Virus record (IMG/VR): IMGVR_UViG_3300029469_000071 | Reading direction: 5' to 3' (one strand) | Source of the DNA: a virus | Lineage: Duplodnaviria > Heunggongvirae > Uroviricota > Caudoviricetes | Length of the DNA stretch: 9,744 nt | In this document: positions 1-9,744 of the stretch, one piece after another | Layout of the letters: every line of letters begins with the position of its first letter | Numbering within the stretch: position 1 is the first letter of the stretch | Made by a program: the position numbers and the translations under genes | The notes under the pieces: model-generated | Database searches by the model: none | What the model saw: only the letters and a program-made list of their open reading frames with translations | Told to the model about the DNA's origin: nothing

Positions 1-69
1 CTTGCCGGTGTACATCCAGAACGTCGTTCCCGCACCTTTCGTTTTTGCCAGTGGATTTGGTGTGGTCAT
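1..69 (-). CDS. Major tail protein V-like, N-terminal 23 codons only (gene runs off the left edge)
   Basis: Minus-strand translation from ATG at 67-69 gives MTTPNPLAKTKGAGTTFWMYTGK, which resembles the lambda gpV N-terminus (KGAGTTLW motif, recalled). Perfect AGGAGG Shine-Dalgarno at 72-77 (minus) 5 nt upstream. Position downstream of U matches lambda gene order. Confidence 0.6.
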   Translation of the reverse strand, partial: MTTPNPLAKTKGAGTTFWMYTGK

Positions 70-80
70 TGCCACCTCCT

Positions 81-482
81 TTAATTCGTGTACGTGATCT
101 GGTACGTGATTTCCGCCATCGCCCAGGTGGCCATCTCATTATCACGTTGATAGTTAAAACCGAGAGGGATCAGGGTGTCGATGAGTCCGGAAAGTGCCGG
201 TATATCATTCAGGGCCGGGAAAATGGTGCTCTCCATCCACATATCCAGCTCTGAATCCGGTGCCTGTGCCCGGATGAAGACAGCAATATGCAGAACAGCC
301 TGCCAGTCATCTTCATCCGTCATTTTTCCGGTGTACTGAGCATCACTCAGCCACACCGCCACGGCAGGCAGTTCCTGCGCATCAATAAATGCCGGAAGCC
401 CGTCAAAAAACGTGGCGCTGTCTCCACACTGTTCCCGAAGGCGTGCCAGTACGGCCTGGCGGATTTGTGTATGTCGGTTCAT
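81..482 (-). CDS. Minor tail protein U-like (tail terminator), 133 aa
   Basis: ORF-track protein contains ...ATFFDGLPAFIDAQELPAVAVWLSDAQYTG...DSELDMWMES...DIPALS..., co-linear with lambda gpU (131 aa) as recalled. Start chosen at ATG 480-482, which overlaps the Z stop (TGA 479-481) as ATGA, rather than the ORF-track start at 494. Confidence 0.8.
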   Translation of the reverse strand: MNRHTQIRQAVLARLREQCGDSATFFDGLPAFIDAQELPAVAVWLSDAQYTGKMTDEDDWQAVLHIAVFIRAQAPDSELDMWMESTIFPALNDIPALSGLIDTLIPLGFNYQRDNEMATWAMAEITYQITYTN

Positions 483-1057
483 CGGGTCAGCCATAACCTC
501 AGTTGTTGTTTCAGTGCATACCCCAGCTGTTTCGGCATTTCCGCAGCAATGATGCGGTCGCGGGCATCTTCAAATGTCTGTGTCAGCGGTCCGGACAGCG
601 GGATTTTCACCACATCAATGGGGTAACGATTTTTGCCATCGATACGCCGCATCACATGCCAGCGACCATTCGCCAGTTGCTGAATAAACGCATCCCGGAA
701 AAGATATTTACCCACCTTCAGCACACTGCCACGGTACTGCAGTTTTCCACCACGCCGGGCCAGTCTGACCCGGGCTGTCCCCAGCTTAATGGCAGGCAGA
801 TTGCCCCGGTTAACGCGGATCCTGGCCGTCATTTTTCCTGACGGACTGGCTTTAAACACCCGGACACGCTGACGTACCAGTTTCAGGGGGATCCCTTTCA
901 CCTGGTTATCTCCCGCAACGGTATTCCCGGCAACCTGCCGGGTGGCAACCGAGACCGCTTTCTGTGCCACACGGTTTATCGCCCATGCGCTGGCCTGTGG
1001 CACCATACGGGTATCAAGGCTGTTCAGATTGCGGATGGCATTCTCAAGCCCCTTCAT
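479..1057 (-). CDS. Minor tail protein Z-like, 192 aa
   Basis: Same length as lambda gpZ (192 aa) with co-linear similarity (MKGLENAIRNL..., ...NGRWHVMRRIDGKNRYPIDVVKIP..., ...LGYALKQQLR...). GAGGTG Shine-Dalgarno upstream of ATG 1055-1057. Confidence 0.85.
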   Translation of the reverse strand: MKGLENAIRNLNSLDTRMVPQASAWAINRVAQKAVSVATRQVAGNTVAGDNQVKGIPLKLVRQRVRVFKASPSGKMTARIRVNRGNLPAIKLGTARVRLARRGGKLQYRGSVLKVGKYLFRDAFIQQLANGRWHVMRRIDGKNRYPIDVVKIPLSGPLTQTFEDARDRIIAAEMPKQLGYALKQQLRLWLTR

Positions 1058-1068
1058 CCCACACCTCT

Positions 1069-1344
1069 TTACTCAATAAAGATCATTGGCTTACCGTTAA
1101 AGCGTTCATGCCGTGTGACCGTCCATTGTTGTCCGTCATAAACAACGCGATCCCCGCGCCGTGGGCGGTATCCCGAAGAAAACACCACCAGAGAGACCGC
1201 AGGTCCGGACAGAGCATTCAGCTCTGCCAGTGTTTCTCCCGGGATCACAGTCATATCGACATCATTAATCGAGGCTGTCTTTCCCATCTTTCTGACCGTG
1301 ATCGCATCCATACGCGCTGCCAGCCGGGAAAAGGGATCAGACAT
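1069..1344 (-). CDS. Head-tail joining protein, FII-like, 91 aa
   Basis: Sits between the head genes and Z as in lambda; N-terminus MSDPFSRLAARMDAITVRKMG resembles lambda FII MADFDNLFDAAIARADETIRGYMG (recalled). Start overlaps the stop of the upstream gene (1337-1344). Confidence 0.6.
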   Translation of the reverse strand: MSDPFSRLAARMDAITVRKMGKTASINDVDMTVIPGETLAELNALSGPAVSLVVFSSGYRPRRGDRVVYDGQQWTVTRHERFNGKPMIFIE

Positions 1345-1660
1345 TGAGTTTTACCGGCACTTCTTCTGCACTGGTTCCGGCATCTGCCCAGACAACCCCG
1401 ACCAGCGGATCAGAGCCGCTGTTAGTCAGCTGAACTTTTCCGGACTTCAGATAAACCTTCTTACCCGTTTTCATGTCATCCGTTTTCAGCTTAGGCAGCA
1501 TAAACACACCTTCGGTCATGCCGTCGCCTGTTTCACCCTGTGGAATATCGGTCAGCGCCACCGCAAAAACATCGCCCACCTGCACCAGATCTCCGCTGCT
1601 GATGGCTGCACTGGCAACAATCGCCACCGTTTTTCCTTCTTCTACAAAATTCTTTGCCAT
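1337..1660 (-). CDS. Small head-associated protein, 107 aa (DUF2190-like, possible decoration/cement protein; function uncertain)
   Basis: Start set at the internal ATG 1658-1660 (MAKNFVEEGKT...), which has a GGAG Shine-Dalgarno 6 nt upstream; the ORF-track start at 1705 lies inside hairpins. Glycine- and valine-rich, beta-type composition; sits immediately after the capsid gene. Family assignment is from memory only. Confidence 0.5.
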   Translation of the reverse strand: MAKNFVEEGKTVAIVASAAISSGDLVQVGDVFAVALTDIPQGETGDGMTEGVFMLPKLKTDDMKTGKKVYLKSGKVQLTNSGSDPLVGVVWADAGTSAEEVPVKLNV

Positions 1661-1703
1661 AACTGTCTCCGCACAGCCCCGTTCAGGGGCTGATTTCAGG
1701 TAC

Positions 1704-1723
1704 AAAAAAAGCCCTTACGGGCC
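1704..1723 (-). terminator. Candidate rho-independent terminator or attenuator just downstream of the capsid gene
   Basis: On the minus strand: GCCC-GUAA-GGGC hairpin (GNRA tetraloop, plus 1711-1722) followed by a 7-U run (plus A-run 1704-1710), between the capsid stop (1747) and the next gene start (1660). Confidence 0.4.
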
Positions 1724-1746
1724 ATCAGAGTTGTTGTCTGCGACGT

Positions 1747-3705
1747 TTACGCCGTACATTTCACCAGACCGCGGTGATCAACTGGCGCGACACCGGCGTC
1801 AATACGCACTTTCGTTGTCACGCCATCCACACTGAAGCCCTCCATCTGATCAATATATGGCGTATCCACACCGTTGAGATAAGCCACTTCAATCGTATCG
1901 GAGCCTTTTGACGCAGCCAGGTAGAAGGTGGTCTGGCTGTTATCATCAAGACGAGGCTCTGCAATAACGGTCGCAAAATCTTTCACCGGGTTAATAATAC
2001 CGGCGTTAATGTCAGCCCCCTTGACACTTGAGGAGCGAATGACCTGGTTAGCAACAGACTCCATCGCCGTCGGTACCAGTACGAACGCAGGACGAATATT
2101 CAGATGACGCTCCCCCTCTTTCTGAACGCGCATCAACTGGCGGGCTTTATCCAGCGATGCCACGTCCATTGCAGCGCTCTCCAGTACGTTTGCATGTTTC
2201 GCTTTATCGAACAGACTTACATTATCTGTGGAGATTTTCGGGTTAGACGTCAGAATGGCATAAACCAGATCGGCAATAGTGGATTTCGCCGCACGGCCCA
2301 GTTTCATCGGGACATCGGTCAGCATATTCAGATCATCATTGATAATGGCCTGACGGGTGATACTGAACAGCTCGCCATAGGTCGCCAGTGCAATAGTGGC
2401 CTGTTTATCTCCGGTGGTGACGTATTTATATTCCGCCCCTTCACGCACCTGACGCAGAGCACTGAAGCCCCCCATACCCACACGATGGGCAATTTTAAAA
2501 TCAGACAACTGACCTTTCCGCGTCCACTGTTCATAGGTTTCAGGGGCATCTTCCCAGCCCTGCAGAATGGCTTTGTTCGCAACATCCAGCAGAATATTAC
2601 CGAAGTCAGACGTACTGTGTGTGAACGCCGCACCGACCATCTGCATCGGGTTATAACTGGAAACACCAATACCACGTTCAGTCAGTGACATACGGGCATA
2701 TTCACGCAGGGTCATCCCGTTGTAGACATTATCACGTTCGGTTTTTTCAAATCCGGCACGCGCCATCAGCGCCTGGCGGATCCCGTCCCCCACAAAATTA
2801 CCGTTACCGGCATAAATATGAGCCGGGGTATTTTTATTGGATGGCGTGGACTCGCGCCCCATCTCGTTCAACAGCTTTTCGCGGGCCTGCTCCAGCGAAC
2901 ATTCAGGATCGGCAAGACACTGAGCCTGCAGCGTCTGATAACGCCCGCCAAACATGGCAAACAGATCATTAATACCGTTTACACGCGCTTTTTGCTCTGC
3001 CAGTACCTGCGCACGGATACTGTTTTCATCCACCACGGGTGCTGCTGCCTGCACTGGCGTCCGGGAGGCTTCAGATTCATTATCCTGTACGCGTGGAGCA
3101 CTGTTGCGTGGCGGAGTAATCATGTTTCGAATGGATTCCGGCATCTTTTTAAATTCCTCTGTACGTTTTGACTGAATACATGCCATTGCCTTAACGGCTG
3201 GCGTTACCTGATCAGCAAATCCATGTGCCAGACATTCGGCACCGGACATCCAGGTCTCATCCGCCAGCATGGCAGCAATTTCATCGGTGGTTTTCCCGGT
3301 TTTCTGTGCATAAGCGGGTAACAGAACCGCCTCAACCTTATCGAGCAGGTCGGCATAGGTGCGCATGTCCTCCGCATCACCGCCCGTAAAGCCAAATGGT
3401 TTATGAATCATCATGAAGGTGTTTTCCGGCATAATGACCGGGTTTCCCACCATCGCAATGACCGACGCCATTGACGCCGCCACACCGTCGACATAAACGG
3501 TAATGGACGCACCATGTGTTTTCAGCGCATTAAAAATGGCGATGCCTTCAAAGACATCGCCACCCGGTGAATTAATATGGAGATTAATGTGGGTGATATC
3601 GCCCAGTGCATTCAGATCACTGATAAACTGCTTCGCTGTAACACCCCAGAAACCAATCTCGTCATAAATATAAATATCCGCGTCACTCTGGTGACCAGCC
3701 TGCAT
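1747..3705 (-). CDS. Prohead protease (ClpP/S49-like) fused to HK97-fold major capsid protein, 652 aa
   Basis: N-terminal part has a ClpP-like peptidase signature (ADIYIYDEIGFWGV...INLHINSPGGDVFEGIAIFNALK...VDGVAASMASVIAMVG). C-terminal ~320 aa is capsid-like. Start set at ATG 3703-3705 (MQAGHQSDADIYIYDEIG), 14 nt after the portal stop (TAA 3719-3721); the ORF-track start at 3966 would overlap 250 nt of the portal frame. Confidence 0.75.
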   Translation of the reverse strand: MQAGHQSDADIYIYDEIGFWGVTAKQFISDLNALGDITHINLHINSPGGDVFEGIAIFNALKTHGASITVYVDGVAASMASVIAMVGNPVIMPENTFMMIHKPFGFTGGDAEDMRTYADLLDKVEAVLLPAYAQKTGKTTDEIAAMLADETWMSGAECLAHGFADQVTPAVKAMACIQSKRTEEFKKMPESIRNMITPPRNSAPRVQDNESEASRTPVQAAAPVVDENSIRAQVLAEQKARVNGINDLFAMFGGRYQTLQAQCLADPECSLEQAREKLLNEMGRESTPSNKNTPAHIYAGNGNFVGDGIRQALMARAGFEKTERDNVYNGMTLREYARMSLTERGIGVSSYNPMQMVGAAFTHSTSDFGNILLDVANKAILQGWEDAPETYEQWTRKGQLSDFKIAHRVGMGGFSALRQVREGAEYKYVTTGDKQATIALATYGELFSITRQAIINDDLNMLTDVPMKLGRAAKSTIADLVYAILTSNPKISTDNVSLFDKAKHANVLESAAMDVASLDKARQLMRVQKEGERHLNIRPAFVLVPTAMESVANQVIRSSSVKGADINAGIINPVKDFATVIAEPRLDDNSQTTFYLAASKGSDTIEVAYLNGVDTPYIDQMEGFSVDGVTTKVRIDAGVAPVDHRGLVKCTA

Positions 3706-3718
3706 CCTGAACCAGGAA

Positions 3719-4201
3719 TTATTCTTCGGACTGGTCGTCGGTGTGCTGCGGCTCCTGTCGTTTCGTTGCGGCACTGCTGCCTCCTTTATCACTGGCCGGA
3801 TCGGTATCAAATACCAGATCCAGCTTGCGGTTTTCATCAATTTCGGCCTTGCGCCGACGTTTGACATCATCCGGATTACGACCACCAGCACGTACCCAGT
3901 CTGATTCTGTCGCCGCTCCACCACGAATCTGGATTTTCCAGGCCTCAGCCTCCTTAACAGGGTCAATCCACGGCATCACTGGTCCGGAATACACCGCGGT
4001 ATACAGTGAAGAACGGTCAAGATCGCGGGGTAGCCTGATAACACCGGATGCCACAGCCTGTTTCAGCCAGGCACGATACATCGGGCGGGTGACGGCACCA
4101 ATAAACCAGTCCTGCAGGATCAGGTAGCCATCAGTAGACTCAACCAGTTCCTGACGCTGGGCGCTGTACCTTCTGCCCGTAAGGTGAATGGTAAGGCGCT
4201 T
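3719..4201 (-). pseudogene. Portal protein (lambda gpB family), C-terminal ~160 codons only; 5'-truncated
   Basis: Minus-frame translation ...[20 protein letters not shown]...IDPVKEAEA... matches the recalled lambda gpB C-terminal region (...MFLCWLEEAIVRRVVTLP...IDGLKEVQEA...). The frame is open only to 4201 (in-frame stop at 4202-4204), whereas intact portals are 400-530 aa. Confidence 0.6.
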
Positions 4202-5368
4202 TCAGCGGATATAACACTGACGCCGAAAGATATTGGTACGCTTAACTCAACAACAATGTCATTCAGCGGTGGTGCTGGTTGGTTCAAATTAGCAACGGTA
4301 ACCATGCCACAGGCGAGTTCTGTTGTTTCAATTACGTTGATTGGTGGCGCGGGATTTAACGTGGGGTCACCTCAACAGGCAGGTATATCTGAACTTGTTT
4401 TGCGTGCAGGTAATGGTAATCCGAAGGGGATTACTGGTGCTTTATGGCAGCGCACATCGACAGGGTTTACAAATTTTGCCTGGGTCAATACATCTGGTGA
4501 TACTTACGATATTTACGTTGCAATCGGAAATTATGCGACTGGTGTAAATATTCAATGGGATTATACCAGTAATGCCAGCGTAACGATTCATACGTCACCA
4601 GCATATTCTGCTAATAAGCCGGAAGGGTTAACGGACGGTACAGTTTATTCACTCTATACGCCATCAGAGCAGTTTTATCCGCCTGGCGCACCAATCCCGT
4701 GGCCATCAGATACCGTTCCGTCTGGTTATGCCCTGATGCAGGGGCAGACTTTTGACAAATCTGCCTACCCGAAACTTGCAGCCGCTTATCCGTCAGGCGT
4801 GATCCCTGATATGCGTGGCTGGACGATTAAGGGCAAACCCGCCAGTGGTCGTGCCGTATTGTCTCAGGAACAGGACGGCATTAAATCGCACACCCACAGC
4901 GCCAGCGCATCCAGTACGGATTTGGGGACGAAAAACACATCGTCGTTTGATTACGGAACCAAATCCACGAATAACACCGGGGCGCATACCCATAGTATTA
5001 GCGGGACTGCAAATAGTGCCGGTGCGCACCAACACAAGAGTTCCGGTGCATTTGGTGGCACGAACACGAGCATTTTCCCTAATGGTTATACCGCGATTTC
5101 AAATCTAAGCGCGGGGATTATGAGCACAACAAGCGGTAGTGGCCAGACTCGTAATGCAGGGAAGACATCATCAGATGGTGCTCATACCCACTCGCTGTCC
5201 GGCACTGCTGCAAGCGCAGGCGCACATGCACATACTGTCAGTATTGGTGCTCATACGCACTCCGTTGCGATTGGTTCACATGGACACACCATCACCGTTA
5301 ACGCTGCTGGTAACGCGGAAAACACCGTCAAAAACATCGCATTTAACTATATTGTGAGGCTTGCATAA
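4184..5368 (+). CDS. stfQ: Side tail fibre protein, C-terminal receptor-binding fragment (5'-truncated), 394 aa as read from a GTG
   Basis: Tail-collar-like motif ([36 protein letters not shown]) followed by repeated GAHTHS / GAHAHT / GSHGHT His-rich motifs typical of Stf and T4 gp37-like fibre tips. The ORF opens with GTG, has no convincing RBS or promoter, and abuts the portal fragment. Symbol is from recalled K-12 Qin synteny. Confidence 0.7.
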
Positions 5369-5943
5369 TGGCATTCAGAATGAGTGAACAACCACGGACC
5401 ATAAAAATTTATAATCTGCTGGCCGGAACTAATGAATTTATTGGTGAAGGTGACGCATATATTCCGCCTCATACAGGTCTGCCAGCAAACAGTACCGATA
5501 TTGCACCGCCAGATATTCCGGCAGGCTTCGTGGCTGTTTTCAACAGTGATGAGGCATCGTGGCATCTCGTTGAAGATCATCGGGGTAAAACGGTTTATGA
5601 CGTGGCTTCCGGCGACGCGTTATTTATTTCTGAACTCGGTCCGTTACCGGAAAATGTTACCTGGTTATCGCCGGAAGGGGAGTTTCAGAAGTGGAACGGC
5701 ACAGCCTGGGTGAAGGATACGGAAGCAGAAAAACTGTTCCGGATCCGGGAGGCGGAAGAAACAAAAAACAACCTGATGCAGGTAGCCAGTGAGCATATTG
5801 CGCCGCTTCAGGATGCTGCAGATCTGGAAATTGCAACGGAGGAAGAAATCTCGTTGCTGGAAGCATGGAAAAAGTATCGGGTATTGCTGAACCGTGTTGA
5901 TACGTCAACTGCACAGGATATTGAATGGCCAGCACTGCCGTAG
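5368..5943 (+). CDS. tfaQ: Tail fibre assembly protein (Tfa chaperone), 191 aa
   Basis: Directly follows the tail fibre gene with a TAATG stop/start overlap (5366-5370). Length and sequence ([79 protein letters not shown]...) match the lambdoid Tfa family as recalled. Confidence 0.85.
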
Positions 5944-6040
5944 GGTAAAACATATAAATTCTATAATTAGATGTATCTTTCCATTTACGGCAAGGAAGGG
6001 GGCTTGGAACACGTAAAGCATCTCACACCGAGATTATTTT

Positions 6041-6631
6041 TTATATGTCAGGTGTCTGAAGTTTTGCTTTGGCTCTTAAAATGGTTTGCCGCGAGGTTTT
6101 GAATTCCCGGGCAATGGCACTTATACTTACACCTGACTTAATTCGTTCGAATACCACCTGTTTCTGTTCTTCATTTAACACAGGTGGTCGACCAAAACGT
6201 TTCCCTGCGCCGCGGGCTCTTACTATCCCGGAATGAGTGCGTTCAAGTAAAAGGTCTCGTTCAAATTCAGCGACTGCTGAAATTACTTGCATCATCATTT
6301 TTCCTGTTGGACTGGTCAGGTCAATGCCACCCAATGCTAAGCAATGCACTCTGATACCTGTTTCGGTCAGTTGTTCCACTGTTTTCCTGATATCCATTGC
6401 ATTACAACCAAGGCGATCCAGTTTTGTCACAATCAATTGATCACCACATTTCAGGCGAGCAAGCAACCGGTTAAAACCAGGACGCTCACTGGTTGCTGCT
6501 GAGCCGCTAATGTGTTCTTCGATTATTTGCTGAGGTTTGATTTTAAAACCTGCACTTTCGATTTCCCGGCGTTGATTTTCGGTGGTCTGATCCAGCGTTG
6601 ATATCCGACAGTAAGCAAAAATTCGAGACAT
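6041..6631 (-). CDS. pinQ: Serine recombinase of the DNA-invertase type (Pin family), 196 aa
   Basis: N-terminal resolvase/invertase catalytic domain with the conserved serine in YCRISTLDQ, the [11 protein letters not shown] motif, and a C-terminal helix-turn-helix ([22 protein letters not shown]). Convergent with tfa, as recalled for pinR/pinQ in K-12 Rac/Qin. Choosing Q over R rests only on the neighbouring ydfK/ydfJ/ydfI. Confidence 0.85.
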
Positions 6632-6947
6632 AGTGAGACTCTATACGAAATTGGTGTTCATATCATAATGCATCTCAGAAAATAATTATGATTATTTTTG
6701 TGCATATTTGTATGTACACGTTCGAAAATAAACGAATGCGTATGCAACCCCGTAATTTTGGTGAGACCCAAAATCGATTTTGTGAAAAATGGCTTTAACT
6801 CGGTTTGTTTTTCGAGTTCCGGGCGGACTCAAGGAAGAAGAATAGTGTTGCGTGTTATTTTAACCAGATTTCAAGTTGTTTGGTCGTGGAAAAGTGGAGC
6901 AAAATGTTGTTAAAGTGGAAAAATGATAAAAAAGTAAGTTTATTATA

Positions 6948-7181
6948 TTACATTTTACCATTTAAATTTTGGTTGTCTTTAAGAACTGATATCGCTGTTT
7001 GTAATAATTCTTTGTTATCCAGCCATGATTTTTTCTTTATGTTTCCTTCAATGTAATCAAGCAATGTTCTGGTATTGATAGGTCTTCCCTGTTTTGCTAC
7101 TTCCACTACAGCATCCCCTAGGATAATTCTTACTTCAGGAAGCTGCGCAGGGAACCACTTTAGGGTGTCTTTTGATTTCAT
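6948..7181 (-). CDS. ydfK: Small prophage-borne cold-shock-induced protein YdfK/YnaE family, 77 aa
   Basis: Start set at ATG 7179-7181 (MKSKDTLKWFPAQ...), which has an AAGGAA Shine-Dalgarno 8 nt upstream; the ORF-track start at 7214 adds 11 residues with no RBS. Sits between pin and ydfJ. Identity and the cold-shock annotation are recalled, not verified. Confidence 0.7.
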   Translation of the reverse strand: MKSKDTLKWFPAQLPEVRIILGDAVVEVAKQGRPINTRTLLDYIEGNIKKKSWLDNKELLQTAISVLKDNQNLNGKM

Positions 7182-7450
7182 GAAGATATTCCTTAAAATA
7201 TTATTGATTTTCATTGCGATATTGTATGTCTGATTCAGGATATGTTGACTTATACATCGGTTTTGTCTGGGTTATTGGATATGCCAATCCCTAATTTTAT
7301 TAGGGCATGACTAAAAATGCTGAATATGATAAGGAGAGATGTGATTATCAGTATGCTGTTCATATAGCCTCGAATTAGTAATGTGTTATATATGATATAG
7401 TTGACAATTTTTATCTTGGGTGTTCTTAAAGTTCGTAGATAAACATTGTC
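7182..7450 (-). promoter_or_regulatory. AT-rich upstream/leader region of ydfK; putative promoter and structured 5' UTR
   Basis: About 270 bp of strongly AT-rich sequence upstream of ydfK with several -10/-35-like hexamers on the minus strand (for example TTGTCA at 7401-7406 read on minus) and a perfect 7-bp hairpin CCCTAAT-TTT-ATTAGGG at 7289-7305. No single promoter can be singled out from sequence. Confidence 0.3.
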
Positions 7451-7682
7451 GTTTCAGGTATACAGGAATGCTAACAGGTGGCAGCAAAAATCAGGCGGTT
7501 TATGGCGCAAGCTGAAGCGGCAACTGCAAACTATCTTATGCAGAGACTCTACACGGATTGGGTTTAAAAGTATACATAGATAACAGTTTTTATCTGAAGA
7601 AGAAAAATATCAAGGTGATATAGCCTATATGCCTATGATGCGGAGGAATGAATGTGATGGGAGTGATGTATCTGAATAGTTG

Positions 7683-7723
7683 AAAAACCGCAGACACGCC
7701 TTATGCAAGAACGTGCTGCGGTT
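7683..7723 (-). terminator. Candidate rho-independent terminator on the minus strand
   Basis: Imperfect inverted repeat: AACCGCAG-A-CACG (7686-7698) pairs with CGTG-CTGCGGTT (7712-7723) around a 13-nt loop. Read on the minus strand the stem is followed by a 5-U run (plus A-run 7683-7687 overlapping the last stem pairs). GC-rich stem inside an otherwise AT-rich region. Confidence 0.35.
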
Positions 7724-7966
7724 GGCTGGTAAATTTTTCGATAGTGTGAGTATTGAATGATTTCCAGCCGTTCTTGATTTTACGCATAAATCCATGAAAA
7801 AACTACTTATCTGTTGGGGAGTTTTTTTGGGGCATATATGGGACAGAAATAGGCCCCAGATAGACACTGAGATCGAACTTAGGATGCTTTTTAAAAAATG
7901 CAACTATCTGAAAAAACCTAGAAAACGCCAAGGAAACCACAGGATGGGAAAAAACACCTGTGAATT

Positions 7967-9250
7967 ATGGATTTCCAGTTATATTCGCTCGGCGCAGCGT
8001 TAGTGTTTCATGAAATATTTTTTCCTGAATCATCAACGGCAATGGCGTTAATTCTGGCAATGGGAACCTACGGTGCAGGTTATGTGGCGCGTATTGTCGG
8101 AGCATTTATTTTCGGCAAAATGGGCGACAGAATAGGGCGTAAAAAAGTGCTCTTTATTACCATCACCATGATGGGGATCTGTACCACCTTAATTGGTGTG
8201 TTACCGACCTATGCACAGATTGGTGTTTTTGCACCCATCTTGCTGGTGACGTTGCGTATTATTCAGGGGTTGGGTGCAGGTGCGGAAATTTCCGGTGCCG
8301 GTACGATGCTGGCGGAATATGCGCCAAAAGGTAAGCGCGGAATTATCTCCTCATTTGTGGCTATGGGAACTAACTGCGGAACCTTGAGCGCAACGGCAAT
8401 CTGGGCCTTTATGTTCTTCATTCTCAGTAAAGAGGAACTGCTGGCGTGGGGATGGCGTATACCGTTCCTGGCGAGCGTTGTCGTGATGGTCTTTGCTATC
8501 TGGTTGCGTATGAATCTGAAAGAAAGCCCGGTCTTTGAGAAGGTTAACGACAGTAACCAACCGACAGCAAAACCTGCACCTGCTGGTAGCATGTTCCAGA
8601 GCAAATCCTTCTGGCTGGCAACAGGGCTGCGTTTTGGTCAGGCGGGTAACTCCGGGTTAATTCAGACTTTCCTTGCAGGCTATTTAGTGCAGACGTTATT
8701 GTTTAACAAAGCAATTCCAACAGATGCATTGATGATCAGTTCGATTCTCGGCTTTATGACCATTCCGTTCCTTGGTTGGTTATCCGATAAAATTGGTCGC
8801 CGGATCCCGTATATTATTATGAATACCTCCGCGATTGTGCTGGCATGGCCAATGCTTTCTATCATTGTAGATAAAAGCTATGCCCCGAGCACCATTATGG
8901 TTGCACTGATTGTGATTCATAACTGTGCGGTGCTGGGATTATTTGCTCTGGAAAACATTACCATGGCAGAAATGTTCGGCTGTAAAAACCGCTTTACCCG
9001 GATGGCTATTTCTAAAGAAATTGGTGGTCTTATCGCTTCCGGTTTTGGTCCTATCCTGGCGGGTATTTTCTGCACCATGACGGAATCCTGGTATCCGATC
9101 GCCATTATGATCATGGCATATTCAGTGATTGGTTTAATCTCTGCGCTGAAAATGCCAGAGGTGAAAGACCGTGATTTAAGTGCGCTGGAAGACGCTGCGG
9201 AAGATCAACCGCGTGTTGTAAGAGCTGCGCAACCTTCCAGAAGTCTGTAA
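7967..9250 (+). CDS. ydfJ: MFS transporter (metabolite:H+ symporter family), N-terminally truncated at the prophage junction; probable pseudogene or remnant, 427 aa
   Basis: Contains the MFS loop motif GKMGDRIGRKK and multiple hydrophobic spans. The ORF begins at ...DFQLYSLGAALVFHEIFFP..., which aligns with the end of TM1 in relatives such as KgtP ([20 protein letters not shown], recalled), so the N-terminal tail and most of TM1 are missing. In-frame stop at 7961-7963 and no Shine-Dalgarno before the ATG. Confidence 0.8.
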   Translation: MDFQLYSLGAALVFHEIFFPESSTAMALILAMGTYGAGYVARIVGAFIFGKMGDRIGRKKVLFITITMMGICTTLIGVLPTYAQIGVFAPILLVTLRIIQGLGAGAEISGAGTMLAEYAPKGKRGIISSFVAMGTNCGTLSATAIWAFMFFILSKEELLAWGWRIPFLASVVVMVFAIWLRMNLKESPVFEKVNDSNQPTAKPAPAGSMFQSKSFWLATGLRFGQAGNSGLIQTFLAGYLVQTLLFNKAIPTDALMISSILGFMTIPFLGWLSDKIGRRIPYIIMNTSAIVLAWPMLSIIVDKSYAPSTIMVALIVIHNCAVLGLFALENITMAEMFGCKNRFTRMAISKEIGGLIASGFGPILAGIFCTMTESWYPIAIMIMAYSVIGLISALKMPEVKDRDLSALEDAAEDQPRVVRAAQPSRSL

Positions 9251-9259
9251 ACCCTTAAT

Positions 9260-9290
9260 CCCTTCTCTTACCGGAGAGGGGATTTTTATT
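9260..9290 (+). terminator. Candidate rho-independent terminator after ydfJ
   Basis: Hairpin CCCTTCTCT-TACC-GGAGAGGGG (9260-9281, with G-U pairs) followed by ATTTTTATT (9282-9290), starting 10 nt after the ydfJ stop. Confidence 0.5.
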
Positions 9291-9338
9291 CATATAACAA
9301 AACATATAGCTTGCCATATTTATATTTAAGGAATTGTT

Positions 9339-9744
9339 ATGGGAAATAATTTGTTATCAGCAAAAGCGACACTCCCTGTTTATGATCGTAATAACCTGGC
9401 CCCAAGAATTGTTCATTTAGGCTTTGGTGCATTTCACCGTGCGCATCAGGGTGTGTATGCCGATATTCTTGCTACGGAACATTTCAGTGACTGGGGATAT
9501 TATGAGGTCAACTTAATCGGCGGCGAACAGCAAATTGCCGATTTACAACAGCAAGATAATCTTTATACCGTTGCGGAAATGTCGGCCGATGTGTGGACGG
9601 CTCGCGTCGTTGGCGTCGTTAAAAAAGCCTTGCACGTACAGATTGATGGCTTAGAAACCGTGTTGGCTGCGATGTGTGAACCGCAAATCGCGATTGTCTC
9701 TCTGACAATCACCGAAAAAGGGTATTTCCACTCTCCGGCGACCG
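9339..9744 (+). CDS. ydfI: Mannitol dehydrogenase family oxidoreductase (putative D-mannonate oxidoreductase), N-terminal part; runs off the right edge
   Basis: AAGGAA Shine-Dalgarno 6 nt before ATG 9339. N-terminus [42 protein letters not shown] carries the GxGxFHRAHQ nucleotide-binding signature of UxuB/MtlD-type dehydrogenases. Open to the end of the window. Confidence 0.8.

Follow-up and report, generated by a model that had tools for sequence, protein, structure and literature searches.

A head gene carried by a lambdoid prophage probably specifies two nested products from one reading frame: a 74-kDa protease–scaffold–capsid protein and, from an invariant ATG at the boundary between the protease and the rest, a 51-kDa scaffold–capsid protein. 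The gene lies in a 9,744-nt stretch of viral DNA (IMG/VR record IMGVR_UViG_3300029469_000071), which we call the window and to which all coordinates refer; the genes, domains, signals and hairpins located below are on its minus strand. As a fusion the gene holds no novelty: its family is a curated one, E. coli prophages commonly carry it, and a published account exists. Pseudomonas phage MD8 has protease, scaffold and capsid protein encoded by one gene (PMC8508860), and the finding of a fusion was therefore already known. An internal start is absent from that paper, and is annotated in none of the six relatives' records that we examined. Its conserved AGGA and ATG point, at the level of sequence comparison, to nested expression resembling that of lambda C/Nu3, combined with proteolytic maturation.

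A single frame encodes protease, scaffold-like segment and capsid

The fusion gene occupies 1747–3774, with 675 codons followed by a TAA stop at 1747–1749, in a frame that runs without interruption and stays open up to 3966. The first-pass annotation had begun the gene at an in-frame ATG at 3703–3705, giving a 652-aa protein, but translation most likely begins at the GTG at 3772–3774, 69 nt upstream, from which the product is 675 aa (predicted 73.6 kDa). This GTG follows, after a 5-nt spacer, a conserved Shine–Dalgarno sequence, AAGGAGG (3780–3786), that lies within the 3′ end of the portal ORF, which the fusion gene overlaps by 56 nt. A start codon occupies the same alignment column in 69 of 83 relatives (GTG or TTG in 43 of the 69), with a Shine–Dalgarno match in 57. 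The ATG at 3703–3705, Met24 of the 675-aa form, is an ATG in 55 of the 83, only two of which have an SD-like sequence before it; it is probably an internal methionine and not a start. PGAP annotation likewise takes the 675-aa form.

The product matches NCBIfam NF045540, the curated family of ClpP-like prohead protease/major capsid protein fusion proteins, with 985.1 bits against a cutoff of 475 (residues 9–651 of the 652-aa version aligning to model positions 2–651 of 652), and it matches PHROG 133 over its full length, bearing out the earlier description of a single ORF for protease, scaffold-like middle and capsid. We saw no substantive difference between the window copy and members of either family. 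It is 99% identical to its counterparts in the viable phages mEp460, cdtI, Ayreon and Tritos, 77% to those of Stx-phage and VT1-Sakai, 70–72% to those of Gifsy-2 and Fels-1, and 57% to gp5 of Pseudomonas F10/MD8. Most of the head segment (window 1–4400) was found in 1,810 of 5,426 complete E. coli genomes. The mEp460/cdtI, Gifsy-2 and MD8-type fusions belong to the same full-length family and share the gene order portal, fusion, DUF2190 cement, head–tail, Z and U; the window has the same head-module setting, with a portal remnant upstream and DUF2190/Phage_cement_2, Gifsy-2-family, Z and U genes downstream.

A domain search confirmed the peptidase domain at the N terminus: Pfam CLP_protease covers residues 23–168 of the 652-aa version (E 4e-36), and the protease-domain family NF045542 scores 215.8 bits against a cutoff of 120. 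Together with alignment to ClpP structures, these matches place the ClpP-like protease domain at residues 46–191 of 675 (3202–3639). Ser101 (3472–3474), within GVAASMAS, and His124 (3403–3405), within MIHKP, are invariant among relatives and align with ClpP catalytic residues; at the site of the catalytic Asp of ClpP stands an equally invariant Glu173, making the third triad position Glu rather than Asp. Judged by its domain matches and residues, the N terminus is a ClpP-like serine protease.

No Pfam family matched the middle part of the product, which conservation and AF2 modelling resolved, in line with the scaffold- or delta-like region proposed earlier, into a variable tether and a conserved three-helix domain. 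The tether, rich in Pro, Ala, Ser, Thr and Gln (residues 220–248, 3031–3117), is indel-rich, polymorphic in length and predicted to be disordered (pLDDT < 50). The scaffold-like, delta-domain-like segment (residues 250–308, 2851–3027) is modelled as helices at positions 40–63, 70–78 and 84–98 of the 465-aa model, with a block-mean pLDDT of about 76–93. It is followed by a flexible, variable segment with indels and pLDDT < 50 (residues 310–324, STPSNKNTPAHIYAGN, 2803–2847); maturation cleavage most likely falls within it, going by the predicted disorder.

The remainder, approximately residues 325–675 (1750–2802, ~39 kDa), is an HK97-fold major capsid protein domain, as the first reading had it: Phage_capsid_4 matches residues 354–649 of the 652-aa version (E 2e-54), pLDDT in the AF2 model is mostly > 85, and Foldseek pairs the model with encapsulin and phage capsid shells at probability 1.0. 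The PDB sequence and profile matches listed were ClpP chains only, and among them we saw no solved structure closely related to the capsid domain. Modelling of residues 211–675 (132 sequences, mean pLDDT 79.8) gave the order disordered tether, three-helix domain, disordered segment and HK97 fold; a model of all 675 residues with a 27-sequence alignment had a mean pLDDT of 40, too poor to be of use in the capsid region.

The window holds a rearranged prophage with conserved hairpins downstream of the gene

Upstream of the fusion gene, only about the last 150 codons of the portal gene remain (3719–4168), truncated at a junction with the Qin stfQ/tfaQ/pinQ tail-fibre segment, which runs in the opposite orientation. 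The head genes are inverted against the Qin tail-fibre end, in a prophage that is rearranged and defective. Searches of the junction at 4166 for an invertase crossover site, by gix/hix-like consensus and by inverted repeats, found none; nor did we find terminase genes or a late promoter upstream within the window, or a sigma-70-like promoter in 1–4300. With the portal gene cut short and the head genes turned around, we lean towards regarding the gene in this genome as an intact but silent remnant. Against this, the ORF carries no inactivating change, its product being 100% identical to protein cluster P0003 (292 members), and the other half of a presumed inversion could supply functions in trans. 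A silent copy here is compatible with two nested products, a proposal that concerns the function of the family.

The terminator-like hairpin reported earlier at 1704–1723 is exactly as described: a GGCCC-GTAA-GGGC(T) stem at 1711–1723 and a T7 run at 1704–1710, beginning 23 nt past the stop codon of the fusion gene. A T run likewise follows a GC stem in 75 of the 83 relatives, which have 25 different stems between them, compared with 14 of 415 control windows (3%); as in an intrinsic terminator, a GC-rich stem–loop stands directly before a U run, at a conserved position. The GenBank record of mEp213 annotates the same hairpin as a rho-independent terminator. A second hairpin, CAGCCCC-TGAAC-GGGGCTG (1674–1692), lies just 5′ of the Shine–Dalgarno sequence (GGAG, 1667–1670) and ATG (1658–1660) of the DUF2190 decoration/cement gene, and was recovered by per-sequence folding in 39 of 40 enterobacterial relatives, with 32 distinct stems. 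Because these are out of register in a MAFFT alignment, RNAalifold detected no structure there.

The first-pass annotation suggested that the hairpin after the fusion gene attenuates transcription, leaving capsid mRNA more abundant than that of the downstream head–tail and tail genes. Its conservation and the mEp213 annotation speak for this, but we hold the idea only tentatively and think it more doubtful than probable. Lambdoid late operons are transcribed by a Q-modified, terminator-resistant polymerase; a Q-family antiterminator gene lies upstream in related prophages, and Q antitermination may override the predicted terminator. Moreover, the next gene encodes the cement/decoration protein, probably needed in amounts like those of the capsid protein, and the second conserved hairpin, with a conserved AU-rich spacer, equally fits mRNA processing with 3′ and 5′ stabilisers.

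A conserved candidate internal start lies at the protease/tether boundary

Met211 (Met188 in 652-aa numbering; 3142–3144) is encoded by ATG in 83 of 83 relatives, without exception, unlike the main start. An AGGA across codons 206 and 207 (3155–3158) stands 10 nt upstream of it as a candidate Shine–Dalgarno sequence; initiation here would yield a scaffold–capsid protein of 465 aa and 50.7 kDa. The site lies slightly upstream of the interval of 3000–3100 suggested in the first-pass annotation, in which we found no candidate.

One sign that this stretch is conserved for more than its peptide comes from codon 206, whose third base is G in all 83 relatives although the residue varies (Glu in 57, Lys in 14, Gln in 12). 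This G ranks first for synonymous conservation among 645 columns other than Met and Trp. It is present in 69 of 69 genes, although G closes only 47% of their Glu, Lys and Gln codons; the genes form 31 clusters at 80% identity, and the naive probability of G in all is 3e-11. Lys and Glu codons near codon 206, meanwhile, favour A. In accessibility, the region around this ATG is close to that of the main start (76th versus 72nd percentile). At about −6 kcal/mol and 10 nt from its ATG, the internal AGGA is both weaker and more distant than the main Shine–Dalgarno sequence (−11.6 kcal/mol, 5 nt), and the internal product could for that reason be minor. Met211 is replaced in some relatives below 50% identity, by Ala in P0249 and P0272.

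Two other methionines were considered as internal starts and rejected. Met137 is an ATG in 76 of 83 relatives, with a Shine–Dalgarno match in 40, but that match stems from the conserved GGDAxDM motif and sits 2 nt from the ATG, the site falls within the protease fold, past His124 and before Glu173, and its synonymous conservation is not exceptional. Met176 (ATG in 51 of 83, match in 16) also lacks exceptional synonymous conservation. Stand-alone scaffold–capsid proteins of ~470 aa whose first residue is the equivalent of Met211 (P0352, P0286, P0402 and others) might be taken for split genes; they are no evidence, because they sit at contig ends, a position established for those whose contigs could be checked, and we regard them as artefacts.

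The boundary site recurs where the protease differs

Fusions of a second type, represented by RcDormio gp9 and Stenotrophomonas S1 gp8 in NF045541, are homologous to the window protein from the tether on and have the same Met and Shine–Dalgarno sequence at the boundary, but differ in the N-terminal protease. The window protein falls outside that family, scoring 399.9 bits against its cutoff of 525, with only residues 200–649 of the 652-aa form aligning. Pfam Peptidase_S78 matches RcDormio gp9, whereas no Pfam protease family matches S1 gp8; ClpP is seen in neither. The NF045541-type architecture is widely recognised.

We gathered 69 distant fusion genes from viral contigs, with 34–100% identity to S1 gp8. 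The ClpP SPGG motif occurs in only six, and most of the 69 apparently carry, on this motif evidence, a protease of another type. At the boundary column, 66 of the 69 have ATG, 51 of these with a Shine–Dalgarno match; the residues encoded upstream differ, while GGAG or AGGA is retained. In Faecalibacterium phage FP_Epona, the protease is split off altogether: gp38 (S78 protease, 176 aa) and gp39 (530 aa) are separate genes. The TAG stop of gp38 lies inside TAGGAGGT, the Shine–Dalgarno sequence of gp39, whose ATG follows 8 nt further on. Comprising tether, helices and Phage_capsid_4, gp39 is homologous to residues 221–672 of the window protein, and its start lies at the same protease/tether boundary; the equivalent of the internal ATG is, in this phage, an actual gene start.

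These observations bear directly on whether the gene makes one product or two. Were only the 74-kDa polypeptide made, each capsid subunit would bring its own protease and scaffold, capsid protein would arise by self-cleavage, and the AGGA and ATG would have some other role, such as pausing translation once the protease domain has been made, or supplying a structural Met-Pro. The strength of the main Shine–Dalgarno sequence suits this reading, as does the fact that SD-like strings of similar mean energy arise from other conserved peptide motifs of the gene. Packing would also be feasible: by our own estimate, 415 copies of ~36 kDa amount to ~15 MDa, about a third of the lumen of a T=7 procapsid, and the scaffold load of P22 is about 10 MDa. 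Even so, we consider a single product unlikely, as it leaves unexplained why a synonymous G should be the most conserved third-codon position, why ATG and Shine–Dalgarno sequence recur in fusions that mostly lack the ClpP motif and have unrelated residues upstream, and why FP_Epona begins a gene at the boundary site. The first-pass annotation had asked whether the capsid protein arises by self-cleavage or from an internal start; comparative evidence favours both. An internal start would not do away with proteolysis, which must still take off the scaffold part.

That two separate genes for protease and capsid were only seemingly fused by a sequencing frameshift, a possibility raised at the outset for which we found no supporting point, is refuted because the single frame is conserved: 83 of 88 diverse loci carry the fusion as a single unbroken frame of 640 aa or more (contig ends cut two of the remaining five), the identical protein forms the 292-member cluster P0003, near-identical copies number thousands, full-length matches span more than 100 clusters at 50% identity, and the fusion family is curated. 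The 88 loci, from Gammaproteobacteria, came from a scan of genome contigs; nearly all matches in an earlier scan of viral contigs were near-identical E. coli prophages.

A proposed nested protease–scaffold scheme that includes the capsid protein

We infer from the comparative evidence that the internal start is used, and propose that this head-building gene of a lambdoid prophage of the mEp460/cdtI/Gifsy-2 type would work as follows. Initiation at GTG 3774 would give the 74-kDa protease–scaffold–capsid protein, and initiation at ATG 3144, behind its own AGGA, the 51-kDa scaffold–capsid protein. The capsid and scaffold parts that the two products share would bring both into the procapsid, and the protease would be carried in because it is part of a co-assembling subunit. 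Concentrated inside, it would cut off itself and the scaffold segment, probably around residues 310–324; the remaining ~39-kDa capsid protein would expand and then receive, as decoration, the DUF2190 cement protein specified by the following gene.

The arrangement would combine features of known systems. The protease of HK97, gp4, is encoded by a separate gene, has a fold of the S78/herpesvirus kind and is taken into the prohead through its binding to the delta domain. HK97 gp5 resembles the predicted internal product: a scaffold (delta) domain is fused N-terminally to an HK97-fold capsid protein, and the prohead protease cuts it off. Unlike in HK97, the window gene has a ClpP-like protease covalently upstream in the same frame. 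The lambda protease, for its part, is not known to be ClpP-like. Nesting of a scaffold gene within a protease gene has precedents in lambda, HSV-1 and HFTV1 (bioRxiv 10.64898/2026.09.13.751334): in lambda C/Nu3, herpesvirus UL26/UL26.5 and HFTV1 gp17/gp17.5, an in-frame start after the protease gives a protease-less scaffold with a shared C terminus. The window gene likewise has an in-frame start codon and a candidate ribosome-binding site just past the protease domain. In those systems, however, the capsid protein is a separate gene, whereas here scaffold and capsid remain joined, as in HK97, and the short product would be scaffold plus capsid; with its capsid domain in frame, the gene is at most lambda C/Nu3-like and not a member of that class.

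A search of the accessible literature for N-terminal sequence, gel or ribosome-profiling data on any family member found none, nor any experimental study of how these proteins are processed, and a rule of nested genes for these fusions appears neither in the MD8 paper, nor in the annotated records examined, nor in the searchable literature. We nevertheless think it likely that protease–scaffold–capsid fusions of tailed phages, ClpP-type, S78-type and similar, are nested as a general rule. That rule may extend across Gammaproteobacteria and diverse metagenomic viruses, and the ratio between the two starts may set the number of protease molecules per procapsid.

If confirmed, the internal start would explain how protease dosage is controlled in such phages, and would show how a protease can be delivered to the procapsid without a separate targeting interaction. 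The nested protease–scaffold scheme of lambda and herpesviruses would then extend to genes that include the capsid protein. The annotation of thousands of prophage genes would be corrected as well, for a missing nested CDS and for starts that are often 23 codons too short or too long. Codon 206 offers a clean and cheap experimental handle, a single synonymous change.

Identity of the fusion gene and its start

The fusion gene is an open frame on the minus strand that ends at a TAA at 1747–1749 and encodes 652 residues if started at the ATG at 3705, as in the first-pass annotation. That annotation's reading of the frame as a single ORF joining a ClpP-like protease to a capsid protein agrees with our searches: in the 652-residue version, Pfam places CLP_protease at residues 23–168, the peptidase fold expected in the N-terminal part, and Phage_capsid_4 at residues 354–649; NCBIfam NF045540, the family of ClpP-like prohead protease/major capsid protein fusions, matches end to end with 985 bits (cutoff 475), and PHROG 133 matches over the full length. 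Together with published and annotated relatives, these matches mean that the observation was correct and the gene already known. It is also common: at least 80% of 1–4400 is present in 1810 of 5426 complete E. coli genomes, and intact E. coli prophages, in which PGAP names the gene as in NF045540, share 99.6% DNA identity with 1–4168. The protein is 99% identical to those of the viable phages mEp460, cdtI, Ayreon and Tritos, 77% to those of Stx-phage and VT1-Sakai, 70–72% to those of Gifsy-2 and Fels-1, and 57% to those of Pseudomonas F10 and MD8; in actinobacteriophage annotation the protease/scaffold/capsid fusion architecture is routine.

A sequencing frameshift joining two genes is ruled out by an uninterrupted fused frame of at least 640 residues in 83 of 88 related loci (80 species-level genomes, seven phage records and the window itself; two of the remaining five are cut by contig ends), and by the identity of the 675-residue product to P0003, a database cluster of 292 sequences. 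Matches spanning nearly the full protein also come from more than 100 representatives of a library clustered at 50% identity.

The start itself required correction. A GTG at 3772–3774, 69 nt upstream of the ATG at 3705, is preceded by AAGGAGG at a 5-nt spacing; 69 of 83 relatives have a start codon at the aligned position (GTG or TTG in 43), accompanied in 57 by a Shine-Dalgarno match, as against 2 of 55 at the ATG column. On these counts the gene most likely occupies 1747–3774, encoding 675 residues (73.6 kDa; numbering used below) and overlapping the portal gene by 56 nt. Some ten singleton database proteins (P0007–P0017; 1158–1159 residues, 99% identity) carry portal, protease and capsid in one frame, implying a one-base frameshift in this overlap (3719–3774); these triple joins are probably sequencing errors or decayed prophages.

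Prophage context

The minus-strand head and tail segment (1–4168) comprises U, Z, a Gifsy-2-family gene, DUF2190, the fusion gene and the last 150 codons of portal; from 4166 the plus strand carries the end of the Qin prophage (stfQ', tfaQ, pinQ, ydfK, ydfJ'). The truncated portal gene adjoins the Qin tail-fibre segment at a GTA (4166–4168) common to all three sequences compared, a junction absent from all 5426 complete E. coli genomes. K-12-like Qin has a truncated DUF1441 terminase small-subunit gene joined to the identical stf position. One breakpoint beside pinQ with two different partners suggests invertase-mediated recombination at secondary sites that led to an inversion in the window and, in K-12, to a deletion; searches at the junction revealed no gix/hix-like site. 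The prophage is defective in the window, with the fusion gene undamaged.

The AT-rich region at 6650–9250 (GC 0.34–0.40), after pinQ, contains ydfK and ynfT and is the prophage/chromosome boundary; PGAP marks the counterpart of its ydfJ transporter ORF (7967–9250) as lacking the N-terminus in K-12-like genomes. The 91-residue minus-strand head-tail gene at 1069–1344 is described by Pfam ('Gifsy-2') as 'ATP-binding sugar transporter from pro-phage' and by PGAP as 'DNA breaking-rejoining protein', names that, judged by gene position, look like inherited misnomers; PHROG 153 is a minor tail protein.

A conserved candidate internal start at the protease boundary

The ClpP-like domain (residues 46–191) contains Ser101 and His124, both invariant and aligned with ClpP catalytic residues, and an invariant Glu173 (codon 3256–3258) that replaces, in this family of phage proteases, the catalytic Asp of ClpP; judged from the alignment, catalysis would be by a Ser-His-Glu triad or else a Ser-His dyad. 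A conserved segment (residues 193–219) leads into a Pro/Ala/Ser/Thr/Gln tether with indels (220–248), three predicted helices (250–308; block-mean pLDDT about 76–93), a disordered, variable stretch (310–324) and an HK97 fold (about 325–675). An AF2 model of residues 211–675 (mean pLDDT 79.8) matched encapsulin and phage capsid shells in Foldseek with probability 1.0.

The suggested search for an internal in-frame start near the protease/scaffold boundary yielded a candidate. In a codon-by-codon alignment of 83 fused genes (50–100% identity), Met211 (3142–3144), which lies where the protease part ends, directly before the tether, is without exception ATG, whereas GTG and TTG are common at the main start; five codons upstream, the pair xAG-GAx spells AGGA in every gene. 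Codon 206 specifies Glu in 57 genes, Lys in 14 and Gln in 12, yet invariably ends in G (83 of 83); this third position is the most strongly conserved of those in 645 non-Met/Trp columns (mean 0.53, 99th percentile 0.92), and the one ranked second lies within the main start's Shine-Dalgarno. Lys and Glu codons nearby favour A. Even among 69 genes in which only 47% of Glu/Lys/Gln codons end in G, all 69 keep G at this site (31 clusters at 80% identity; naive probability 3e-11). Predicted accessibility of the internal initiation region is about equal to that of the main start.

The same pattern recurs at greater distance. Two proteins of the second fusion family, NF045541, used as queries against viral contigs, gave 69 distinct fused genes, 34–100% identical to Stenotrophomonas S1 gp8, only six of which have the ClpP SPGG motif; RcDormio gp9 has an HK97-type S78 protease, and S1 gp8 has no Pfam protease match. 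At the protease/tether boundary, 66 of them have ATG, preceded in 51 by a Shine-Dalgarno match, a combination seen in no other column, and GGAG/AGGA is kept 6–9 nt from this ATG despite widely varying upstream residues (QEHT, KEGN, KGKT, PENP, LETP and others). Faecalibacterium phage FP_Epona has the split arrangement: the stop TAG of gp38, a 176-residue S78 protease, forms part of TAGGAGGT, and gp39 (tether, helices and Phage_capsid_4) begins eight nt after. A relative thus uses as a real gene start the site that is internal in the fused genes.

Six database 'capsid proteins' of about 470 residues (P0352, P0286, P0402, P0403, P0429, P0492) begin at the Met211 equivalent (MPE.../MPK...). Of those whose contigs were examined, P0352 (on a contig of only 1501 nt) and P0402 (75 nt short of a contig end) are artefacts of gene calling on truncated contigs, and a related protein, P0501, extends past the end of its contig. 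That gene callers pick this start is telling, but is no evidence for a split gene.

Hairpins downstream of the fusion gene

The terminator-like hairpin reported at 1704–1723 is real (GGCCC-GTAA-GGGC(T) followed by T7). Of 83 relatives, 75 have a GC stem followed by a T run no more than 110 nt from the stop (25 different stems overall), versus 14 of 415 control windows, and the mEp213 record annotates the hairpin as a terminator. Late transcription in lambdoid phages is Q-antiterminated, so attenuation here is not assured. A second minus-strand hairpin (1674–1692) follows the T run and directly adjoins the DUF2190 cement gene's ribosome-binding site; 39 of 40 enterobacterial relatives preserve its structure with 32 distinct stems, hence many compensatory changes, versus 13% of shuffles. 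It is preceded by a conserved ATACCTGAAAT (spacer 1693–1703), whose CCT can pair with the AGG of the downstream Shine-Dalgarno in many predicted folds. Candidate roles are mRNA processing or stabilisation, or control of cement-protein translation; as a pair, the two hairpins could mark an mRNA processing site instead of an attenuator.

Proposed nested expression and maturation

To a known gene our analysis adds modestly: a corrected start and, from comparative sequence evidence, a well-supported case for nested expression from the internal start. That every subunit is instead made full-length, with no nested product, seems unlikely; the cargo, about 15 MDa or roughly a third of a T=7 lumen by our own estimate, would fit, but this alternative leaves the conserved synonymous site without explanation. 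That the short product is expressed, in what ratio to the long one, and where cleavage falls are inferences. Under nested expression the gene would give products of 74 and 51 kDa that co-assemble, the protease entering the procapsid as part of a subunit and then cutting off itself and the scaffold part, probably near residues 310–324, to leave a capsid protein of about 39 kDa. Such a scheme would combine the delta-domain principle of HK97 with the gene nesting of lambda C/Nu3, HSV-1 UL26/UL26.5 and HFTV1 gp17/17.5.

Follow-up and report, generated by a model that had tools for sequence, protein, structure and literature searches.

The window, i.e. the whole 9,744-nt stretch of DNA analyzed here, probably contains the right-hand one of the two junctions left by an inversion of about 17 kb in a lambdoid prophage of E. 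coli at ydfJ; the exchange, at a TA dinucleotide, is conservative, and the breakpoint in the side tail fibre gene stf coincides with a recombination hot spot. An inversion within a prophage is in itself ordinary. Judging from comparisons of sequences, the stf breakpoint appears to be a recurrent, base-exact recombination hot spot that is apparently undescribed; in the literature, we found no paper describing it.

The features of the window are listed in Table 1. From the genes and host DNA at its right end, the prophage is assigned to ydfJ, which is the Qin site, and loci L013-L021 have the same ydfJ-side neighbours as the window. Intact prophages at ydfJ carry H-M-L-K-I-J-lom-stf-tfa on one strand, with an stf of 971 aa, and pin on the other. 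The protein encoded by tfa is found in identical copies in thousands of assemblies.

Table 1. Coordinates, strand and supporting evidence for the features of the window.
Feature	Position	Strand	Evidence
Inverted head/tail block	81..3774	-	Pfam matches; 99.6% colinear with intact prophages; L169 extends leftward
V	begins just left of 81	-	head/tail block
U	81-494	-	Pfam
Z	479-1057	-	Pfam
91-aa Gifsy-2-family (PF13856) gene, between the cement gene and Z	1069-1344	-	Pfam
Cement protein	1337-1705	-	Pfam
ClpP-protease/major-capsid fusion	1747-3774	-	Pfam
Portal 3′ fragment, lambda family (149 codons and stop, residue 354 to the end)	3719..4168	-	TIGR01539 positions 323-457; 100% DNA identity with intact portals
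Second recurrent TA breakpoint, inside portal, intact in the window	3893..3894	.	chimeric portal proteins and DNA junctions
Crossover dinucleotide TA	4167..4168	.	base-level alignment with intact portal (L001) and intact stf (L002)
stf' (3′ 400 codons of a 987-codon side tail fibre gene)	4166..5368	+	Pfam Collar and Phage_fiber; 98.5-99.6% identity with intact stf
tfa, tail fibre assembly gene, 191 aa	5368..5943	+	Pfam Caudo_TAP, E 3.6e-43
PinQ/PinR-type small serine recombinase, 196 aa, intact	6041..6631	-	Pfam Resolvase and HTH_7
Prophage right end and host flank	6948..9250	.	99.35% identity of window 4671-9744 with the K-12 Qin/ydfJ region
ydfK-like gene	6948-7214	-	right end of prophage
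ydfJ transporter fragment, truncated MFS gene	7967-9250	+	host flank

In order to place the junction, the window was aligned base by base with an intact portal gene (L001) and an intact stf gene of 987 codons (L002). The two genes meet at a shared GTA at 4166-4168, with inverted portal sequence to the left and stf to the right, both genes being truncated and on opposite strands. The intact portal references are genes of 502 aa. In a megablast search of 5426 complete E. coli genomes, the portal DNA identity (up to 100%; 2045 of the genomes) ends at window position 4168, while the stf identity (99.6%; likewise against the intact stf genes of 971 and 987 aa) starts at 4166. The initial annotation had the two genes cut at one place, and this is confirmed; its position for the cut, 4185-4205, is not, since the alignment puts the junction about 20-35 bp further left.

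On the portal side, the minus-strand frame is open from 4201 to a stop at 3719-3721. It consists of the 149 portal codons and 11 codons of antisense stf, the latter reaching up to 4201. Thus, a truncated portal does lie on the minus strand as had been proposed, but only 149 of the approximately 160 codons credited to it are derived from portal. The fragment matches the last third of the TIGR01539 portal_lambda profile (positions 323-457 of 457, E 2e-43) with a score of 148.7 bits, which is under the cut-off of 172.7 bits and is not a full-length match, and a Pfam search with it returns nothing at E<=0.01. On these alignments, the ORF is a C-terminal fragment of a gene and not a gene. A frameshifted portal was considered and rejected: in the O157 type, where the gene is divided into 374 aa and 120 aa, the portal DNA keeps going, whereas the homology of the window stops at 4168 without any shift of frame. 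The check that had been suggested, for a portal alignment continuing past 4201, therefore comes out in favour of a breakpoint.

On the stf side, the fragment comprises the end of the gene with the Collar domain and the fibre repeats, and tfa then follows. The N-terminal 587 codons are absent from the window side of the junction, and with them the full architecture of Stf; 73 nt from the 3′ end of this missing part are seen at the reciprocal junction described below. The longest plus-strand ORF of stf' spans 4184-5368 and begins at a GTG at 4184. The reading of the tail fibre gene as a C-terminal part is thus correct, but the GTG that was taken as its start codon is an internal Val codon of intact stf and no real start. 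Upstream of window position 4671, the stf allele of K-12 Qin differs from that of the window.

The initial annotation proposed a single large inversion with its endpoints inside portal and stf, and predicted that the missing halves should meet at a reciprocal junction while the tail genes continue further left on the minus strand. Both the reciprocal junction and the leftward tail genes are found, in different samples. When IMG/VR was scanned for the N-terminal part of stf, ...GATAATGCGAATGGTCGGGTA (ending ...GGTCGGGTA), followed by any base except C, a single locus was obtained, namely L157. Its junction reads stfN...GGTCGGGTA|AGTGCCGTTATAGTTGCG... (in longer context, ...AATGGTCGGGTA|AGTGCCGTTATAGTTGCGTGCCGTACTGG...), and to the right of it stands portal sequence in inverted orientation, the same as comes after the window breakpoint in intact portals. 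Beyond portal, the minus strand of L157 carries W, terL (700 aa), a terS of the DUF1441 type (164 aa) and lysis genes, and its nt 1149-7887 show 99.3% identity with the prophage that relatives of the window (L014) carry at the Qin site. The other locus, L169, is a human-gut metagenome contig from ERR1190647, project PRJEB12123, found by exact look-up of the capsid protein. It extends 3 kb past the left end of the window and reaches V, G, T and the tape-measure gene H, all in the direction of the head genes, i.e. on the minus strand of the window.

The exchange can be reconstructed to the base. The parental sequences GGTCGGG-TA-CCTTCT in stf and GCGCTG-TA-AGTGCC in portal are matched by the products GCGCTG-TA-CCTTCT, found in the window and in L169, and GGTCGGG-TA-AGTGCC, found in L157, with no base lost or gained. 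This is a conservative, reciprocal exchange at a 2-bp core, as read from products that come from different samples. In the parental prophage, the order would have been lysis-terS-terL-W-portal-capsid-...-V-G-T-H-...-J-lom-stf-tfa, with pin next to it on the other strand. The flipped segment would have codon 354 of portal and codon 588 of stf as its ends, for which the distances summed from intact relatives give approximately 17 kb. The flip would set the C-terminal part of portal against that of stf, as in the window, and the two N-terminal parts against each other, as in L157. Since portal and stf are both split and the capsid and tail genes lie antisense to late transcription, the prophage is expected to be defective and to form no particles.

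Two other accounts of the junction have to be weighed. The window junction is rare: searches with 34- to 36-mers did not find it in the 5426 complete E. coli genomes, the GTDB species representatives, IMG/VR or the JGI metagenome contigs; the 61-aa ORF spanning it is not on record, and the protein collection has no entry for the chimeric portalN protein that was predicted. The absence from every one of the complete genomes would be compatible with a chimeric assembly join. In addition, a 120-aa portal-tail ORF identical to that of the window is common, O157 portals being frameshifted, which would suit the related view that the window merely holds such a portal and that no event took place. We regard an artefact or non-event of either kind as extremely improbable because L169, an independent metagenome contig, carries the same junction 34-mer and is 99.9% identical to the window over positions 1-4811, with 5 SNP differences. 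Moreover, many natural junctions, including some in finished genomes, have their join at exactly this base, an overlap of 3 bp is far too short for joining by an assembler, and the frameshift is refuted by the end of the portal homology described above. The other account is a history in two steps and between prophages, in which a Qin-site prophage lost the segment from portal to stfN earlier, and the head/tail block was imported later, when a chromosomal inversion or translocation that involved another lambdoid prophage reused the hybrid site. It draws on the closest relatives at the locus (99.66% identity), which carry an stf' cut at the same base and fused to W or to the DUF1441 terS; on the strains with an intact prophage at the locus, which are only 98.2% identical; and on head genes of the window type, which reach up to 9 copies per genome. 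Nevertheless, L157 makes this history quite unlikely. In this locus, the N-terminal part of stf is joined directly to the N-terminal part of portal, W and the terminase of a Qin-type prophage close to L014, which is the product expected within one intact prophage, and a prophage already without stfN could not have supplied such a junction.

The single inversion places one of its ends at a position of stf that is shared with many other rearrangements. The site reads CGGG-TA-CCTTCTGCC (in wider context, GGTCGGG-TA-CCTTCTGCCCGTAAGG), and about 20 different left partners are fused to it at the same TA. An exact 394-aa ORF of stf' occurs in many assemblies behind different genes, and the left flanks, once aligned, all end at this TA. 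Among the loci fetched, 108 are intact across the site and 37 have one of about 20 distinct left flanks; further junctions were obtained from complete genomes and from a pattern scan of IMG/VR. The left partners include the DUF1441 terS, two positions in terS genes of the Nu1 type, a lambda-like gpA, W, the inverted portal of the window, the tape measure gene, J, two places in stf, trkG and early genes. The prophages involved are of the Qin, Rac, DLP12 and attB-lambda types.

The endpoint is fixed to the base. In IUPAC scans that excluded one position at a time, no junctions displaced to 4168, 4169 or 4170 were found, and one junction has C for T at 4167. It should be noted that look-up by exact protein could bias the sample to within tens of bp, but never to one bond. 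Pattern scans that do not depend on gene calls agree with the look-up, and sampling bias was thus rejected as the source of the fixed endpoint. In the close relatives at the locus that were mentioned above, the segment from portal to stfN (W|stf') or from terS to stfN (DUF1441'|stf') is deleted at the same TA, which indicates that the stf site has been used repeatedly within one lineage. In one paper, it is remarked that stf-associated invertases probably drive exchanges of stf (PMC3945230).

The rules of the exchange were determined from 16 sites for which the uninterrupted partner sequence was recovered from other loci. TA lies exactly at the crossover in 13 of these partners, compared with a TA background of 4.7% (P about 2e-15). 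The remaining partners have CA (two) or TG (one), and their products carry TA (L024, L146) or CA (L067). As the dinucleotide of the product can come from either parent, the two bases act as an overlap that is inherited from one parent or the other. One of these joints, L024, has zero microhomology and yet is joined at the same bond. Beyond the TA, the likeness among partners is weak, with some excess of G before it and of C after it. The junction overlaps are 0-8 bp long, the extra microhomology at the partners being G, GG, CGGG or TACC. Most events at the stf site are deletions, with the sites in direct orientation, which counts against PinQ, as enhancer-dependent invertases favour inversion.

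A second site with similar behaviour is found inside portal (see Table 1). On the coding strand, it reads ...GACTGGG TA CGTGCTGGTGG (...GACTGGG-TA-CGTG...). Six chimeric portal proteins, each a singleton, break after ...ESDWV, and the portal junctions to J, the tape measure gene, Lom and the stf hot site are all on that TA, each partner also having TA. A perfect Chi sequence, CCACCAGC, is located 3 nt from this site (3882-3889, plus strand). In a rough screen of the fetched loci, other TA-centred events were identified, namely: a terL deletion (L016), an internal stf deletion (L065) and the nohA|stfQ joint of K-12. The same screen also returned ordinary deletions, at a direct repeat of 6 bp (L128) or with no overlap (L154). 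As TA-centred deletions thus occur elsewhere in these prophages, the exchanges at the hot sites may also reflect a general cellular process.

Several candidates for the origin of the fixed end were tried and either rejected or disfavoured. A mobile stfC-tfa cassette or transposon end does not fit, as there is no common right boundary (the homology ends variably at 5930-5949) and the TA in the products of L024 and L146 is not derived from the target. A pseudo-cosN was also set aside: GGTCGGGTACCT matches the lambda cohesive end, GGGCGGCGACCT, at 9 of 12 positions, but the nicks would sit 7 and 5 nt from the observed bond. A hairpin at the fixed end (TACCTT...AAGGTG) has a fold z of -0.6. Finally, the exchange of subunits by DNA gyrase (topoisomerase II) could give a reciprocal and conservative exchange without long homology, at sites where cleavage is preferred, and it predicts an overlap of 4 bp. 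Such an overlap is disfavoured, since TACC is shared by only 3 of the 16 recovered partners and partner-derived bases at 4169-4170 are present in no junction.

The reciprocal exchange without loss, the invariant bond, the 2-bp overlap taken from either parent and the palindromic core are, taken together, properties of serine recombinases. Chemistry of this type, with a preferred site recombining with secondary ones, may well be responsible. In such a mechanism, a staggered break of 2 bp would be made and rejoined between the preferred stf site and secondary sites that are weak, and deletion and inversion would both be open to it because the TA core is palindromic. Speculatively, the enzyme might be the PinQ-type recombinase, whose gene lies 1.9 kb downstream, or a Pin paralogue acting in trans; we put PinQ itself forward as a tentative candidate. 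It is conceivable, if rather doubtful, that the stf site (about CGGG-TA-CNNNCTG) and the similar target in portal are undescribed site-specific sites of a prophage serine recombinase, possibly PinQ/PinR, with off-target partners. To our knowledge, the native site of PinQ/PinR has never been defined. The recombinase of the window is 100% identical to that of the functional phages Tritos, mEp460_ev081 and 2H10 and 38% identical to PinE, and its nearest solved structures are Gin and then gamma-delta resolvase. PinQ is experimentally active, as it inverts the 1797-bp P segment of e14 (PMC12529663).

The stf site itself has no dyad symmetry, and it matches the e14 pix half-sites at 6 of 24 positions, which is under the background of the window. 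An apparent likeness, CCTTCT(C/G)CC, is in the wrong register and orientation, and a pix-like crossover site was thus rejected. No inverted copy of the stf site was detected between tfa and pin, where the best local alignment scores 14, equal to the null mean, and a repeat search returned none. The suggested look for a Pin-type crossover-like sequence or a short inverted repeat thus gave neither at the stf site. A pin gene is found downstream in 12 of 24 junction-bearing loci vs. 22 of 57 intact loci, i.e. there is no association in cis, and junctions of the DLP12 and attB-lambda types have no pin nearby.

The main rival explanation, which dispenses with a recombinase, is that G|TA is a break-prone position in stf and portal, where a replication stall, nick or recurrent double-strand break is repaired onto a nearby TA by microhomology-assisted illegitimate joining, either through end joining or through template switching, giving deletions and an occasional inversion. 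The overlaps of 0-8 bp, enriched for stf-site bases on both sides of the TA, would be expected from this process, as would the predominance of simple deletions in direct orientation, the occurrence of TA-centred deletions away from the hot sites as well, and a site without recombinase-like dyad symmetry or similarity to pix. However, the inversion is perfectly conservative at each of its two junctions, which two independent end-joinings would seldom achieve, and the approximately 20 events show zero drift by even one base, unlike joining that is based on resection. Furthermore, the joint in L024 is made at the same bond with nothing to anneal, and no significant hairpin is available to account for a fixed break. 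On balance, we consider illegitimate joining somewhat unlikely.

The putative recombinase sites can be compared with known systems of site-specific recombination. As in the e14 P segment, and the Hin/Gin/Cin/Pin group to which it belongs, the window has a small serine recombinase gene beside the tail-fibre and tfa genes, and the crossover, at a conservative 2-bp core, falls inside the coding sequence of the tail fibre, ahead of the part that binds the receptor. In contrast to e14, the window lacks two inverted pix sites of 26 bp, the partner in portal being unrelated except for GTA, and it lacks a spare fibre cassette in inverted orientation; its core at the stf site is TA, that of e14 AA. Whereas inversion of the e14 type switches host range, the flip in the window moves about 17 kb of morphogenetic genes and destroys two genes, and most events at the stf site are deletions. 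A closer likeness may be found in two systems with quasi-sites: Cin reportedly recombines with the cixQ quasi-sites in P1 (work of Iida and Arber), and the deletions promoted by lambda Int are said to be fixed at attP (work of Parkinson and Davis). With these, the stf site shares one fixed endpoint, weak partners that have mainly the crossover bases in common, an outcome of deletions or inversions, and mismatched cores resolved to either parent. It differs from them in that its enzyme and cognate site are only putative, it is not known to have a natural partner site, and the events are fixed in natural populations and in several prophage families. The Qin prophage of K-12 has the same integration site and the same right-end genes, stfQ-tfaQ-pinQ-ydfK-ydfJ, as the window. 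In common with the other cryptic lambdoid prophages of K-12 (Rac, DLP12 and e14), Qin resembles the window in having lost or disrupted morphogenetic genes while keeping the fibre tip, tfa and pin. However, K-12 Qin has a different junction, nohA|stfQ, whereas the block in the window is inverted without deletion and at the recurrent TA.

The same position in stf, at the level of a phosphodiester bond, is thus used in about 20 independent rearrangements from at least four prophage lineages, and the rules of the exchange look like the work of an enzyme, not of accident. If this is so, it would explain why the same fibre tip of 394-400 codons is kept together with tfa (and pin) in many cryptic prophages, and it would point to a native activity for recombinases of the PinQ/PinR type. 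Off-target partners located upstream would convergently delete or invert the morphogenetic genes, while a stand-alone cassette of fibre tip, tfa and recombinase survives, which would amount to an enzyme-driven domestication of the prophage. The decay of prophages could then be directed and convergent, not random.

A recurrent TA breakpoint is also found within the portal gene itself, where, in other assemblies, the portal is joined to J, to the tape measure gene, to Lom or to the stf hot site, i.e. the crossover TA within the side tail fibre gene. In the allele of the window, a perfect Chi lies 3 nt from this portal TA, and O157 alleles carry GCAGGTGG instead. The pattern GGGTAC(N3)CTG is common to the portal TA site, the stf site and the site of the W partner. 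Chimeric 'portal' proteins (P0003/P0011 and P0023/P0024) define further repeated fusion points in this gene, namely: after ...WVRAGGR (DNA GGTCG TA ATCC), which is another TA, at window 3877-3878; and after ...IIYDDLK.

Away from the stf hot site, some deletions are likewise centred on TA, among them the K-12 nohA|stfQ joint. Others are not: one occurs at a CGCCAG repeat (L128), one shows zero overlap (L154) and one reads GCGGA|CCCGG (L023). In one genome (L028, CP043541.1, ~9122-10001), fusA and a tuf-like sequence are found ahead of the tfa-pin-ydfK-ydfJ block and are joined to stf at window equivalent 4742 (...CGTCAC TA GGGCAGAC). Here the chromosome was rearranged into the fibre gene, at a point other than the stf hot site.

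Positions of breakpoints, genes and loci in the window and in the comparison loci
Feature	Location	Details
Recurrent portal TA breakpoint	window 3893-3894	portal coding strand, ...GACTGGG TA CGTGCTGGTGG
CCACCAGC (= Chi)	window 3882-3889	portal coding strand
91-aa Gifsy-2-family (PF13856) gene	window 1069-1344, minus	between cement protein and Z; equivalent in intact-portal locus L001, 3770-4045
stf tip + tfa, Qin site	L013-L021	
stf tip + tfa, Rac site	L003	
stf tip + tfa, DLP12-type	L017/L022/L023	beside nohD/appY-like genes
stf tip + tfa	L024	beside ybhB/bio
TA-centred deletion	L016 ~9082 vs L014 7200/9082	CGGG TA TGG x CAGC TA TCC
TA-centred deletion	L065, window equivalents 4571/5185	CCAG TA ATG x CTCA TA CCC
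TA-centred joint nohA|stfQ	K-12, L004	GAATA TA ACC

To the right of the stf crossover, GTAAGG occurs twice in the same orientation, 11 bp apart (window 4180-4196, CGTAAGGTGAATGGTAAGGCG), beginning 12 nt from the crossover TA. The pair could be a protein-binding feature, or it could be due to chance.

PinQ, the small serine recombinase of the window, is also encoded in identical form by functional phages such as Tritos (L158, 6001-10858), where its gene follows two tail fibre genes and two small ORFs; no inverted spare cassette is present at this recombinase locus. In a single case, a Qin-site prophage that is otherwise intact (L027), an IS200-type Y1 transposase gene is located between lom and stf (6507-6965).

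Among the head genes of the window, the protease/capsid fusion ORF is listed as 739 aa (1747-3966, minus), and relatives have it called from the GTG at 3774, giving 675 aa. The 64-codon extension, which overlaps the 3′ end of the portal gene, is spurious. The exact 675-aa variant is rare, being found in 20 contigs, of which ENA metagenome assemblies account for 18 and Logan run assemblies for 2; those that are labelled are from human gut. The product of the PF13856 gene is named 'DNA breaking-rejoining protein' in RefSeq, which is probably a legacy annotation; judged by its position, it resembles a head-tail joining protein.

Finally, an stf tip of 394-400 codons is retained together with tfa, the tail fibre assembly gene, across several unrelated cryptic prophages, and the cut base is identical every time. 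Within one group of near-identical strains, both W and a DUF1441 terS occur as the left partner of the tip, which suggests that the hybrid site was used again within that group.

Follow-up and report, generated by a model that had tools for sequence, protein, structure and literature searches.

Seven HxH motifs in a truncated lambda-type side tail fibre gene at the right end of a Qin-type prophage

A dense row of histidine pairs in a fragment of a tail fibre gene can be read as a metal-binding needle, as a nucleotide repeat prone to change its copy number, or as an accident of composition, and if the gene has lost its 5′ part one may also ask whether it is still of any use. These questions are raised by a locus within a 9,744-nucleotide stretch of viral DNA (termed here "the window"; IMG/VR record IMGVR_UViG_3300029469_000071), where an initial annotation made from the letters alone had pointed out a collar motif followed by repeated His-X-His units. 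The relationship between T4 gp37 and lambda Stf has been known since the 1980s, the structure of the iron-binding HxH needle of gp37 was reportedly solved by Bartual in 2010, and the His boxes are said to have been recognised by Tetart in 1996 as sites of duplications in T4 gp37. Together with the annotation of stfQ in K-12 and a family description from 2022, this makes our finding already known in every respect addressed here, and only the recurrent truncation point could lead to something new.

The gene and its surroundings

In our reading, to which we give a probability of about 0.9, positions 4166-5368 on the plus strand are what remains of the 3′ part of a side tail fibre gene of the lambda type, and the allele is stfQ, from the Qin prophage at ydfJ. 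The window shows a Qin-type lambdoid prophage, at its right end, integrated in ydfJ of Escherichia coli. Its sequence to the right of 4166 agrees to 99.4-99.6% with numerous E. coli chromosomes, and the genes there are, in order, stf′, tfaQ, pinQ, ydfK and ydfJ. The minus strand of positions 1-4168 encodes head and head-tail functions of a prophage of this kind, among them a fusion of ClpP protease and major capsid protein and the C-terminal portion of the portal protein. The stf′ product matched PHROG 295 "tail fiber protein" (E = 5.6e-149); no NCBIfam model matched stf′ or tfaQ. The features of the locus are as follows, where the domain limits were taken from PMC6957217.

3719-4165, minus strand: C-terminal fragment of the prophage portal gene, in the orientation opposite to that of intact Qin-type prophages
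4166-4168, no strand: rearrangement junction with GTA microhomology, antisense portal DNA joined to stf codon ~573
4166-5368, plus strand: stf′ (stfQ allele), 400 codons and a stop, 3′ fragment of a lambda-type side tail fibre gene
4670-4885, plus strand: collar domain, N-terminal part, equivalent to gp37 811-881 (59/71 identical)
4886-5035, plus strand: putative needle stem, ascending strand, equivalent to gp37 882-931 (36/50 identical)
4889-4897, 4985-4993 and 5027-5035, plus strand: His boxes 1-3, within the ascending stem
5000-5180, plus strand: cassette variable at the DNA level among E. coli alleles, including His box 3 and the tip
5036-5182, plus strand: putative distal tip or receptor-specificity loop, equivalent to gp37 932-965 (9/34 identical; 49 residues, 34 in T4)
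5183-5314, plus strand: putative needle stem, descending strand, equivalent to gp37 966-1009 (30/44 identical)
5183-5191, 5225-5233, 5252-5260 and 5279-5287, plus strand: His boxes 4-7, in the descending stem, the last three with a 27-nt period
5315-5365, plus strand: collar domain, C-terminal part, equivalent to gp37 1010-1026 (16/17 identical)
5368-5943, plus strand: tfaQ, tail fibre assembly chaperone (Caudo_TAP, E = 3.6e-43)
6041-6631, minus strand: pinQ, serine DNA invertase (Resolvase, 2.5e-36, and HTH_7)
6948-7214, minus strand: ydfK
7967-9250: ydfJ, truncated MFS transporter gene

In E. coli K-12, stfQ (b1547) carries the same tip allele at 99.35% nucleotide identity over window positions 4671-9744. 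The two loci share the chromosomal site (ydfJ, ydfK, ynfT), the tip cassette, tfaQ and pinQ. They differ upstream of the collar, where K-12 has another module (…TALTDNTQG…) and another truncation junction (nohA joined to stf), whereas the window keeps 400 codons joined to the inverted portal fragment.

How much of the gene is missing can be told from intact alleles of 973-987 aa, with which the similarity of stf′ begins at 4166 (codon ~573), directly behind antisense portal DNA; the N-terminal shaft is gone, just as the initial annotation had stated. The fragment thus lacks its first ~573 codons together with the start codon and the tail-attachment end. It contains no ATG start, and the earliest possible one is a GTG at 4184, which opens an ORF of 394 aa.

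The HxH motifs and their counterparts in T4 gp37

The tail-collar-like motif noticed earlier sits at nt 4751-4834, in the frame that is open through 4166-5368 on the plus strand. Pfam Collar (PF07484) matched ORF residues 168-215 (nt 4685-4828) at 47.6 bits, above its gathering threshold of 24 (E = 1.6e-12). Pfam PF03335 "Phage tail fibre repeat" also matched (29 bits, cut-off 20), and its best stretch is a His-box unit. Where the first count had been "at least six", there are exactly seven HxH motifs (SHTHS, GAHTHS, GAHQHK, GAHTHS, GAHAHT, GAHTHS and GSHGHT, with first bases at 4889, 4985, 5027, 5183, 5225, 5252 and 5279), which span 133 residues and contain 14 of the 15 histidines of the fragment. 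Composition-preserving shuffling of the C-terminal 251 residues gave a maximum of five such motifs and never seven (0/100,000). Given this result and the two Pfam matches above threshold, the protein-level observation is correct and lies far beyond chance.

A phmmer search against the PDB returned the T4 gp37 receptor-binding tip, known from a crystal structure (2XGF, residues 785-1026; E = 2.6e-82), with ORF residues 151-394 aligned to chain positions 15-242. Identity to gp37 799-1026 amounts to 154/228 residues (68%), and all 14 histidines of the motifs align with those of gp37 (H883/885, 915/917, 929/931, 966/968, 980/982, 989/991 and 998/1000), so that what had been put forward as an analogy with the T4 fibre tip is true homology. 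Along its length, the trimeric needle of gp37 binds seven iron ions through these HxH pairs, and residues H929 and H931 have been shown to be indispensable (PMC6957217; PMC11705849). Among 20 aligned alleles with different tips, 13 of the 14 histidines are invariant and the other shows a conservation of at least 90%. That the pattern arose by chance or from low complexity and has no part in the structure finds its one point of support in a region rich in Gly, Ser and Thr; this vanishingly improbable explanation is refuted by the shuffles, by the invariance of the histidines across alleles, and by their one-to-one match to the metal ligands of the crystal structure.

The sole strongly divergent stretch between the two proteins is the equivalent of gp37 932-965, where stf′ is 15 residues longer. 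It coincides with the published specificity region (PMC9659904), in line with the initial description of this part as the receptor-specificity end of the fibre. Because the loop is longer than that of T4 and keeps merely 9 of 34 residues, its receptor specificity may differ from that of T4.

A family of T4/lambda receptor-binding proteins with conserved flanks and a downstream chaperone has already been described (PMC9659904), and stf′ falls among its tips: about 215 C-terminal residues are homologous to gp37 812-1026, with conserved flanks (gp37 812-931 and 966-1026) enclosing the divergent 932-965, HxH pairs at the iron-ligand positions, and a chaperone gene of the gp38/Tfa type, tfaQ, whose start overlaps the stf stop codon. 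A complete fibre gene of the kind found in the family is absent, since stf′ is without the N-terminal shaft and the tail-attachment region. With gp37 it shares the architecture of collar, needle and tip by sequence, the seven HxH at aligned positions, the C-terminal 11-residue end, and the chaperone gene directly downstream. The chaperone itself is of the lambda type, however, being 96% identical to Tfa of HK630 and 30% identical to T4 gp38, and stf′ is a 5′-truncated prophage remnant whereas gp37 is part of the long fibre of a myovirus. The likeness to the T4 short tail fibre gp12 and other PF07484 proteins consists of the Collar domain with its GAPIPWPS…PDLRG-type motif; the match to the short tail fibre in PDB 9CUY (E = 1.6e-7) covers the collar only, and the HxH stem lies outside it.

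By homology to gp37, three chains would be expected to intertwine, with the collar domain bearing a long six-stranded needle. Each HxH would then supply two histidines per chain, placing six of them octahedrally around one metal ion, and seven such ions would be stacked on the three-fold axis; their assignment as Fe is borrowed from T4. A distal knob that touches the receptor would be formed by the loop separating His boxes 3 and 4, and from T4 and lambda we infer that the receptor may be of the OmpC or LPS type. TfaQ, encoded directly downstream, would be required for trimerisation, again as in T4 and lambda. An AlphaFold2 model of the monomer, computed from a 20-sequence alignment, reached a mean pLDDT of 44 and a pTM of 0.18, values too low for the model to be of use.

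Repeat number and exchange of the tip

The initial annotation had also seen near-identical nucleotide units that could undergo slippage or recombination. Such units are not there: Tandem Repeats Finder detected no array in the His-box region, the seven 21-nt His-box units are pairwise identical at 9-17 of 21 positions (43-81%), and the longest exact direct repeat is the 12-nt TGGTGCTCATAC at 5176 and 5245. The spacings of the His boxes are irregular as well (96, 42, 156, 42, 27 and 27 nt), the last three boxes alone forming a weak 27-nt periodic run with 13-17 of 27 positions identical. Slippage is a poor description of this region because there is no tandem array, the units differ from one another, and their spacing is irregular.

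The number of motifs points the same way. Against a slippage-prone contingency repeat, with copy changes at high frequency altering the length or specificity of the needle, stands the finding that 106 of 112 close homologues in a protein collection have exactly seven HxH. Among the exceptions, at least one (P0026) is due to an internal deletion and two (P0045 and P0071) have garbled, frameshift-like tips. The motif is thus kept at equivalent positions in the homologues, whose lack of it had been named in advance as evidence against a needle. It is over long distances that the number varies, with eight HxH in lambda-type HK630, five each in P2-like SW5 and PY100, four in Klebsiella phage Kp4866-3 and nine in Felix O1, all of which retain the collar and the shared C-terminal 11-residue end. 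These differing copy numbers (4, 5, 5, 7, 8, 9), and an extra nine-residue unit of lambda-type Stf that falls exactly at the 27-nt spacing of stf′, are what can be said for slippage. Set against the undetected tandem repeats, the differing units with their short exact repeat, and the constancy among close homologues, they leave a contingency repeat very improbable. Needle length appears to vary only over long evolutionary distances, and the extra unit of lambda-type Stf suggests that gain or loss of an HxH unit does occur but rarely.

With HK630 as the representative of ur-lambda, the lambda-type Stf/Tfa pair belongs to the same family and has the same stf-tfa gene order; its tip region is 68.5% identical to that of stf′ (tblastn). 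Lambda-type Stf differs by its eight HxH with an extra SFDYGTK repeat and by another tip cassette, and lambda has no invertase adjacent to these genes, where pinQ lies near stf′. The receptor bound by lambda Stf is OmpC (PMC12617516).

Of the two processes proposed earlier, slippage is the weaker, the units not being near-identical and their number being seven in 106 of 112 close homologues, whereas recombination is supported, in the form of exchange of a tip cassette between His-box flanks. In five E. coli alleles, the left conserved block ends at ~4997-5011, just past His box 2, and the right one begins at ~5161-5186, at His box 4; the flanks are 89-97% identical and the interval 46-59%. At least 12 unrelated tip sequences occupy this interval; counted between His boxes 3 and 4 they are 38-59 residues long. 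Positions 4740-5368 were matched in 3905 of 5426 complete E. coli genomes and across the middle in 1000 of these, and the lower-ranked genomes among the matches listed align as two flanking pieces. Another boundary of the mosaic falls at ~4674-4704, a short way upstream of the collar. Because the flanks are conserved around a divergent interval, with at least 12 tips and mosaic boundaries, these sequences support the idea that specificity is exchanged when recombination takes place in the conserved flanks, the His boxes and the collar. The His-box stem would then serve as a constant scaffold, on which the tip cassette is exchanged among E. coli prophages. In this sense stf′ offers a clean example of a constant stem whose tip, between His boxes 2 and 4, appears to be swapped; at least 12 types of this cassette exist in E. 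coli prophages, which is of interest for the engineering of host range.

Another way to vary a fibre tip is known from the invertible segments of the Din family (P/Pin of e14, G/Gin of Mu and C/Cin of P1), which resemble the window in having a Pin-family invertase beside the 3′ end of stf and tfa; here just 97 bp separate tfaQ from pinQ. The window differs from them in holding a single stf′-tfaQ set, with no alternative 3′ end and chaperone in the opposite orientation. StfE of e14 has, like stf′, a collar and the shared C-terminal 11-residue end, and differs by its single HxH. No crossover site of the pix/hix-like kind (26 bp, …AAACC NN GGTTT…) was found near stf, tfa and pin at up to 3 mismatches, and a candidate inverted repeat pairing 4169-4182 with 5985-5999 does no better than chance, its score being reached in 258 of 2000 shuffles. 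PinQ is known to drive the inversion that activates StfE2 of prophage e14, and the authors found inversions only in e14, not in Qin (PMC12529663).

State of the gene and its truncation point

Is the truncated gene still functional? Since its 5′ ~573 codons, start codon and tail-attachment end are gone, stf′ is probably a non-functional remnant. This is also indicated by the lack of an ATG, of a usable Shine-Dalgarno spacing ahead of the GTG at 4184 (by inspection of the sequence), and of any sigma-70-like promoter on the plus strand over 3800-6100, as well as by a serine between His boxes 5 and 6 (nt 5240), where at least 90% of the alleles, and also K-12 and T4, have glycine. The replacement of a near-invariant glycine fits relaxed constraint, yet the same variant occurs in a full-length allele (L039), itself annotated as frameshifted, and in other mosaics. 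For this reason the shared variant is uninformative on whether the truncated alleles descend from one ancestor, and we rejected it as proof that they do.

We infer that stf′ is not expressed. Counting against the remnant reading, K-12 annotates its own stfQ fragment as a CDS; given this annotation, the intact 394-aa ORF from the GTG, and the presence of the exact protein in 161 blocks of a public collection, stf′ may yet be expressed. The tip could in that case be made from the internal GTG at 4184, folded by TfaQ and released as a free needle that masks a porin or LPS receptor, providing superinfection exclusion or anti-phage defence in the manner of e14 StfE2. Such a role would find support in the intact ORF, directly followed by an intact chaperone gene and with pinQ nearby, and in the wide spread of the exact protein. 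It also has precedents, as a Stf chimera of a cryptic prophage blocks T2 adsorption (PMC12529663), and gp37 799-1026 alone, co-expressed with chaperones, folds and binds OmpC and LPS (PMC6957217). However, the plus strand over 3800-6100 offers no promoter-like site and the ORF is preceded by antisense portal DNA, the Shine-Dalgarno spacing before the GTG is unusable, the reported inversions concern e14 and not Qin (PMC12529663), and the near-invariant glycine is replaced. Other lineages, moreover, truncate stf inside the collar, which argues against selection for a folded product. We therefore consider a free needle unlikely, and prefer to regard stf′ as a remnant whose main biological role, if any, would be that of donor DNA for recombination with incoming lambdoid phages. 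Lambda is known to gain DNA from the stf-tfa region of Qin by recombination at ~2e-6 (PMC3945230), and other stf remnants may likewise be donor DNA for infecting lambdoid phages.

The junction at which stf′ was cut reads GCGCT-GTA-CCTTC, with 3 nt of microhomology. In strain C5 an intact prophage with a 973-aa stf occupies the same locus, and window positions 4166-9744 correspond to C5 23412-28990 whereas positions 2-4168 correspond to C5 10656-6491 reversed. From these coordinates, the window looks as it would after inversion of 16.9 kb with end points at portal codon ~353 and stf codon ~573; one of the two junctions is visible. If the inversion was a simple one, the reciprocal junction …CAACTATAACGGCACTTAC/CCGACCATTCGCATTATC… would be expected ~16.9 kb to the left of 4166. 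The exact junction at 4166 was not found in 5426 complete E. coli genomes, in GTDB representative genomes, or in nine genomic contexts of the exact 394-aa protein.

A Pin-mediated origin of this junction was considered and rejected. There is no hix/gix/pix-like site, the inverted repeat with the tfaQ-pinQ spacer stays at chance level, pix of e14 lies in an unrelated coding context (NLGLGEG), and the resemblance over CCTTCT(G)CCC is too short.

The same nucleotides, CGGGTA/CC (4166-4168), were seen joined to four different left-hand partners. The first is the antisense, inverted portal DNA of this window. The second is a small terminase gene (DUF1441), in 6 complete genomes (L002, L030, L032, L036 and L037), and the third is a 70-aa gene upstream of portal (L031, L033, L035 and L038), with the 8-nt microhomology CGGGTACC. 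The fourth is a lambda-type gpA gene (L034), in 11 complete genomes, where the prophage is flanked by biotin-synthesis-type genes that we take to be the bio/att-lambda region. All junctions that could be compared with parental sequence have 3-8 nt of microhomology, and the site is intact in 1272 complete genomes.

It is conceivable, though doubtful, that the hot spot at CGGGTA/CC reflects an unrecognised break-and-rejoin process with a site preference, which would prune lambdoid prophages and spare the module of tip, tfa and pin. The alternative is ordinary microhomology-mediated decay. Chi was rejected as the cause of the hot spot, the sole GCTGGTGG lying at 3882-3889 on the minus strand.

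A second breakpoint, immediately before ATGCGTGGCTGG at 4811, lies inside the collar. At the DNA level it is joined to Nu1 and gpA, and according to the protein sequences P0068 and P0085 also to J and to an internal point of stf; three of these junctions were checked at the DNA level and the fourth was deduced from protein sequence. Protein sequences also suggest further recurrent break points in stf, and in another strain (L025) an IS903B end lies 14 nt upstream of the 4166 site.

Recurrent truncation of stf and an inverted head block

The window carries a 5′-truncated remnant of the side tail fibre gene, and its truncation point, CGGGTA|CC at 4166-4168 (the bar marks the break), is common to rearrangements with four different left partners: the inverted portal gene of the window itself, a DUF1441 terminase, a 70-aa gene that lies before the portal gene, and a lambda-type gpA. 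Besides the window, the loci from other genomes that bear on this breakpoint are L002, L014, L025 and L030-L038. Microhomology is 3-8 nt at the junctions that could be set against parental sequence, and in another strain an IS903B insertion was found 14 nt upstream of the same point. The uninterrupted site is present in 1272 complete genomes, and a search of 5426 complete E. coli genomes did not find the window-type junction of portal and stf.

Strain C5 has an intact Qin-type prophage, and relative to it the window shows the head and portal genes in reversed orientation (window 1-4168 against 4166-9744), an arrangement of sequence consistent with a 16.9-kb inversion that would have run from about codon 353 of the portal gene to about codon 573 of stf. 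The reciprocal junction of this proposed inversion falls outside the window.

A second recurrent breakpoint in stf and possible further ones

A second recurrent stf breakpoint was located within the collar domain at window 4811 (ATGCGTGGCTGG, 'MRGWTIKG') in loci L015-L020. At the DNA level, nucleotide 4811 is joined either to Nu1 (GAATAT|ATG) or to gpA (CCCTT|ATG), and protein sequences add a fusion to J in P0068 and a fusion to an internal stf point in P0085. The Nu1 break (…GAATAT|) is identical in L015 and in the nohA|stfQ junction of K-12 itself. Comparison of protein sequences suggests that |TALTDNTQG, |YTGVGSC and |TDANWSPW are also recurrent stf breakpoints, with several partners each.

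Mosaic boundary and Gly-to-Ser variant in the fibre tip

A second mosaic boundary lies directly upstream of the collar, at window ~4674-4704. In K-12 stfQ and several other alleles, similarity to the window starts only at about 4671-4704, and the preceding module is unrelated to that of the window.

At nt 5240 the window has AGT (Ser) where most alleles have GGT (Gly), so that Ser replaces a nearly invariant Gly between the fifth and sixth HxH motifs (His boxes 5 and 6) of the needle. This Ser was found in 7/7 examined alleles truncated at 4166, in L039, a full-length allele itself annotated as frameshifted, and in L040, a different mosaic; the stretch around it has exact matches in ~27 complete genomes.

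Other genes of the window

Other genes in the window:
6041-6631 (-), the orphan gene pinQ, which encodes a serine invertase of the Pin family
7967-9250 (+), ydfJ, an MFS transporter gene without its N-terminus
1747-3966 (-), a gene that fuses a ClpP-like prohead protease with a major capsid protein (CLP_protease + Phage_capsid_4)

No pix/hix-like crossover site was found in the window, which holds one set only of the stf 3′ end and tfa. According to a 2025 paper (PMC12529663), PinQ works in trans on the P segment of e14 and so gives rise to an anti-T2 protein. ydfJ is the chromosomal gene that the Qin prophage interrupts. For the protease/capsid fusion, the mechanical ORF (739 aa) is longer than the annotated product (675 aa).

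Follow-up and report, generated by a model that had tools for sequence, protein, structure and literature searches.

The orphan recombinase PinQ of Qin-type lambdoid prophages is probably the resolvase of a decayed Tn3-family mini-transposon

The window analyzed here, a stretch of 9,744 nucleotides taken as a whole, represents the right-hand end of a lambdoid prophage of the Qin type, integrated in ydfJ, and it carries beside its tail-fibre genes a recombinase gene whose homologue in Escherichia coli K-12 is annotated pinQ. The gene belongs with PinQ/PinR, the recombinases of Qin- and Rac-type prophages. Like Gin, Cin, Hin and PinE, the product is a small serine recombinase with an HTH_7 domain, encoded next to stf and tfa; unlike in the e14 P, Mu G and P1 C systems to which such invertases belong, there are no 26-bp sites and no second fibre cassette, and the gene has the opposite orientation. 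The locus raises the question of what such an enzyme does, or once did, beside a fibre gene with nothing to invert. The genes of the window are arranged as follows.

81-4168, minus strand: head genes and the 3′ part of the portal gene
4169-5368, plus strand: stf′, the 3′ part of the side tail-fibre gene, with an open reading frame at 4184-5368 that starts from the GTG at 4184; Collar and Phage_fiber domains
5368-5943, plus strand: tfaQ, tail-fibre assembly (Caudo_TAP, E 3.6e-43; annotated tfaQ in ECOR29)
6041-6631, minus strand: pinQ, a TnpR-type small serine recombinase of 196 aa (Resolvase and HTH_7)
minus strand: ydfK
7967-9250: ydfJ, 5′-truncated

The tfaQ gene ends at 5943 and converges with pinQ across a spacer of 97 bp (5944-6040). 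Open reading frame coordinates and domain assignments agree here with the original prediction, made from the sequence by itself, which had described a single stf-tfa pair, a 97-bp spacer and a pin gene converging on tfa. It had also found no convincing pair of crossover sites of the hix/gix type, and our searches of the window bear this out. The reference pix sites were taken from e14 of K-12, in which CTCTCGAAAACC TT GGTTTGGGAGAA and TTCTCCCAAACC AA CGTTTATGAAAA bracket the segment stfP′-tfaP-tfaE-stfE′ directly before pinE. Neither the e14 pix 16-mer nor the degenerate 26-bp invertase pattern matched anywhere in the window with up to three mismatches. The matrix scan for degenerate sites that had been proposed was run on the window with a half-site matrix; its best full-site score was 7.2 bits, below the mean best score of shuffled sequences (8.8 bits) and far from the 29-30 bits of real pix sites. 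The longest inverted repeats in the window are chance-level pairs, 70-88% complementary, and none of them brackets stf′/tfa. Within the window PinQ is indeed an orphan, with neither a cassette nor sites of its own.

One explanation for such an orphan would be that PinQ is a classical invertase of the Gin/Cin/Pin/Hin type, whose cassette and crossover sites were deleted in a cryptic prophage. The stf-tfa pair adjoins PinQ as it does Gin, Cin and PinE, stf is truncated in the window, and Gin is by sequence the best match of PinQ among proteins of solved structure. However, the single stf-tfa pair and the convergent pin gene are also present in the intact ECOR29 prophage, where the order is J, lom, a full stf of 988 aa, tfaQ, convergent pinQ, ydfK and ydfJ′, and in the viable phage 2H10, where J, lom, stf and tfa are met by a convergent pin gene as in the window and the integrase lies further on. 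A protein 100% identical to PinQ was recovered from 6 phage records representing 5 phages (2H10, mEp460_ev081, Tritos, HannyBb and PhiR63_1); 2H10, mEp460_ev081, Tritos and HannyBb were counted as viable, the locus layout being taken from 2H10. The recurrence of one layout in viable phages such as 2H10 argues for a locus from which no cassette was ever lost, contrary to what had been suggested at first. The orientation of the gene points the same way. In e14 the 5′ end of the invertase gene lies at a crossover site and the gene is read outwards from the segment, and the same arrangement is found in Mu, whereas in the window it is the 3′ end of pinQ that faces tfa. As the close relatives of PinQ are moreover transposon resolvases, and as end repeats and a target duplication bracket the gene (see below), the loss of a cassette appears extremely improbable.

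The protein itself contains a Resolvase domain (PF00239, E 2.5e-36) and an HTH_7 domain (PF02796, E 3.8e-11). The catalytic serine (Ser11) and the helix-turn-helix are thus kept, as had been noticed, and the divergence from the classical invertases, which had been noted with respect to Hin, is real as well: PinQ is 38% identical to PinE, and a phmmer search for solved relatives gave Gin at E 3e-29, followed by gamma-delta resolvase at E 2e-22. PinQ is by sequence slightly nearer to Gin than to gamma-delta resolvase. The Hin, Gin, Cin and Pin invertases (the Din family) share about 60-70% identity with one another, are interchangeable in function and carry, towards the 5′ end of the gene, a Fis-dependent recombinational enhancer. 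PinQ does not reach this level of identity with PinE, whereas it is 72-84% identical at the amino acid level to TnpR proteins of transposons and plasmids, the recombinases of plasmid loci L006-L012 (alignment A5). The C-terminal helix-turn-helix sequences of PinQ and PinE (RQKVAIIYDVGVSTLYK) are unrelated. With PinQ as the query, tblastn matched 1,858 plasmids, at 80-90% identity in 163 cases and at 60-80% in 1,490. Sequences P0004-P0007 (91-93% identity) were left out of the comparison because they look chimeric, with N-termini of the plasmid type joined to C-termini of the PinQ type on short metagenome contigs.

The genetic context of these relatives is that of a transposon resolvase. In an E. 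coli plasmid (L010, NZ_KY706108.1) and a Klebsiella plasmid (L007, NZ_CP065839.1) the homologue is 78-79% identical over its full length and diverges from a Tn3-family transposase gene at a distance of 159 bp. The transposon in L010 is complete, spans 6,723 bp (324-7046) and is made up of an end repeat, tnpA, res, tnpR, passenger genes and a second end repeat; its end repeats are 38 bp long (GGGGTCCGCTTGGAAAACGGAAATTATCCCACGCTAAG) and it is flanked by a 5-bp target duplication, AATAT. A much shorter form, a mini-element of 852 bp that consists of an end repeat, res, tnpR and an end repeat, is carried by E. coli plasmids (L006 and L013). The neighbourhood survey covered 79 loci from species-representative genomes, 71 non-PinQ and 8 of the PinQ type. 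Among the former, which are 64-81% identical to PinQ, a transposase of the L010 type stands at the same 159-bp spacing in 22 and a distant Tn3-family transposase in about 9 more; most have 4-6 strong half-sites of res within the upstream 200 nt, and none of the 71 has a tfa gene adjoining the recombinase. The 8 loci of the PinQ type (99-100% identical) are all adjoined by a convergent tfa and have at most one strong res half-site. With close relatives that include Tn3-family tnpR genes, and with the end repeats and duplication described next, the label of Pin-family invertase under which the protein had been introduced is not one that we would retain.

Comparison with the plasmid mini-element L006 delimits a corresponding element in the window, since the homology between the two stops exactly at the end repeats of the latter. 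Its features are listed here.

5993-5997, no strand: left AGGAA, 5-bp target-site duplication, abutting the outer end of the terminal repeat
5998-6032, plus strand: tnpR-distal degenerate Tn3-family terminal inverted repeat, GGGG[3-bp deletion]GCTTGGAACACGTAAAGCATCTCACACCGAG, in the tfa-pin spacer
6641-6744, minus strand: decayed res, with subsite I at 6719-6744, subsite II at 6673-6704 and subsite III at 6641-6663
6794-6831, minus strand: res-side degenerate Tn3-family terminal inverted repeat, TGAGTCCGCCCGGAACTCGAAAAACAAACCGAGTTAAA, which aligns to the left repeat of L006
6832-6836, no strand: right AGGAA, 5-bp target-site duplication, identical to 5993-5997

The repeat at 5998-6032 aligns to the canonical repeat GGGGTCCGCTTGGAAAACGGAAA(A/T)TATCCCACGCTAAG of L006, L010 and L007, with a gap of 3 bp; without a gap, 25 of 38 positions match at 5995-6032, and 23 of 31 in the inner part, which makes it the best match in the window on both strands. 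The repeat at 6794-6831 matches the L006 repeat at 26 of 38 positions and the canonical one at 23 of 38, and is the best or second-best match in the window. When the whole window was scanned with the family repeat, these two segments came out on top, in inverted orientation and with scores that no shuffle out of 100 reached. The direct repeat at the ends of the element is 8 bp long (CAAGGAAG) rather than a clean 5 bp. The element so defined (5998-6831) measures 834 bp, begins 54 bp beyond the tfaQ stop codon and contains neither a transposase nor passenger genes. K-12 Qin carries this 834-bp element too, with the same ends and repeats, and differs from the window at 4 of 864 bases when 15 bp on each side are included. 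An empty site, searched for with a query joining the tfa and ydfK flanks, was found neither in 5,426 E. coli genomes nor in 50,697 phage records, nor among 119 IMG/VR contigs, where those that lack pin diverge as soon as the tfa stop codon is passed; it is the repeats and the duplication that argue for insertion. Taken together, the repeats, the duplication, the res homology and the tnpR gene suggest that the element is a non-autonomous derivative of the Tn3 family.

This element resembles the transposons of L010 and L007 in that the DNA upstream of tnpR is homologous and aligns with the same three dyads, and in the family of the 38-bp repeats and the 5-bp duplication. It differs from them by the absence of a transposase and of passengers, by its decayed ends and res, by a cysteine at position 76 and by a dN/dS that is 5-10 times higher; its host replicon is a lambdoid phage, theirs a plasmid. 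TIMEs (PMC13367494), to which it is related, are likewise short, bounded by Tn3-family end repeats with a 5-bp duplication, devoid of a transposase and equipped with an internal res, which in this element is decayed; unlike them it has kept the resolvase gene. The 852-bp form of the element on E. coli plasmids (L006 and L013) is the better preserved one.

The 110 bp upstream of the pinQ start codon are homologous, column for column, to the three-dyad region of 8 relatives. The consensus of the res family is TGTCCGAAACCG GT CGGTTTCGTACA for subsite I and TGTCCGAAA-N14-TTTCGGACA for subsite II, and subsite III ends 17-18 nt before the ATG. In the relatives the half-sites have a median score of 15.1 bits; those in the window reach 10.9, 6.7 and 3.5 bits, and a single one exceeds 9 bits where most relatives have 4-6. 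The dyad of subsite I is lost, its left half being CATACGCATT instead of the consensus TGTCCGAAAC. The end repeats, for their part, retain 63-74% identity to functional copies. A promoter-like match at 6691-6718 overlaps the remnant res. A palindrome (CAAAATCGATTTTG, about 6768-6781) was considered as a PinQ site and rejected: situated between the end repeat and res, it shows only a loose alignment with L006 and low scores with both matrices.

The decay extends to the coding sequence. Y7, Arg9, Ser11 and Arg73 of the catalytic residues are present in PinQ and Asp72 is kept as well, but the full catalytic set (Y6, R8, S10, D36, R68 and R71 in Tn3 resolvase) is incomplete. D36 in Tn3 numbering is replaced by Glu39 throughout the clade to which PinQ belongs, and Cys76 occupies the position of a catalytic arginine, R71 of Tn3 and gamma-delta resolvases. 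PinE, Gin and gamma-delta resolvase all have arginine at this position, as do 71 of the 71 non-PinQ loci, whereas cysteine is found in all 8 loci of the PinQ type. The original prediction had named an inactivating change in the catalytic serine motif as a finding that would speak against it; the serine motif is intact (Ser11), and it is the arginine equivalent to R71 that has been replaced. In Tn3 resolvase the substitutions R71A and R71K abolish recombination and lower cleavage about 1000-fold (PMC2794168); extrapolating from that enzyme, the change to cysteine would be expected to impair PinQ. A second phage-borne lineage (P0009), 85% identical and also next to tfa, retains the cysteine. Between the two phage-borne lineages dN/dS is 0.36, as compared with 0.03-0.08 among transposon and plasmid copies where it could be computed, and by sequence the phage lineage of pinQ is under relaxed constraint. 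On the other hand, the pinQ reading frame is intact and near-identical across thousands of genomes, and the upstream non-coding DNA is better conserved between the two lineages (about 96%) than the coding sequence (89%). The intact reading frame, a dN/dS below 1 and the well-conserved upstream DNA hint at some retained function.

Such a function could be that of a resolvase still working on its own upstream res, for instance on phage multimers or on cointegrates formed by a related Tn3-family transposase. The locus still has its gene, a promoter-like site and a res homologue, the upstream region is unusually conserved between lineages, and a homologue in Erwinia phage LS-2018a (L005; 59% identity) has good dyads and Arg76; inverted repeats that would suggest an invertible segment were looked for at that phage locus and not found. 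Nevertheless, the lost subsite I dyad, the scarcity of strong half-sites, Cys76 and the degenerate end repeats all weigh against it, as does the consideration that packaging of the lambda type is not known to gain anything from multimer resolution, and we give this reading little chance of being right.

From homology, the repeats, the duplication, the decay of res, Cys76 and dN/dS, we consider it probable that pinQ is the tnpR gene of a decayed 834-bp Tn3-family mini-transposon, which was never part of a fibre switch and is now a fossil with no substrate in cis. A non-autonomous mini-transposon composed of an end repeat, res, tnpR and an end repeat would have transposed just past the tfa gene of an ancestral lambdoid phage, duplicating AGGAA, and would since have been carried along with the spacer and the ydfK module. 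Its end repeats would then have degenerated, its res subsites decayed and the arginine equivalent to R71 been replaced by cysteine, leaving a protein with no cis substrate at the locus that is presumably at best a weak catalyst. The likeliest residual activity would be DNA binding or autoregulation at the remnant res-promoter region, and any recombination by PinQ would have to take place in trans. A gene that had never belonged to a switch of the Gin/Pin type would account for the single stf-tfa pair, the convergent orientation and the absence of crossover sites. While PinQ is a known gene, what is added here is an explanation of its orphan status by a transposon origin; neither a tnpR-carrying form of such derivatives nor a link to PinQ/PinR was found described in the literature searched.

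Recombination in trans has in fact been reported. In the available part of their peer-reviewed article, Kirigo et al. 2025 (PMC12529663) regard the product of this same gene as an invertase, whose name reflects a 38% identity to PinE, and describe PinQ as inverting the e14 P segment in trans and protecting against phage T2. PinQ would then be an active invertase acting elsewhere, which flips the 1.8-kb P segment at pix to produce a chimeric Stf that blocks T2 adsorption. According to that report, T2 survivors bear an inverted P segment, overproduction of PinQ raises P-segment inversion from about 30% to 88%, the effect is gone upon deletion of stfP, stfE or e14, and pinQ is induced by T2 (PMC12529663). 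The reported inversion argues against a catalytically dead protein. On the other hand, given its low identity to PinE and its unrelated helix-turn-helix, PinQ would not be expected to recognize pix directly, a pix-like site is absent from the window, and Cys76 stands at the residue whose mutation abolishes recombination by Tn3 resolvase (PMC2794168). In the available text of PMC12529663, moreover, pinE mutants are locked in one orientation, implying that chromosomal PinQ and PinR do not suffice without PinE; that text describes neither in vitro recombination nor a catalytic-serine control, and it makes no mention of transposon end repeats, of a res remnant or of Cys76. We regard inversion of the P segment by PinQ itself as a serious possibility that falls short of being probable. 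The original suggestion that the enzyme may act on distant sites is thus supported by the in vivo report on the e14 P segment (PMC12529663), and sits awkwardly with the helix-turn-helix, with Cys76 and with the locked pinE mutants. Descent from a transposon resolvase, as proposed above, is in any case compatible with a function of PinQ as an invertase in trans.

A separate matter is the truncation of stf′, which coincides with an inversion junction at 4166-4168, where the reverse complement of the portal gene lies on the left and GTA alone is common to both sides. The stf-portal junction of the window was absent from 5,426 complete E. coli genomes and from the GTDB species representatives; K-12 Qin does not share it, as K-12 stfQ matches the window only from 4671 onwards. 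At this point native stf reads ...AATGGTCGGG TA CCTTCTGCCCG..., and the stf sequence that meets the left partners is CCTTCTGCCCGTAAGG. At least 20 different partners meet stf at this one nucleotide, among them a DUF1441 gene (NohA/Nu1-like) and gpA, both truncated, and the end of a gene resembling gpW. About 17 more, in IMG/VR, lie in stf itself, lom, J, Nu1 and the region of the capsid protease; those IMG/VR partners that could be mapped are all in direct orientation and hence correspond to deletions. The stf junctions always fall within a patch of 2-8 bp shared with GGGTACC and centred on TA, and 11 of 15 intact partner sequences have TA at the crossover. One contig (L140) carries the exact reciprocal of the junction in the window, with the 5′ part of stf, TA and the continuation of the portal gene, which makes the inversion a precise and conservative exchange.

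Could PinQ, encoded 1.87 kb away, be responsible? It would have to recombine the stf hotspot with quasi-sites through cryptic, non-canonical sites, truncating or inverting late regions. The number of partners joined to one stf nucleotide, the precise reciprocal inversion seen in the window and in L140, and the TA found in most intact partners, as expected of a 2-bp staggered exchange by a serine recombinase, are in keeping with this, and stf-associated invertases have been proposed as drivers of fibre-gene exchange (PMC3945230). However, the surroundings of the junction contain no half-site of the PinQ family, dyad symmetry does not extend past GGTACC, and 4 of the 15 intact partners lack TA. 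Nor is the hotspot linked to pinQ in cis: the stf module is without a downstream pinQ in 35 of 47 native contigs, and rearranged stf copies are not enriched for pinQ (4 with, 6 without). As Cys76 also speaks against it, an origin of the hotspot in PinQ activity is very improbable. Several identities of the hotspot sequence were tried and did not fit, namely a Tn3 end repeat (compared by eye with the family repeat), a pix/gix site with its centre at TA or at the GG downstream (compared by eye with pix) and subsite I of the PinQ family (half-site matrix and dyads). Candidate mechanisms are another recombinase acting on quasi-sites, subunit exchange by a topoisomerase, or a fixed DNA end joined by microhomology, the last of which would leave the reciprocity unexplained. 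More generally, the hotspot might be a cryptic site-specific crossover at TA with many quasi-sites, served by PinQ/PinR despite Cys76, by PinE or by another enzyme, a proposal that we find unlikely as it stands. If it were true, such exchanges would disarm lambdoid prophages through precise deletions and inversions and yet keep stf′-tfa, the non-canonical sites that the original prediction had suspected around 4150-4250 would be borne out, and there would be a programmed route to prophage domestication. A recurrent breakpoint in stf, precise to the nucleotide and used at least 20 times independently, may in itself show how lambdoid prophages become truncated, and in this respect may matter more than the origin of PinQ.

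As for PinQ, a probable origin as the tnpR of a mini-transposon bears on a label of wide use, since PinQ and PinR are carried as "DNA invertases" in the annotations of thousands of E. coli and Shigella genomes and of phages. A recent model of phage defence has been built on this label. Finally, the known non-autonomous derivatives of the Tn3 family would gain a tnpR-carrying form, which is present on plasmids too.

The stf event in the window is an inversion, the exact reciprocal junction being present on contig L140. The head genes together with the 3′ part of the portal gene (window 3719–4168, minus strand, and 81–3966) are oriented opposite to tfa and stf′, the 3′ part of the side tail-fibre gene, and it appears that the whole region lying between the breaks in the portal gene and in stf, an estimated 20 kb or so, has been inverted. 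The portal–stf junction was found neither in 5,426 complete E. coli genomes nor in the GTDB species representatives. Within the head genes, one open reading frame overlaps the 3′ end of the portal gene; strain Z247 (L002) has a near-identical version of it, which contains an internal stop and is annotated as a pseudogene:

Window 1747–3966, minus strand: fusion of a ClpP-like prohead protease and the major capsid protein, 739 aa, open from TTG.

Comparison of the window with loci L015–L020, L021–L139 and L140 reveals that the breakpoint which cuts stf is recurrent and nucleotide-precise:

Window 4166–4168: native stf sequence at the breakpoint, ...AATGGTCGGG TA CCTTCTGCCCG...

Across genomes, at least 20 different left partners are joined to the same right-hand stf sequence, most of these joins being late-gene deletions, and the junction lies within a 2–8-bp patch shared with GGGTACC. 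This breakpoint shows no association with the presence of pinQ in cis.

A relative of the PinQ element, the Tn3-family mini-transposon that carries the recombinase gene pinQ, is found on E. coli plasmids:

L006 4786–5637 and L013 2786–3637 (IncI and IncF plasmids): 852-bp mini-element consisting of end repeat, res, tnpR and end repeat.

In this mini-element the end repeats and the res dyads are good, residue 76, equivalent to catalytic Tn3 R71, is Arg (Cys in the PinQ lineage), and a target duplication is absent. The representative protein of this type, P0014, is 83% identical to PinQ and is recorded on 512 contigs. The plasmid mini-element and the PinQ element appear to be sisters, the former being the better preserved. 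The PinQ element ends in a direct repeat that is 8 bp long (CAAGGAAG, window 5991–5998 and 6830–6837), exceeding the 5-bp AGGAA, and the plasmid mini-element likewise has AAGGAAGA adjoining one end repeat (L006 5638–5645); this may reflect coincidence or a target preference. A further repeat pair, on a Klebsiella plasmid, resembles a miniature element of the TIME type, with no relation to the recombinase nearby:

L007 273–310 and 489–528: Tn3-family-like inverted repeats of 38–40 bp, 177 bp apart.

Four proteins from short metagenome contigs (P0004–P0007) combine a plasmid-type N-terminal half, including Arg76, with a PinQ-type C-terminal half, and are either genuine recombinants of the two lineages or assembly chimeras. 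Between PinQ and the second phage-borne lineage, P0009 (85% identical), the upstream non-coding DNA is approximately 96% identical (L014 1–164 vs. window 6632–6800), whereas the coding sequences are 89% identical, with a dS of 0.22. This higher upstream identity could result from recombination or from constraint on a remnant res-promoter.

Follow-up and report, generated by a model that had tools for sequence, protein, structure and literature searches.

Organization of the ydfJ end of prophage Qin

The window, i.e., the whole 9,744-nucleotide stretch of DNA analysed here, represents the ydfJ-proximal end of the cryptic lambdoid prophage Qin. In RefSeq entries matching it at 99.2–99.7%, pinQ, ydfK (6948–7181), and ynfT (7250–7363) are annotated on the minus strand and the truncated host gene ydfJ', from 7967, on the plus strand. 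Escherichia coli K-12 MG1655 is 99.35% identical to the window across 5,076 aligned bases. In the MG1655 annotation, Qin starts at 1632277 (window 7975) and the ydfJ' CDS starts at 1632285 (window 7967). The alignment with an O111:H8 prophage integrated at the same ydfJ site (L005) crosses the ydfJ'/Qin junction. The features of the locus, from the host junction inward, are as follows.

7967–7975, no strand: junction at which host ydfJ' meets prophage Qin, core region of the attachment site (MG1655 annotation and O111 alignment)
7836–7966, minus strand: att-proximal arm, including the upstream region of a former dinI-like gene (BLAST against the O111 prophage L005)
7803–7835, minus strand: dinI-like remnant, with ATG at 7835–7833, ten codons (MPQKNSPTDK), and TAG at 7805–7803 (L005 alignment)
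7686–7783, minus strand: conserved element of about 100 nt with two stem-loops (nhmmer, covariance model (CM), and fold)
7679–7723, minus strand: probable intrinsic terminator (fold, Term-seq 3' ends, and covariation)
7569–7598, minus strand: promoter-like TTCAGA-18-TATACT, candidate promoter of the ynfT–ydfK leader (9/12 match)
7364 to about 7562, minus strand: ynfT–ydfK 5' leader, with a premature 3' end at 7509 (Term-seq 1632744(+) and literature)
7250–7363, minus strand: ynfT, 37-aa small protein of the YnaM/YnfT family (RefSeq, PF23676, NF041477, and protein detection)
7221–7248, minus strand: promoter-like TCAACA-16-TACAAT between ynfT and ydfK, a putative promoter (9/12 match)

A first-pass annotation had described the 752 bp between ydfK and ydfJ' as AT-rich DNA with no credible protein gene. 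The interval is indeed AT-rich (37.6% GC, compared with 48% for the window), and the two ORFs listed there, 7625–7903 on the minus strand and 7794–8003 on the plus strand, exist and match no Pfam or NCBIfam family. The statement that the interval holds no gene is wrong, as ynfT lies within it. The ynfT product scores 96.2 bits against PF23676 (cut-off 27) and 63.9 bits against NF041477 (cut-off 35), and a tagged product has been detected experimentally, listed as ynfQ at 1632890–1633003 (PMC6001520). Except for this statement, the earlier observation holds. A minor correction concerns ydfK, the annotation of which begins at 7181, not at 7214.

The DNA upstream of the hairpin is no mere spacer but an attachment-site arm followed by a deleted dinI-like gene. 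A BLAST segment of 81.9% identity (window 7815–8000) corresponds to the region of the O111 prophage between ydfJ' and a DinI-like gene. The latter encodes 80 aa (PF06183 DinI, 56 bits) and is located between the junction and the hairpin. Pairwise alignment of the two prophages gives matches on both sides of a single 198-column gap, which is the body of the 80-aa ORF. Qin has thus undergone a 198-bp in-frame deletion, with the junction at about 7815/7814, and carries in addition a TGG-to-TAG change within the retained C-terminal codons. An intact DinI-domain ORF (PF06183) of about 70–80 aa is absent from the Qin locus. At least 80% of the 752-bp interval is present in 2023 of 5426 complete E. 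coli genomes, so the dinI-deleted form is common. The att-proximal arm (7836–7966) is absent from the Rac prophage.

The first-pass annotation had also raised the possibility of a small RNA with its own promoter between 7730 and 7960. Such a promoter is not evident: the best minus-strand candidate in a scan of this region is a weak TTGGCG-17-GATAGT at 7931–7903 (8/12). No LexA box is seen upstream of the dinI remnant on inspection by eye.

Its alternative proposal, a long regulatory leader, agrees with the literature on the part of the interval next to ynfT. The leaders of ynaE and ydfK are described, in passages of PMC5089854 and PMC4152368 that report Raghavan et al. 2011, as giving prematurely ended transcripts that co-purify with Hfq; Hfq-bound RNAs under the names 'ttcC-ynaE' and '5' UTR-ydfK' are also reported. 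An orphan 3' end in published Term-seq data, 1632744(+), corresponds to window 7509 within the ynfT–ydfK leader, and its Rac counterparts, 1434552(−) and 1434540(−), are in the ynaM–ynaE leader (PMC7815308). The fold of the leader (7565–7355) is no more stable than that of shuffled sequences (z = −0.39). These leader RNAs share the intergenic interval and the strand with the hairpin described below. However, they are downstream of it; the hairpin is distinct from them and lies 170 nt upstream of the 3' end at 7509.

The hairpin and its RNA 3' ends

The 5' arm of the hairpin, CCGCAGCACG, occupies 7721–7712 on the minus strand, and the 3' arm, CGUG-U-CUGCGG, occupies 7698–7688 with a single bulged U at 7694. 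The stem can be extended through A-U pairs to 7723/7686. A run of five U residues (7687–7683) follows directly 3' of the stem. The coordinates and the sequence agree with the earlier description of a hairpin at 7683–7723 with one bulge and a U-run on the minus strand. The minimum free energy of the hairpin is −20.7 kcal/mol (z = −4.03), and one in 200 shuffled sequences folds equally well. A custom scan of the window for hairpins followed by T5 returns six sites on both strands, compared with 0.85 ± 0.96 in dinucleotide shuffles, and the hairpin at 7683–7723 is the most stable of the six. A standard terminator scan missed it because its loop is longer than 8 nt.

Term-seq of MG1655 lists two orphan RNA 3' ends here, at 1632571(+) and 1632574(+) (Adams et al. 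2021, PMC7815308). The former corresponds to window 7682 on the minus strand, directly after CUGCGGUUUUUC (UUUUUC), and the latter to window 7679 on the same strand, directly after UUUUUCAAC (...CAAC). The data come from MG1655, which differs from the strain of the window to the extent given above. Three entries in File 1 of the Term-seq paper begin with 16325. The signal at the Qin site is modest, and it is not comparable with that at the ykgJ copy described below, as read counts are apparently scaled differently for the two strands. The strand assignment of the hairpin rests mainly on these Term-seq ends.

The hairpin therefore has a stable GC-rich stem-loop, an adjacent U-tract, and 3' ends in vivo, three features expected of an intrinsic terminator. 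The earlier reading as a terminator had been made to depend on minus-strand 3' ends near 7683 and on conservation of the stem. The ends are found at 7682 and 7679, on the predicted strand, and the stem is kept with compensatory changes in related prophages; both findings support that reading.

A conserved element of lambdoid phages

Matches in genomes, phages, and viral contigs show that the hairpin is no local peculiarity but belongs to a widespread conserved phage element of about 100 nt. The element opens with GUAAAAUC at window 7783 and extends as far as the base of the hairpin; nhmmer places it at 7783–7688, and it scores 132.8 bits with the covariance model (CM R1). It comprises two stem-loops. 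In stem-loop 1, GGCUGG (7769–7764) pairs with CCAGCC (7729–7724), and stem-loop 2 is the terminator hairpin. The sequence from 7800 to 7676 folds into these two adjacent stem-loops with −35.9 kcal/mol (z = −4.64), and none of 200 shuffles folds as well.

In a megablast search, 7684–7784 is the only near-universal part of the interval, present in 5377 of 5426 complete E. coli genomes and often unannotated. In phage lambda, a leftward-strand copy at 24162–24256 separates ea31 from ea47, and further copies are found in mEp460, in cdtI, and in many Stx phages. Each search of IMG/VR finds it in over a hundred contigs, and more than 200 viral contigs contain it overall. A profile HMM search of 264 sequences, comprising the window and 263 fetched loci, gives 276 copies, of which 200 are full length. 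No Rfam family matches the element on its transcribed strand. A small ORF within the element was considered and rejected, as the 28-codon ORF of Qin is unconserved: indels break the frame, and the start codon is not kept across copies.

The boundaries of the element are sharp. The sequences upstream of the copies fall into at least six to seven unrelated classes, all of which join the element at one point, and both the 5' and the 3' boundaries are constant across these contexts. The sequence 3' of the stem diverges at once, with 50 downstream-ORF clusters among 97 contexts. Of 199 copies, only 57 follow an intact dinI-like ORF, and about 30 show the deletion seen in Qin. In prophages, the element is about 270–330 nt from the contig end and is directed inward. 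Copies of the hairpin alone are present at other module joints, in Rac and at lambda 22573–22619. To avoid ascertainment by our search patterns, we also collected loci via the DinI-like protein. Among 47 distinct loci selected in this way, the element follows right after the dinI-like stop codon in 45. Such a position, with homology ending right after the hairpin, is what one would expect where a transcription unit ends.

K-12 holds three copies. Qin has the full element. The ecpE–ykgJ copy is located behind what is left of a decayed dinI-like gene, and 31 nt separate the end of its stem from the ykgJ ATG; nearly every E. coli chromosome carries the element as this ykgJ-proximal copy. Term-seq places a 3' end, 304213(−), 4–5 nt past this stem (PMC7815308); it is listed outside the significant Rho regions, with an intrinsic terminator score of 2.78 (threshold 3.0), in a table of Rho scores from which the Qin site is absent. 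In Rac, which does not have the upstream DNA of the Qin type, homology begins exactly at the hairpin (window 7725), and the MG1655 Term-seq data give no 3' end for the Rac hairpin.

Covariation and sequence conservation

Alignments were fitted to the covariance model, as MAFFT misaligns the 3' arm where the bulge differs. In alignment A3 (108 distinct rows), changes on both sides occur in 10 of the 11 hairpin pairs, and 92.5% of cells are paired, compared with 24–35% in slid controls; none of 500 shuffles reaches any of five measures. In alignment A4 (70 distinct rows), double changes occur in 6 of 11 pairs, e.g., C-G 41 / U-A 19 and A-U 32 / G-C 12 / G-U 19. Across A3 and A4, 92–94% of hairpin cells are paired, against 24–57% in slid controls, and none of 500 shuffles attains the covariation score observed. 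G-U mismatches outnumber A-C mismatches in the hairpin by 56 to 35, which is only a weak indication from sequence of the strand that is transcribed.

Stem-loop 1 is 97.9% paired in A4. It has one compensatory pair (G-C 47 / A-U 20), which reflects the change from GGCUGG/CCAGCC to GGCUGA/UCAGCC in a variant subfamily. Because this change is probably a single evolutionary event, stem-loop 1 is less strongly supported than the hairpin.

The two halves of the element differ in their conservation. Averaged over pairs of the protein-selected loci, the coding sequence is 93.3% identical (third codon positions, 87.0%), the segment between the stop codon and the close of stem-loop 1 (CCAGCC) 94.1%, the hairpin 66%, and the sequence downstream 34%. 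By sequence comparison, then, the 5' half of the element is as conserved as coding sequence. A conserved loop combined with a terminator stem that drifts but stays paired is a pattern seen in functional RNAs. Frequent recombination at the shared boundary could also produce it.

Probable termination of an att-proximal transcript

For the hairpin, the structure, its conservation, the covariation of its stem, and 3' ends of RNA in the U-run in K-12 cells are all shown. We consider it likely that the hairpin and the U-run are an intrinsic terminator that closes an att-proximal transcript and shields ynfT–ydfK. The hairpin is the second stem-loop of an element found in lambda-like phages immediately inside the attachment-site arm; in intact relatives, the element directly follows a dinI-like gene. 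In Qin, where the dinI-like ORF is cut to ten codons, the att-side transcript would be only about 150–290 nt long. It may originate from a weak promoter in 7836–7966 or from read-in across ydfJ', and would stop at 7682/7679, closing the att-proximal unit. Such transcription would thereby be kept out of the separately promoted, cold-shock-associated leader–ynfT–ydfK unit downstream.

Rac provides a natural comparison. It has the same hairpin, lacks the Qin-type upstream DNA, and shows no 3' end, indicating that the Qin RNA most likely starts in or beyond 7724–7966. The Qin transcript is known from its 3' end alone, and the supplements of Cappable-seq and SMRT-Cappable-seq contain no entries for the Qin locus. 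We infer that the 3' ends arise by termination and not by processing, and that the hairpin has an insulating role.

The arrangement resembles the intrinsic terminators that phages have for moron and accessory genes, which likewise have a GC-rich stem, a U-run, and an RNA 3' end in the U-run, and which are located at the end of a small accessory unit beside a separately promoted cargo unit. Unlike such terminators, the hairpin is preceded by a second, sequence-conserved stem-loop, and the pair behaves as a single cassette of about 100 nt across many contexts. In addition, many copies have no good U-tract: among 141 distinct copies, 96 have at least four U residues within 8 nt after the stem and 45 have three or fewer, and neither of the two lambda copies has any U in these 8 nt. 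Termination is therefore not the sole reason for conservation of the hairpin, as about one-third of the copies are U-poor and those of lambda are without U.

Other readings of the element

The whole element of about 100 nt may itself work as a regulatory RNA in lambda-like phages, with the hairpin serving as terminator and protective 3' end; we hold this reading tentatively. The Qin deletion would then leave a short carrier transcript for the element. A more specific version, which we put forward with still less confidence, is that the element represents an undescribed family of phage regulatory RNAs that act in trans or in cis via the conserved loop of stem-loop 1 and that arise from dinI-like mRNAs, as their 3' end, or else from a promoter of their own, TTGAAT-N18-TAAAAT.

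The higher identity of the 5' half (94.1%) than of third codon positions (87.0%) or of the hairpin (66%) in the protein-selected loci argues for a regulatory RNA, as do the boundaries kept behind at least six unrelated upstream sequences, the compensatory change in stem-loop 1, and the 3' ends mapped for two K-12 copies. Against the first of these points, frequent recombination at a shared module boundary could explain the high conservation, and the covariation of stem-loop 1 probably counts as one event. The promoter-like box TTGAAT-N18-TAAAAT, the −10 hexamer of which is the conserved GUAAAAUC start, is found in the variant subfamily, which is located behind xis, int, and an att arm of about 365 nt and has no dinI. 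The hexamers of the box are constant and the spacer varies. Judged from the sequence, box and element together would yield an RNA of about 85–90 nt with two stem-loops. The box is limited to variant-B and variant-C copies, and the dinI context offers no usable −35.

A precedent for a regulatory RNA from this position is DinR, an Hfq-dependent sRNA cut out of the 3' end of Klebsiella dinI mRNA. Like the element, DinR is a structured stretch of RNA that finishes in a terminator and lies 3' in a dinI-family gene. DinR itself, however, is chromosomal, Klebsiella-specific, and LexA-controlled, with RNase E processing, Hfq binding, and its ftsZ target proven, and the 3' end of the chromosomal dinI of E. 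coli is a simple terminator unrelated to the element. Many copies do not have the extended U tail that is usual in Hfq sRNAs. The loop is no more complementary to the att arm, to the leader, or to the 5' regions or ribosome-binding sites of ynfT, ydfK, pinQ, and dinI than shuffled sequences are.

We think it improbable that the hairpin is the counterpart of lambda tI/sib, which is just beyond attP on the int strand and would end int transcripts or mark them for degradation. In a prophage, such a hairpin would be stranded at the opposite end, with its phage function limited to blocking read-in. The likeness is one of position: a hairpin or terminator just beyond attP on the int strand, brought to the far prophage end by integration. 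In the phage form, the element is indeed beyond attP and downstream of int on the int strand, as the order is int, dinI, and element in mEp460 and, on a single strand, xis, int, an att arm of about 365 nt, and element in contig L172. In accordance, prophage copies point inward about 270–330 nt from the contig end, and that of Qin points inward from ydfJ', opposite intQ. The sequences do not bear out the likeness, as neither the covariance model nor the HMM has a match in the lambda region between ea59 and attP, and there is no sequence homology to sib. Lambda has its own tI and carries the element elsewhere, between ea31 and ea47, 3.5 kb from attP and after ea59 and ea31. Moreover, a translated dinI gene is usually interposed between int and the hairpin, and a stem of 11–13 bp is short for an RNase III site.

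We give equally little credence to a role mainly at the DNA level, in which the element would be a conserved linker for module exchange by homologous recombination and the RNA 3' ends would be incidental: the sharp boundaries with many different junctions on both sides, the hairpin-only copies at other module joints (Rac and lambda 22573–22619), and the G-U mismatches not strongly in excess of A-C are consistent with it, but a linker needs identity and not pairing, whereas the stem sequence drifts (66%) while double changes keep it paired, and RNA ends are observed at two copies.

Known families do not account for the element. The 3'-terminal consensus hairpin of Rfam RF02799 CssrB (Shigella sRNA B) is the reverse complement of the element hairpin and thus lies on the opposite strand; the remainder of that model corresponds to another module, located downstream. 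With 28.5 bits on its plus strand, the window stays below the gathering score of 76, and only the terminal hairpin aligns well, so membership in CssrB was rejected. TRIP1 repeats (PMC10888264), with three K-12 copies at aqpZ, putP, and yohI, are GC-rich and unrelated. The anti-sRNAs AgvB and AsxR are located at the PR' moron site, and their Rfam models have no match in the window.

Implications

The intrinsic terminator, as the likely function of the hairpin, gives an explanation for two 'orphan' 3' ends of a widely used E. coli Term-seq resource. About 750 bp of supposed spacer becomes an ordered map of attachment-site arm, deleted dinI-like gene, terminator, leader, ynfT, and ydfK. Beyond Qin, a short, sharply bounded, and structurally conserved RNA element that has no curated family is reused at the accessory end of lambda-like phages. 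Should the element do more than terminate transcription, the regulatory inventory of the host would gain a widespread phage RNA, and the element would offer a handle on the insulation or control of cargo genes at prophage ends.

Sequence and RNA features beside the element

The best promoter-like site for the 5' leader of ynfT-ydfK lies at window 7569-7598 (-), only ~55 nt from the mapped 3' end at 7509 (-) within that leader. No hairpin followed by a U-run precedes the 7509 (-) end, and the leader folds no better than shuffled sequences. Rho, processing or pausing may have generated this end.

The Rfam IS009 match at window 5711-5909 (+), which scores 220.9 bits, is enclosed entirely by the coding sequence of tfaQ, a tail-fibre-assembly gene. 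IS009 matches adjoin tfa remnants in 8 of the 16 related loci scanned:
L133, L134, L003, L004, L007, L009, L013 and L025: loci with IS009 beside tfa remnants
The IS009 "RNA family" may be just a conserved coding fragment.

Exact E. coli prophage sequence is also present in genome contigs (L008, L011 and L012) whose labels are Caldithrix MAG, Chryseobacterium and Lysobacter. These contigs are short or isolated, and the matches most likely reflect contamination.

Copies of the element in other gene contexts

One copy of the conserved lambdoid element is positioned between ecpE and ykgJ in MG1655:
L134 2183-2311 (MG1655 304182-304310), minus strand: ecpE-ykgJ copy of the element
Only 31 nt separate the hairpin of this copy from the ykgJ start codon, too short a gap to accommodate a normal promoter; expression of ykgJ may come from transcripts that read through the hairpin. 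The gene itself, downstream of a decayed dinI-like gene and fixed in nearly all E. coli, looks like phage cargo. In the Term-seq data for MG1655 (Adams et al. 2021, supplementary files 1 and 3, PMC7815308), minus-strand read counts are ~10-100 times the plus-strand counts throughout the table, so the strengths of signals on opposite strands, such as those of Qin and ykgJ, are not directly comparable.

For copies linked to dinI (L027 8685-8806 is one), the consensus keeps the dinI frame open beyond its stop codon across the whole element. Because indels interrupt this extension in several copies, including that of Qin, we take the open frame to be a coincidence.

A variant subfamily of the element (L172 2026-2145 and ~25 similar loci, among them L135, L163 and L201) directly follows int and the att arm and precedes type III effector genes. 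Immediately upstream of the element is a promoter-like box, TTGAAT-N18-TAAAAT, whose hexamers are conserved and whose spacer is variable.

Lambda carries a second copy, consisting of the hairpin only:
L264 74-120 (lambda 22573-22619), leftward strand: hairpin-only copy
This copy is positioned just downstream of ea47 and faces the end of the tail-fibre-assembly gene. Two or three copies are present in other contigs (L191). In light of the second lambda copy and the multi-copy contigs, the hairpin seems to serve as punctuation between consecutive leftward accessory genes.

Follow-up and report, generated by a model that had tools for sequence, protein, structure and literature searches.

Phages of the lambda type integrate by means of a tyrosine integrase and a short core, with a long P arm that carries arm-type sites and with sib/tI beyond it. 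The closest described relatives of the locus analysed here occupy ydfJ. Qin was mapped to the 5' end of this gene, with the promoter and 28 codons lost (Ramisetty and Sudhakari 2019, PMC6379469). An att sequence of 18 to 19 bp was reported for the prophages at this site, and the attP of PPydfJ-R of the O26:H11 strain 11368 was sequenced by PCR from the excised phage (Nakamura et al. 2021, PMC8112680). Likewise, the genome paper of SE11 has an entry for a lambda-like prophage that lies between ydfJ and rspB. The Qin/ydfJ junction is already published, and the core, the coordinates and the 28-codon count found here agree with the literature; our additions are small, namely, the start codon within the core, the conserved stop codon of the phage arm and occupancy figures for 5426 genomes.

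The window (the whole stretch of 9,744 nt that was analysed, IMG/VR record IMGVR_UViG_3300029469_000071) contains such a junction, and there is very little doubt that its positions 7961 to 7978 are the attR (P-O-B') junction of a Qin-type (PPydfJ) lambdoid prophage. The initial annotation, made from the letters alone, had put the end of the prophage at about 7955 to 7966 and had proposed an alignment with an uninterrupted orthologue. We made this alignment three-way, with the empty site of strain SE15 as attB, the left Qin end of K-12 (MC1061) as attL and the window as attR; it gave the junction and an 11-bp att core, and no observation spoke against the assignment as attR. The two att features are as follows.

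7961 to 7978, plus strand: imperfect 18-bp att, TGAATTATGGATTTCCAG; the attB version has 19 bp, TGAATTTATGGATTTCCAG
7965 to 7975, plus strand: exact 11-bp common core, TTATGGATTTC, shared by attB, the K-12 attL and attR and containing the ATG at 7967 to 7969

The aligned sequences read ...GCGCTTGAATTTATGGATTTCCAGTTA... in attB, ...GCGCTTGAATTTATGGATTTCAAGAGT... in the attL of K-12 and ...ACACCTGTGAATTATGGATTTCCAGTTA... in attR of the window, and they diverge on opposite sides at the two ends of the prophage. Homology to uninterrupted ydfJ starts at 7961 to 7965 with a sharp break that recurs in thousands of genomes. The last phage-specific base in the ungapped comparison is 7964, within the range first proposed, and in occupied genomes the split attB query matches as two halves that share 19 nt. 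The length of 18 or 19 bp is also that of the "18- or 19-bp att sequence" in S7 Fig of PMC8112680.

If the prophage had split ydfJ, the missing 5' piece should be at its other end, as the initial annotation had supposed, and in K-12 MC1061 it was indeed found there. The attL of K-12, about 20 kb away between rspB and an integrase (tyrosine-type recombinase) pseudogene, keeps the native RBS region and codons 1 to 28 (MTIEKHERSTKDLVKAAVSGWLGTALEF), followed by the same core. Since K-12 still has the missing 84 nt at the opposite Qin end, nothing was deleted, and ydfJ appears to have been split by reciprocal recombination. K-12 and TUM9754 served as stand-ins for the attL of the window, whose own left end lies outside it; by analogy with K-12, the 5' fragment belonging to the window prophage would be at that end. 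The recombinase pseudogene next to rspB at the K-12 attL is disrupted by IS2, and TUM9754 has lost the attL end, including the tyrosine integrase, to IS1/IS3.

We therefore propose the following course of events, based on comparison of the three att sites and supported, as far as the integrase mechanism is concerned, by the published sequencing of attP. A tyrosine integrase would have recombined the phage attP with the bacterial attB inside codons 27 to 32 of ydfJ (E-F-M-D-F-Q), the two sites sharing the 11-bp core within the imperfect att of 18/19 bp. After integration, the integrase end (attL) would have kept the first 84 nt of ydfJ with their RBS and with rspA-rspB upstream, and codons 29 to 455 would have come to lie at attR, behind a noncoding phage arm of about 600 nt. 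The phage arm provides an in-frame TGA and the core the ATG of Met29, and because the core supplies this ATG, a clean 427-codon ORF is seen. The product is most likely a poorly expressed, nonfunctional leftover.

The reading frame at the junction has two relevant features.

7961 to 7963, plus strand: in-frame TGA, derived from the phage arm, which closes the ydfJ frame just upstream of Met29
7967 to 9250, plus strand: ydfJ remnant, codons 29 to 455 of the MHS-family MFS transporter YdfJ, an intact 427-codon ORF

As read from the window sequence, the ATG at 7967 to 7969 opens a 427-codon ORF that ends at 9250. Its translation begins with MDFQLYSLGAAL, the same frame upstream reads ...GKKHL*I, and a single codon (ATT) separates the TGA from the ATG. 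This ATG is the Met29 codon of full-length YdfJ and lies inside the att core, and the TGA is kept in all five phage-arm variants examined. GGAG, AGGA or GAGG was not found 5 to 12 nt upstream of the ATG; the nearest purine-rich stretch is GGGA, some 17 to 20 nt upstream. Compared with SE15, ydfJ of the window is shorter by exactly 28 codons (84 nt), and neither its native RBS nor the rspAB unit precedes it. The initial annotation had described an ORF that starts in the middle of TM1, has lost some 25 to 30 N-terminal residues together with the native promoter and RBS, is preceded by an in-frame stop and lacks a Shine-Dalgarno sequence. Each of these points held, with the number of residues now fixed at 28 and with promoter and RBS left with the 5' fragment at the rspB side in K-12.

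MFS fold domains were detected in the remnant by Pfam (MFS_1, 2.6e-37; Sugar_tr, 6e-25). However, in the full-length protein the MFS_1 match starts at profile position 2, at residue 21, whereas in the truncated protein it starts at profile position 33. Since the alignment begins only there, the ORF opens within TM1, past the conserved SGWLGTALEF segment. The complete TM1 with the conserved N-terminal ...AAVSGWLGTALEFMDFQLY is absent: the ORF begins with MDFQLY, and profile positions 2 to 32 are unmatched. With the limits of TM1 taken from the Pfam profile coordinates, the loss amounts to about 8 to 12 residues, or about a third of TM1, including residues that are invariant across 77 species. 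Kyte-Doolittle hydropathy did not give the limits of TM1, an amphipathic segment that includes E27 and D30, and a PDB sequence search with full-length YdfJ gave no match at an E value of ≤1e-10. Since TM1 and the N-terminal segment are incomplete, we class the ORF as a truncated remnant or pseudogene. PGAP likewise calls ydfJ a pseudogene ("incomplete; missing N-terminus") in K-12 and 10 other genomes.

Is the remnant expressed? Downstream of the gene there is one element that bears on its transcription.

9257 to 9284, plus strand: strong intrinsic terminator (12-bp stem and T run), directly after the ydfJ stop; the same sequence is at 5298 to 5325 of locus L001

The next gene, ydfI, starts at 9339. 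Since a consensus scan of the intact locus revealed no terminator in the rspB-ydfJ interval and since a strong terminator follows just past ydfJ, ydfJ is most likely the last, cotranscribed gene of an rspA-rspB-ydfJ unit, with ydfI separate. At the occupied site, a promoter scan, also by consensus only, gave no plus-strand candidate in 7200 to 8200, and the phage genes nearby all face away from the junction.

We consider it unlikely that the remnant still works, by transcription from the phage arm or by read-through, translation from Met29 independent of a Shine-Dalgarno sequence and selection on a shortened transporter. Some observations do fit such a function. The ORF is uninterrupted in 11 of the 11 occupied loci, and an A-rich tract before the ATG, conserved in all arm variants, might help translation. 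In K-12, ydfJ RNA changed upon induction of DicC in an RNA-seq study (PMC11430063), and the Keio ydfJ deletion was azithromycin resistant in one high-throughput screen (PMC9405208). The dN/dS ratio is 0.023 for the remnants and 0.027 for intact genes, a comparison of little power: it is uninformative because occupancy is polyphyletic, integrations are recent and recurrent and most of the divergence predates integration, and between D9 and K-12 there are 0 differences. Against a working remnant stand the missing promoter-like and Shine-Dalgarno-like elements, the orientation of the nearby phage genes, the lost TM1 residues and the verdict of the annotation pipeline. A silent or nonfunctional remnant is, thus, the much more probable outcome.

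We give somewhat less credence still to a further idea, which comes in two forms: the ATG of the att core, together with the conserved A-rich leader, might produce a shortened membrane protein that is selected for, or excision and reintegration by an intact integrase might act as a reversible switch of the third gene of rspA-rspB-ydfJ. As to such a switch, which would be active lysogeny of the comK/phi10403S type, the integrase of K-12 is a pseudogene, and the near-identical alleles of D9 and K-12 show only recent gain or loss. Indeed, ydfJ of D9, whose site is empty, is identical to that of K-12 over all 1284 nt, and therefore prophage gain or loss at the site is recent relative to sequence divergence.

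Occupancy was determined by megablast of window positions 7600 to 8400 against 5426 complete E. coli genomes. The whole query was matched in 2920 of them (~54%), which have this phage arm joined to ydfJ, and a large second class matched from query position 362 (window position 7961) only. With the reciprocal query from SE15, a contiguous, intact rspB-ydfJ site was found in 2009 of the 5426 genomes (~37%); elsewhere the query was split in two. In SE15 and six further E. coli strains, ydfJ encodes 455 amino acids and lies 57 nt after rspB, and in K-12 MC1061, TUM9754 and other genomes with a full match, the left flank is prophage. The junction was the same to the base in 11 occupied loci, which include O157:H7, O111:H8 and Escherichia ruysiae and represent five arm variants; hence, the site has been used repeatedly. 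The prophages of O157:H7 and O111:H8 at this site carry effectors.

In 77 of 80 Enterobacterales species representatives with a YdfJ orthologue, the reading frame starts 28 to 31 codons further upstream and includes a near-invariant ...AAVSGWLGTALEFMDFQLY segment. The phage junction is present in each of the other three, which are the representative of E. coli, a "Caldithrix" metagenome-assembled genome (MAG) contig and E. ruysiae. In the E. ruysiae representative, the same junction and arm are present, with the core TTATGGATTTT, which has T for the final C; the site is, thus, used outside E. coli sensu stricto. On contig SMXE01000224.1 of the "Caldithrix sp." MAG, the Qin-ydfJ junction is joined to a remnant that matches YdfJ residues 29 to 455 at 100% identity, and the contig is almost certainly E. 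coli DNA that contaminates the bin.

The 427-amino-acid form has long been listed as the YdfJ protein of K-12, and the ORF runs cleanly from ATG to stop, but the idea that it is the native full-length gene, with the prophage boundary further upstream, has next to no probability and is refuted by the longer orthologues (7 of 7 empty-site E. coli strains and the 77 of 80 species representatives) and by the break of the empty-site homology at 7961 to 7965. Orthologues that share the start and the upstream sequence but have no prophage were looked for as well, and neither the 7 empty-site E. coli strains nor the 77 species start at the methionine of the remnant.

Knockout or overexpression data on the 427-amino-acid form should not be taken to describe the native 455-amino-acid transporter, since this form is truncated by a prophage. 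In K-12, as in more than half of the E. coli strains sequenced, "YdfJ" is such a remnant, which matters mainly for annotation, and the ydfJ site is a heavily used lambdoid integration hotspot that gathers effector-carrying prophages in STEC. Current understanding is unchanged by our analysis of the junction.

On the phage side of the core, the following elements were found.

7827 to 7964, plus strand: conserved P arm of about 138 bp, common to every arm variant at the site
7814 to 7821 and 7827 to 7834, plus strand: tandem TTGGGG(A/C)(G/A) repeats at the outer margin of the P arm, from a k-mer comparison of the arms
7686 to 7723, minus strand: stable GC-rich hairpin some 250 nt away from the core, followed on this strand by a U-rich tail

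The segment from 7827 to 7964 is shared by the K-12/Qin, VE-V11-M/KKa014, SA31-1 and O111/O157 types of arm, whose sequences differ further left, and it is presumably the arm that binds integrase and accessory factors. The inner copy of the repeat (7827 to 7834) is invariant in all five arm variants, and two more copies in the same orientation are in the P' arm of K-12 at +70 and +80 (about +70 to +87 from the core). Repeats of the TTGGGGCA type in both arms are candidate arm-type integrase sites with weak statistics, the sharing of repeats between the arms being near chance and one shared 8-mer alone being within chance expectation. A second copy of GATTTCCAG, which comprises the right part of the core and the first bacterial bases, is at 7759 to 7767 in the context TGAATGATTTCCAG, about 210 nt inside the phage arm; a repeated 9-mer is expected by chance in 600 nt.

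The hairpin folds with -20.7 kcal/mol (z = -3.8), and in KKa014 it has one compensatory change from C-G to A-T and no U run. Since the minus strand is the sense strand of int across attP in the circular phage, the hairpin may lie downstream of int across attP, that is, in the position of tI/sib of lambda. The region from 7583 to 7720 (plus strand) also gave a subthreshold Rfam match to CssrB (chromosome-encoded Shigella sRNA B), with 28.5 bits versus a gathering score of 76 and an E value of 0.002 for the 1.6 kb searched; this match ends in the hairpin. In strain PSS-08-2, an IS1 (1307 to 2004 of locus L101) is inserted about 340 nt upstream of the ATG of the remnant. It was considered as a sign of decay of the remnant, but this was rejected since the insertion is in the phage arm and not in ydfJ. 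Several other genomes (H48, H53) also have IS1 next to ydfJ.

Further left, gene coordinates were transferred from the annotation of TUM9754, which is colinear at 99.66%.

7250 to 7363, minus strand: ynfT, small, the last annotated prophage gene before the junction
6948 to 7181, minus strand: ydfK, a prophage cold-shock gene
6041 to 6631, minus strand: pinQ, a prophage serine invertase (Pfam Resolvase and HTH_7)
5368 to 5943, plus strand: tfaQ, a tail-fibre assembly gene, a prophage late gene
4184 to 5368, plus strand: 3' part of the side tail-fibre gene, a prophage late gene

With ynfT, ydfK, pinQ, tfaQ, stf and capsid and portal genes, the DNA on the side of the junction away from ydfJ is, to judge from its gene content, a lambdoid prophage. 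At 5711 to 5909 on the plus strand, wholly within the 3' half of tfaQ, Rfam gave a strong match to IS009 (220.9 bits; gathering score, 117). At 4166 to 4168, the minus-strand 3' part of the portal gene with the downstream head and tail genes (1 to 4168) is fused to the middle of the plus-strand tail-fibre gene. The sequence at window positions 2 to 4168 corresponds, in reverse complement, to head and proximal-tail genes of a ydfJ prophage (99.16% identity to TUM9754), and the fusion would fit one endpoint of an inversion, some 17 kb long, within the prophage. Of the 5426 complete E. coli genomes, 0 have this junction, an exact search with the 42 nt that span it gave no match in the GTDB species-representative genomes, and a search at this position for the Gin/Pin-type crossover-site consensus, as a test for the invertase, gave no matches. 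In no complete E. coli genome does a single region hold at least 80% of the window.

Qin-type prophages have undergone much rearrangement (IS1, IS2, IS3, internal deletions and the inversion junction at 4166 to 4168), but it is so improbable that ydfJ was truncated through a simple deletion, or through rearrangement by an IS, at the border of a prophage integrated elsewhere that this reading can be set aside: it is effectively refuted by the comparison of attL, attR and attB, in which the missing 84 nt are seen at the opposite end of the prophage with the same 11-bp core after them, by a breakpoint that is the same to the base across five arms and E. ruysiae and by the experimental recovery of attP (PMC8112680).

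Integration at an att site within ydfJ, thus, remains the preferred reading, and it places the locus next to several known systems. With Qin of K-12, the window prophage shares the integration site, the truncation by 28 codons, the flanking ynfT-ydfK-pinQ-tfaQ genes and the phage arm (99.35% identity over window positions 4671 to 9744). It differs from Qin in keeping more of the tail-fibre gene (from 4166 instead of about 4671) and in the inverted head genes to the left, which are absent in K-12 and in the 5426 complete genomes. The PPydfJ prophages of STEC and EPEC also have their attB in ydfJ and an att of 18/19 bp, and in the O157:H7 and O111:H8 loci examined they have an identical conserved P arm and junction, but next to the arm these prophages carry DinI-like and NleC/NleG effector genes and not ynfT, ydfK and pinQ. 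The arrangement resembles attP × attB recombination of lambda in its short identical core, its P arm of about 140 bp, the tandem repeats in both arms, the hairpin about 250 nt past the core on the int sense strand and the tyrosine recombinase at the P' side, where the repeats and the hairpin would have the roles of arm-type sites and sib. Lambda, however, integrates between genes, whereas the attB used here is part of a coding sequence, and integration leaves ydfJ unrepaired. An attB within a protein-coding gene is also used by Rac (5' end of ttcA) and by e14 and phage 21 (3' end of icd). With e14 and phage 21, icd stays functional since its 3' end is replaced by one from the phage, and Rac alters the N terminus of TtcA only (PMC6379469). 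In contrast to these three, the phages in ydfJ bring no replacement N terminus but a stop codon.
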